This document shows positions 1 through 64,000 of a stretch of DNA of 64,000 nucleotides, piece by piece (the first letter of the stretch is position 1; the number at the start of each line of letters is the position of its first letter). The notes under the pieces are model-generated. The model saw only the letters and a program-made list of their open reading frames with translations, was not told the DNA's origin and made no database searches. This DNA comes from Balanoglossus misakiensis (Eukaryota; Animalia; Hemichordata), in assembly GCA_040954595.2 (NCBI GenBank), contig CM082588.2, positions 4,714,156 through 4,778,155 of the forward strand. Direction: 5' to 3'. Made by a program: the position numbers and the translations under genes.

Positions 1-3000
1 ACCCGCTTATCGCAGATCACGCCAACCGTAAAAGATTTACTATTATACATAAGCTAGATATTCATATTCTGACATATCATCGGGTTGGTTATTACAAGTC
101 ACGTGACGCAGAAAAGATTGTCAGCGTCCTTCTCATTAATAGTCGCTAGAAAATAGTCTTTTACGCCATGAAATTATGACACGTTTTTACGACAAGGAAT
201 TAGAGTAACGACTTTGTCATGTTCAAATCAACGCGAACTTCAATTTGGCCTGAACTTACAGTCGCAGCCTTGTAGTAGCATATATTGGCTATATTAAAGT
301 CAATGACCCACCTAGAAATAAATTGGAATTTTATGAGACGCTAAGAATTTGTGAGTGAGGTTTTCGCATGCTTTAACAAGCAGTCAGCCTCTGAGATATA
401 TGTTTTCGCACGCCGGGTCAGAGATAAAGCTTCACAATCAACATTTTTACGAGAGCGGCATGGCAAGTTAAATGAAAGATTGACGCGTGGCTTAAGCTGC
501 AGTGCTTATGGTCCGAGGTGTGAGTCACAGCGAGGTTTCCAAGACCCCTCTTGAACAACAATCACATGAACGTGAATTCGCTGAAATGCGTTTCTTAAAC
601 CCCTTTTTATTCCAACAAAATTGCCGTTCTGTTTCTTTCCCTAAGATGATGAATATAGATTGAATGAGACTACACAGATCATCGAATGAAAGTTTTAGAC
701 GATTAAATGAATTTCAAGTATAGTAGCTCTTTGAAATCAAATCAGTAAGAGAATTATGTCGCGTGACTTGGATATAGAGGCAGTTTTCTTCAGATTAAGA
801 CTAAAATAACCGTGTCTTTACGAATCAAACCTTCTCCTTTCATTTTCCTGTGTCATTTTAAAGCATGCCAGCCCTTCGCTTGTTTTGTACATAAACGCCA
901 CAGTCTGTCATATTCCGCGAAGCCAACTAATTGTGGCTTTTTTCTTCGCCCGACCCGCGGCAGTCTTGTCAGATCCCCTCGCCAAGGAGCCAGCGTTGTT
1001 TCAGTGATACAAATTGAGCTAATAATATCGGCTTGTCTTTATACAGTTCTCCGTGATTGAAGTATATCGCTGTGACCTCAGAAGAGAACGCCGACGTTCA
1101 ACAGAGCGTGCGCATCGACTCATCCCTTTTTATGACACACTGCGCCGGCGTACTGAAGAACTGGCAGACCCCTAGGAAATGTCCATAGGTGACATACTCA
1201 CGGGGGCTCCAAGTTCTTCATCGACTTGGTTCGTTACTAGAGGATCCACGCGATCAATATGAAATACTTCTGTATTTATCAAGCGCTTAATTAGGTCATG
1301 AACCACAAGGAACTGTGCAGTACATAATTTATTTTTCAAGTGCAGTAATCATTCAAAATCTCATAATGTTTTAATCTCGCTGATGTAACATCGAAAAACC
1401 GCTTTGACTCTGATATCAATGGTAGTATTCAAAGACACCAAATGTCATCATTACATCAATCGGAGAATTCGTCAGAACATAAAGACAACTACGTCTACGT
1501 ATTGCAATATCTGATTCGGATGAAAAATAGAGACATTAATTGATCAGCCGCCATGACCGGTGTGGAGAAGCTTCGGCTGAGATAATGAGCCGACTCGGTC
1601 AGGTAGTGTCTGTCCATCTTTAGGTAACCCTTGATGTCAGATGTGACGGTTGCTTAGCAACGTAACCGTAGATGGCTACTTCACCGAAAGGAGCGATCTC
1701 AAATGTGTCGAGTTCTGATAAATTTCCCCATTAGTTGCCGGAGAATGGATCATTCTTTAAGAGATACATCGTGTAATCAAAATCTTCAGTGTACTCTTCG
1801 GGTACCCAGCTGTCATGCGCAACTTGAAAGACAGGCAAGTCGGCGGCCATCTTTGTACATCTAGTTAGAAAAAATCGATTTACGAGTTATGAACCTCTGA
1901 GAGACCGGTCATCCACATGTCAAACCAAGTCAATGACCGTCTTGAAAAATAGATAATTTATACGTGGGAAAATGCGTTGGAGAATTGAGAGAAAAAATAT
2001 TAATCTTTTGAAACGTGCAAACGAACTTATCTACAGTATACCCTTCAGCGATGATTTTCTTAACACGTGTTTATGAATTTTAAATACAGAAGTTTCTCTG
2101 GCGTGTGTCGGTTAAAAGTATAACCAATAAATATTGATTAGTTCTTTTTAAAATTCATACAACTTTATTTTTGGCAATAATTGATCTTGTACATTGAGCA
2201 GGATATAGCGACTTTCCTTCCGCTAAAGTTCAAAAATTGACATTTTTATCTTACTTTCTCAGCAAATTTGCGTTCCCACGACTCGCAAGTGGCGAAAACA
2301 GGCCCATACATTAAAACTGTTCTCGCGCCGCCTCATCGTACGTGTTAGCAGGAATTCCCGCGTGGGACCTGGGTTATCAAAATTGCAATATCCGCCACTC
2401 GGTTCAACGGGGGCCTGGCGTGATCTTGTTGAGTAATTATTTCAGCAGCACGCAGCCGCCTTTTGCAGCGGTATGGAACGAGTTTTAAAACAGCGAAGAC
2501 AAATGACTTGACATAAATCATGCGCGTTTGGAGGGAATTAATGGAAAGCGAGAGAAGTGAGCGTGCGTGATGCTGAACCCCGGGTTACACGTCTCGCGCA
2601 TTGCTACACTTCAATGTGTTCATAATTGATTTCTTGGCGTCCTTCGTAGGCTTTGGAAGGAAATGGAATTGGTCTCTCAGAGCCAACCGTTATTATTTTT
2701 TGTCGAATGTGACCGAGACTCTTGTGATTTATGCATTTGGCTTACACACGTTGGAAATGAAGTAAATCTATTTGAATATATTCTGCTTCGAATCTCCAGA
2801 TAAATCCTTTTCTTACCCTTTTCAATAGCGCCTATAGCGAACGTTGTCAATAGCATTATCATGTACAGGTATACGTATGAATTCACATAGTACTAGATAA
2901 GTTAAGACTGTCAATCAATCAATCAAGAAATCATGAAATCAATCAATCAATCCAGAAATCAATCATCTATCTATATATCACTGTGTCAACGGCATTTCAC

Positions 3001-5559
3001 ATCGCTTATGTAATACATAGCCCGTCAACTTTTCATCATATTCAGTAATGGTCGTGGAAATTACTGTATTATTCAATACAATCTTCTGATGGCAAGCGTC
3101 ACGTCGATTTTCATGTGATACGTAGAGCATTGGCAGTGCCGCTACCCGACTTGGCGGCGTCGCATTAACGATTTACAGACGTCATTGTCGGAGGATGCGC
3201 TCCGGCCAATCGGGGAGAACCTTCAAGCGCTTGCAGAAGCACGACGCGACGCGTGCCCACGGGTAGTGGCCTTCGTGAAATACCGTCTGTGGTGGCAGAC
3301 CTTCCACCATCTTTGCAGAGTCACGAAGCATCCCTATTACTTAATTGGCATCAATGAAATCCAAATTTTGACTGTCTGTTGCGGCTTTAATTTCTAAACT
3401 GTGGTTAATACATAGAATAAAAATTGCTGGAAAAAAAGTTGAAATAAAAACCACATTTACATTATGTTAAATAAATTACCAGTCACCGTGAAATTGCGAA
3501 CGCACTGGCAATGAACTCTTGTCAAACTGACTAAATTCCAATAGGCGTTGAAGGTCAAGGTTTATGTTGAAGCAAATGCAAAGCTCTGTCGCGGAAATAC
3601 TGTGGCATTTTCTATTCCCCATAGGAAGCTCGGTGTAGTGAAGGGAGTAGGTGCGAGAAATTTGAGAATAAACTCGAGACGATAAATTCAATATCGACTG
3701 ACTTTCTGTGTTTTATGTCATAGAAGTTCAGCAGTGGAGATCCCTTTGCATGAACGTGGGGTTACGCTGCCCAAGTAAATTTTAATTACTGTAGGCTATT
3801 TTTTTCTCTCGATCGAATGTACCCGGTGGAGAAGAGACGGGAGCAGGCGATTGCTCGCAGAACAGACACGCGTCTCCCGCGTGCCAACGTTCCTTATAAC
3901 TATTCCTTATCCTGCAGAATTGCCGTTGAATGTTCTTCCGTCGTCGCCATGTGGTTGGCCAATTTCGACCACACTCTCTGGCGATGCCGACCGTGCATTC
4001 TCAAAGGGACCGGCTATACTCGCTGTCTCTGCTTACAAAGCGCTAACTTCTGGTGGTGGAACTAGCTTATACCCCCTACTGTACGAGGACAGTACAACCT
4101 CGAACAAGGATCCCCGAATTCGGCATATAATTGCAAAAAAAATTCAAAGTAGTAAGCTAGCACTCTGAGACGATAATGAGATCAGAAAAAGTGCTGAACA
4201 ATCGTTCTTGCTTCTCTAGGGGTTCTAATCTTCCGCGTGTCTTCCTGCCACATTGATACCTTTGAATGGGCACAGTGCGCGCTACTATGGCAACGGTTCA
4301 AGTTCTAAAACCTGGCAATGACAGAACGAGGAAGTAAACGGAAAATGACATCTATACATTGAGCGTATCACATTTTTTTCCGTACAGTGGACTTGAATGA
4401 TACAATTACGCTGTATATTTAGCTTGTGCTTTGACGTGCGTTACAAGATATGCATTGTATGGGTATCACGTATAGGTGGTCATATTGCTAAAAATGTCTG
4501 TGTGTCTCTGTCTCTCTCTCTCTGTCTCTTTCCGTCTCGCTCTCTCCGGGGTCGTTTCTTTTCTTGGATGGTCAAAGCACTAAATTTAAAGGATTTCACT
4601 TTCACTTAAGGTTATTATGACAAGAAGCACGTACAAAACTTCACAGAAAAGAGAGGGGGCATTTGCAATGATTAGTGTAACCGACTGGAGGAAACGACGC
4701 TGATATTCAGCGCCATTTGACATTTGACGACAGGGAAGACAAAAAATGAACATCTTTATTTCATTGGGTTCCTCTTCTTCGGGGAATGGAATGAAAAGTC
4801 GCGCCCGTATATGCACACAAGTTACCAGTAGGCAACAATGCACTGCGCAGAATTCACCAAAAAAATCTCAACCGAAAGCACAACTGCGTCATAGTCAACT
4901 ATCTTGGAAAGGCCTTTTCTTACACCTCTAGAGCATCTCTAGAAAATGATTGAACCGTTTTCAAGAACCCCGCTGATGCCCATGTGAATACCCTTTGTCG
5001 TCGAGGATTTTGTTGACATGCAGCGAGGGAACTGTATTGTAATAAAGACGTCATATCATAGATGAATCCAACGCTGTAATTTTTACCTCGCTTTGCATGT
5101 TATGAACTTTTCTGTAAAGAAGTATTGTATTTTCGCGGACTAATCAAACGTCGCACCACCGTTTTGGATTAACTGCCCCCAAATTCTCCACAGTCATTTA
5201 AGGTTCGAGGTATAGGCCTATCGTTTATAATTCTCTCTTTTTAAAATGTGAAATCGCGTATAAAAAGCACGATTAGATGTGGGCCTACTAAAGCACAATT
5301 TGTTTTTCCACCAAAGTGCAGCAGCTCATACAAGTGAAGCGTACCAGCTGTCCATCCGTGCATCCTTCTTCAGTTTTCGCGCAAGTGGAAAAGGATGGAA
5401 AATCCACGTTCACCATTTGTCGCTCGTACAATTTAAACAGATACCGCGCATGCGACGGATCAATAGTCCGCGGACCCTTATATCCGTTCTGAATCACCTA
5501 CTCGATGTCTCCTTGTCAGTAATTTGACTATTAATACGCGCTAACGGAGTCGACATTAA

Positions 5560-5810
5560 GAGTCGGCGAGGGAAAAGGGGGCCGGCTCGGCTCTCCCGCA
5601 AGCCCGTCGCTTTGTGCGTCGTTGCCACGGTAACGCACGCAAGGGCTGAGCCGGCAAGCCAGAGCCTCGGAAGAACCAGAGCAGTTTCAAAGTCTCCGGG
5701 GGAATCGTTATTCGATTGATGATTCCACCGCACTCTGCCGGCGTTGGCCGGGCGCGAGCTCCGGTGCAGTGACTGATTTTAACCCGTGCCAGCAACGCGG
5801 GTACATTGTA
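5560..5810. promoter_or_regulatory. GC/CpG-rich putative enhancer or promoter with an RFX X-box
   Basis: Local GC island; GTTGCCACGGTAAC at 5621-5634 matches the RFX X-box palindrome. Confidence 0.45.
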
Positions 5811-8800
5811 CACGCTGTAAAATTACGTGGGAAATAATCAAGCCCAGACCCAGGCTTCCATCTGTTACCGACTCACAGGGTAAAATTTAAAGATGAAGAG
5901 TGAAAATAGTGTCGACAGCGCTCAACAGAATGGCGAGGGCATTTCGATTTCTTCTAAATGTCAGATTAGGTTTTGATGACAGTTCTCCGAACAGGGTATA
6001 AGCTTATTTGAGAACGTTTACACGTTTTCTTTTGAGGCAGTGAGTTGTAACATTACTCCTTAGCTGTCAACTGGGCCACTGTAACCTGCCTATTAAATCT
6101 TACAAAATACACAATTATTAAATAATATCTTTACGTCACAAACCCGTCTTTATGTTCGTACACTGTACTTCCTTCCAGCTAAATTCACGTGTGTTTTGTT
6201 TTTGGACAACTCTCTAACCCCACGGGAAATAGCTACGGAAATGAATATAAACAAAGTGGTTGAAGATTTTCAATTTTTCAACGGCGCGAGGAAAATTTAA
6301 TCGGTCTGGAGCCAGAGAGATTGATGCTGTCGGCAACGGGAAGGTGTCAGCTACAAGTTGTAATTTCCTTCCGAGGTGTGACAATCACCCTTTGGCTATA
6401 TCACCTGCCGGATTTCGCATTTGTGTGTGTGTTTTGCACGTACAAATTGAAACTCGAGTTTATCGAGAGAACCCATATCACTCTGATCTTCTGGAGCAAC
6501 TCAGCAACAACAACAATGATCGGTTTAAACTTACTCATGACTCGTTGACAAACAGAAAACTGGTTGTGTAGTGGGATACTATATGGAGAACAAGAATATT
6601 TAATTGATACATAAAACAAAAACACTAAAGTTACATATAATGGCCCTTTAATCTGAAATAATGGTAACACGTGACGTCTACGTCACCAAGGGACGATGTG
6701 GACAACGACCCCTCAAAAATATCAGTTACCAGATTTCTTGATACTCAAACTTGTCGGGACAGCAATATGCACTTTAAGATTCCTATATTATGAATTATTA
6801 ACTGCAGTATAAAACGGATAAATATTTCATGTCTCATATAATCTTCGCCATCTTAGGGCTGGACAAATTGTGGGAACAGTCGCCGTCGCACTATCGATAA
6901 AAGGTTACGAAGACGTGTGCAAAATGATTGCATTATGCAGATGTATAGTATCATATCAGTTATACTGGTGAGGATTGGGAAATACTTTGTGCAAGCCGAC
7001 TAAAAATCAAATTACATCGAAGAGAAATGTGTGCATGTTCAAATTAATGTAATGTTCACTTCACTCACAGTTGCTGGCGTAGACATGCATTTAAAGTCCG
7101 AGAGCAACGCTGAATTCAAACCAACAGGACATACCCGACGTGCTGAACTTCAACACCGAGCTCCCACGTGGATTACAAGATCCCAGTCCCCGTCGCTCAT
7201 GGCCGAGTGCTACTTGTCTGTTTTCTGTTCTCCTCACGCCACTTGACTGCCGTTGCCGAGAGTCAAAAATCAAAAACCCTTACGTAATATTCAAAATACC
7301 CAGGTGTACGGCTACTACAGCTAACGCTATGTTAATGACGTACACCCTTATTGTTCATCCACCACTGATATTTAAATTCAATGCATTCGTAGTACAATCG
7401 TAACAGAAGGCATTCCATTGGCCTATGCGTTCATTGTGAAGAGAATGCCAGAGAACAAAATCTACAATGAATCGTTCAGTGTTACATACGTGTATATACT
7501 CCCCAAGCTATCAACGTGGTTATCACAACCCTACGTTCACAAGTTCAAGGTCGGGTAACAACTGAAGTTCAAATAACGTAGACATGAGGATTCGGCTTCG
7601 TGCATTGACCAGAGTGGTTTACTATACACATACTCACAACTCTCTCACATATATATTGTTTTATTCGCTAGAGTTTACACGATGAAAGTGAAAATATCGC
7701 AACAGTCTCCGATGTTTGGGCTGGGTTTTTACTACCTGATGCGCCCTCAGCGGTATAATGGGAATGAGGGGCGGGGTGGGGGGGGGGGGGGGGTTATAAC
7801 TTGACCAAACCAGAAATTAAACAAGTACCACAAACCTCATATTGCTTAGAAAGCATAGATAATGATATCCATACACGTGTGTGGTGATTTAAATATTCTG
7901 AACACAACTGGGCTTTATATTGGCCATTGACGCCAAATCACAGAGTTGTCAATATGATCGTCTTGTGACATTTTCTATGCAGTGATTTTCCTGTGGCTTC
8001 CGTTCAAGCAGTTCGTTTTTTCCAGAAATGTGAAGATTATTGAGTTGTTGTCCAAACAGACTGCTTGATGTCCCCAAATAAAACGCAAAACATACGGACG
8101 GAATCAGTATCCCTCAAAGACCTATCTTCGATCGCGTTGCGCGTTCGCAAAACGGAGATAAATAGAACCGTTGGTATCGACCGCTGTCTCTGACGCAAGG
8201 GTATTGATTAAGCGTCGCTGATCGATTGATCAATGATGCGGTTCCTATCATCAACTTAAAGATGTGTCAAGTACCATGCCCATCAACATCTCATTGAGAG
8301 CCGGGTCCTTTTACATGAATGTAGTCTGTCTTGCGTCAACATGACAATCTCAATTATTCCATACATAATATAAGCTGAAATCGGGAATTTGCTGCAGAAA
8401 TCCACGATTTTCATCCGACTTGAATACAAACAAGGAAAATGATTCTAGCAAATTCGAGAGAGCTCAGCTTATTTTAAACTGTTTATTATCAACGAAAGAC
8501 CAAATGCACCGCACAGAACACGGTATAGAGTGCAGTAACATAACCGTTGCCGAAAGTTGAAGGTCATGTCTGTGTCACGGCCACGTTCGTTCATCCGTTC
8601 AGAGGAAATATAATTCGTTAAAAGAGATGCCGTGTAGTAAATTTACGCGATGATATTATCGAGGGGTTTCCAGCAATTTTTCGTAAACGCGCATAAATAA
8701 CCCCTGAAGAATCTTATGAAAAGCTGACCTCGTCCAGTAGAAAATGTTGTGTTTAAACCGCTTCGAGAGTTTTTTCCTTCCAGCTAAAAATCTATAATTG

Positions 8801-8923
8801 TGGATTTAGTCGACACAACTATTTCTAGTACTCTTGAATCGTCGATCGTTCATTTCTGCAAGTTAAATTTCGATTTTGTTTGACGTACTGCTTGGCACAG
8901 GAGTCTGTAAATAAAATGAATAT

Positions 8924-8924
8924 C

Positions 8925-8959
<35 letters not shown>

Positions 8960-9018
8960 GACTGAGAGACAAAGAGGCAAGCAGGCAGATGAACAGACAG
9001 ACCGACAAACAGACAGAC
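8924..9018. repeat. (CAGA)n microsatellite, degenerate at the 3' end
   Basis: Visible cagacagacagac run. Confidence 0.9.
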
Positions 9019-11390
9019 ATCAGTATAACGATAATTGTCCAAGATGCTAGTTACATGGCGTAGATGGCGTACGAGGCAATTATATCCTGGACTGAAAGGT
9101 TGATTCTATCCATTTACGTGCCCAGTGGCATGCTGACGATGAAGGCTATTAGCGGCGATTATCATTAGTCGGTTTGATTTTACAAAGCGCGGACACACAA
9201 GCTATCCGCCGGGAGATCGACATTTACGTAAATCTACCGGGGAAGATATGCACTCCGGGAAGTGAATATATGAACTGAACTACATGTCCACTTGTCCAAG
9301 AACGCTCTAATGGCGATGGGCAGACGATGAACATGATAAAATATTAAAGATTTCAGGATTTCAGAGACAATGTATCATTAAGATATGACTCACATACCGA
9401 TGGGATCAATATGTCTATAGGGCAGCCATTTTGTCACGAATAATATCAGACATGTATAAACCGAACTTGAAATAATGAAGTATGTTATGTACTTATATAC
9501 ACACACACTCACATACACACATTTGGAAATGACTGCCAACAATTGAATAAATGTCACCATGGTTTGTTAATCAATCCTATTTAGTTTCACCGTGTGCGTT
9601 ATATTCTTCAGTGACAACACCTGTTACATCATTGAACGGCTGGTCGATTATATATTCCACACGCAGGAGCGTCACGAGAAACCATAACCCTGAAAATTGC
9701 TTTCGAACGATGTCGTCATCTCGTCTCTACTGTCTATCCTCGTGAAATCTTACAAAAGACGACATCATCTGTCAGTTGGCTCACAGATTATACTTGGACA
9801 GCCGCAGTGTTTCTGACATTGAAGTGACATTGGCCCATTTTATATCACGCTGTCGAAACACTGCTGGTATATTGTCCTTGGTTAGAATATCTCTAGATGG
9901 GTTATGTCACTCTATTGTACCAGGGAACTGATGGGTCTTTCGAACCAAGTTAATTATAGAGCCAAATTGATATGAATATATTACATGATGATAGTCATAA
10001 TAGCCAATTATTTTAATTACCTTTTTTATTACCTGAACATGATTATTTCTGAGGTATTAGTCTGACATCCGTTATCTAATAATGCATTAAAGTCATCCCA
10101 GGCAGCAAGGGGACCGCAGCCTAAAGGTACACTTTTGCTATACAGTTCAGACTGTATGGTTCTGACGTCACACACCCATTAAGCAGCGGATATTAAACGT
10201 CACTTTCATTCCATCATTCGTGAGAATGCTTGCATCGACCGACCCTTACATGACTCCAACAATGACTGTTTTAACAGCTGCTGAAGAGCTTTTGTCACGT
10301 GCCATAAGAGGGTGTATTTTACGCGATACATGTGATGGAGTGCTGCTCTGCATAAACATGTATGTATGTATGTAGCTACCTATGGGTATGCATAGGACTT
10401 GGATGGGACAGACAGACAGACATACAGACAATAGCTGAGTAGTAAGGAATATGTATCCTAAGCACAGTTACCCCACACTGGAGTGAGGCCACCCCTTAAT
10501 TTTGTAACGGGTCACACGGTCAACATTTGAAACCTTTCGAGCCGAGAAACTGGCGACCACGAATGAATTCGGTAGGCGATATCATTCGATTTCGTCTCAG
10601 TTCGTTAGCTCGCTTGAAGCGTCAACGATGCGCTGGAGCCCACAAGTCTGAGTGGAATAAAAATCGAAGGCCTTTCAATGACTTTTTTCTCAAACTTCGA
10701 TTTCTTGCTTATGGCCATGACGTTGTTCCGACTGTTTCACATTTAAGTCAGTCACACATGTTCTAGGCGCCAGAAAATGACAGTCTTGAAATATGATAAC
10801 AGGAGATGTAAACGAGCGAGATGATATATGAACGAGATACTCCATAAATTTAGGAAACGCCTATTGGTCCAAATTATGTCACCTGACACGGCCATTAATG
10901 CCACCACCGTAGGAAACACACGAATTGAAGTGATATGCTTGGTGATGTGAACTGTCAAGATTCTATTCATGAGTACGAATTTTATTTTTGTCTCCCTGCG
11001 TGAGATTATTTTCATCCCACATATGTACGAGGGTCAGAAAGGAGAGGAACCAGCGAAAGATCGATATCAAGCGAGAAGAGTGCCCGGAAATATACAATTT
11101 TGAATCGAAAATAAAAAAGTATCGATTCTTTCTATTCCAGTTACCTTGATGGGTCAATCAGAATGAAGATCTCCACGATATCTCTCTCTCTCTCTCTTCC
11201 CCCTCCCCCCTCTCTCCCCCCGAAGGTAGACAGACATGACATAGCAACTTTGCCTGACAAACACCTACTCAGAATCATACGTACGAAAAAAACAAGTATT
11301 AAATCTGTAGAGCAGCACACTAAAGCGAGAAGATTCTCGCAATACTCTGCAACAACCAGTTTCACATTTCCAAATGACGCAAGATGTATC

Positions 11391-11528
11391 GTTGCCTATG
11401 GAAACGACTGCCTATGTTTTCAGCGCTGAAATTAAGACTGAATCCTTGCATACCACTTCTATGTCTTAATTCACGCGCAATTATGGTAACGATATGGACA
11501 ATTTCGTCCCACTTGTTGCCACGGAAAC
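11391..11528. promoter_or_regulatory. Pair of RFX X-box motifs
   Basis: GTTGCCTATGGAAAC (11391-11405) and GTTGCCACGGAAAC (11515-11528). Confidence 0.45.
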
Positions 11529-12144
11529 GACTTTGATGATCTGACGGTAATTGTGGGTCTGTCATTGGCGCATCAAACCGACAATTACTGCAGTTTTATA
11601 ATTTCCGAGAGAAAAGAGGAGACTGGAATGAGATGCAAATTCATCTTTACTCTGTCGACGTTCTGCAATTTGCTCGAGGAGATTAGGCAAGGTTATAGAG
11701 GAAATAATGGCAATCTGACATAGCATTTTTCATCAATGTCAAATGTATGTTGTGTTTTCTGCAGGTGAGCTAGGAACTGCTGTCAGTTTTAGCTCACCTC
11801 TCGTGGCGACGCGGGATCTTTTCATTCCATTTACACACTTCATTGATTCATCAGTGTTACTGTTTACACCGGAAATCTCGACTGCTTCCGCTTGATAGCG
11901 ATGATTGATCCGTCGCCATATGAACGGTGAACTAAACTTGAAATCGTGATATAAATTAGAGTGCGCGGAACGAGAATGCACTTTCACTGTCAGTGAATAA
12001 ATCAGCAGGTTGCTGGGTCATTTAACAACGACGTAGAGATGGGTAATCTCTCATACACTTAGTATCGCCACATTTGCCAAATGCGAAATGGCAGAACCTT
12101 ACATGTTAGAACAAACTGCCCCTTTTAAAGATAAGTTAATAGAC

Positions 12145-12310
12145 GAGTGGGTGAGTGAGTGAGTGAGTGAGTGAGTGAGTGAGTGAGTGAGTGAGTGAGT
12201 GAGTGAGTGAGTGACTGACTGACTGACTGACTGACTGACTGAATGAATGAATGAATGAATGAATGAATGAATGAATGAATGAATGAATGAATGAATGAAT
12301 GAATGAATGA
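12145..12310. repeat. Compound tetranucleotide microsatellite (GAGT)n(GACT)n(GAAT)n
   Basis: Three abutting in-phase arrays that differ at one base. Confidence 0.95.
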
Positions 12311-15300
12311 AACCGGTCGAATTCTTAATCGTGAATGTCCGAGTGCGCGATTTGGTAACTTCGATTTCATTCGCGATAAGCTGTATACAGCATCTTAATG
12401 GGTTCGTCACGTGTAAGGCCTAAGAGATCCCCTCCTCTCGCTATGCCAAGACTTCAAAAATTCAATATTTAAGAGTCATTACATGCACGTACACAAGGGA
12501 AATCCACAGCGGAAACAACGTGAAACCCCAGAGCTGCTCTCATTGTAGCGTTGTCGAGAGCCACATCCGATGTTTCACCAGTGACATTTAGCAATAATTA
12601 AACGCACTTCCCACGCTCGGTGTCGGCATTCACCTTTTTGCCAGAGAGAAAATAATGCGAAAAGGAGATTATTTAAATGGCACATTTAGTATTGGAATAA
12701 AACTTTAGCAACAAGACTACGAATGTTCATATGACATACCCAGTAGCCAATCACAGTGATCCACAGTTCGATGAACCAATCAGATGTCAGATTTCATAAT
12801 ATTTTCAAAATATACATGTACCCGGATTTTAAAAATTAAATGAATCTACCATATAGCATTCAGTCATTCCAATAAGGCCTAAGTGCCAAACGTGGGCCTA
12901 TAATGTACCGAACGACTAGAAGACTCCCCGAAGAATTGCCTGCTAATTATTTATATTTGTACCAGCAGCTGAACAAGCCAGATTAATCGCTGCGATAATC
13001 TTCCATGTTATAGTCCGATAATCCGATATCCGTGCCGATATGACCGACTGAAGGTGTTCTAAGGTGTCCCTAGGATATCGTATGTGAAGACGGAAACTAG
13101 CGAGGATGATCCGATCACGTTACTGCCGTGTGTATTGATGCGGATCGCGATTGGATGTTGGTTTAATATTACACGTCTACATCGGTGACTGCGAGATCGC
13201 AGAAGAGTACAATTTGTTCAAGATATATCTAAGACTAGCTGAACCAACTTGAAATGCCAATAACGGCGGGTAGATTGCAGCGGGATGCTAGACATGTCGC
13301 CAGTTATAATAAAAGAAAGATTTCTACAATGAGAATACAGAAGTCAGTTGATTAAACGTTGCGATTTGAATGTAAATTGAAATGTTAGGTCCTACAGGGA
13401 AATAATTGGTAAAGATTTGTCCTATTGCAACAAATTACTTTTTTGGGCAAATATTGCTTTTCATTAGACTAAAATACGTGTAGAATGAATGTTTTGGAGT
13501 ATTTTAGATGATTTGAAAGGCTTGTTGAATGATCCAACCGACGTGCACGACTGTTTGAGGGGGGGGGGGGGCAAAAGCGTGAACTGAGATACAGAACGTA
13601 CAGTTATTCCAAGTCTCGGAAACATGAAATCTTCGAAAGATGTCCGTGTTCTCCACCGGTTTTTTTCTTAGTGGATGAATGTAACTCCTAAGATTTTTTG
13701 CCTATGCACGAAATTTGCCCCATCATGCCCCAGGGTTGCAGACACTATACAATTTCCTACATCGGAAGACCCCCTCTGGTGCAGATGCTTTGTTGTGTAT
13801 ACACCTGTCGGCCATTCATCTGGAAAACACATTCGGCATTTTTTGTAACTGTGGCCTTTACGACGAATTCAATATCTGCGAAAAATCCACTAAACGGCTC
13901 ACGGCGCGCGGCTTTTTCTCTAATATACCCACCGCAAATTACCGTTCCCCAATGCCAAGTCCGACCTTCTGCGCACGCTCGATTGCACTGTACGTCATCT
14001 GTGCGTGCTTCGTCGCCCGTATCCATGGTTACAGCATCGACATTAAGTTAATTACATGTTGCTAGCTGTACCCCAGTTCAGCCACTTGCAATTTCAGCGA
14101 CATTGGTGTCTTTTCTTCGCTTAAACACCAACTGTTATCAGTTTTTTGGGCGAAAAAATCAAATTACTGTTTAATAAAGGATGATTGCCAAATCTCATTT
14201 TCGTATATAGAAGCTTTCATCAGCGCTATTTTCCCTCCAAGGACCCGATGTATTTTCCCTTACTTTAAGACAAAATCAATACTGGCTTATATTAGATTGA
14301 ACTGATATCAGTCTGCCCGGGGCTGTCAGCGTTGAAATATCTACTTCCGCCGAGAATAGACAGACCTTCGGTTCTTTGTATTGGATTAATGCTTTTCGTC
14401 GTCTTTTATTTGGTTTGTGTTTATATATGTGTATGTCTGTCTGTCTGTCTGTATGTATGTATGTATCGAAAGCTTAGTGAAAATACTATATATACAGATG
14501 ATAGCAGTGTGTCACCAAATTTTGATACTTGCATATTACAAACATTACAAACATATATATATTATATATATATAATACATGAACGCATAACGTGATACGT
14601 TACTCGTAGACAGTAAACGGGACTACTGTTTGATTGCATTTATTGGCAAAAAGTGGTTTTGAAAAGCAATTCGGTTTGTGTTTGAGAAAAGATAACGCCG
14701 TAGTCAAATGTTTGTTTGACCTTTTAATAACTGTGCTCCTTCTATTCATTTTCAGGTGACCATGACCTCTTTTCAGTAAACGCCCAAGTGCGTTCATTTT
14801 GCAATCCAGCAAAGAATGCAGGCGATGAATAAAAATTTATTCAAGCTTAGCCAATGTTAAGATTATTAGGGAGTTACTTAATTCTGTAAACCTACAGCGG
14901 GTAAAAATCCCAAATGTTGGATTCGAAGGAATCTATACTGTCGCGAAATCTGTTGGAATAGGCTGCGATTCTACATATCGCTTCAAGTCATATTAAGTAT
15001 CAAGTTATCGCCTCGAAAATCAGTCTTAAACCTTTTCTCATATTTTGCACCAGTTTCATGCTAAAATGTTAAAGTCATTATATTCGCGTAGCACGGCAGC
15101 ACATTACGTCACGTCACATAATGTCACATCATATCTCATGTCACATCACATGTATTGCAGGTTTCTTACGATTGTCTAATAGTTGCTCGAAATAAGAGCA
15201 TTAGATTTTCAGTCTCGCGGTCTGATATGTGATTAGGGATACATTCAGGAAGCCGTGTAAAATTTCAAGCGTCCCAGCAATCCGATCATTCTTCTGTCGA

Positions 15301-16433
15301 CCGAACGCGCAATTGGTCACGTAGAGCACAACTCAAATGTCAGGTGAACCCGCCGCACTGACGTACCAAATAAACTCATTTCTGATATGCCGGACGTAGA
15401 TTTTTGTTACATTTTGATAAAAACAGTATGGTGAAAAAGGGTACACTCAATACTATTATGGTTGTGTGTGTGCGTGTGTCCGTCTGTCTGTCTGTCTGTA
15501 ATCATGTATGTATGTTAGAAATTACAATATTTTTGCTTTCTATCTCAAAAAACATGTTCTCAGTCATTGATAGCTACCTGCACGTCACAAAAAATGCACA
15601 CGACGAACGGCATCGGACTTTTCCCGGAATAACTCACGTTATATCACTCTAACAAGGGACTTCATTGCTGTGTTATATGGTTTCAAAGTTGGAGAAAATT
15701 TCCAAGGTTCTAATTATCACGTCTTTGAAATCCAATCCACATGTCAACATTGTTCTTCTCAGTTCGTTCGGACGGAATTTGAAGGGGGGGGGGGGGGGGG
15801 GGGGGTTGAGAGCCGGTTCACCGAAAGATTAAAACATTGTTCATATGTCATAGTAGCCGTATCACGCATCGTGACTTTGTCATTAGCGATCTCTGAGTGA
15901 TACACATGCCTCACGTATCTCCTGAATATCAACGAATCCCGATCGCTCGCTACTCGATTTCAAATGCAATAAAGTTCGATGCTATCGCCCTTTTCGTCAC
16001 CTTGAACAAACCTATCCAATTTTCCCCCCTCCCTTGCCGCGTTTCCAGAATGATTATTTATGACAATACCGTTTTTTTTTTGCATCTGCGGAAGGGAAAT
16101 TTGTGAAATGTGCATTACACTGCTTGTGGTCTGATATCAACGTGATACAAACGGGTCACGTGATCAGCGCGGATGAATATGTTTCACGGTTGGCCTCAGC
16201 AAAGAGGAACCTTGTTCGGCGTGATCAGGTATTTCGGAGAAACAAACTGAGAGCAAATAACCCCAAACACGAAACCTTTTTCATTCGAAATGCGTCCAAC
16301 AGACTAAACCCAATAGAATGACAGTTAAAGAAACAAATGCAGCACAATAACAAAATAACAAGACAAAATGTGATGTACACGACACTCAATGAACCTCCAT
16401 CCCTTTTAGTAAGTGGTAAAATCTACGATACAC

Positions 16434-16439
16434 TTTATT
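16434..16439 (-). terminator. Candidate polyadenylation signal of FoxO
   Basis: tttatt on + (AATAAA on -), with a GU/U-rich downstream stretch on - at about 16330-16375 (TTTTGTCTTGTTATTTTGTTATTGTG). Lies near the switch from CpG-poor to CpG-rich sequence. Confidence 0.4.
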
Positions 16440-19400
16440 TCGCTGTCTTCAAATTAAAGTGAACTTTCTTTTTCGATGGCCAACAAAACCACTTGAACTT
16501 TCATCGGAAAATTGAAGCCACATAATTTCATCGAACAGGAAAATTGCTCCTCAAGTATAAAACTGCTTTAGTAAAAACTCGGTTCTAATTTAATCCAAGT
16601 GGGGAAAGGGTCATGCATGTAATTAAGGTACATGGATTGTTGAGTGTACTGCAATTGCAGAGAATTTGTTGTCTTCCGCACAAATTGTCTATTTTACTTT
16701 GAGTCAGTTAGTCACAGTCATTTGTTTGACAGCTTATGTCAAATGGGAATGTTGGGATAGAATAAAAACACACACACAAAAACTAATTCAAATATCTTGA
16801 TAGACTTTTATATAGAACTCTCTGAATTCAGAAAGTACAAGTATAAATGGTTTCCAAGGATACATAGGGAAAGGCAATACTATTATTATTGTGATTTGTT
16901 GGCAATATATACAAGCAGCGCTAGTGTTCAAGAGAATTTGACCTTTGAACTACGGCCTAATAAATTCATCACCAAATCATAATACAACACTGACTGTAAT
17001 AAGATTCACAAATTTGTGGGTTTTGGAGAAAGAACGCCTCTATCCCAAAGATAACTGATTCTGTGTGATAGGAATACAGTAATTCACAAACTGCCAACAC
17101 TAGAAAACATGTTTAGGGATCAATAATTCTTGTCCCTTGGTTTCAAACATTGGAATAAGTTGGAACACAGAACAGACACGTCACTACAATACATTCTTGA
17201 GCGATTTGCTCATATGTGTAGTCACATGCGGCAGCCATGTTGAAAATACATTAGACAAGATGGCAGCCATTTTGAATATATAATTAATGCATGGCAGCCA
17301 TATTGAATATGCAACTCTACCTATGGTTCCCACACTGAACTTGTGCGAGTGTCGGGCTACAGTCACAGGAATCATTTCATATGGAAGCCATGCATCACAA
17401 CATAAAATTTAAATGATTTCAATTTTGCCTTTGATCAATGAAAGATTTGAAAGTCACTTTTACAAATAAGTAAATCATTTTTAATTTGTGGCAATTACTG
17501 GATGTCAATGCAATGGCAACCATGATCAATCTATGTACACTATCACACAAGTCCCACATATGATAGCTTAATTTTATGCCACTGAAAATTTATGTGAAAC
17601 CAGGATTCTTCAGGAAAAATATTAGGGACTCAAAAACAGTAGGTTTCAGTAAACAAGATCGGGTCTCTTCCCAAATAATAATAATAATAATTATAATGAT
17701 TCAAAGGTACCATCTACAAAAGCTCAGCCGTAGAGCTAGCCAAATACCAAAGCGAGATTGTTTTTTTTTCCAACACTTGAAAAGAAAAGGAAAAAATTAA
17801 AATTATTCTGATAAATTATACAATTTTATTATCTCTCTAATATGATCCAATTTAAAAGAAATGTGATACTTCAAACTCCTCGTCCATGTATAGGAGCACT
17901 TTCTATTCAGGGAACAAAAAATAAAATTAAATTTCATGACATGTGTCTTTTATCTAATAGAAAAGAAGCACACACACACTAGTTTTACAAAGCTACATGA
18001 TAAAATGAAGAGTTGGATAATACCTATATAAATGTCAGTCCATTGATTAATAAAAAAATGTCCATTTTCAATGTTCACTAAATACAGAAAAAGTAATAAC
18101 AATAATGATACTGTTTTGACCTGTTTTCTTCTTCTTATAATTATCTCATAACAGGAACCTGTAAAAAGTTAAAACCAAGGCTGGAAAGTCCACAATATGT
18201 TCGTCAGACTATTGGATATACATGGATGAAACGGTATAGTAGGCTAAGAGGAACTTCAGAGAATATAATAACCATGAAAATGACCAAATTTACCCAAACA
18301 TACCCAACTACAAATAATAGTTGTGCCTATTTTAATAGGCATATGATCCCCTTCAATGTACAAATCCCCAACTGATTTTTCAAGAAATCTATATTTTATT
18401 AATACACCAAGTGAATATTTGTTCATAATACTATCACATTCATATGATCATGAAGATGACAGTATTTCCCCTCGTTTTATAAACCTAAACAAAGTCCTAT
18501 CAATATGAACACTCCAATCTGATCAAGCGATGGGGATGAACTTTGACCCAAGAAAAGTCCCAAAAAGCAACACTGGTTCACCCCACAATACAACAGCTGC
18601 TGTGAACAACGGATTAAGCTTTTAAAAAAAAACTTTCAAAATATCTAAATTGAATACACCGTACTTGTGGAAATGTTTCAACTGTGAGAGTAACAGAAAA
18701 CACATTTCTTTCTTCTTAATTATTAAGACACATCGATATCAATCAAAGGTGAAATTTCTAGGAAATTTGTTTTTTTGTGCGTTTTGCACTTTGCAACTTT
18801 ATGACCCCGTAATGATTGTCCTCAATGTTGATGTTGATTGACAGAGCCATATGGTCAACCCCCCACCGTCATCCGCCGGAAAAAGTGAATCATTATTTCT
18901 GTGGGCTCCATCCACGTCAGTACATTCTGTTGTCAACTTTTGACAATTTCCTTCAAAACTGATGATTTCAGACAAAATGTAACTGAAGTCAGCATTTGTT
19001 GGTGCATCAGTTAAGTGACCTTCTATTTTTTATAAGAAAGGGATCGTTTTCCCTTTTGGACATTTTTTATAACAAATGTGTACATGTTGAAATGAAACTA
19101 TAGAACATCTACAGAAAAAAATCATGGTACATTCCCGATACTACACCACACAAACCCTTATGTAATATTTATCAGCTGACTTGTACCTCTTCCCCCTCTT
19201 TCCCACAATGGAATGGTCCACCTATTGAAAATTTACAGCTACGTGAAAACACTTCCATTTTAATATAAAGTTATACTAAATATATTCATTTCAGCACCAC
19301 AAAACTAGAAGCACTAACACAGGGAAGGCAAACTTGAACCAACAGGGTGTGCCAAGACTTTTTTTCTAAAGGAAGAAGAACAAATATGTACAAGAAAGGA

Positions 19401-22199
19401 ATCCCTGATTGGATGTCAAATTTCGTACGCCCATGACTGGGTGTCCAATCAGCATGGAGTATTCCTAAATATGCAGCACATGGTAGCCAATCATACTTCC
19501 CTGCCAGATGTGTAAAAACTTTCAGTAGTTGCTGAAAGGTTTGTCTCCTGAATTCTGTTTTATAAACAATGCTAGTCTGAACAGTTACAAAAACACTGGG
19601 TTCCCCAGATGGCACTAAGCTGTGACAAAGGATCAGCTATGTCCGGTTCTAGGGACGAACACACGAAACATTATCAGCTGCCAAGCAAATACTAAATAAT
19701 GCCTGCTGTTCTGAACATCTACCTTTGACCTCAGAGTGCCCTTTGACCCCAGAGAGCACTGTGACACACAGGATGCCTACACCTGAGGACATCCCCTGTG
19801 GGTGGCAACTGATTTGGACGCAAGTCACCGACATAAAATTTTCACAAACCTCTGGTATTCATCCTCAGCGTTTTGTTTGTATACTAGAAAATAACAGCAA
19901 AGCATCAACATATTGAAAACAAGTCAATTGTACACGTGAATTAACAATTTGGGATTTTTGCTACTTCCTACCAAACGCTGTGGTAAATTCAAACTGCTGT
20001 TCTTGGTTTTAGAAAGCCAAAATTATCATGAATGCTGTCGTTATGATTTCAGGTCAAATTATGTCACCCATACTTCAGTCCCCATTGAATATTTACAGAA
20101 ACTTGGTTTCCAACTCCCCCACACCCAATTTGGTTCAAATTGTCAATCTTCACAATTCCATACACAAAATGTACAGCAGACAAACTCTTTAAAAAGCTAT
20201 AACTGCATTTTGGGGGAATATTTGGCAATTTCTGAAAGCCATTACAATAAATAATCTTGATAATACACTTGATTATGTATTAAAAAACATACAGGCCTGA
20301 ATTTGTATGCAATTCTTACAAGTCAACAAAACAACTGTCGAGACTCATGCAATGGAAAATTCCACACCAACACTTCAGCCAGCTACAAAGTCCACCATGG
20401 TACAAAGTGCATTTTTTTTAAATATCCAAAAGAACTACATGATTGCTGATTTTCCACGGAAACTGACAATTTTGGCCTCCGCTGTTCAGCTGAGAAATAA
20501 ACTCCAACTAAACAGGAAACTTTATTAATTGCTGGAATTTACGGGGGGTCAAAGTTCGGAAGGTCATCCTGGCACCCGGTCATGAAGTGCAGAGTTTACT
20601 GTGTCCTAATATGGCCAGGCTGCCCTCCAACTCTCAATGCTGAGGTCCTTCCCGATAATGAGGTCACTGCCGATAACCCAATCATTGACTATTGTTAAAA
20701 CTTGCCAGCAAAGGTTGCAAGGCCGGTCTGATTGACATTCCAAACGCTGGCAACCAATGTCAGATCTATTTCAGATTCAGCCTCAGGGCTATCTCCTATC
20801 CAAGGGCGACGTGAAACAATGCAAGTCTCCATGACACAGGTGTTGAAAATGCGGCAGATGGCACGAGTTAATTTGGCTGGGACTCTCTAATGGCAGTAAC
20901 GCATTCAAATTCCTCGCTTATCTCGTATCTATCAAACATGCCCTCTTGTCTGTCTACCAGAGCATGACATCAGCCTGCATTCACAATCCAAAAACAGACC
21001 CCCCAAAACAGACAATAACTGCGAGCAACTTCAAAGCAATCAACTTTTGAGACATTTGGCTTCATGTTGGTGCTTTGCTACTAAAATATCTTGAATCATC
21101 ACTGATAAACTTGCACACCCTTGTGTGACATGTCTTGTGAATCATTTCTTGCGATTTCAGGTACTGATAAAAAAATTGTGCCATGGAAATATGTGGTGAT
21201 ATGTCTACAAGAAGTGTGACAGGAAGGCCCAAGCTAATATCAAGTGAACACATCACATCTCAGAGTACAGACCACCGCATATACATGCACTTTCCCCACA
21301 GAGGGCAAATTTATCAATTAATGTCAACATGATAGCCACTTTAGTCACTTAAAGAACCCTTTCACCACAATGGGTGGGGGAGAGGGTGAGAGGGTTAAGA
21401 TGTCATAGGATTGCCTACTCAACAGTATGTTTTGTGTTGCGCCGATTAAAAAGCAAAACGATGGGACAGACCCTTTAAAAATGTCTTGCACTTTTGACAA
21501 GACAGGTATTACACAAGAGCTGGCCTGCCTTAGTCACTTGGTGACGTAGCAAACAAAATCAGAAATTTTGCAAGTCATATCATGGTTGCTGCAGCCTTAG
21601 TGTTTTGAAGTTTGGATCAGAATTCCATGCATTTCAAGTCCTGCTGATTCCTTGCAATCCAAAATAATTCCCCCCTGAGGATGAATCCAGGGCTGGTCAC
21701 ATTCCTACACCCACTACACAACACCCAATTTTAGTCAAAATAAACCAAGTCCAGTTTCAGTCCACAGACACTGGTTCGTCTTAATTCCCGCTGTTAGCTT
21801 TAAAACTTTACAAGAAATACACTATATACACATGACAATTTAAAACAATAAAATAAAACTTTCTTCTTATGTGTTTTTTTTCTCTTCAGATTATACTTCG
21901 ATCAGAATGTCCTATAGACTGGAATCTACAATGGTTATATACCTAGGGTAAATTCAAGCTTGATTACAAAAATAAAGTTACAATTTAACAAGTAGGTAAC
22001 AATTGTAATAACTCTCTCTGTCTCCTTTTGCAGGTACTCTGTTCATTGTCACAAAATAGAGGCCGAAAGAAGCCCTTTCAATTATCATGTTGGATTCTTT
22101 TTCTTTATACATTTCTCTTCTCTCATCTCGGTTCGTTTGGCAGTTCTTGATTCAGCTTTCTCGTAGAACTGTGCACACAACAACACACTTCGACTAAAC
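16434..22199 (-). other. FoxO: Putative terminal non-coding (3'UTR) exon of FoxO
   Basis: Strong minus-strand acceptor CTTTCTTTTCCTCTTGATCTTGCAG|G at 22200-22224 pairs with a GTAAGT donor 32 nt after the FoxO stop (42334-42339). The region is U-rich on the minus strand with five TGTANATA motifs, and ends at AATAAA 16434-16439 followed by a GU-rich tract. Confidence 0.55.
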
Positions 22200-25100
22200 C
22201 TGCAAGATCAAGAGGAAAAGAAAGCTGATTATTACAGGGTGCATCTAAACAGATAACCTCACTCTGAACGAGAAGACATTAAACGAGATCCCGTCTAAAA
22301 AATAGCAGCATGGGAGTCCATCACGGAAAGTGGACGAAATGCCTAGGGAGTTCTCCATAATTCCAATCTAATGTACAAGTACTTGTGAACTTCAGAAAGC
22401 ATGCATCATTAATAATATGACAAGTTCCGAAGCACTAGAAAACATGCAGGATATCCGAAGTTTTCTGACTTCACGCAGACCTTTCAAAGGCTTCTACATC
22501 CATCACGGACGTGATTCCCCACTCCCAAATGTTTCAGAATCTGGATAGAAAAGATACTGTTGGAGTCCTGCTTTGTCATGTCACCCTTCATTCACACACA
22601 TTCACCAGTGAAAATACAGGAGACTATGAATCTAAAACCACCACATAGCACTGCACACACAATTTCCAAATCTGAACACCTATCACCAGAACAGAAATAT
22701 ATGTACAATGAACTGACACACTACCAAGCTGCGTTCATGACTTGTTTCCTACCCATTTCAAGCTTGCGGAGGTGGGACTCAGACCATGATATAATGAGCC
22801 AATCAATAGCTCATTATCCAAGGGGGGGGGGGACCACCCATTAACACAAAATTGTTAATATTTAAATTATGTGACAGTGATGGTGACCACAGTGCATCTG
22901 TGAAACACTACAGTGTCACAGTGACAGACCCAAAGCAAATATTGTCAAGACTGTTCAGATCTCAAAGACAGAGGCTCTTCCTATCATTGACCACAGCTAG
23001 TCTTTTGGCGTCATAGTGCTCCCTTGTACTGTATATAATGCACCCAACTTGACTAAGTAAAGAATGATGTTGGAAAAAAATTAACTTTCACGACTGAGAT
23101 GAGTTACATCATCGTCATACAAATCCCACTGTAACTACAATCGACCAGCTTGGCTGCCATGGAAACGCCGCAACGACACTCAGAAAGCAGGCTGCAAAAC
23201 GAGTCTATTCAACAGGTCAGCCATTTAAGTACATGTACCATTCCATTCAGGTAACCATGGAAACCTTTATGACAGCCTGAAATCAGACACTGCTACTGTA
23301 ATATAACAGTATGGTGATGTCATCGCTGCAAAAAGCGACATCTAGCTGGTGGCCGGCATATTTGGTGCCATATGTTTAGATGATTATTCGCCCCATCCCT
23401 CCATCTTCTATTCATATATAGCAAGCCAATATAAAAATGAACAGTTTGGGTTTTCCGGAACTAACACATAATCTTCATTTTAATACACAGGTTTGGATGA
23501 CTGCATACAAAAACTCAGCAGTTGACCTATTTTCGCGAGTAAGCTCCTGGTAACGTGACAACCTGTGTCGTCGCAATATTATTACCACGTGTACATTACA
23601 CCACTGCGGCATATGGCTGTCGACAAATTTCAGTGAATATTGCTTTCACGGCGATGTAGGGCAAGTAAACATTTGATCGTTAAGAGCCCTAAGATCATAC
23701 CAGAAATAGCGAATGAATACCTCACTACTGTTACAAGGACAAAGATACCCAAATTCACCCTTAGTGGCCATGTTACCGTATTCAAGATTTTTGTTACCAG
23801 AACTAGTGATCAATACAAACCAGCAAAAGGGCATCAGCTATAACAGTCATTATGGGTACAACCTAGATAATAATTCTGTTGTTTTCATCAGATAGCTCCT
23901 GATTATTTGGAAATATGACACACAATTTATGTTAGAATACAAGATCACTATTTATCGAGTTACGCTGCCGATAATCTAATAAGTCACCAACTGATAAACC
24001 AATCACCAGGGGAGAAATTCCTTTCCCTTGAACATAATAAGCTGATAACTTTCTATTTCTGTGTGACAACAAAAAATCGACCTTGACCATGCACTACGTG
24101 AATTGAAAGTCTGGAGATATGTTCCACTTCAACATGCCAGGGCAGAATAACGATTGCGATGTCAGGCTGTTCGCGGGCATAGACTTCAAGGGCTGGTGGG
24201 TAAATCACCATGACAACACGCTGACTTGTCCATCACATTATACACCCTGTGACTATCTTTATCCTATCTAATCACTTATAACCCACCCCTGGGACTGGGG
24301 GCCAAGGAAAGGCATGCCTCACTGGTCAGGCACCAGTCCAAGTCCGAATTCTGTCCATTAAAAAAATACGGTTGATGTCCCGAATTGATGACCCCCTTCA
24401 CTGGGGGTGGGGGGAGTATGATATCAACACGCTACCACTCAGTGTCGACCAAAGCTTTTTCTGGAACATTATCTAGTGACAGGGTTTTGGGGTCATTTCA
24501 CCAAATTCTAAACACACCATTAGAAATCTCATATTTGAGAAAACAATCACATTTATCCTTATTTACCAGGACATATCCATTGTCAACGTTCTGAAATAGG
24601 GAAACAAATTTCCAGATGTCATACAAACCTGGTATCATTTAGTCGGACCCTTTTCAATTCAGATACTGGTTGTTTTTCAACAGATGAAAAGTGTGACCAC
24701 GGGTTCAACATGGCACATATCATGTTTGGGTCAACGCCTGCCACAAGCACTGTGACAGAGCTTAGGTCCCACTGTTTATGAGTGACACAGATGTATTGGG
24801 GGAAAAATTATAAATTCTCTGGTCCAAAGAGGACATGTCATTAACCTCTGGACAACTTATAGTTTCATGTTCATAACACATCAGCAGGACGCCGAGGTAT
24901 TCACTCAAGATTCTATTTAGCAAATTGACCTTTTTGTACGGCAAGGGCCATGTTTTCAATGGTTGCCGGCAGTAACTTTTAAGGTGAAGGCCAGGGTCAG
25001 GCTTTTGACTTGGAAGCCATTAACAACAATGCAACACTCTCTTTTGAAGCAGAACTCTTCGGATTAAAGCTGATAAAAGCTTGGGTAGAGGGGGGGGGGG

Positions 25101-28028
25101 GCACAGTCAAGCAGACCAATTGTTATTCAGTCTCTCTAGGGAAGGGCACAATACACTTTTTTATCGCACAAACATTCCTTAGTCAACTTGTCCTAATTAC
25201 AACAAGATAGAGAGACACACTATACCCTGGTTTAGATACCTTGGAGGCATCTCTACGTGAAAATACAACTGTACATCACGACAGTCACAGAAATCTTCTC
25301 AATGCAATCTGCCATATTGTGTGTATCCATTGAAGATGAACTCTATTTCAATCTATGAATGATGAATAAAGTCAATGCATTAATTGTTACTAAGCTCTGA
25401 TTTCAGAAATGATGTTGTTTCCTTAAATTCTTGATTTCTCTATATTCTATCCGATGTTCAAAACTATTTTTACTCTGGTAAATCAAAAGATGAAACTTTC
25501 CTAAGGATCTTTTCCACTTTTCAAAACTGAATACAACCCCTCTCTTTTCCAGTGTACAGACCCAACATATGAACACTACCGCTGTGGTCGACAGAGAATT
25601 ACATCCCGTTCTACGCATATCTTGACATTTTCCACATTTGTGTCTGAATTGACAAATGATCAAACCATCTTGATCATTATCTCCCAGTAAAAAGGTCAGG
25701 ATCTATCATGTCTTACCACAAAACCCGCACACTGAGTATGTGATATTAAGAAGATTATTTAACCCATCATAAAAACCACAACATGGCTGAATCAGCAGAA
25801 AAAAAATGCTCAACTGATTTTACCCACGGTCGACAGGGCAATACCGTTTCATATGCATTGTAACGAGGTTCATTGAAAGCGAAATTAAAAAGATTTCTTC
25901 AGGGGATAATGATTTTACGACCCCAATTGAAAACTCTGACCTGAACTGACCTCATTTGATGAAAATATGCCTACAAGCTGCAAATCTATCAACATTTTCA
26001 TCCTCACAATAATACAAATGATTTTAGAGTTATGGGATAAGAGATTGATCGTTTTTTTTGACGTTCTTCAAGTTCCTGTTGACAGGAAAAAAGGGTTTAA
26101 CGGTAGCAATTATCGCTTTCCACTGTAAGGTTAAAGGTCAGACACAGCTATGTTCGATTCTGTGGATCTGATCATGTGACTTCTGCAGAATCAGAAGTAA
26201 CACTTTTGCTCCTGAAACCTGACCAAAGTTGTTTTTGATACGACAATTTATGCTACATAGCAAACTTCAACACCTGAACTTCTGGAAGAACGAACACAGT
26301 TCTTTTATTGTAGTCCAGCCTCCAGGCATACTTCTGCGAGTCACTGAAGCCAAAATCAAGACACGGACTGCACTCTGGTAAATAATTTCTCAACAGAAAT
26401 GACGTCTGACAATTTAACAGCACCATATTTTGACGTCAACCAACTGACAAATGACCCCTTTCAACACGATGCACTTTTTTCTTCTTCATGGCAGGGCTGG
26501 GTCCATTTTGCGGGGAATCAGCCAACTTCGCACAGAAATCTTCTTCTGCCTCGTTGCTAATGCAGTACATTTCATGTAAAATCTAAATGGACGTACTGTA
26601 GCGTGCTTGTACACCACTTAATAGCCTTTGAAGTGAGAATTGATCCGTATTGTTAAATATAGCACAAATCCATGAAATGCAAAAGCTGCAGTTTATTCTC
26701 TATGCCACCATGGAGCACGAATAATGCATCGTTTTCTCTATGACACAAATTTTTCATTTTAGAAATTTTACACAGGTGTCCACGAAAAATACGGCATTTA
26801 TATGTAAAAGAGGGCACCATCTTACAGGCTGTGATGATCACAAACGAATACAAATGGTGTGTAAAATATGGTAATCAAATTAACCCACTTTCATTTCGGC
26901 ATGGGCCGGGGGACGGAATGCAACATGAGTCTATTTTTAGTCCTACCAGAAACATGTGGGTTTACTTGCATGTACAGATGTGTACAGCCAAAACGAGCAA
27001 AGTCCACATTTTTGACTCGATAACATTACTTTAACGGCAGTATTTTTATCCTCCACACAGAATGACACCATTGTTTTTTATGTTATATATTACATGTTAT
27101 GTCTGTGAGTGGACAGTGGTAGGGCACAGAAGATCCAGGGTTCTAGCTTTTTCAAGAGTTCGCAAAGTAAACAAATCCTTTTAGAAACAAAAGAATAATA
27201 AATACATGGAAATAATTGGCATATACCAGCTTATTATGAGTATCCTGAACTTCTGATGTGGCATGAAGTGTATCACTGAAGGATTTTTCAAAACTGAATT
27301 TCAATTACAGATATAATTCACTGGCTCGAAGGGTTCCATGCTGACCTGTGTAACGTCATGGCGACCAATTCAAGTCAAACGGCCACATTAGTCTTCCGCA
27401 GTGACTATCATTCTGGGCAAAGCTTGTTGTTATGGGGGAGATATATGGAAGGTTATTTTCTGCTGTAGACCATAAGTTACCTATATTTGTACCACTGCGA
27501 CCATTGAACTACCATCTTTGTGGCACCCATCCACAGTTAGAACTAGAGCGTTGCTCTAAATTCATGGTCTTTTATTCTGAAACGGCCTTTGATTGGCAGT
27601 ATCCCTTGCATTTATTCAAGCTGTGCTTTTTGTACTGGCACACATTTTATGTTAATAATTCCAGACAGAGGTGAGAACGATGTAAAAACAATATAAAACG
27701 TCAAAGACTCGAATGAAGATGTTCTGAAACAGCACAGCGTACAGGCAAATCTAAAATGAGGTTATAGTAAGTCAATGAAGTACAGGCTTTTTTAACACAT
27801 CCATGTCATGCATGATGGTAACTGTTTTAAACAAAAGTGATGAAGAATAATAAATAGAACACCATAGAGCCCTATTTTTCTGTGAAACTTATTTTTACCA
27901 ACTGGGCAAGGCTCGTACACATTCTTGCGCTCTGCTTGGCATCTTGCGCCCCCTGGTAAAATGCAAAATCTTAAAGTATTTCATTGGACTTGGCTCTGTC
28001 TAGACACATTCGTTAATGAGTATTATAT

Positions 28029-28335
28029 TATACCAGTATATTGATGGTGTAAATCACGCTATTTGATTGGTCGAGACACGACACGTGACCGTGATATATT
28101 AGCCATATACCACAGTCATATATCATAGTTAAAGAAAATGCCTTTTTAAAATGTTTTATGCAAAGTTTCAATATACTGGCATAATATAATAGCAATAAAA
28201 CACCCCCAGCCATGGTATACCACTCGATTTTGACCAGTTCAACTCCATATACGCACTCGCTATCGCTCGTGCGTATATGTCGTGAACTGGTCAAAATCTC
28301 GTGATATACCATGGCTGGGGGTGTTTTATTGCTTA
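28029..28335. mobile_element. Non-autonomous foldback element with a 16-bp inverted repeat and a 143-bp terminal hairpin
   Basis: TATACCAGTATATTGA (28029-28044) is inverted at 28168-28183 with one mismatch. The hairpin at 28191-28333 has 29 perfectly paired outer bases. CpG-rich compared with the surrounding intron. Confidence 0.7.
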
Positions 28336-31300
28336 AACACACACCTGCCCACACAGCAGGGGCAAGTACAAGTGCCGGAAGTTTAGGCACCCGGCAAAAA
28401 CAATCCAACCTCCACAATGGTAGCAAGAGCAGTAGACAGTAGCTACAAGATGTGAAGATGTATAATATGTAGGTACACTGGTCTACAACACTAATGGTTG
28501 TCTACACATTTCTGTATGAGTGAGAGCAGGCTTCTATTTCGGGGTAAAATGTGCAAATTTTAGAATTTTAATAGTCAATCCAGTGTACAAAGGCTCTTAT
28601 GCAGCTCAACATGGATTCCATCGGTCGGCTGTATTTCCTGAAACGTCCCCTCAACATTCGAGATCGTCCCCCGCTCCTTATCATCCAGCACTTGAACTTC
28701 AACATCTCAAGTTACGATAAGATCCAGGGGCTTTTAGCGAACCCTTGGAGGGAACTGCCTCTCCTGCTGTGTGTTACATCACAGGTGGGGAACCCTGGAT
28801 GAGTTATGTCATCCCGAGCGAGGCCCGGCACCTCTTCAATTTTCAACATCAAATCGGCTATCACAGAGTCAAGTAACTGATAACTCTGGCGACCTAGTTT
28901 AAACGCATGTGTATCAGTATCACGCCATAATTTCTGCTGGTGATTCAACAGTGCGATGACCGCCGATTAAATAGTCGTCATTCTCATTCTTTTCCAGCTT
29001 TTAGAATTATCACATCTAAAGCAAGAAGTTGAGCTGTAGTCCACAGAAAACTATTATCTCCCATTGGATACCACGATGAAAATAACCGAGCACAAACCAA
29101 GTTCTAGATACGTACATTATATACGTATACATACGTATATATACAACATGGTTTGCTTTATATGGAGTGCTGTGAAACATAAAAAAAGATAAGGAAAATG
29201 AAATGCTTTCTTAGTCAGGTTATGCCAAAAAACATGATGAATTTTCACCTTTGAGTACACAGTATTTCAACTGTGTCACACAATCAAGGAAAATGACAGT
29301 TTCTGATGACAGGAGATCACGCTGGCTATCATAATAGACAGAATGCAAGGGTCAGATATACACCTCACATAAAACTATTCTCGTTTTTTTTCCTCCAATC
29401 CATGCCCACAGGGTTTACAATTAGTCAAAGTCGTTTTGGTTCAAGACATTGTAATAACACATTACAGGATGGGCTGGCTTTGCTCTTTACTATTCCCATT
29501 CTCCCCGGTTGCCATGGCACCCATTGCGTATCATGCTAAGCAAACACATCATTCTGGGCACGTCGTTGTTGTACTGTGCCGTGTGTCAAGTCATGGAAAA
29601 ATCCCTCAAACAAAGCAACGCAAGACCACACACTCTCATTGAATTAGACAAAATGACGACCCTTTTAATTTCTTTTCTTTTTTCAATTCAGTGTCAGATA
29701 AATAAATCACCAACCAAATAAAAGCCTGAGACAGACACGCCGCTCAAAATATTGATTTAAGCATTATCAGATTATTTAAGAGACAGTTCACAAAGACTAA
29801 TGTCAGTGAGACAGACAATAAATTTACCTGATATAAACTTGCAGAAATCCCTTCCCCATCTTGCCGTCATCTTCAGCCAATATATCAGTCAAATTTTCCA
29901 ACAAGTGCTTAAATTACTGTACAAGACAATTTCGTGACCTAATATCAATGATGACATAACGCCCTGAAGTCTTACAGGCAAATATTGATGGCAACCACTT
30001 GTTACAAAACTATAATACCATGTCGCTTTTTCGTAACCGTGTTTGGCAGTGTCATCGCAAAATGCACCAGTTTTATTACTTGTCTACAGCAGCTGTCATT
30101 TTTCAAGTGACATATTTGAACATGCTGAAAGAAAGCGCCACAAAAATCAGTTTTCACTCAGACGCGAGAATAGACTCACCAGAACTCTTAAGCTTCAGGA
30201 CAACCTTGCCCGCTACAAATGACCTCCACTGGTGTATATTTGAAGCTAAGCCTGATTACTGACATTATTATAACAGCAAAACCAGGGACTCTTTTTTATT
30301 ATCAATCATTCATGAGAACTTTTCACAATGATCCACTCTGCACCGAACTCTCTAATGAACACTTCAGTCGCCGTGCTTGAAAGTGAGAGTGACCTTGTCT
30401 CTCATCATAATTTCCTGTATCATTAAAATACAAAGTCCGACCAACGTCATTTTTTTTACTCTAGAATATTTTTCATGACGACAGAATTATTTTTAGACCT
30501 GAAAATGAAACATATGTAGCAAACAAGGCACAATCACGTACCATAATGGATTTCAGTAAAATCCTGCATTCAAAGAGACTTTTGTGATGTCAGCATCAAA
30601 GCCTGAACTGCATAGCAACAGCATAGCAACCACATCTGGATCACATTTAGTCAATTTCTAGTTAGTTACTGCAGGATTTTGGAACTACCGATATATTTCA
30701 GATCTTGAAACATTTGTGTGACATTAGGGTAAAAGACAATTTAGTTTTAATTTGTGATTCTACAACACATTCCATTGGGACCTGTTCTGTCTATCAGACC
30801 ATGTCTATTTTCTATGTTTGTATACAGGTATTATCTATTATGCGTCCGTCTATGCAGCTCTTTTGTAAAACCCATTGCTCTAGCCAAACACAGAAATCTG
30901 AGATTCCATCACAATGTGCTTTTAATTCCAAAACCGTCAGAACTTTTCCCAGTGGCCCTGAAACACCGTCAAAGTAATGAGTCGTTACCACAGAAGGTAC
31001 AAAGACGACTAATTTCTAGTCACGTTTTAGAAGCTTGAAATTAGAGTAATCAATATGGAAAGTGTTTCATGAAGGTTGCTTGATATTGATTGGGTTTTAT
31101 AGGTAGACAGCGTGACTGGTGGTTCTTTTTTTGTAAATCTCTCTGCTAGATGCTTATCAATGGAATCATCACTCAAATTATTCATGAGTATTTTCTATTC
31201 ACGTTTCGATGAATTTTTCACTTCTTATCTTTCCTGAACTCGCAAGATCTTGCTGCACATTGTCGTGTAAAAATCCCAATTTATACGAAGAAACAGCGTC

Positions 31301-34300
31301 TTTAAGCCTCTCTCAACAAGTTTCTTTGGGGTAAAGAAGCCCTTTGTGCATAAACATGGGCTCATCACGAATGATATTACGGTAAAGGCAATTTAGTTTT
31401 TACACTGTCTATTAAACTTACTCAGACATACCACTGGCTACAGGCAAGTCCTGACACCACATGTCGAGCAAGAGTGGAGAGACTCCCACAGAAATGTTGT
31501 CAAGACTTTTTACTGTCCCTACAAATGCCGACACAATGGACTCCCGTCTCTTTTTCTTTGCTGTCACTTGAGTCGGGATTCAAAAGCTTTCAGTTTCTTT
31601 CATGTATCTTCATAACCTGATTCTGCATTCCAGACGGCCTGAGTCCCCCCCCGACACAAAAGACGCCCTGCTTTCAGCAAGTCCAATATGGCTGATTCTT
31701 TAATGCGACGTATTCACAGGGGTGCTATGCTTTACAATTGATCTGATCTCTTTTTGGGACAGTGCCCGCCATGCCGGTCGGTAAGGCTGAGTCACACCCC
31801 GATTCATCTACAAACAGGGTGTTTGTTCTGTAGGGAGGTACATGTATCGCTCTGCTGCATGCAGTCAAATTCTGCCATCAACCGACCTTGGCAACGTTGC
31901 CATCGGCCCTATGGTCCTACTCCTATACAACACACTGTAGTGAACTCAGCAACGATGTCACTTCCCCCATCTGCAGACAACAAAACGTGACCCAAACATT
32001 TCACAAGAGCTTGCAATTAGACACGGGTAGCTGGATTCCTGTGTACAAACAGTAACAATGTCAGATATCACTACAGTCCAACTTTAATTCTGTATGTTGC
32101 CTGAAATAAAGTTTCGAAAACTGAGGTAGATTAGACAAATGACAAACAATTTCATTGCCATTTCAAATTTTCAGTATGCAACAGTCTGATATATAAACAC
32201 GCCTTACTAACTATCACCTATTGTGTTGCATTACCTTAATGTTAAATATAAATTTCTGAAAAAAATGAATGAATAAATATTACACAATGGTAACAGCTTG
32301 AACTCTAGGATATATTTCTGGTAATAATTATGCATGCATGCATGCTGGTCATTCACTCAATTCATGTCACCCCCCCCCCCCCCCCCCCAAAAAAAAAGAA
32401 GAAAAAACAGGTCTGTAAAAACCATTTCTCAAGGTCGTAGTTTAGCTCTTCCTGTTGTTTTCATACCTGGAATTCCACAAATCAGTCGTCAAAAACTAAA
32501 AGAGGAGGAGAGAGAGGAAGAGGGAAATTCAAGACAAGCAGGTCAGCATTCCATCGCGTACGAGCAAATAATAAAACAAACTCTCGTCTTTGTGACCGTC
32601 TATTCAAAGTTTATCAAACAGCCCTCCGCAAAGAAAACCCGGTATGTCCTCTGTTGTCGCCTAAATTCAGGGTCATGTCTGCCCGGTTATTATCCGAGGT
32701 CAACATATCGGCACATTTTCAACTATACGGCGACCATAAACCCGCATTTCGGAGTACTTTTGTTGGAATCTAATATGGCTACCATGCTGTGCACACTGCA
32801 TTGTGGGAAAATTGCTGCCGATTACCATACTGAAATGTGGTGACCTAATTTCTCCGCTTGTAGTACTGTGTACATTTTGACAGCTCTCGTCCAAATGACA
32901 TTAGAAACACTCGGTCTTTGTACAATCGGGGAAATTTTTAAAATTACCACATACTCGGAAATAAATAGATTAATCTTGCCGTAAATTTTGTAACTAACAA
33001 TGGGGTACTTTATTTGATTATGTCGCAGTGTGTGTTTGACGAGGGGGGGGATAGGCTGGTGGTTCATATATATAGTGGTTCTGTATTATTTGGATAGCGT
33101 AATGTAAATGCCGTGGCAAATTTAAACAAGTGGTGTGTACTGACGGCTATTGTTAACTAGGTTCAATCAGAGGTCGAGGCTGTCAGCTGAAAATTTAAAG
33201 GGGCAATTTTCAATTCCTTGTTCTCGCATTAATTCTTGCTGACAGTGAACGGTTTAGTTTATGTTGTGGAAAGCCTTTGTTTTCCATTTAACTATTCATC
33301 AAGTTAATCCGGTTAGTTTTAAAATAATGCAGGTCAAGAATATGCACCTTTCGCTGATATATGGCAAATATTGCCTAACTTGCAAGCTCATCTTACCCAC
33401 TATTTCACTGCTTGTTCAAAGTCATCTTCTTTTGCATTTTTTTCTGATTTTCAAATACTAATTTATCTTTGAAGATTTATAGGGACTGGTTTGTAAGCCA
33501 TCTGGCAGCTATTAACCCTCTACGTAATTCTTTGAACTTTAACCCACCATAATTACTTCATTGCGATTTCATTTGCTGTGGGGTTTATGAGGTAGATGGA
33601 GGTCGAACTGAAACATGTTCTTTTTTATTTGCATGTAAAGGGAGGGTAGGTTTTTCTCTCCGACAACAAATAGGTGGACAGATTTATTCAGATGTTAAAT
33701 GCACTAGATGGGCCCGACCGATATGTTGTTACTTTGACAAGCGCAAGCCTATCACCCAGCATGCAGCCATAACATGCATGCTATGTTATAATTTGATATG
33801 ATGTCCCTATATGTGGCACAGCCTTTGTGTTTTGGTCTAATGGAATGTGGCCTTCATGGCTATAATATTTGTAATGATCAAATTTGAACTTGGATACTTT
33901 CACTATGGAAACATCTATTGCGATTAGACAAAAAACTTTTGATGAAAAAGACACAAAAAACATCAAGTAAGGATTTTCCGTCTTAAATTCACTGCATTTT
34001 TACTCGGATATCAAAACACATAGAAATGTTATGCTATATATACATATGTCACCAAAGCAACATAATAAATGTAGAAACGTTCTGGATTTCCTCACACCCA
34101 TCCAAAACATCTCAGAAAGACGGGACTAAAAACTTTCACTAAAATGAGTGCATACAAGCCGAATGCAACTGAGTGGAGAGAAACGGGGAAATTCCCCTTG
34201 CACTATTACTTCCTGGTTTTAAGGATCTAACTGGTGCTAAACACATGTAAAATCTTTTAACAACAAGAAATCCATCAAAGTTAAGATACAATCACTTCCT

Positions 34301-36287
34301 TGTACGTGTATAGTCAGTTCACGTGTCCACTAAGCTCCTGAAAGACCAGACTTGCCAGGGATCTATATATCCGTCTTTTGCGGATTTACCTTTGTTCTAC
34401 ATATTTTGTTGGTTGTTTGTACGGTGCTGTATTGTATTGTGTGCTGTCTTTACAGCTGGTCGAGCGATATTTGATATTTTTGGAAATAAAGGCGGGTATG
34501 GTGGCGATTATTTCTGTATCCCTGTCGACCATGATGCATCTTTTCTATCGACGACAGCGGTCCTGCATGTCACGGATCACTGATCACACACAATGCTTTT
34601 CCAGCTCTTTGTATTATAATTTTAATCTAGTAAATCAATTTTCTACCAGTTTAAGTTGATTGAGAAGTGTGGGTCTAAAACTGCGATTAATGAGTCTAAT
34701 AAACATGGGACACATTAATCATGCACAACATGTATGAAATTGGCCAAGATTAACGACAATCATTGCAAGCGTTAATTGGATTTCATCAGATGAAACAATT
34801 TGATCACCTGGTTATAGGGACAGTGGGTGGAACTTATGATGATTATTTCATTATTTTGGGTCTGTGCAACAATTGCTGTTTCTCGTTCCACTCGCTAAAG
34901 CATGAAATACCATGTATTCAGCTTGTCCAGACTAAAATTCACTGGTTAATAATAACATACTGTTGGTTATACATACTGGTACATAAGGATGTCGTGTAAT
35001 GACATGTTGAATAGTTTGGAGGATTATCATCTTTATGAAAATCTATCCCTGAGGCGTGTATAACCTTAAACAATATCACACTGGGAATGACACATTCTAG
35101 AAACACGTCGTACACAGTTTGCTGATTCTTTCAACGGAGTGGGACTCATCATGATATGCTATCCTATGTACACAGGTGGCCCCTCAACCCCCCACCCACA
35201 GTTGACCACATGTTGAAATCGCTTTCCCCTTCACAGCTGGTCAGGCTTGACCACAACCATCTTGTACATACAGCGGCCAGAGAAAAATAAAAACATGATT
35301 GTGACGAGGCATGGGGGAAAGCGCGGTGTCAAACCAAACACCGAGGGGATCAACCTGTACAGTCATTCACTCGAGTGTGATCCAATTGTCTTCAATAGGG
35401 AAGTGGAATCTATTCAAGGAATAGAGTAAACACTTTTGCCACCATTTGCTTTGACTCAAATTGTTTTCAAAGGGGCATGGCAGGACCCAAACTGCAGGGG
35501 GATGGGTTCGAGAGGTCGAACGGGACAAGCCTGCGATTTTTTGTCTTCAGTAAAAACATCCGTCGACATATAAGTGTAAATACGCCAGAGTAGGTCAGGA
35601 ATTCGGCGAATTTCGGTGAAGCAAACACACACAAATCCCCGACCTGCTTAACTATAAAAAGTGGTAACAATTCAGGACTGACTCAGCCATATTTGCATAC
35701 AATGGACGCCAGGGCATTTTGTCTCGGAAGCAACTCGCAGATACCCATCCTTGCGAAATGCTTCAAACCTAGGCTGGCTGACGTTACTCTTTTTGAGCGA
35801 ATGAGTACATCTGATCTGTCCTTTCATTATTCATTAGAAATCATATTTATTTACGGTATCACATCGCTGGAGGTCATACGGAAATCCCTTTGAGGTGAGC
35901 GATTGATGAGTTGGCACCAATCCATGTGTCACGGAGAATCACAACGATGCTTAGTCAATCTTTGCTTTTCAGCCGCCGCCACAAGGAAATTAAAATCGGC
36001 CTCTCCGTATCTCTCTCTCTCTCTCTCTCGTTATCAATATCACCAAAGTCCACACCAGTGGCATTTACAGTACACTTTTAGAGTTTACAGCAGCGTCCTT
36101 GAGGTTGGGGCACCCACCCACGGATGACATGTTAATGAGTTTCTCTCCCCCCGCGTGACATAACCTTGCCCCCGGGTGACACTATAGCTGCTTCGGGAAC
36201 CGATGTCAAGTTTGTGATATGTCAGAACTGCTGCACCGACCACAATATCAACGCGACACTGCATTTCACTGGAATATTTTCTCTACA

Positions 36288-36383
36288 TTAGCCCTTTCAC
36301 CACCATGGTTTGGTCCGAATCCATTGTTTTCCATGGTAAAGTTGGACCTCTACATAAGGAACTAGGGGTGATGAAAGGACTAA
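36288..36383. mobile_element. Mini-MITE, piggyBac-like (TTAA-CCCT...AGGG-TTAA)
   Basis: TTAGCCCTTTCACCACCATGGTTTGGTCCG...GGTGATGAAAGGACTAA; related sequences at 21355-21408, 38251-38277 and 47621-47667. Confidence 0.55.
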
Positions 36384-39300
36384 ACCACAGACTTATAAAT
36401 CCTCCTGCAAGTGTTGAATTTTTCTACTGCAGTCGACACTTCAGCAACATTTCGTATTCTCTAATCAAGGGCTCATATCTCTTGCACACATCAATCAAGC
36501 ACTTCTTTTATGTGCAAGACGTGTTCAAAATTCCTCTGACAGTCGAAAACGTCACGTAGCATGCCAGGCAAATGAGGGAAGATTATACCCAATGGAGATA
36601 CCGAATGTTTAGTAGGTATCACATGTTAATCATCACCCAGAGCTGTATCAACAAAAAGTCTAATTTTTACTAATTGGGCCGGTGACATTGGGTAGCAGGC
36701 AGCTCACCTTCAAAATGACAGTTCTGATCTACCTGGAATATGTCTTACACAAACACAAAAATAAATTGGAAAGGATCAATCCTAAGACAATACGAAAGAG
36801 GAAATGAAGCCCTTTCTTATCGGTAAGAAGCTTGGCTTTTTTTTCTATAGCATATAATCATTCCTATTTTGGTCGCAAGGCCGCCGTGATTAATACCATT
36901 TCAACTGGCCACAACAGTTGACCTTTGACCTGGTGACGCTGCCACTGAATGCAGGGCGTTTTGCCAGATTCGGCGATCATCGGGGCATTGTGTCAGCGAG
37001 TGACCAATTCGCAGAACGGGAATGACGGAAAATTTCAAAACAAAAATGACGCAAAAACGGTAGCCATAACTGTGACAGATTTGTACACATTCTGGATAAA
37101 TTTGGATTCCCAATTTCCTGTTATTTTTCATTTATAAATTTTTTTTTTACATTTCTCTCTGACGAAAAACTGAGCTGTGGCACACATGCACACTGATCAG
37201 TTTATCTCAAGCAAATACCGCAATGTCAGTCGCTTGGATCAGATCGCCATATGGATATATTTAGTCGGACAGACGTGACTGGATTTAAAGCTCCTTGTTG
37301 GGAATATCAAATGTTGAAAATTGAATGCAGAATTATTTGTAATAGAGTCTGACTCAAAGGGTCAATGTCACCATAGTTTGGGGGACTATGACAAATGGGT
37401 TTCACCATAAGGTTTAACTGAAATTTATAAATGGCATCTGATACTGTTGGGGTCTCTGCAAAAGTCTCAGTTGGAATCCAGTATGCCAAGGCCTACAGGA
37501 TTTCACGCAAGGATCCACGGCAAGGTCATGTACAAACTGAAGGTTGAGGTTTATTGTGTTGCCGCTATATTTTTAATGGAGGAAATCCAGTTAATTCGGA
37601 TATAAAATGCCAGAAACTACTTATGAGGGCGAATAATAATCCACCTTACGGGCTAAAGGTTTTCGTGACCAGAGTATTATATATTTCTTTTCTGATCAGC
37701 CCGACAGATTAGCAAATTATTGGGATGTAACACTGACATTGAACCTATAGGGCTCATTGAAACAGACAGAGGGCTTATCATTTGCGTGAGTGTGTTGAGG
37801 AGAAATAGCAGATTTAAAAAACCTAGCTCGCACTATGAGCCAATGTAGATGCAATTGCATATAACAAGAAGATCTACATAATGAGCGATCAACTATTCAT
37901 AAATTTATGCAAATGTGTTTATTACACAATGATAATATAATGAACTTATAAAATATTACATGGTACTGGGCTTTTTTCTTAACCAGTACAATTTACATCA
38001 TAAACTGGCATATGAAGAATAAAACATGGCAGTCAGGGAAAAAAATCCTGCAGTATGTCATAGGATATCTGGCCTCTTCATTTTCTCCTTAGGGATCCAT
38101 GAAATTGCCAGTTACACGATCTCGGTGCATCAAGGGTGTAGTTCACATTACGTACAATCTTACAATCTGTCTAGGACATGGCCAGGGCTGAAAAAAAATC
38201 TTCTCAGGGGGTTTGACTTATAGTCTCTGACTTATAGTCACCTGCACAGTTTAACACTACCACCATGCTTTGGTCCAAACGATAGGACTTTGTCCCTTCA
38301 AGTTTGGACAACGCCCTGTCCTCCGTGCAGGAAAATAATGAAGTACTGAGTTTCAAGGGATGGAAAAAGCCCGCAAATGACTTGGTATGCATGCCGACAG
38401 ATACAAACAGGGAGGTTCATCCGCTGGACGATTTATGTGTTCAGCGATTGAAATTGGTGGTTAATAGTTACTTCACGTTTATTTACGAGAGGTTATTAAA
38501 ATAGTCACCCACCCAGTACTTTTCTACGAACACTGAAAGTGGGTAGGCAAACACAACACAACATCACCAGAATGTAATTAGCGTCACTTTTGTTACGCCT
38601 CTGTAGTGTCGTTCGTTTCAGGTAGCAAGACCCAAGTCACGTCCTTTTCGTCTCGTTTTACTTTTTTGGGATACGCGCTGGTGAAAATTCTAATCTGACG
38701 CATTAGCTGGTGGGCCTTTAAAATAGATTTTGAGATGTACTTGGGTAGATTAGAAAGCCAGAACAGCCCTGGCAAGGGTTCAGGGTAAAAATAAACATTT
38801 CCTGTTGCACTTTTCCATTGGTAGCCACAACTGTAGAAATCGGTAGCTAAGGATGTCATAAAACGCAAAGTACTACTAGATATATAATGGGTAGTCTGAC
38901 ATCGGGTCAGGTGAAAACGGATTCCTCCTCGTCGTATCCAATGTCCGTAATACCATCAATACAGTCGGTTCACCTCACATCCGTAGTTAAATGCACACTC
39001 GTACTCCAACCAAAAAAAAAGTACTAGTATGTGAGAAGCTAACATCTGGAGTGTCGAATTTGATCCGAGAGTCTGAGTCAAGAAATCACTTGATGCAGCT
39101 AGCCAGGAACCTCAAGAAGGTTTCTATGAAGGAGTGAACAAGAATAGCCCGACTCGAGTTTAAGGCCAGAGAGGAACAGTTGGTCATTTTTCTGTTTTCA
39201 GCATCGATAAACACACGTTCTGTGGCACAGCCCGCACTTTGCTAATAATTCTCCCCTGCTAAAAATAAAACTGGCATATTTCTGCATTTTTAAAAAGGAA

Positions 39301-41008
39301 ACTGCAACGAACGACCTGGATCTATGCGCCGCGGTAAAAAGTTTCCTATCACGTGCCGTCGATACGGCGGGGCGAAAAAAAAAAACCCACAACAAACCGA
39401 CTCAAACGAACACTGAGATCATGTGTACACTGGAAGAATGTTCAGATATGTAAATAGGTCAAACTACACAGCAGAGTGTTTCAGTGCACTCTGGGTGCAT
39501 GAAGGTCGAGCGTTTGAGCAAGGAGCCATTTCTATATACTAATCACGACAATGGAACGCGTTGTAAGATGAGATTGCTATCTTCTAGTAAATGAGTACCC
39601 AAACACCAGCCACTAGCAAATTGCTAATTACTGTTAGATTTATGTGGTTTAAAAGCATCTGCAAGGCAGCGCAGCTCAGCGTAAAGGCTATAAAAAATGC
39701 CATGTCAGCTGATCCAAATACTACATTATGAGAATGTAAAACTTTCAATTTAACAGTGCTCCCAACGTCATGTACTGTGTTGTAGTTATTGATGAATACC
39801 AATAATGCTGGGTAGATTCTCTGATTAAAATAATATCTCTATAAGCTAGGCTTGGCAAGCTATGCTTGATGAAGCACCCAATAACCGAGGATTATGTACG
39901 GAATCGATCATGGAATTTTCACTTCAACCGCAACTGAATTTAACCCTTTGCACTGTGCAGGACACAGTTTTCACAGGTATAATTAGACTAATTGCCATGG
40001 TAACTAGAACGGAAATGTTGAACGAGAAGGAATGTGACAGGTTTCTGTTTTTCTGGTTTTTTTTCATCGTAAATCTCAGAAGTCAAAAAGCCATCCTAGC
40101 AAATCAACAACGCTGTGTGAGTGATTATAAAATACTGCTTCACTTTTCAGAAGTGATTTACACACAGATCTCAAATTTTCAATCATGCATTTGGTATCTG
40201 AAGGGGACCTCTCTCTCTTTCTAGAATGTTCTGGACACTCTTTGAGTGGGCCACTTTCTCTATTTGTCCGCTATTCACGCAGGTTATTCAATTTCCACTC
40301 TCTCAATGAAAGAGTGGTCTTAATTTACAGCGCAGAATTGTATAGCAGTGTCAGAACCAGTCGGAGAGAGTGGCTTTCATTAGATCTATGTATACTGAGT
40401 GTTGGCTACTTCTGCTATGTTTGACGGAAAACAGTATCAAAGTTTGGGTCCCTGCACAATATGCAGCAATGGACGTGTGCATGTACATTTCTTCCCACTG
40501 TTAATTTCTACTTAACTTACAGAAACTGCCTCATTCGAATGAAACTTGGCAAAATTACGTACAGCTCACGGCCACGCATAAACTGCAGTATGGTACCACG
40601 AGATGGTCAGCGAAATGACCGGCGTCACGTGACCAGGCCAACACCAGAGGTTTGGGTGTTGTCTATTTATAGAATACACGTAACAATGGATAGTGTCCAT
40701 GGAAGAACAATGGCGCGGCCAATATGCATTCAAACGCCAGGTCAAATTTAAGAGGGGAGCGTAATGGCTTCCACTTTTACTATTTGTTTTCATTCGCATG
40801 TCCCTAAGACCACAAAAGTAATAAAGTGTTAGACAGTGGAATGATTTAGGGTCACAATTAAGTCTGTCTTTGTGTTGTCAGCTACTCATGATATGAAACA
40901 ACATAAACATCTTCAATACAATGTTCAGGATGTTGGTCCTAAACTTAGAACTAAATAGTTTTTTTTTTTTAATTTTTAAATGGTGCTGGTTACGTATTCT
41001 TTACAGCA

Positions 41009-41152
41009 TAGACTAAAGGCCAAATTTTAAGGCAACTACAAGTACATGTACTGAAATATATTTCACAAAATACTGACATATTTAATTAATACTAATTAAA
41101 ATATTTCAATATGTTGTACTTGCAGTATATTTCAAATTTGGCCTACAGTCTA
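41009..41152. repeat. Degenerate inverted repeat (old MITE-like foldback)
   Basis: TAGACTAAAGGCCAAATTTTAA...AAGTACA...TGAAATAT is mirrored by ATATTTCA...TGTACTT...TTCAAATTTGGCCTACAGTCTA. Confidence 0.6.
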
Positions 41153-42082
41153 CACAGCTTCTGCATTAGAAGTGATTGTAGCGCTGACCGAACTTGGAAT
41201 GACGGGTGAAAGTTCATTTACTTGCGAGTGATCACGTACATGAACGTAATGGAAATCTTGATCAGTAGAAGATACTCAAGCTAAGTCACCACGCATATCT
41301 TTCCCCAACATTTTTTTTCACGCACCACAGAGACTGTTCATTTTTCGCCACCCTCTGGGCATGTAGTTATTCACTCTCGACTGGGCAAAAGGTGTACCGG
41401 GGAAGAAAACGTTTCCGACCCGAACTTTCCGGTCGGAAATTGTACACAGGCGGCCATTATTCGTTGACAATGAAGTTATATGCTGGATATAATAAAAGTA
41501 GGATAACCACACGGTTTGTCCGGATCAAAATTTGAACACATTTCTACGGAACAGAAAGTCAACCTTTAAAATTCATAAATAAATTTTGAATGCAATTATG
41601 AGGTGAGGTGAGGTGATCCTACTTAACAAGATTAGAACTACACATTTTTGAAATCAATGTATAATTCATTTTGGTTAACTAATTTGTTTCAGAAAAACCA
41701 AGAAATCCATAAATCATGTTTTTAAAATTTAATTGGCTTTGGTACTAGCATTGATGACACAGTATTAAAATATCATCTTCATATTTACTGTCATATGATA
41801 CGGTTTTGACAGCTACCATACCAGTAACGTGGTTTCTTCACAGAAGAAAGTTTAGTCATACCGTAACCTTGGAAACCATAAAAATAAAATAATGACAAGA
41901 AACCTGCATTGTTGAATTAATGAACCTACCATCAAGGTTTGGAGGAAGATAAATGTTATGAACTTTGATATTTTCGACAGTATTCTTGAGTGTGCTGTCT
42001 ACGCCTTCTGTATCTATTTCACTAATCACACTGAAACAGTCTGTATTCAGTATGTACACACAACTGTATAGATTCAGTAGCA

Positions 42083-42161
42083 CAGCTGACAAGTGAGTTT
42101 GTCTTGTTTTGTTTTTCACTTGTCAGTGAAAAAACAACAAGACAAACTCAGTTGTCAACTG
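42083..42161. repeat. Near-perfect 79-nt hairpin
   Basis: CAGCTGACAAGTGAGTTTGTCTTGTTTTGTTTTTCACT-TGTC-AGTGAAAAAACAACAAGACAAACTCAGTTGTCAACTG. Confidence 0.8.
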
Positions 42162-42371
42162 AAACAACACACATGTCCTGTCGGACCACACCAGTCAACT
42201 ATTGGGTGTTTTAAGATGGTAGAATAAGAAACCACTTCATATGCAAGAAAAAATCTGTAAAGTAACCATATAGTATTGCTGTTGTATATATTATGATTGA
42301 CAGAAATTGGTTAAGAATGTAATGAACGCAAGTACTTACTATATATCTATGTTTTGTAGATAGAATTGCTG

Positions 42372-43919
42372 TTAATGTACCCAGCTCTGCGTTACGGTGG
42401 GCGTGCTGCTGTTAGTTGAAGTAAATCCTATATTCATGGCCATGTTGGCATTATTTCCATCAAGATTGAAGTCCATTCCTCCAGTGTCGCCTATATCTGG
42501 CTCGTTGCGAATTATACTATCCACATCGCAGTCAAAGCCACCGTTGAACATGTCCAACTCGAGATCGCTGGGGAACCTGTCGTGCATGTTTGTGAGCTGG
42601 TCCGTTGACAGCGGCATGTTTTGTAGCGCGCCCGGGTACTGACGGAGTGACTGCAGCGGGGGCAGGGTCTGAAACTGTTGCTGCTGCTGCTGCTGTTGTT
42701 GTTGGTGTTGCTGTAGCAGTTGTTGTTGTTGTTGCTGTTGTTGTTGTTGTTGTGTGGAGTTGTTGCCCATCAGCTGTGCCAGCAGGCGGCTGTGTTGTTG
42801 TTGTTGCTGTTGCTGGGGTTGTTGCTGCTGCTGCGGTGGTTGTTGCTGCTGGAATGATTGCACTGGGTTGCTGCCATTCCCCAAGCCCATCGGGTTGGCG
42901 CCGGCCAGGGAATTCAGGTGCAGCAGCCGGGCGGCGTTGAACTTCTGCTCGCGGGTCATGGACAACAGCGACTCCTGCAGCGACAGCGAGTTGTCGCGGA
43001 TCGGTGCCTGCGACAGCATCGGGTCCTGCTGGGTCAGCATGGCGTCGTTCAGCTGGACTGGCGATGACTGCTGCAGGCTGGGCATGCCCAGCATGGGATT
43101 CTCCGATATTGTGTTGAGCGGCGGCGACGTCTGAACCCCTTGGTTCAGCGACAGGCTGCCGGGCTGAACGCTGAACTGTCCGCCGAACGACAACCCCGAA
43201 TTGGAGAGCGTCGAGGTCTGCTGCGGGGCGAAGCTCTGCGCCTGTGTGGACAGGGTGAACGTGTTCCCCGTCTGGTTGGTGTACAGCCCCTGGGTCTGTG
43301 CCTGCGGTTCTTGCATTTGCATCTGGGGTGACATGACCGGTGACATGGTCATCTGCTCCAGCCCGATAGTATCCGGGGCGTTCAGATTCATGGTTTCGGC
43401 CAGCGCGTTGGTCAACTGGTCTGTGGTTTGGCGGAGGAGTTCTGACCCGGAGTACGAGGTCACGGGAATAGCACTACTCCAGTCCAGCGGGGATGGCGAC
43501 ATCGGAGGCACTTCGTTGTCGTGCATGTCGTCGATGTCGTTGGCCATGATGGGGGACAGGCGACCACAGCTGCTGGCGTTCGAGCTGGTGCGCGGCCGGA
43601 AATCTGGGCTCAGTTGGAACGCTGGCAGCGGCGACTCGGCCCCCATGATATCGCTGCCGTCCGGCGTCTGCGGGCTCCACTTGGATCGGTCGCCAGAGGC
43701 GGCGAGTTTCGCGGCCAGCTCGGCGGCCTTCTTTTTGGCACGACCGCGTTTCTTCTCGAACTGTTTGTTGCTGGTGTCCATACTGACAGCTCGGCGTCTT
43801 GACGACTTGCCAGTTTTGGTGGCGTCCGGGTTGATCATCCACCACGAGCTTTTGCCAGTGCCTTCATTTTGCACGCGCACAAATCGCTGGTGGAGCGACA
43901 GATTATGCCGGATGGAGTT
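42372..43919 (-). CDS. FoxO: FoxO coding exon 2 (515 aa + stop; total protein 638 aa)
   Basis: TTTCAG|AAC acceptor; NSIRHNLSLH recognition helix, RRRAVS (Akt site 2), RPRTSS (Akt site 3), poly-Q tract, FDCDVDSII/DFNLD CR3-type transactivation motif, ends SWVH-TAA. Intron 43920-44367 is 448 bp. Confidence 0.97.
   Translation of the reverse strand, partial: NSIRHNLSLHQRFVRVQNEGTGKSSWWMINPDATKTGKSSRRRAVSMDTSNKQFEKKRGRAKKKAAELAAKLAASGDRSKWSPQTPDGSDIMGAESPLPAFQLSPDFRPRTSSNASSCGRLSPIMANDIDDMHDNEVPPMSPSPLDWSSAIPVTSYSGSELLRQTTDQLTNALAETMNLNAPDTIGLEQMTMSPVMSPQMQMQEPQAQTQGLYTNQTGNTFTLSTQAQSFAPQQTSTLSNSGLSFGGQFSVQPGSLSLNQGVQTSPPLNTISENPMLGMPSLQQSSPVQLNDAMLTQQDPMLSQAPIRDNSLSLQESLLSMTREQKFNAARLLHLNSLAGANPMGLGNGSNPVQSFQQQQPPQQQQQPQQQQQQQHSRLLAQLMGNNSTQQQQQQQQQQQLLQQHQQQQQQQQQQFQTLPPLQSLRQYPGALQNMPLSTDQLTNMHDRFPSDLELDMFNGGFDCDVDSIIRNEPDIGDTGGMDFNLDGNNANMAMNIGFTSTNSSTPTVTQSWVH
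42676..42849 (-). repeat. Mixed CAG/CAA poly-glutamine tract within FoxO exon 2
   Basis: Runs of tgc/tgt/ttg triplets on the + strand encode several Q runs in the FoxO frame. Confidence 0.9.
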
Positions 43920-44367
43920 CTGAAATAAATCCAGGGAGGGAAAGTTTGATTGTATTTGCTGGATTACGACGTGACGCACGCATTTAACATGCAGATCAAG
44001 AAAACAAACAATCGCGCGATCGGTGGAAAAGTTGTGCATTGTGCAAAATATGCACGCACATCATGTCGATTTCACGTCCGCGTCTTACGGGGGAATGTTT
44101 ATTGTTTCCGTTACTGTGATCGGATTTCAACGACAACTTGAAATCGACATGAAGTTTACGTGAACTCGGCACGACTGTGGTCAAAATGGCGGCTAGTTAC
44201 CATATCTCAGGTTACCTATTCATGAGATGTCAATAAGTTATGGAACACACCATGCAAATGTCACTATGATCATATAGCGTCGTCGCGTCGGCTGATTTAA
44301 GAACAATTAATGTGTGAATCACCGATTCACACCTCGGCCAGACGCTCTAATTGAAAACAATGCTTAC

Positions 44368-44736
44368 CTTCCAGCCCGCAGAACTGTTGCTGTCACCTTT
44401 ATCTTTGAAGTAGGGGACATTTTTGACCATCCATTCGTAAATTTGTGATAGGGTCAACCGCTTGTCCGGGGCACTCTCGATAGCTTTGGTGATCAGATCG
44501 GCGTACGATAGATTTCCCCACGCGTTTCTCCTCGAAGAATTCTTTCGGCTCGGCGTGCTTTGATCCGGTTTGATGTCTGCATTTTCCTGTGCAGTTTCCA
44601 GTTCAGGTGTCGGCTGATCGGACGAAGGTGGCGACGGCTTCTGGATGGAGAAATCAGGTCGGGGGAGGGGCCATGTGCAAGATCGCGGACGACTCTGCGG
44701 CTCGAAGTCGGGATCTATCTCCGGTATTTCTGCCAT
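44368..44736 (-). CDS. FoxO: FoxO forkhead transcription factor, coding exon 1 (123 codons)
   Basis: [23 protein letters not shown] (Akt site 1), then [55 protein letters not shown]. Ends at a phase-0 AAG|GTAAGC donor at the WK/NSIRH junction typical of FoxO genes. Confidence 0.97.
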
Positions 44737-44963
44737 TTTCGCGCTGAAACTGCTCCGATTACATGTACCGATGTCTCCCGTAAGTCAACACACACGTGCG
44801 AACGAGTAACTCTGCGAGAAATAGGGAACCTGGCGTCAGTTACACTAGATAGTCAACTCTGCATTTCAGCTAGAAATATCTCTACTTCGATGCAGGCTAA
44901 ATCGATGCCAGGGTAAAACGTATATAATGAACACAGTATGCATTTATCTGCATATTGTATCGA

Positions 44964-45136
44964 TGACGTAGTGAGGTTGCCACAGGTCATGGTGCTGGTC
45001 GATTGACCAATCACAGCTCGAGCTTTCTAATCAATTATCCCGTGACCATTGATTTTATCGACCATTACGTCAAATAACTGCCAATCATTTACCAGCTGAT
45101 CCAATGGTGTCCACGATCCGGCTCACGTGCCACGTG
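44964..45136 (-). promoter_or_regulatory. FoxO proximal promoter with blocks conserved in the paralog
   Basis: TGACGTAG (44964), CACAGGTCATGGT (44981-44993), CCAAT box, a 47-bp block at 45028-45074 ending in TTACGTCA, and tandem CACGTG E-boxes (45124-45136). Most of these recur upstream of the paralog. Confidence 0.65.
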
Positions 45137-45850
45137 CCAATAATATACACCCAGCCCACCGAGGGCCTCGCTGGATCTGGCACCGCAAATGAACTGCAAA
45201 AACCTACAGGCCAATCTACTACACTAGATTTACTTTCGAAGGAAAATAGTCGCTATAGCGATAGTCTTAATGTTCATTTGGACAATCATATGACGGGTCC
45301 GCCTTGTCACTTCATTCTGATAATGTTTTGTTTTGTGGTCAAGGCTTGGGTGACCGCAAGCAGCGCAGATAATGAAGTTATGCAAATTACTCACATACGC
45401 TAAATAGCGAATGAGGGCGGTACACAGGATTTCCCGGGAAAACGAAATGCACATGCAACCCTTGTTTTGGCTCCGTGCCAAAGATTGTGTGTGCGCGACT
45501 GGACATAAACACTACGCACATGTTCATTTCATTTCCACAATTACTACGATATTGTATCCATATACCCCATTGAAATTGACAATGTATCGAACTTTTTCGA
45601 CCAGAGACCATCTTTTGGAATGTCTTCTTGTGGACAGAACCACAGGAAATGTTCGAAGTTTACGACTACAGCTACTATAGGTAACAGTACACATATGCAC
45701 AAGTAATTATCAACCGGAAATACCTGACAATTTGCAACCCTGAACCATTTCACAAACAAAACAATGCTCGAAAGGAGTATTAGCCCAGTATTGCAATCGC
45801 CCATATCATGGTACCATGGTACCTTTCTAGTTGAAAACACAACAAGATGC

Positions 45851-45853
<3 letters not shown>

Positions 45854-45902
<49 letters not shown>

Positions 45903-45968
45903 GTCATCATCATCATCATCATCATCATCTTCATCATCATCCTCCTCATCGTCGTCGTCATTATCATC
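45854..45968. repeat. (CAT)n microsatellite upstream of FoxO
   Basis: Visible; produces the spurious poly-H/S/D ORFs. Confidence 0.95.
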
Positions 45969-46620
45969 AGTTGGGAAGCAAGACTTCATAGCACCATATC
46001 GGTCGACTGAAAAAATGCAGGTCGATGCTACATAATCATGGATGAACCTACTATGCATACAAGAAACAAGCCCTCCGTGATGATGAAACAACTCAACATA
46101 CCTGAAGCTAGCTACTAGTAAAGCATTCCGTGAATGAGCTCTGTGATGACTCGAAACGTCTGCGTCGTGTTTCTGAGGTAGAATATTAAGAGGCGTAGTA
46201 AAAATCACTCTTACTACGACCGTGAAGAGACCACGTGATGTTGTTTACGACGCAACGCAGTTGCTGAGAAGTGTTACGTAACCCGTCTTTTAATTGATGT
46301 GTGACAATGGCTACTGTAATACACGCCCACCCACACCTGATATTTGCATGTGTTTCAAGAGAAGCAGACTGAAGTAGGTGGGGTTAGCAGATTTCTTGGT
46401 CGATTCACAGAATCCTGGTCGAGCCCCCACTGTCACTGTCAACACGACAGAATCACAGAATGGACACTCGTGTATTCAAAGAAAGCGGTTACACAACATC
46501 ATGACGCGTTCGGTCTTAATTCCCGGAGTTGATATCAATTGGATGAATTTTCATTTTCATGTAATACGAGACACATACGTAATTGCTTTCTTCAGAAAGC
46601 TTACGTTGTTTTCTGTCTGT

Positions 46621-46718
46621 CATCACTATCATCATCATCATCATCATCATCACCACCACCACCACCACAACTACCACCAACAACCACCACCACCATCGTC
46701 ATCGTCATATCGTCGTCA
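46621..46718. repeat. (CAT)n/(CAC)n degenerate microsatellite
   Basis: Visible trinucleotide run. Confidence 0.9.
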
Positions 46719-47620
46719 TGGTGACCACTTTTTGAAAATCGCCGTCCCGTCAATATTAATCTCTCTGATCACTATGGCGCTGGGTAGTACATGTATAGTT
46801 ATTTTCCCAACATCATCGTTATTTGCTATTCTGTAGGGAGAGTAAAACCACATTGGCATAGTTTATCCCTCGACCTTTCGTTGGCTGTGCGCATTGATCG
46901 ATGAGTGCGCTCAAGCGGGATGAAAGGGCTTGAATGAGGTTATGGTGCAGTGGTGGACACTTATGGTGGCGGTCATTGAACTCATAGTGGATCGATGTTG
47001 ACAGACTAGTGTGTGACACACTTTTTCACCGAATACTAAAATGCTCCTTCGCTTTCCATCAAAACTGTTGTTTAATCATAGATACTCAGCATACTAGTAG
47101 TGATATAACCTTCTAACAAACTCATTAATTAATCAATTTATTTTATTTATTTATTTATTTATTTGTTTGATTTATTTGTTTATTTTTAGACAAGTAGTTA
47201 GAAAATGATAATATAAGTAAAACTGACAAAATACTTGCACACCAATCAAACTTCTAGGCACCATTTTTCTTGCGTATAAGTTCGGCTATCATTAACCGCC
47301 GTCCAATTGGTATGAATTACACAGCATATAATGTTGAGTAACCGTGGACCAACTGTGTGATCGCAATTTACAAGGCCACACCACCACAGTCAGTGTAGAC
47401 ACCTGTAGCTTTTCTCAGATAGTAATCGGATTTAAATCGCCATATCTCGGCTGAGTAAAGTCACTAGTGCATGCATACCAAACACGGTAGCCTGTAGAAT
47501 TAGAACGTACTGCGATATACTCTGCGTGTGTCATCTAGATTATACAATTCAAATCCGATTACAGCATCTCAGAAATGTTGCAGGCTCCTGTATAAACAAC
47601 AGAACCGTCACATGTAACGA

Positions 47621-47667
47621 TGAACCCTTCACCACCTCGGACCAAACCATGGTGTTGGAAGGGTTAA
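47621..47667. mobile_element. Internally deleted copy of the same mini-MITE
   Basis: Reverse complement reads TTAACCCTTCCAACACCATGGTTTGGTCCGAGGTGGTGAAGGGTTCA and shares CACCATGGTTTGGTCCGA with 36301-36318. Confidence 0.55.
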
Positions 47668-49246
47668 ACATACATTAATTTGAATGATGCAGATTGTAAC
47701 ATCTTGATGTGTAGAACTGCTGGGAAGAATGTTACATTTGGGAAGATCAGGGTGCATATTTATAAATCAAATAACGCCATAAATTACTTAATACGTCCAA
47801 GTAGAAATTCAGGAGGCAGACAAACCTTCAAAAATAAAGGCGAATCTGGCCGGTAGAGGGCGTAAGAGTATTTGACGCCTCAGCTGCACGCCGCGATCGC
47901 TGTCATTCTTGCAATCACATCCCTGCTAAAATTGCAAAACCAAATTCGAAAGTTTCCTCGAATCATTAATTCACTTTGCATGAATGAATGAATACTTATC
48001 TACATCACTTCTTGCAATGCGCAGCGCCTTGTCCATCAGTACACCTGTGAACTTTTGACGAAGGAACTGGCCAATCAAATAAAGCCAATTTTACGAGATA
48101 CTTTCGCAAATCAGGTTCTTTCGCGTAACAATCCTTCTTCGAGCATGTGGTTGAACAATACTCAACCACTTATTCGATACATGTACGCACCATACAACTG
48201 TGAGGGTGGCATTCATACCTAGAAGATATCACCACAGACATTTCAGAAGTTTCGGGCAGTTACAAGTGCATCTTTTCGACCGATTCAGATCACCCTTGTG
48301 ACTGCCATATAAGCGACTTGCTTTCAAAACCCTTTTCATTTTCAAACGGTGGTCGATTTATTAGTTTATGAAAGGGTTTGTTTACGACTGCAGTAAACGC
48401 AGGTGTGTAGTTCCTTCTGCTGTAAATAGGACACTTGACAGGTAGCCTGGCAACGTGAATGTTTGTACATCGGGTGATTTATTTTTTTACAGACAGACGC
48501 TGGAACAGACCGAGTTTGGGTTGATCTTATCTCGCTTGTCGTGAGCAAAGTTTATGCTGTATGCCTACACCTGATCATGATATCGTTCTGCATTACAGGT
48601 TAAACCCGTGACTTCAGATCAAATAATCAAGTATACATTCGTATAAAAAACGATAACAAAACGAAAGAAAATGTCAAAAAATGTCAATGAAGTGAACGTT
48701 CAGAAAAAAATGAAACTAGTATCCATATGTAAAACTCAGAAAATGAATATTTATCTATTCATTTTTTATGCGGGATATTTAAAATGGTTCTGGGGTCCTT
48801 TAAATGTCGTGTCATGTCGAACTGAACATCTATAAAATTCGAGGCTTTGCATGGTGTGAATATAGGTACAATTGGACAAGATAAAGTTTATATCTGTATT
48901 TTTGTCATCTTCTAGACACCCATTGTGGGTTGTTATACATAAACACTCCTTCACTTGTCGCAAACATGATAATTTTAACACACTACGTTCGTTTTTTGTG
49001 CTTGATTGGTCGATAAAAGATTATGGTAAACTTTGTCGGTTTTGCCCCTTAAAGTCTGGATGAATCGACAGTCGGTCTTCGCCATTTCTCGGGTCAAATG
49101 TCACGTGAATAGTATATCGTGACTTTTTCAGAGATAATTGCTCAGTTTCAGGTCCGGCAAATAGATCCTAGCAGGCGATAATGGCGACATAGTTTGTACC
49201 TTGAATTCAGGGTCAACGTCCGGACTTAATAATCATTTTTGTCAAT

Positions 49247-49468
49247 TCATTTTTTTATCAATTCAAGACCAGTTTCTGCTTTTCCCATTTCGCCTTGTTT
49301 TCCTGGCGGCCGCGTTGATGCGTGTTTCGAAAGTCCGGAGCGACGTCGCATGGATTTGCCGTTTCTGGGAGCGTTCGGGTTGACGACCCACCACGAACTC
49401 CTGCCCGAGCCCTCGTTCTGTATGCGTTCAAAACGACCATGCAGCGTCAGGGTGTGTCGGATAGAGTT
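49247..49468 (-). CDS. Truncated FoxO paralog, exon 2 (73 aa + stop; total about 194 aa)
   Basis: TTTTTCAG|AAC acceptor; [31 protein letters not shown] completes the forkhead domain. After RRR a net 17-nt deletion shifts the frame into a ~30-aa novel tail ending at TGA. Confidence 0.82.
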
Positions 49469-49864
49469 CTGAAAAATGAAATCAAGATTTTTTAGATATT
49501 TCGATGGCAAAATCGAAACATGACACGATCGAGGTCAGCAGAAACTTTCTTTTGTGTATTTAGAAAATTACGTCAACTCTTTTTTCTGCATCACGACCTT
49601 CTTGACATTTTGATAACAGAAACTATGTACCTTGTAAACGAATAAATCGTGGCCAATATTTAAGAGTTCTGTGACTCCCACACGTCCGGGGTCAAACTGA
49701 CGGATCGTTTTTTTGTGTACTATTTGGCATTTGTCAATAAATTATAAAACGCTGTGTAATTTAATGCAACGAATCATAAACCCAGGCGTCGGTTTTCCAG
49801 TGTTGTGCATGTTAGAATTGTTCAGCCTAAAGTGGTCAACTTCCACCGTGCGAGTTAGCCTCAC

Positions 49865-50227
49865 CTTCCAACCTGACGAGCTGTTGCTATTTCCCTTGTC
49901 CTTGAAGTAAGGGATATTTCTAACCATCCATTCGTAGATTTGTGATAGAGTCAGGCGTCTGTCCGGAGCGCTTTGGATAGCTTTGGTGATCAAATCGGCG
50001 TAAGATAAATTTCCCCACGCGTTTCGCCTTGAATAGTTTTTCCGGGTGGGTGCAAATTGGTGTTGCCTGACGTCAACGGGGTTCTCCGGCAAAATCAGTG
50101 GCGGTGGTGGTCTGTACTCCGATATTGGCAGTTGGTTTGCGGGTGTTGACGGCTTCTGTGTGGAGAGATCCGGCAGTGACGGACGCATAGGGCATGTGCA
50201 GGATGGTGGGTGTCGTATAACTGCCAT
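49865..50227 (-). CDS. Truncated FoxO paralog, exon 1 (121 codons)
   Basis: ATG context homologous to the FoxO start (ctgccatattagcgc vs ctgccattttcgcgc on +). [13 protein letters not shown]...[55 protein letters not shown], then an AAG|GTGAGG donor at the same position and phase as in FoxO. Confidence 0.85.
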
Positions 50228-50409
50228 ATTAGCGCACATGATGCAAAAATAGACTCGATATGTACAGCTGTTAGCGACTACTGTGGTCCAGATGGGAATT
50301 CCAAGCAGCAAAGTTTGTGTGTGGCCAGCAGTTGAACCCGAACTCCGCAATGAATTCAAACTCAGAAACTCCGCTTTCGATAAACCTATCTATTTACGTG
50401 TCTCGGCTG

Positions 50410-50648
50410 TGACGTAGCATTGAAGGCAGTGTTCAGTTGTAAACTTTTGTCGGGATATGAACCAACACGATTAGTTTGACACAGGTCATGGTACGGACTT
50501 CTTACGTGTGGATCGATAACGTTTCGCGTTAATCAATTATCACATTGCCATTGATTTTATCAACCATTACGTCAAAGACCCGTCAGTCATTGACTGGGAA
50601 ACTACTGAATTCAGTTGTATGCCAGCATATCGTGCAGCAAGTCACGTG
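50410..50648 (-). promoter_or_regulatory. Paralog promoter, homologous to the FoxO promoter
   Basis: TGACGTAG (50410), CACAGGTCATGGT (50480-50492), a 47-bp block at 50530-50576 that is 42/47 identical to 45028-45074, and CACGTG at 50643. Confidence 0.65.
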
Positions 50649-50900
50649 TCACCCCGTGCTAAAGAGACAAGTCGCTATCTTTGGACAATGTTGTTTGATG
50701 AATCCAAATATTTAGCTTGTCCCGAACTCTACAATACTGGACAACGATTAACGACTTATACACTGCATGCAAACAGAAGAGACAAGAACTTCGGTGATAT
50801 TCATCCCGGATCATTTATTAGATCAGTTCGCCTCCACATCATCATGGCACCTCTCTCATCCCGAACACACTCTCATTTTGTATAACATTCAATACAGCCG

Positions 50901-50901
<1 letters not shown>

Positions 50902-50994
<93 letters not shown>
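50902..50994. repeat. Perfect (CAT)31 microsatellite upstream of the FoxO paralog
   Basis: Uninterrupted 93-bp CAT run. Confidence 0.95.
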
Positions 50995-51470
50995 TTGATT
51001 TATAAAAAAAAAAGAACGAGCAACCCCCAACAAGTGCTTTTTGCAGGGCGGGTTAAATTTGAGCAGTAGCGCGTCACCTAAAAGTACAACTCTAATTCTT
51101 TTGTTTTTATTAGTACGTGTAATACCATACCACGCTCTCTGCCGAGTTCCACCAGTCTAACCTAAAGGGGCGCTACAATTTACACGCATACGCCGTTTGG
51201 CCAAATTTCTCTGTCGGACAAGTTGGTTTGTACTTATAAAAAAGGGCGTACTACCTCTCAGAAATCAGAAAATAGACTTCATCACTAAAGTTGTGCATCT
51301 CTGTCGTTTCCTTAGAAGTGACCTATAGGACAGTGATGATATTACCCCTCATACCAGCAAGAAGTATTATCTGGCAGATCGAATACCATTGAAGCAATTC
51401 GAATAGCATGCACTGACACGGTAGCAATCGAGCGACCGTCACTCTTTGGCTAATTAATTTAGACCCGACA

Positions 51471-51720
51471 ATTCTGATTGGTCAAGGCTTCAGCACACTT
51501 GAAACGGGTACACCCAACACTTGTGATTGGTCAGTTACGCTGTGCACTCTTAAATTTAAATGTTTAGAGAAAGGTCAGAGATGCGGACAAACATTATAGG
51601 CCGGGTCAACAAACTTGTCTGGTGCCCCTGCGTTCCAAGAGTGCAGAACGTAACTGACCAATCACAAGCGCTGTGGTGTACCTGGTTCAGATGTGTTGAA
51701 AGTAATCGACCAATCAGAAT
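51471..51720. repeat. Inverted repeat with ~80-bp arms, each carrying two CCAAT boxes
   Basis: Arm 51471-51551 aligns with the reverse complement of 51637-51720 (ATTCTGATTGGTC...CTTGTGATTGGTCAGTTACG..TGCACTCTT). Confidence 0.75.
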
Positions 51721-52325
51721 AGCCGAGGTTCACCGCAAAGCCAGACATTTAAATTACATTGCCAGACAGTTTTCACCTGTTGGTGCAAAGATTCCTTTGG
51801 AAGGTCAACGAAATCAGGACACAGTTCTGACATACGCGGACAATATTCTCTGATAGGAATTTTTTAATGTCGCCACCAGCGACGAGTATTGCAAAAAAGC
51901 ACTCAAGAATATTAGTATGCAAAAGTATTGACGCCCCCAACAACATTTTGAACTTCGGCTCTCGCACGTTTGGGAGTTTTTGTTTGATTTTTTTTCATCT
52001 TTGGGCCGTTGATAAATATGTCCGAGCTGTTTTATATTGTTTTGCTTGAAGGAAAAATTACTCAAGAATGCCTGGCCGCACACCAGAGAAATAGCTGAGA
52101 AATTCAATAAACCTTGTGACGTAATCAAATGGTGACGTCATTAATTTAACGCACTTGTTCACAGCAACTTTGTGGGTTTTTTTTTCTCAAAAACCTCTGA
52201 AAACCTACACGCACATGTAGGCATAACAAAGAATTTACTTACTTTGTGACTAATATTTGTTCTCATCTCTAAACTCACCTATTTATACAACTGACAATCC
52301 ATTTTTTGCAACTTCAAAATACAAA

Positions 52326-52331
52326 TTTATT
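52326..52331 (-). terminator. Candidate TULP4 polyadenylation signal (3'UTR about 2.7 kb)
   Basis: tttatt on + at the end of a tract that is U-rich on - and CpG-poor, running from the TULP4 stop; followed on - by a GT-rich stretch. Confidence 0.5.
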
Positions 52332-55011
52332 TCTGGTATGACAGACTTACACGGTAAGCACCATTGAATACATCAAAATAGTCCATAAAAAGAAACATCC
52401 TGGGGGATATTAAACTTAAATCGCACAAACATACCGGTACATCTAATAAAATGACAGTTGATCTTTAAAAAACATGTAGGTATACATGTACGGTACACTG
52501 TATTGCATCATACCCAAATAATATGTCACGCATGGCTCTAATTTCGAAGAAAAGGGAAAAGTCATGCCATTCAACCACTGCTGTATGATGACACTGTTCT
52601 CGTCTGCGAGATTTGGATATAAAACTGTTCAGTTACCAGTGTGATAGCTTGGTTAGATTCTGTAGAACAAAAAAAAAATCACCAAGTGTTGCTTTTTCGG
52701 TTCTCTTTCATGATAAATAGAAAAAATATCCCAGTAATAAATATACATCTATGACCTCCAATCCACTTCCACGTAACCGCTACCTCCCCTACGTTGAAGA
52801 ATGGTTTCACCTGCCATTTAAAACAATACTTTCAAATGTATTTAGAGGAGTCAATAGTTTGATAATTTTTTTAAAAACACAAAAATAATGGACAATACCT
52901 AACTGGTACTTTCTGTGAAAATAATGCAACTCATGCCTTTTTGTTTTTAACAAAAAATCTTATATCTAAAATTTCACAGTAGTCATATGTACATACTAAC
53001 TACAATGAAAAAGTCTTCTCGTATAGAGTGAGTTGAAATCATCCCTGTCGTTTTTCAAACACACAGCATACAAATCACCTCTGTCAACATTTCAAGCAGT
53101 AGGCTTGTTTTCTTTTTTTGCAAAATGTCTGAATTAAAAAAAATCTGAAATCACTGATTTTTTTCAGAAGCATTTCTGTAACTAGCTGAGCTGTAATGAA
53201 AATCTATGATGACTGTGGACAAAACTTGAAGAATCCCTCAGTCTTCTGTTCGTTAAATAAAATATTCTGCATACATGCAGTTTTCTTTCTTTCAACCTAA
53301 GATAATGAAAGTACCTCCAAGATCTGATCAGGGTTTCCACAAATATAAAAAAAAACATCACAGAGATCATGGTAAATTCATCCGAAAAAATAAAACAAGT
53401 TTACAGATTCAGCACTCTTACCAGACAATAATAGGTACAAGATTTTCACTTTTTACATGTAGTTCATCAATAAAAACTGTATCTTACATTTTAGAACTCT
53501 ACTACATGGTGAAAATAAAATCTGACATCGCACAAAGCAAGACACACTCTCTCCATCAGCCTCAAAGTCATGAAAGCTATAAAAAAGTCACTGAGAACAA
53601 AAAAAAATGTTTTGAGGTTGGATGGAGAACAAGCACAATTTAAATAAATAACAGAAAATGAGATTCAAAAAATAAATATCTTTTGTCTTAAATAAACTCA
53701 TAGAGTTGTGAGATTGAAATATATATAGAGAGAATTCTTGGCACACGACATAGTTTTTGTCAATTTCAGACTTTAAAGCTACAAACTTGACATCTTTCTG
53801 TAATATTTTGATAAATATGACTGAGTTCAACCAGATGTACTGGTTCTGTAATCACACAACAAGTGACATGATTTTCATTTTTTTATAACTTCGACATTAA
53901 ATTTGAATTGAATTGTGATATCCCTGGTTTTCATTTGCATTTATACAGACTTTTCCACATGATACTGTTTTTTTTTTTTTACAATGATACGCTTAAAGTT
54001 TGATCAAATGTCCACTGGATGGTTCCATGATTGAACTTGACATTGGTAAATGCGAAAGTACTACACGTGTCAGACACAATGAGTGAGGAAACGGACTTGA
54101 CAGGATTACACATGGCAGTGAAGGTACAGAGCATGGCAGTTTAGCAGTGCATGCAAAACACAGGTCAGAGATTTGCAGAGTTCTACAGGTTTGTGATTTT
54201 TCATGCCAACAAGTTCTATTGCACACTGGTTTTATATAATAAAATGTTGACACATGTCCACGTTTTGTACATGTATATCACATGTATATCCACTTACTGA
54301 AAACGCACTAGTTCAAACGGACAACATACACATTGTGTATTACAGTGACTTAGTGGTCACGGCCACCTCTGTGTCACATAAAACCTTCTGTCACAGCATT
54401 CCTTACGTGTGACATACGACATCAAATGTCACACGACATGTGTTAATGAACTTAATTTTATATTTTTCAACAGGAGACTTATTATTATCAGCGCCAACTC
54501 CGGCGAAGTGTCCACTATACACAGTCACAGACACCTTTCCAGAAAGTTTTCTGTCACTGACAGCCACCGTCCCACTTTACAACACAGAGGGCCGTGAATC
54601 ACAATGAGCTGTATACCACTATAAAGTTTATCTCACATTGCAATCATTTACTCTGTAAAGATATTCTGCTAGTGAGTGACACTTTGAACATTTTCAAAGC
54701 AGTACTGGTATAACAAACACACCAACAGTGGCCCTGTCTTTACAAGTAATCAACTGTGAGATAATTTAATATGAAATATTACAACACAATCCCCACATAT
54801 GAATAAGCAATTTAAAAAATTCATCAGATCAACGTTCTCTAAATCACGTGTTTAAGAAACCAATCTGTGAAGTTCAGGTTTAATTGGTATGAGATATGCC
54901 CTACCACCCCTGACACTTTGGGGAATGGACTGTTCCATCGCAAGAAGCGAACAGGATTATTCCAAGCTGCACAGAACACAGGGGGTCGCTGGGTGTCAGT
55001 AGCTAGCGTTT

Positions 55012-55128
55012 TCACTTGAGCCTCTGAGTCACATTGGCCAGAGCCACTGCAAATGCTTGTAGAGTTGAGAACGGGTACTGGAAATCTAACGTGTAGGCCA
55101 TACCGTCGATCCTTCCAAACTGCATGAC
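55012..55128 (-). CDS. TULP4: TULP4 last coding exon (C-terminal tubby domain)
   Basis: VMQFGRIDGMAYTLDFQYPFSTLQAFAVALANVTQRLK-TGA; TCTTCAG acceptor. Confidence 0.95.
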   Translation of the reverse strand, partial: VMQFGRIDGMAYTLDFQYPFSTLQAFAVALANVTQRLK

Positions 55129-55489
55129 CTGAAGACACACAATGACAAGACACGATAGTTTCAGACAACGATTAGGACAGAGATCATTTTTTCGAGGCAT
55201 GATCACAGGAAAAGAGCCCTGTTCAAAACAATGCACAGTGATGTTTTTGAGGATGGCAGGGTTGTAGACGAGTACCATTAAACTCCATTGAAAACACATG
55301 TGGGTCATTTGATTGGATGATGATTGACACAAGCAGCCAATAAGCGTTGCTGTTACATATACAGTACAACTCAAAAAGAACATGACTGCTTGTAACTCCC
55401 TACAATCATGGACACTTTCTCATTCTAACACTAACATGACACAGTTAATAATGCACACACATTGTACGTACACAAGAAGGACAGCTCAC

Positions 55490-56685
55490 CTGTTTTCCGT
55501 GAAGCTCAATTTGGAAATTCTTGGCCGACTCCTGGGTGACCCTGCCGCCAAAATCCAACTGATAGACCTGCGTGTTCTCATTCCAAAGCGGGGCTTTATT
55601 GTGCATGACAAAAACCCTGGTTTGGCAGCCTTCGTTCCACATTTTCTTCATCTTGCGACGCGATCGACTGGCCACTGGCGATTCGTCGCTACTGACCGCC
55701 TCCCCATCGCTCTCCGAACTGTCCGCACTCTTTGCATTCTTGAGTTTGGCTGCTACGAGTTTACTCCTGACCGTTACATCTTCCTTGCGACATTTAATAC
55801 TCCCCAAGTCGCCGGCTGGTCTATTTGATTTTGAGTCCCCTCGATTCATAAGTCCCGATTTCGCCTTCGTGAATCGAGTCCTACCTCCTTCGCTCAAAGC
55901 ACCCGGTGATTTCTCTCGAACTTTCCCAGCTCGGTCTTTCGAACCGCGTTGTCGGGTGGGCGTCTCGCAATCGGCACTGTCTGCACTCTGCGATCTGGCG
56001 AAATCCCCCGGGGCTGGCTTGTCTACAGCTCGGGGCGCACTTCGGTTATGACCGTCTCGCACGACCAACCCAGCCGCGTGCGCGTTATTCGCTGCCGTGC
56101 TCGCTGAACCGTTCAGGACGCCGTCGCTGCCAAACGCGGTGAGATACGCAGCATCCGGCGACACGTCCAACTGAGCCGACACTTGCTCGTTCTGCAGCAG
56201 TCGGCACGCGCTGTCCGCCCACCGCGGTAAATTCATCTCCAGGCCGTCCACCGCCTCGTCGTTGTAGTTTCTGTAATCGATCGGGATCACGTCGTCGAAC
56301 GATGCAACAGGCTCTTTTTTCCGCGGTGACCCGAGACTTCTGTCTCTACTCTGCTCGCCGCTCTTTCGCCGGTGTTTCCTCGACTTAGGAATTGCACCCT
56401 GGCGCTCAAACGTGGATTTCTCGTGGACGTTCTTGGGCGAGTTGTTGGCCGATTCGGCGCTATCAGCCTTCGCGGCTTCTTCAACAGCACCTCTCCTCGC
56501 CCTCTCCGTTCCGTGATCGCTGTCTTCGTCCTGCAGCTGGAACTCTGCCATCTGATTGGTCAGCCTGTCTCTGCTGATTGGGGAGGTCGGGCTGTGATTG
56601 GTTGAACCAACTGGCGCCACAATAGCAGCGGCGGCTATGCTCTCAGCTGTTACTTGCGCCGAGCTCTCGTCTTGAGCAAGTGGAC
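55490..56685 (-). CDS. TULP4: TULP4 large exon (disordered linker and start of the tubby domain)
   Basis: Ends FVMHNKAPLWNENTQVYQLDFGGRVTQESAKNFQIELHGKQ|GTGAGC; 1196 bp, phase 1/0. Confidence 0.92.
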
Positions 56686-56847
56686 CTGTGATAATTGGAA
56701 AGGTGTACAGCACATCAATGTCCAGTATCCTGACATAGCCATAAACATACAGTTTCTATCATAAAGTTACACTCGACATCCACTGAGAACTCAACATCAA
56801 ACATATCATGTACGTGAAAGTACAGAAAACAGACAAGGACATCTTAC

Positions 56848-57082
56848 CTGGGCTGTCTTCTTCATCTTCACTGAACATGCTGGAATTGAAGTTGATGTCC
56901 ACCTGGGTGTTCATGTCGGGCCTCAGTTCCGGCAGGATGATCGTCATCTGCCTGGGCTGCAGGTGGAGCAGGCTAGTCTTGTAGTTGATAGCACCCAGAT
57001 TGGCCGGCAGATAAGGCGGGACGCCGTGGATTTTGAACTTGGTGCCCCAGATGTTGGATGTGACTTCCACTAGTCGATTGTC
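56848..57082 (-). CDS. TULP4: TULP4 exon
   Basis: DNRLVEVTSNIWGTKFKIHG...LPANLGAINYKTSLLHLQPRQMTI; 235 bp, phase 0/1. Confidence 0.93.
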
Positions 57083-57290
57083 CTGCGGAAAAAAAGATGG
57101 ATGTGTAAATCTGAACTGGTTGATATTTTGACAGACTATAGTGCTTCCATGTACCTCATGAAAACCGAAACCTCACAAATATTCTCCATACGACTCAGCA
57201 AATCATCTCCACAGATAAGATAGCATCTAACTTGGGTTCTCAAACTCACTCAAAGCACACCCACTGAATATTCACAGCAGAATAGAATAC

Positions 57291-57523
57291 CTCTGGTAAC
57301 TGTTCCACGTATGGACTTCCCCCATCCTTCTCTTTCAGTTTCGGCGATTCCCTCCCTCCTTCCTTCAGCTTGGGTTTGTACTTCTTCTTTTTGTGCTTCT
57401 TGCGCTTTCGTCGCGGAGACGGTTTGGGCGATTCGTTGTTCTCGCTGTCGGATATCTCGGACACGCTGCTGCTACTGCTGCTGCTGGAGATGCTGGCTGT
57501 GGCATGGTCATCTTCTATACCAC
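57291..57523 (-). CDS. TULP4: TULP4 exon (Ser-rich, basic NLS-like stretch)
   Basis: GGIEDDH...SSSSSSSS...RRKRKKHKKKKYK...YVEQLPE; 233 bp, phase 1/0. Confidence 0.85.
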
Positions 57524-57648
57524 CTGTTGGCAAAAAGAAAGACTGACTGATGAATTTTCATTAACTCTGACTCATTATTATTGTTGAACACAAACCAGTA
57601 CTTTTTTCAGATGCACATACAACCAAATTATGATGACAATTATCTTAC

Positions 57649-57831
57649 CTGGCTTACTGGTGGTAACTGTCGGGTCATAAATCACAAATTCCGGTCTCAG
57701 TTTGCTGACTCGTTTCCCCTTCAATAAGGGGACAAGACCCCCTAGGTATTCAAGAAACAATGTATAGCAGGGGCTTGAGGAGCTGGAGTCATCACCAGTC
57801 CGAATCATGGTACAGTGTAGTCGTTCATTCC
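57649..57831 (-). CDS. TULP4: TULP4 exon
   Basis: (G)NERLHCTMIRT...YTLFLEYLGGLVPLLKGKRVSKLRPEFVIYDP, a TULP4 signature; 183 bp, phase 1/1. Confidence 0.93.
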
Positions 57832-58374
57832 CTGAGAATACACAAATATGGTAGATCGCACATTAATACGTTAACTGTATAATACATATGGTCACCTTTA
57901 GAGTTATCATGGTAGAGAATTTACTTGTGTTGTCTCTATTTTGCGTGATAGGTTAGAGATGATATGATTACACTTATCTTAGGAATTATCAAGCCAACAA
58001 AGAAATAAGCGAGAGGGTTGGATTACTATAATCAACAATTTGGCTGGCTAGTTTGCTGCCCAGATAATTCACAAGATAATTGTAATGAAACACTATGGTT
58101 CAGTGGTTTCCCATGCATGGCCTTACTGATGCCAATCTTGTAAGTATTAACATGAAAACAAGCCTGTAATACAATGTAGAGCATACTGTTGTTGCAAGCA
58201 AAATATAACTGGTATTTTATTTTTCAGTGGTGATATGAAAATGTGTTTATCTAGGTCTCTTTCCATGGCTACATTGGCATAGGTGGCCATGTAGCTTCAA
58301 GCATGATAACATTAATGACATCTCAAACGAAACATGATGAAAATGTTGAAAATGTCATCAACCTTGCGACAAAC

Positions 58375-58429
58375 CTGGGGGAGACTGGCTGACAAATTCC
58401 TTCAGTTTGGATGGATCAGGAATACATCC
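58375..58429 (-). CDS. TULP4: TULP4 small exon (55 bp)
   Basis: GCIPDPSKLKEFVSQSPP(G); TTTTCCAG acceptor and GTTTGT donor; phase 0/1 joins both neighbouring exons in frame. Confidence 0.85.
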
Positions 58430-58700
58430 CTGGAAAACAAAACAAAAGAAATACAAATATTTTGAAAGATACGCATAAAGTATTGTGTGCTATAGTCATT
58501 TTCAAATCAGTTACATGTACATGTACGGTACTATTCTCACTAGTCAGTGACAATTCAAGTAAGCATCCATACACTATCTTAATTTTCCTTCTCTGATGTG
58601 GAAATGGATCAGTCAGTTTGTAGTTTTATAAGCAAAGCGTCATTCTACTCACACACCATACACAGGGGTATACCAGTAAGTAAATTTGACGAAAACCCAC

Positions 58701-58925
58701 CTTCACGGTTGGGGAAAACCTTTCCATGACGTAGTCTTTGATCCTGCTGGGCAGTGGTAACTTGGAAACGAGCTTGTCGTCCTTGGCGATAGTGGAGATG
58801 ATTTCTCGGCACAGCAACTGGAGTGGGGCCACTTTTCTCTGGATCCAAGCAACGTGTAAAATAGGACCACACGCAATGAAGAGTCTCTGGTCATTATGAC
58901 CCCATGCTAATGCTGTCACAGGTTT
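58701..58925 (-). CDS. TULP4: TULP4 exon containing the SOCS box
   Basis: KPVTALAWGHNDQRLFIACG...VAPLQLLCREII...KLPLPSRIKDYV (BC-box and LPLP of a SOCS box); 225 bp, phase 0/0. Confidence 0.92.
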
Positions 58926-59217
58926 CTATATATATGAAAGACAAAAAAAAATTCAATAACATTTTCGCTACTTAGGTAAGTGATAAAAATCTTGTGTGAT
59001 CAACAAAATTTCAAGATGGCGGATTTCTGCCATGTTTAATATAAAACTGTGCTATGTCAACATTTAATTACGAAAGGGGTATAATAATAGGATTATACAC
59101 AAAATACAGCCACATGTGGTGTGGATTCGCTTAATGTTCGTCCAATGCAGAGGGCTCTCGATGCTGGGATATTTTTTCTGTGTTTGGAAAAGAAAGCAAA
59201 CGTATGGCTGCCTTTAC

Positions 59218-59351
59218 CTGTGAAGGCATATGGAGTAGAAATCTCAGATATCCGTTGATGTTGTAAAACTTGACGACGCTAATCGTGCTGTTGGGTACTG
59301 TTCCACCGACGGCCAACATACTGCCGCAGTTACTCCATTCGATTTGGATGC
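59218..59351 (-). CDS. TULP4: TULP4 exon
   Basis: (G)IQIEWSNCGSMLAVGG...VKFYNINGYLRFLLHMPSQ; 134 bp, phase 1/0. Confidence 0.9.
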
Positions 59352-59520
59352 CTGTGAAAAAAAATGCATAAATAAATCAACTTTTTTGTACGTCACTTTC
59401 TCACGACTATATACTGTCATCTCATCATGTTTCTGTGGCGAAGTTGGACCATGTGTCCAGATGAGGAGGTAAGACATTCAGGTAAGGCCAAAAATGAATT
59501 CAATTAAAATATGTTCTCAC

Positions 59521-59649
59521 CTGTGAGCAACGTTCTGATCATTATCGGGGAAACGTCATCATAGGCCTTCATCAGCTGAATCAGTCCATCGCCAAGGTCT
59601 ATCGCCATGGTGTTGCCCTTCTTCCGACTTCTCTTCTTGCCACCCTCAC
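59521..59649 (-). CDS. TULP4: TULP4 exon (not in the ORF track)
   Basis: Read by hand: (S)EGGKKRSRKKGNTMAIDLGDGLIQLMKAYDDVSPIMIRTLLT(G); 129 bp, phase 1/1, AG/GT flanks. Confidence 0.88.
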
Positions 59650-59852
59650 CTGTAACAGTAACAGTAAAATACCAGTACGTGTTAGTAAGGTTTGTAATTT
59701 TTTTATCTTACTACCATTCACTGTTTTCATGTGTCCAGATAGAAATTTGACGTCACCTTACAGTGGGTTCTAGTATGACAAATGCCAAGATACAACTAAG
59801 TGCTTAGTGAAGCAAATCACAAAAGATTCTCTGAACTAAAAAGTTTTCTCAC

Positions 59853-60033
59853 TTTTTCTTTTCTTGTCATGCGATTCTTCGCTATCGCTGTCGGTCACGT
59901 TGATCATACGAAACTTCTCGCAGGACCACGTGATACTGTGGATCTCCCGATGTTCGGCCAGCGTGCACTGCGTAACCATGGCACCATGAACATCCATGAC
60001 GATGATCTGGCCGCCAGATGTCCCAAACAGCAC
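59853..60033 (-). CDS. TULP4: TULP4 exon (WD40 region)
   Basis: VLFGTSGGQIIVMDVHGAMV...ITWSCEKF; 181 bp, phase 0/1, GTGAGA donor. Confidence 0.9.
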
Positions 60034-61760
60034 CTGTGTGTTCAAAGAGAAATAATTATTACAGTTACACACACATATTTCTGTGTTCTGTGGCATTACA
60101 TAAAGTGGTTTGACAGAATTCCACAGTCACCTTCCAAGGTAAGTGTCTCCAATACTTCTGAGTGTATAACTCTACATGGCTCTATCCCATTTGCTAGAAG
60201 CCTTTCAGTGAAAACGTTGGTGCAAATATATCTTTGATATCAATTAAAATTCTACTGAGTGCATGAAAACATGACCAATTCCACAGAAATCACATCAATG
60301 TGAGAAATTTGAGGCACACACATAAATTTAATGATTTATTGAAACATAATTCCCCAAAGGAGACTGAGACTTTTTATTACTTCCCACTACTTCTTACTAC
60401 AGTTACATGTTAGCAATTCACAGTTTTAATGCTCTCTTTTCATTTTATAGCTGAAACAGTTTCTATAACAGTTCAGATGTCATATTAATATGTCATTAAA
60501 TACACTTCTGTTCTGTGTGTATAAACTGGTGTGTTCCTCAGATACCTGATTTGTTTGCAGAATTACTTTTGTACAGTATACAACATAACAGTTTTCCATT
60601 CCATAGATGGCTGATTATCTGTCAAAGTCTAGAACTGTCTTTAAAAAAAAGGCAAGATGAATCCCAATTAATATTCCATAAAATAATTCTTCCAGGCGTT
60701 TGGTCAGAAATTTGACATGATACCCAGAGGTTATACACATTACCCAATATGGACATGATGTTCATGACCTCTGCAGCCTTTTCAACAAATAGAAATACAC
60801 TGTAGTCTCTGGGCAGAGTTGAAAATAGTCCAGTCCCGCATCAAGCCCGGCCATAACATTCCTGTTTAAACATCACTCGAATAGTTCAATGTTCTATAAA
60901 ATTCGCGGAACAGCTCCAGATGTATGAAATCAGCCGCTGTTATTTTGCAGCGTTTTCTTAACAAGCACACAATGACACAGAGAGCTCAGCTGGAACCTAC
61001 TCAAACATCTAGCTGTTCCATTACTCCGTTGGCATAGCAACACACCTTACACACCGCACTCCGCTAGTCAGCAGAATTGTCCGGCTTCTTTTCAGAGCTA
61101 GGAATTAATTTACGATCAGTGTAAACTTGCACGTGGCTGTCTGCTTTCGCGGACTGAAAAACAACTTGGCAGGAAGTGTGCCGATTTCTCACACTGAAAT
61201 GCGGAGGTCATTTCGGCAAAAGATGATTTCTGTTTATCGTGTTCAAGAATTAAGATCTGCACTTCTGAGCACATTTGCTGTAAACGGTTCTGTGAAAGCG
61301 ACCTTGTAATTGAAAAACTCACAAAACAGAAAATCACCCTTTCAACATTACAGCTCATTGAGCTCAATAGATAGACTGACGGAGTACAAACTTGAGGATA
61401 TAAGAGGATTGGTTTTATACAGTGCTTAGTGCCATTAATTTTTCACAATGACATTTTACATCACCATGAGTAACAGAGGAGTGACCTTCATGCATACAAT
61501 CTGAAACATTAGCTGTGTTGTTTTTTGCTACCCGGCTATCATCTACACCCCAGATGCAATCATTTCTGAATGACACATCTTGAGAAGATTACGTCAGTAA
61601 CCATGAATGATCATAGGGATCACGGAGAAGCCCATATTAAAAGTCAAGTGATCGTTTATGTATGAGTATATCTACATTGTGTGTTTGAACGCACACTACG
61701 TAGAAATGTCAGTATCTAGATCTGAGACTGCAATACACCACATTGCAGCCATCCACCCAC

Positions 61761-61922
61761 CTGTTTATCGTCAGGGGTCCAAGCCCCGCACAGCAGTTTA
61801 CTCTCCAGATTCAGCACAGATGACCAGTAGCGCTGACCGGCCACAGATCCCACCAGGACAAAGCCATCCTTGTAGCAAATCAGGGCCATCCGGCCGTCGT
61901 GGCTCCAACCAAAGTCACTGAC
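61761..61922 (-). CDS. TULP4: TULP4 exon (WD40 region)
   Basis: VSDFGWSHDGRMALICYKDGFVLVGSVAGQRYWSS...AWTPDDKQ; 162 bp, phase 0/0. Confidence 0.93.
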
Positions 61923-62050
61923 CTGATAGAGAATGACCACACATACATAACTATTAAAGACCCTTACTTCTTGACATGGGCACTTCTAATAGAGGGTATA
62001 TTATTACTATACTCTTGAAGGCATTTACTATTAGACGAATCACAGCTTAC

Positions 62051-62179
62051 CTGACATGATCTATCATTGACAAGTTCTATAGACCATCTTCCTTCATACT
62101 TGATCCACACAAAGATGACCCCATTGGCATCACACGTTGCCATCTTCTGAAAAGGTTCATTCCAGCTGACCAGTATCAC
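62051..62179 (-). CDS. TULP4: TULP4 (tubby-like WD40/SOCS-box protein), first coding exon inside the window
   Basis: VILVSWNEPFQKMATCDANGVIFVWIKYEGRWSIELVNDRSCQ; AG/GT flanks, 129 bp. Upstream exon(s) lie beyond 64000. Confidence 0.93.
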
Positions 62180-64000
62180 CTGCAAAAGAAACACTGCATG
62201 TCAGTTTTAAGGTAGTAGTTTGAACCAAAACATGCAAAAATCGGCCATCTTGAAATTGTGTCGACCGTATGGGATTTTCATCACTCACCTAGGTAGCAAA
62301 AATCTATTTAAAGTCAGTGAGAATTGGACATCAGATGTGCATGGTGCACTAATCCCTCGGCTGTAGCGAGGATTATTGATAATAATGTTGATTGAGTGTA
62401 AAAAGTCGAGGCTGAAAATAAATTCCCCGAGGATAGCAATCAGCAATATTGATATTTCTACATTTATAAACCGTGCACGTGTGTACTGTACTGTATACAT
62501 GTGCTGTGATGCTACAGGTAAAAAGAGCACTGTCTGCGAGCAATTTAACAAATCACGGATGAGTACTTGTACAGCGACGTAGACATATGCGAATTAAGTA
62601 CTTAGACGGAGCGACGTCGATTTAAACATCTGAACCACGGTTACTAGAAGAAGTAACCGTGTCTGAACTGACAGGACATATTGCGTTCAAATTACTCTGT
62701 GTGTACAACACTACACTGTACCTCAGGGGAGTTTTTACCTCAGACAAAATATAAGTTCATATGTATAGTGTACATGTTATGTAACACTGCATTGCGTTCG
62801 ACATCAAATTTTTATTTTGAAATAAATCAACATTTCACGTTGTTCGATGACAATTTAAGAGACTTAGTGGCTGATAGATGTGCTGCTAAACGTACCATCT
62901 ACCATTGGCTACAGCTACAACAATCTTTTCGTTTCATATGCATGCATTTATCTACATTTCATGATAGCAAAAGAAAGAAAGAAATTCTGAACTCAAGATA
63001 CACCCCTGTTGATTTCTAATTGGTTTGGCCTCAGGGTGTACCTAAAATGATTACTATCTAAAGAACCCCACAAGCAGTACGAAACCTTAAGGTTGGAATT
63101 AATTATGCTATAATTACACTATTGGAAACGCCATCCTGTCCAGACACACACAAGGCACACTACACATACACACACATTATACATAGGATGCGAGTGGATC
63201 AAACTGGTCTCAACCAGTCCTAGCCAGTTAGACGATATACCAGTCAAAACTGGTTAAATCTTTTTTTTTTTTTAAATTGATAATATATCTTTTAAATAAG
63301 TTTCTGGTGTTATTACATCACATATGAATTGAGCATGCAAAATGAAGTCTGCTTTTTTAAACATGGAAATCCAATATCGAATAGCCAAGTTATACACATT
63401 TGAAAATTAAAAATAGTGGCGTGCTTTTGGTCAAAATTTGAAAATATTATTCAATAATTCAATGTCAATATGCAGAATGGGAAGAAACATCCAATCCCCT
63501 TGGAACCATCTAGAAAGTGCTTTTGCAGATTAGTTCTTGCGTCACAAGAAGGATACAGAAATAAATCAAAGCACTGATCGAATGTTTACAGACATTGATA
63601 CTTACTGATAAATAAAAATGAGAATACAGGATGGCATATATATATCAAGTGTGTGATTAATGTGAAAGAAATTAATGGAAAAAAAAAATCTAGCAAAGCC
63701 AGTCAGACTGCAATGAGACAATATGATATCTTCTGAAAGATGGAGAGAAATGCCTTCTGGGTAAATATGTTAGAGATGAAATTTATAACTAGGACTGTAT
63801 TGAAGGACAGACCACTACAATACATCAATGGCTGCTGCGTGAGATGCAAAAGAATATCCGAAACAAGAAACTAAAGTTGACACAGAGATAAAAAATTGAA
63901 AAGACAGACAAAAGATACAGATACTTGAGCGTTAACAACAGTCACATTCGACAAACTCTTTATAAATATTTCAGCTCAGTGTATGTTTACAGCATTGACA

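Follow-up and report, generated by a model that had tools for sequence, protein, structure and literature searches.

Judged from its sequence, a short gene upstream of FoxO in the hemichordate Balanoglossus misakiensis is a real, old, selected and truncated FoxO duplicate, seen here in one species. Insulin signalling acts on transcription mainly through FoxO, in the control of growth, starvation and lifespan, and most studied invertebrates have one FoxO with three conserved Akt sites (PMC8805411, PMC7140813). Our preferred explanation, held tentatively, is that the copy is a live, Akt-insensitive, DNA-binding-domain-only competitor of FoxO. If true, it would be evolution's counterpart of a laboratory reagent and, unlike that reagent (the FoxO1 construct Delta256), would lie beyond Akt's off-switch. 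With it, one could then ask directly whether thresholds on conserved signalling outputs can be set by truncated duplicates. A dead gene would be just another late-stage duplicate.

All positions refer to the window, i.e., the whole 64,000-nt stretch of DNA that was analysed. The initial annotation described a two-exon copy of about 194 aa in the same orientation as FoxO, with intact GT/AG sites and a homologous ATG, and the sequence bears this out (Table 1). The copy occupies the minus strand upstream of the parent FoxO, and its 194 codons predict a product of 194 aa, about 22 kDa and pI 10.7. The annotated distance of 5.5 kb is right from ATG to ATG (5,491 nt, i.e., 5.49 kb), but the gap from the copy's stop to the FoxO ATG is 4.5 kb. 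The start codon is homologous, reading ATGGCAG in both genes, and there is a further in-frame ATG four codons upstream in the copy (50239). The copy's intron lies in phase 0 after GWK (between GWK and NSIRH), the same position and phase as the FoxO intron (44367-43920), and 49864/49469 was the sole GT..AG pair listed by a junction scan. Across the 164 homologous codons there are no stops or frameshifts, and the ATG, GT and AG are all intact. The parent FoxO (638 aa) is compact, with two coding exons and a single coding intron of 448 nt, so a tandem duplication of the promoter plus two exons would have been easy. In a sea urchin, about 28 kb lie between FoxO exons 1 and 2 (PMC11353378).

Table 1. 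Features of the short FoxO copy and of the parent FoxO, in window coordinates.
Feature	Position	Strand	Description
Upstream block 1 of copy	50530..50594	-	Matches FoxO 45028..45092; 83% over 65 nt, ungapped; blastn E 1.4e-11; 0/300 shuffles
Upstream block 2 of copy	50473..50492	-	Matches FoxO 44974-44993; 18/20 nt, contains TGACCT; 0/300 shuffles
Copy coding exon 1	49865..50227	-	121 codons: ATG, shortened N-terminus, linker, first forkhead half; Pfam Forkhead 45.3 bits
Degenerate Akt site 1	50189..50212	-	HPPSCTCP replaces RPRSCTWP; both arginines and the tryptophan gone
PPPLI in proline-rich in-frame insertion	50093..50107 (insertion 50093-50119)	-	Absent from FoxO; may be chance
Copy intron	49469..49864	-	396 nt, GT..AG, donor AAG/GTGAGG, acceptor ..TTTTTCAG/AAC (slash marks the junction)
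Copy exon 2	49247..49468	-	73 codons and stop
Exon 2, homologous part	49340..49468	-	43 codons: recognition helix, wing 1, wing 2 to RRR
Recognition-helix changes N to T and S to T (FOXO3 N213, S215 equivalents)	49445..49453	-	RHNLS to RHTLT
Non-homologous tail and stop	49247..49339	-	30 codons; without the Akt site 2 serine
Candidate poly(A) signals (AATAAA)	48478..48483 and 48357-48362	-	Nearest about 770 nt past the copy's stop; weak, hexamer common
Parent FoxO coding exon 1	44368..44736	-	123 codons
Parent FoxO coding exon 2	42372..43919	-	515 codons and stop; Akt sites 2 and 3, poly-Q, FOXO-TAD

By profile, structure and residue matches, the copy belongs to the FoxO class of forkhead genes without being a canonical Akt-regulated FoxO. 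Both of its exons match Pfam Forkhead (PF00250) and jointly span profile positions 4-83 of 88; exon 1 exceeds the cut-off (45.3 bits vs 27), while exon 2 alone falls under it (22.6 bits, E 1e-4). All 11 PDB matches of exon 2 at E<0.001 are FOXO1/3/4 or an unnamed forkhead, with other Fox classes reaching at most 23 bits vs 40-54 for FoxO. Against the two exons of the adjoining FoxO, the copy gives tblastn E-values of 5e-42 and 1e-20, far above chance, and 82 of 103 residues are identical. The best matches of the parent FoxO are amphioxus, crinoid and starfish proteins (36-53%), and in a tree of 32 rows echinoderms are nearest to it. In the same tree the copy's branch is about nine times as long as FoxO's, and its placement is left open by that long branch and by open forks. 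We therefore take the copy and FoxO to be sisters because the linker and the upstream blocks are common to both.

Those upstream blocks stand at similar places in the two genes, block 1 being 303 nt and 292 nt from the ATG. In both genes (50530-50594, 45028-45092) block 1 contains the words TGACGTAA, GATAA and AAATCAATGG, which we take to resemble bZIP, GATA and ONECUT sites. Block 1 is likely to be a promoter element, and the two conserved blocks together suggest co-regulation of the copy with FoxO. GTAAACA is absent from both upstream regions, each of which has two looser RYAAAYA-type matches.

Substitutions between the genes point to long constraint. A codon model of the 103 alignable forkhead-and-wing codons gave dS 1.43, dN 0.117 and omega 0.082 (likelihood interval about 0.04-0.15), an omega which, being pairwise, averages the whole history and cannot show present function. 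Neutrality is rejected (LRT p 2e-17; each exon significant alone), and the differences fall at 18 first, 10 second and 47 third codon positions. Amino-acid changes avoid invariant columns (5/56 invariant vs 11/31 variable, p 0.004) and are mostly conservative, e.g., four Lys-Arg and two Val-Ile exchanges. We considered whether the four Lys-Arg exchanges prove that the copy was selected, but one is probably on the FoxO side and another is ambiguous, which weakens the point. Two possible distortions were discarded: gene conversion left no tract (longest identical-codon run 5, permutation p 0.69), and there is no GC3 shift to inflate dS (0.58 vs 0.55; 0.67 vs 0.67). The copy's intron matches the FoxO intron no better than chance, 21/300 shuffles reaching its score. 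Two marks of a pseudogene, a disabling lesion and an omega near 1, were sought in the copy and both were absent. Given this pattern, the copy is neither a fresh nor a long-dead duplicate; its low omega and conserved upstream blocks imply, as our main result, that selection held promoter and forkhead alike through most of its history.

Constraint is uneven between the exons. Exon 2 has an omega of 0.15 vs 0.04 for exon 1 (difference p 0.003), and it is itself constrained (omega 0.11, p 2e-7). It shows 10 differences in 32 core residues, where the maximum among 36 other cores is 8, whereas exon 1, with 6 differences vs a mode of 5 among 171 cores, is as near FoxO as other FoxOs are. When changes are polarised, 13/17 lie on the copy's side.

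Every Akt consensus is gone from the copy, which has no RxRxxS/T motif where the 638-aa FoxO has three. At Akt site 1 the initial annotation had reported the loss of both arginines, and this is what we find; the ten codons immediately before the site are also missing in frame. RxRxxT occurs at this site in 295/314 fetched proteins with a long enough N-terminus. Akt site 2 had been called deleted: its Ser is indeed absent and the following 30 codons are unalignable, but RRR is kept, with Leu at the Ser position (S253, FOXO3 numbering) before homology ends. The minimal RRRS left in the copy might, we infer, serve other basophilic kinases. The reported absence of Akt site 3 and the transactivation region also stands, as Pfam finds FOXO-TAD (PF16676) in FoxO only and 14 FoxO queries, run at high sensitivity against the masked window, recovered no remnant of the missing 472 FoxO codons (best tblastn E 0.11). 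The 30-codon tail aligns with FoxO in no frame, 601/2000 shuffles reaching its best protein score and 171/1000 its DNA score. On the same shuffles, a frameshifted remnant of the FoxO KRGRAKKKA cluster (the other frame reads RGR..KA) is not significant, and a third exon restoring the C-terminus was rejected, the tail having no strong donor by eye and no downstream homology.

The place of the truncation fits retention of a binding module. Homology ends at RRR, which is the end of the DNA-binding domain and its last DNA-contacting cluster; in FOXO3a, losing the RRR cluster raises the Kd from 295 to 1178 nM (PMC2175300). A random break within 15 of 472 codons of the domain's end has about a 3% chance, calculated post hoc. 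Akt site 1 has lost 3/6 motif residues vs 5/56 invariant forkhead columns (p 0.024, with columns of our own choosing), so constraint on the forkhead seems to have outlived that on the Akt site. Loss of Akt site 1, the break at RRR and the intact frame are indirect indications that the truncated form itself was selected, but all three are compatible with death within the last 0.01 substitutions per site.

The initial annotation called the forkhead domain complete, and so it is, but two positions of the recognition helix that otherwise never vary have changed. The copy lacks the invariant FoxO helix NSIRHNLSLH. From 491 fetched proteins, a redundant set rich in vertebrates and insects, we took 292 helix-3 motifs and dropped 3 that were off-domain; of the remaining 289, all keep RHN, 287 keep RHNLS, and neither Thr occurs in any. 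The RHTLT helix is a natural experiment on two positions at which the fetched FoxOs do not vary. In FoxA and FoxE proteins, Ser and Thr are the natural residues here. In FOXO3 numbering, the copy keeps N208, R211, H212, R222, S232, W234, K245 and R248-250, and has Arg at K230 and K242, Leu at S253 and Thr at N213 and S215. Bases are read by N208, R211 and H212, while S215 makes contacts to a thymine methyl and to the backbone (PMC2175300, PMC8034652); the change from Ser to Thr retains the hydroxyl. FOXL2 N105S, the matching Asn-to-Ser change, is a disease allele with intermediate activity (PMC3958583). DNA binding is probably kept in the copy, in weakened or slightly shifted form. The helix-3 changes and the faster exon 2 may leave room for weaker or shifted binding, for recent decay or for use of exon 1 only.

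As a competitor of FoxO, the copy would have arisen by an old tandem duplication that took the FoxO promoter and the first one-and-a-bit exons, with purifying selection since. The common promoter blocks suggest that it would be transcribed together with FoxO. Because it has no 14-3-3 sites, the 194-residue protein would stay nuclear whatever insulin does, and its small size and kept RRR point the same way. It would be expected to bind GTAAACA-type sites and to compete there with full-length FoxO without activating, although the two helix-3 changes probably make its binding weaker than that of FoxO. A protein that sits on FoxO sites and recruits no activator would oblige FoxO to pass a threshold before targets respond. 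The predicted net effect is that basal FoxO output is damped and that, when insulin/Akt signalling falls, FoxO has a fixed threshold to overcome. We regard it as rather doubtful that a co-transcribed twin permanently on FoxO sites sets this threshold so as to turn the insulin-FoxO response into a switch, to which PPPLI could add active repression. That motif, which we presume to be like the SMRT/N-CoR motif bound by MYND domains, lies in an insertion (50093-50119) that apparently came from CCA slippage.

The same evidence of selection would equally fit a live truncated forkhead protein with a job of its own, whose helix-3 changes shift or weaken its site preference so that it does not compete with FoxO. 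Its job may involve other targets, chromatin opening or contacts with proteins, and may be limited to a particular cell type. For such a protein one can cite two near changes at invariant helix-3 positions, both to Thr, and an acceleration that is asymmetric, on the copy's side. However, N208, R211 and H212, which read the bases directly, are retained, the Ser-to-Thr change keeps its hydroxyl, and the common promoter blocks suggest expression overlapping that of FoxO. We consider this explanation unlikely.

It is distinctly unlikely, in our view, that the copy is a once functional and recently dead paralogue, perhaps once full length, which lost the rest of exon 2 at its 3' side and has an intact frame by luck. 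The invariant columns limit neutral time to roughly 0.04 substitutions per site, vs a dS of 1.4 over both branches, and in simulated neutral decay of 0.04 substitutions per site the start, splice sites and frame survive in 8-33% of cases, varying with the assumed indel rate. A shorter decay would often leave all of these intact, since survival is 54-86% at 0.005-0.01 substitutions per site (54-76% at 0.01). Recent death would also agree with the five changes at invariant columns, with the faster exon 2 and with helix-3 changes resembling a hypomorphic FOXL2 allele (PMC3958583). Most changes are conservative, though, and every linker length difference keeps the frame; the break at the domain's end and an Akt site 1 more decayed than the forkhead also speak against it.

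The contrast between the exons could have another cause: selection may act mainly on exon 1 of the copy, used as an alternative first exon which splices over 5.9 kb to FoxO exon 2 (49865 to 43919), with constraint on the exon 2 of the copy being relaxed. Nematode daf-16a/b has duplicated first forkhead halves as alternative first exons. Both ends of such a junction are in phase 0, exon 1 is within the FoxO range and exon 2 outside it, and omega differs between them. Yet constraint is also seen on exon 2, whose acceptor and pyrimidine tract are well preserved inside an unalignable intron, and the nearer acceptor and the candidate poly(A) signals come in between. We therefore judge this splicing improbable, and equally improbable its product, a full-length FoxO without Akt site 1 only. 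An assembly or haplotype artefact is very improbable: the copy is seen in a single window and an error could still touch the tail alone, but 47/103 third positions differ, unlike a mis-assembled allele, and the window contains no N.

Natural dominant-negative paralogues have a duplication origin, a kept binding module and a lost effector module, and the copy shows all three. The initial annotation compared it with FoxO1 Delta256, which has no transactivation domain and acts as a competitor of the endogenous FoxOs (PMC3072380, PMC2173790). The comparison is apt in that both have the N-terminus and forkhead, with homology ending where Delta256 ends, just after RRR. However, Delta256 is a construct in which helix 3 is wild-type and the Akt sites T24 and S253 are retained (PMC3072380), while the copy is a natural gene with no Akt consensus, two helix-3 changes and a new tail of 30 residues. 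With its two Akt sites, Delta256 is therefore not an exact model for the copy. In mouse AGRP neurons whose PDK1 was intact, Delta256 by itself had no phenotype (PMC3072380).

It is already known that truncated paralogues can serve as antagonists. Planarian beta-catenin4 is a duplication-born, C-terminally truncated paralogue that inhibits its full-length sibling; it belongs to another family and pathway, competes for the protein partner TCF rather than DNA, and has an experimentally established function (PMC5643146). Human FOXO3B is a lineage-specific, truncated, protein-coding FoxO paralogue, but it stops mid-forkhead, does not bind DNA and is cytoplasmic (PMC7140813, PMC10611805); the copy, by contrast, is in tandem, keeps the whole domain and the intron, and shows purifying selection. 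Vertebrate FOXO6 evolves fast, has lost part of its Akt control and is mostly nuclear, but it is missing just one Akt site plus the export signal (PMC7140813) and is a long protein for which Pfam FOXO-TAD is listed, where the copy lacks all three Akt sites and the transactivation domain. A natural N-terminal deletion variant of FOXO4 fails to transactivate and is described as dominant-negative, but it is a transcript variant of one gene with an N-terminal cut and no separate gene or promoter (PMC10611805).

A natural forkhead-only, Akt-site-free FoxO paralogue did not appear in the literature accessible to us, mostly papers outside subscription, and supplements of Fox catalogues could list a second foxO. 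The available portions of PMC9539403 and PMC7859237 contain nothing on a truncated FoxO. That invertebrates mostly have a single FoxO, as the initial annotation held, is reported for urchin, tunicate, amphioxus, fly and nematode (PMC8805411) and of Saccoglossus (PMC4077281; FoxO accession in PMC11353378), but some flatworms have expanded to three or four (bioRxiv 10.1101/2025.01.09.632129). The best 120 of 975 short matches and the best 120 of 1886 long matches included no orthologue of the copy (most of its length, >~60%), a weak blank because no close relative's FoxO was among the matches either. None of 80 metagenome loci, most only a few kb long, had two first exons in one locus.

Along the minus strand the order is a TULP4-like gene, the short FoxO copy and the parent FoxO. 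The TULP4-like gene (55012-61985; exons for a WD-propeller, SOCS box and Tub domain) has the same orientation and ends about 4.4 kb upstream of the copy's conserved upstream block. Window positions 1-42000 contain 98 stop-to-stop frames of 70 codons or more; two of them, both simple repeats, were left out, and none of the other 96 has a Pfam family above cut-off. These 42 kb downstream of FoxO may be poor in genes, or they may hold a gene whose exons are short. Rfam gave no match in 44000-56000. Short inverted repeats of 70-88% identity, probably MITE-like elements, lie at 28191-28333, 41009-41152, 42083-42161, 51471-51720 and 58961-59037 with 62228-62303, one of them about 200 nt past the FoxO stop.

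Some of the fetched proteins also depart from the usual FoxO form. P0241 and P0243 combine very high half-domain scores with a degenerate helix 3 (CSIRHNLYFS), have no Akt sites and end just after the domain; they are possibly repeated, intronless, decayed FoxO copies in another animal. P0490, P0445 and P0467 are FoxO-like and lack the first Akt consensus, and P0490 (367 aa) lacks the second too, so loss of Akt sites in FoxO paralogues may be recurrent.

What the first reader, a model, noticed from the sequence alone, without database searches (positions are those of the whole stretch)
49865..50032. Substitution pattern argues the paralog is under purifying selection rather than a dead pseudogene
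I compared by hand the 56 codons SRRNAWG...GWK in FoxO (44368-44535) and the paralog. About 20 codons differ only synonymously and 6 change amino acid, all conservatively (A>S, D>N, V>I, K>R twice, E>Q). The two introns (448 vs 396 bp) are barely alignable, so the duplication is old, yet the domain has no stop or frameshift.
Basis: seen in the sequence. Interest (0 to 1): 0.75.

Follow-up and report, generated by a model that had tools for sequence, protein, structure and literature searches.

The report
Truncated, insulin-deaf FoxO duplicate under selection
Beside its ordinary FoxO gene, this animal (likely an acorn worm) carries an old duplicate cut down to the DNA-binding domain, with no insulin/Akt control sites and no activation tail; that domain was kept by purifying selection and the gene is likely still transcribed, so it may act as a natural brake on FoxO.

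Summary
Observation confirmed: 20 synonymous-only and 6 replacement codons in 56; introns 448 and 396 bp do not align beyond chance. Over 89 forkhead codons omega is 0.07 (p 2e-15 against 1); with every replacement charged to the paralog and equal synonymous shares it is 0.14. Near-saturated synonymous sites exclude gene conversion. The 16 replacements are far more conservative than neutral ones (0 of 647 stop-free simulations). It keeps the DNA-contact residues and resembles the engineered dominant-negative Delta256-Foxo1. Best reading: a live forkhead-only FoxO that likely competes with FoxO for sites (0.45). Against: the spliced allele differs at 8 of 169 coding letters, unclassified; no ortholog found; no DNA outgroup for true branch dN/dS.

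The parts
49865..50227 (-). Paralog (B) coding exon 1, 121 codons: diverged N-terminus without the Akt motif, then first half of the forkhead domain (49865-50032 is the finding). A second in-frame ATG lies at 50239.
   Evidence: Pfam Forkhead E 9e-12; start context matches FoxO's ATG; three length changes against FoxO between anchors are -30, +6, +18 nt, all in frame
49469..49864 (-). Paralog intron, 396 bp, GT..AG, same position and phase as FoxO's
   Evidence: skipped exactly by a contig of run X3 (joint 49468-49865)
49247..49468 (-). Paralog coding exon 2, 73 codons plus stop: second half of forkhead domain through the RRR cluster, then a 30-residue tail unlike FoxO
   Evidence: matches FOXO3/FOXO1 structures over residues 1-44/47 only; omega 0.087 over 33 codons
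48460..49246 (-). Likely 3' UTR of the paralog; AATAAA at 48478-48483
   Evidence: X3 contigs cover 48483-48877 and 49055-49309, running through the stop without a joint there; signal located; the end itself is inferred
50530..50594 (-). Conserved upstream non-coding block of the paralog, about 300-370 bp before the ATG (likely cis-regulatory)
   Evidence: 83% identical over 65 bp to 45028-45092, E 1e-13; 0 of 200 shuffles reach the score
45028..45092 (-). Matching upstream block of FoxO, at the same distance from its ATG
44368..44736 (-). FoxO (A) coding exon 1, 123 codons, with Akt motif 1
43920..44367 (-). FoxO intron, 448 bp, GT..AG
42372..43919 (-). FoxO coding exon 2, 515 codons plus stop, with Akt motifs 2 and 3 and the FOXO transactivation domain
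   Evidence: Pfam FOXO-TAD E 1e-14; 5 of 5 listed allelic changes in this exon are synonymous

Best explanation
The paralog is a tandem FoxO duplicate reduced to a 194-residue forkhead-only reading frame with no Akt motif and no transactivation domain, whose DNA-binding domain evolved under purifying selection; it is likely still expressed and would likely bind FoxO sites without activating them, acting as an insulin-insensitive competitor of FoxO. Shown: gene structure, loss of motifs, low omega, filtered replacements, conserved upstream block, a contig spliced across its intron. Inferred: that this contig is RNA, that protein is made, that it is nuclear (it keeps the RRR basic cluster, is about 22 kDa, and has no Akt site for 14-3-3 export), that it binds FoxO elements, and that it dampens FoxO targets in cells where the shared upstream block turns on both genes.
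For: Omega 0.068 over 89 codons, bound 0.14 on the paralog. Replacements: mean BLOSUM62 +1.19 against -0.41 +/- 0.39 neutral, 0 of 647 stop-free simulations reach it; 5 of 16 at the 57 invariant positions against 10 expected (Fisher p 0.004). RxRxxS/T motifs: 3 in FoxO, 0 in the paralog, while 150 of 150 full-length homologues keep the one after the domain. FOXO-TAD found in FoxO only; no remnant of FoxO's tail downstream of the paralog by blastn, tblastn or local alignment. The 20 codons after RRR are 15-16 of 20 conserved between FoxO and six amphioxus/echinoderm FoxOs but only 27 of 60 bases match in the paralog, which fits release for over half of its branch (7 of 1000 at half), so the domain was likely kept after the tail was let go. 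The residues equal to FOXO1 Asn211, His215, Arg225 and Ser235 are kept and Ser218 becomes Thr; these are the DNA contacts named in PMC8034652 (passage). Spliced contig in X3, absent from X1 and X2; X3 has 28 Mb of contigs against 339 and 314 and no cover in the intron. Precedent: Delta256-Foxo1 lacks the transactivation domain and is dominant-negative (PMC2173790, passages).
Against: X3 is listed as 'DNA?' with no library on record, one contig at depth 5.9, one sample. That contig differs from the window at 8 of 169 coding letters, about the rate of 3' UTR pieces (9/204, 11/221, 19/255); synonymous-only variation predicts 1.5-2.6 (P 0.0002-0.005); only one of the 8 was listed and it is synonymous. 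Replacements fall 13:1 on the paralog, five at near-invariant sites, two of them in the recognition helix (NSIRHNLS to NSIRHTLT; 32 of 32 distinct homologues keep N and S), so binding may be weaker or changed. No ortholog of the paralog was found. No protein, localisation, binding or phenotype data. The tail argument fails if a recent deletion brought in unrelated DNA (27/60 is itself only p 0.066 against shuffles).
Confidence: 0.45

Rival explanations
1. Long selected but recently released: the paralog is now a transcribed young pseudogene and makes no useful protein.
For: A model with strict constraint followed by neutrality fits best at death in the last 15% of the branch, range about 7-30%. 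8 of 169 coding differences in the spliced allele. Two radical changes (Q>G, V>E) and two helix-3 changes. A possible one-base frameshift near 49335, right at Akt site 2 (p 0.066).
Against: If the replacements came from a neutral phase they would be random; they are not (0 of 647), so such a phase can hold only the last few changes. Splice sites, in-frame indels, start context and upstream block are intact.
Confidence: 0.2
2. A live but neofunctionalised forkhead protein: altered DNA preference or partner-dependent activity in its own tissue, acting independently of FoxO rather than against it.
For: 13:1 rate asymmetry and changes at five invariant positions including helix 3 and wing 1; flatworm FoxO paralogs diverge in cell-type expression (bioRxiv 10.1101/2025.01.09.632129, passages).
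Against: The two base-reading residues of the N(S/A)IRH motif are kept (PMC8501956, passages), so the core motif should be shared; no EH1, WRPW, PxDLS or LxxLL motif was found by pattern; the shared upstream block suggests overlapping expression.
Confidence: 0.22
3. What is selected is mainly exon 1, used as an alternative first exon spliced to FoxO's exon 2, giving a full-length FoxO isoform without Akt site 1 (as recalled for nematode daf-16 isoforms).
For: Same strand, upstream position and same intron phase make the splice in frame; exon 1 is more conserved (omega 0.041) than exon 2 (0.087).
Against: The only joint seen goes from paralog exon 1 to paralog exon 2; exon 2 is itself constrained (p 2e-6 against omega 1); a poly(A) signal follows it.
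Confidence: 0.08
4. Dead since duplication, similarity due to recent origin, gene conversion or an assembly artefact.
For: None found.
Against: pS about 0.7, unalignable introns, 0 of 1000 neutral simulations; two runs hold the region at diploid-like depth with two alleles.
Confidence: 0.02

Closest known systems
FoxO subfamily of forkhead transcription factors (FOXO1/3/4/6, DAF-16, amphioxus and echinoderm FoxO)
   Same: Forkhead domain with the FoxO insert and the same intron position as sea-urchin FoxO (PMC11353378, passages); best structural relatives by sequence are FOXO3, FOXO1, FOXO4.
   Different: No Akt motifs, no transactivation domain, 194 aa, helix 3 reads NSIRHTLT. Saccoglossus is reported with a single FoxO (PMC4077281, passages), as are amphioxus and urchin (PMC8805411, passages).
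Engineered dominant-negative Delta256-Foxo1
   Same: Keeps N-terminus and DNA-binding domain, lacks the transactivation domain (PMC2173790, passages); the paralog's homology ends at the RRR just before Akt site 2, which is FOXO1 Ser256 (numbering recalled).
   Different: Natural, separate gene with its own upstream region; has also lost Akt site 1; activity untested.
Human FOXO3B and dominant-negative FOXO4/AFX splice variants
   Same: Partial duplicate or shortened FoxO forms that are expressed (PMC10611805, passages; PMC2447181, abstract).
   Different: FOXO3B is described as cytosolic and without DNA binding, and the AFX variants have a damaged or missing N-terminal part; here the DNA-binding domain is the part that was kept.
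Lineage-specific FoxO expansions in flatworms (Stenostomum, Macrostomum)
   Same: Invertebrate FoxO paralogs retained after duplication (bioRxiv 10.1101/2025.01.09.632129, passages).
   Different: The passages seen do not describe truncation or loss of Akt sites.
microProteins / truncated-paralog antagonists (concept recalled, e.g. Id proteins)
   Same: Single-domain derivative of a larger factor that would inhibit its parent.
   Different: Those usually keep a dimerisation domain and lose DNA binding; this keeps DNA binding and would compete on DNA. At 194 aa it is larger than the usual cut-off (recalled).

Membership tests
FoxO subfamily (by descent) | Forkhead domain with FoxO signature and the acidic/glycine insert before helix 3 | tested here: met
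   Pfam Forkhead on both exons (exon 2 half alone E 1e-4, below the whole-domain cut-off); 73 of 89 residues identical to neighbouring FoxO; top PDB matches all FoxO-type
FoxO subfamily (by descent) | Groups with FoxO of the same genome in a tree | tested here: inconclusive
   Both fall in an unresolved deuterostome group (86/92), paralog on a long branch (0.99 against 0.1) (unresolved). Shared upstream block and N-terminal DNA similarity support common origin.
Canonical insulin-regulated FoxO | Three Akt RxRxxS/T sites | tested here: not met
   0 in paralog, 3 in FoxO
Canonical insulin-regulated FoxO | C-terminal transactivation domain | tested here: not met
   PF16676 in FoxO only; no remnant downstream
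Canonical insulin-regulated FoxO | DNA-contact residues of helix 3 and wing 1 (Asn211, His215, Ser218, Arg225, Ser235) | tested here: inconclusive
   Four kept, Ser218 to Thr, neighbouring Asn to Thr; binding itself not testable
Unprocessed pseudogene | Neutral evolution or disabling lesions in the conserved domain | tested here: not met
   very recent loss not excluded
Unprocessed pseudogene | Neutral polymorphism today | tested here: inconclusive
   8 of 169 coding differences in one contig, 1 classified (synonymous)
Dominant-negative FoxO (Delta256-like) | DNA-binding domain without transactivation domain | tested here: met
Dominant-negative FoxO (Delta256-like) | Protein is made, nuclear, and suppresses FoxO-driven transcription | not testable with these tools
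   only a spliced contig

The most novel reading that the evidence does not exclude
A naturally evolved, separately encoded dominant-negative FoxO: a forkhead-only protein that shed all three Akt sites and the activation tail early, shares an upstream control block with FoxO, and sets an insulin-independent threshold on FoxO target genes in an invertebrate deuterostome. We found no report of such a gene in nine full-text searches (listings seen, open-access library only).
Probability: 0.4. Interest if true: 0.7.

Novelty: new variant of a known kind. Interest (0 to 1): 0.5.

Why it matters
FoxO is usually single-copy in invertebrate deuterostomes and is the main output of insulin signalling for growth, stress resistance and lifespan. 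A retained duplicate built like the laboratory dominant-negative would show that evolution has made a built-in FoxO brake that nutrients cannot switch off, and gives a clean test case for how a truncated duplicate survives by antagonising its parent. If it is only a young pseudogene, it remains a tidy example of long constraint followed by decay, of modest interest.

Tried and rejected
Gene conversion: rejected, synonymous sites near saturation. Remnant of FoxO's C-terminus or a third coding exon between the genes: none by tblastn, blastn, local alignment (26 of 40 shuffles equal or better) or ORF scan. One-base frameshift after RRR: best offset 27 of 60 bases, p 0.066, not established. Ortholog search: exon-2 query gave 1 hit among 29 candidates of 168-2000 aa, an ordinary FoxO; exon-1 query gave 1236 hits, best 150 listed, 16 read in full, none paralog-like, and 115 of 115 helix-3 matches among 270 proteins read WKNSIRHNLS; no hemichordate FoxO appeared among the best 120 of either FoxO search, so these blanks are weak. 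No RNA holder listed. Run X3 has no cover on FoxO itself nor on the 5' part of paralog exon 1; a hole proves nothing. Allele-level detail in the paralog's coding sequence was not obtained, so pN/pS stays open. No whole genome is held, so other copies elsewhere in the genome were not checked. The ESM Atlas gave no result. AlphaFold of exon 2 alone (half a domain, no alignment) gave pLDDT 65, pTM 0.28, uninformative. Trees did not resolve the paralog's position (later trees in both scripts did not finish). FoxO-type elements near either promoter: only loose matches, no enrichment tested. Earlier-findings look-ups by place, words and sequence gave nothing on this locus. Supplements of papers were not read; Fox-gene count tables there could list further hemichordate FoxO copies.

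Full report
Layout. Two FoxO-type genes lie in tandem on the minus strand, 5.5 kb apart. FoxO (A) has coding exons 44736-44368 and 43919-42372 and encodes 638 aa. The paralog (B), upstream of it, has coding exons 50227-49865 and 49468-49247 and encodes 194 aa; the introns (448 and 396 bp) sit at the same codon in the forkhead domain. A's best database matches are amphioxus and echinoderm FoxO; trees put it among deuterostomes but outside the echinoderm, amphioxus and vertebrate clades without resolving it further. Earlier unchecked notes on other pieces of this genome call the animal an acorn worm; this fits but I could not confirm it, since no hemichordate FoxO was among the listed hits.

The observation. 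The counts are exact: 20 codons differ only synonymously and 6 change the residue. The introns align no better than 18 of 200 shuffles. Nei-Gojobori gives pS 0.68, pN 0.045 for the 56 codons and pS 0.73, pN 0.16 for the first 33 codons of exon 2. A pairwise codon model written for this purpose gives omega 0.041, 0.087 and 0.068 for exon 1, exon 2 and both, with omega=1 rejected at p 2e-11, 2e-6 and 2e-15. Synonymous distance is about 1.3-2.1 and poorly determined because it is close to saturation.

Which copy changed. Of 377 proteins fetched, 353 had an ungapped exon-1 half (175 distinct) and 157 the whole domain (32 distinct exon-2 halves); the rest were left out. Of the 16 A/B differences in 89 positions, four echinoderm outgroups agree with A at 13, with B at 1 (E/Q) and with neither at 2 (relative-rate p 0.001). 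So B evolves much faster than A. Even so, charging every replacement to B gives omega 0.14 if B carries half of the synonymous distance and 0.27 if a quarter; neutrality is compatible only if B carries about 10% or less, a ninefold rate gap between neighbours. Simulated death at birth gives about 63 replacements, 0 of 1000 runs at 16 or fewer. Gene conversion cannot produce low dN with saturated dS.

Could it have died recently? A strict-then-neutral model fits best with the last 15% of B's branch neutral (range about 7-30%), and counts alone cannot tell this from steady omega near 0.14. The nature of the changes can: their mean BLOSUM62 is +1.19 against -0.41 +/- 0.39 for neutral changes, reached by 0 of 647 stop-free simulations (1353 of 2000 had a stop; with 13 changes 1 of 795), and 5 of 16 fall on the 57 invariant positions where about 10 are expected. 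The replacements were therefore filtered as they arose. A death too recent to have left more than a few changes remains possible.

Other signs of constraint. Three anchor-bounded length changes in the N-terminal part of exon 1 are -30, +6 and +18 nt (about 1 in 27 by chance). A 65-bp non-coding block 300-370 bp upstream is 83% identical between the genes at the same spacing (E 1e-13; 0 of 200 shuffles), whereas the 230 bp nearer the ATG do not align.

Transcription. Three runs of one sample were laid. X3, listed as 'DNA?' with no library on record, holds a contig that jumps from 49468 to 49865, exactly B's intron; X1 and X2 do not show this joint. X3 has 28 Mb of contigs against 339 and 314 Mb, its depth over B is accounted for by exon and 3' pieces with none in the intron, another contig runs through the stop codon, and cover ends near an AATAAA at 48478-48483. 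The spliced contig carries the synonymous allele at 49463 that X1 shows on an intron-containing second haplotype. I read X3 as RNA; this is inference, from one contig at depth 5.9. Against my reading, that contig differs from the window at 8 of 169 coding letters, as often as the 3' pieces (9/204, 11/221, 19/255); synonymous-only variation at those rates predicts 1.5-2.6. Seven of the eight were not listed, so I cannot say whether they are replacements, a deep allele or contig errors. In A, 5 of 5 listed coding differences are synonymous.

What B has lost and kept. B has no RxRxxS/T motif against three in A; both arginines of site 1 are gone and the serine of site 2 is leucine. 150 of 150 full-length homologues keep the motif after the domain and 138 of 150 match site 1. 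The FOXO transactivation domain is found in A only and nothing downstream of B resembles A's tail. The 20 codons after RRR are 15-16 of 20 identical between A and six amphioxus/echinoderm FoxOs, yet B matches A at only 27 of 60 bases at the best offset; simulation fits release of this tail for more than half of B's history (7 of 1000 at half, 175 of 1000 at all), provided the stretch is homologous. A one-base shift near 49335 is suggested but not significant (p 0.066); all three frames stop within 30 codons. B keeps the residues equal to FOXO1 Asn211, His215, Arg225 and Ser235, and has Thr for Ser218, a backbone contact (PMC8034652, passage); Asn and His are the usual base readers (PMC8501956, passages). 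It keeps the RRR basic cluster, lacks the second one.

Mechanism. The simplest account is a small protein that stays nuclear whatever the insulin state, binds FoxO elements perhaps more weakly, recruits no co-activator, and so competes with FoxO. This is how the engineered Delta256-Foxo1 is described (PMC2173790, passages). Binding, localisation and repression are all predictions. I put a live, selected gene at about 0.75 and the competitor mechanism at 0.45 overall; independent new function 0.22; recent pseudogene 0.2; alternative first exon for FoxO 0.08; dead from birth or conversion 0.02.

Comparison and novelty. B is a FoxO by descent but fails two defining features of the insulin-regulated type, so it should not be filed as a second ordinary FoxO. 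Saccoglossus is reported to have one FoxO (PMC4077281, passages); amphioxus and urchin one each (PMC8805411, passages); flatworms have expansions (bioRxiv 10.1101/2025.01.09.632129, passages). Human FOXO3B and AFX variants are shortened forms that lose DNA binding or the N-terminal part (PMC10611805, passages; PMC2447181, abstract), the reverse of B. PMC9539403 (passages) added nothing. Nine full-text searches listed no report of a forkhead-only, Akt-site-free FoxO paralog; I saw listings only for most papers and no supplements. Verdict: observation confirmed, interpretation supported with the limits stated, new variant of a known kind, interest 0.5.

Noticed in passing
window 55445-about 60100, minus strand: A Tubby-family gene (Pfam Tub, E 7e-14; TULP4-like by recalled motif) lies upstream of the paralog; it is a useful synteny marker for finding the locus in relatives. 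Human TULP4 and FOXO3 are both on chromosome 6q (recalled).
   Followed up: partly
window 45854-45969 and 50901-50994: A (CAT)n microsatellite lies upstream of both genes (about 1.1 kb and 0.7 kb from the ATG); it may mark the duplicated unit or be chance, as a third such run lies at 46620-46695.
   Followed up: no
window 48877-49055: The second haplotype replaces 177 bp of the paralog's likely 3' UTR by 16 other letters in all three runs; alleles around the paralog look about 5% apart, against about 1% in the listed contigs around FoxO.
   Followed up: no
window 47637-47675: A short high-copy repeat (depth in the thousands) sits between the two genes.
   Followed up: no
window 42676-42852: FoxO carries long polyglutamine runs before its transactivation domain, as does amphioxus FoxO P0001.
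   Followed up: no
P0122, P0123 (unnamed proteins): Each holds two forkhead first-halves in a row, likely gene models reading through alternative first exons of the daf-16 kind (label recalled).
   Followed up: no
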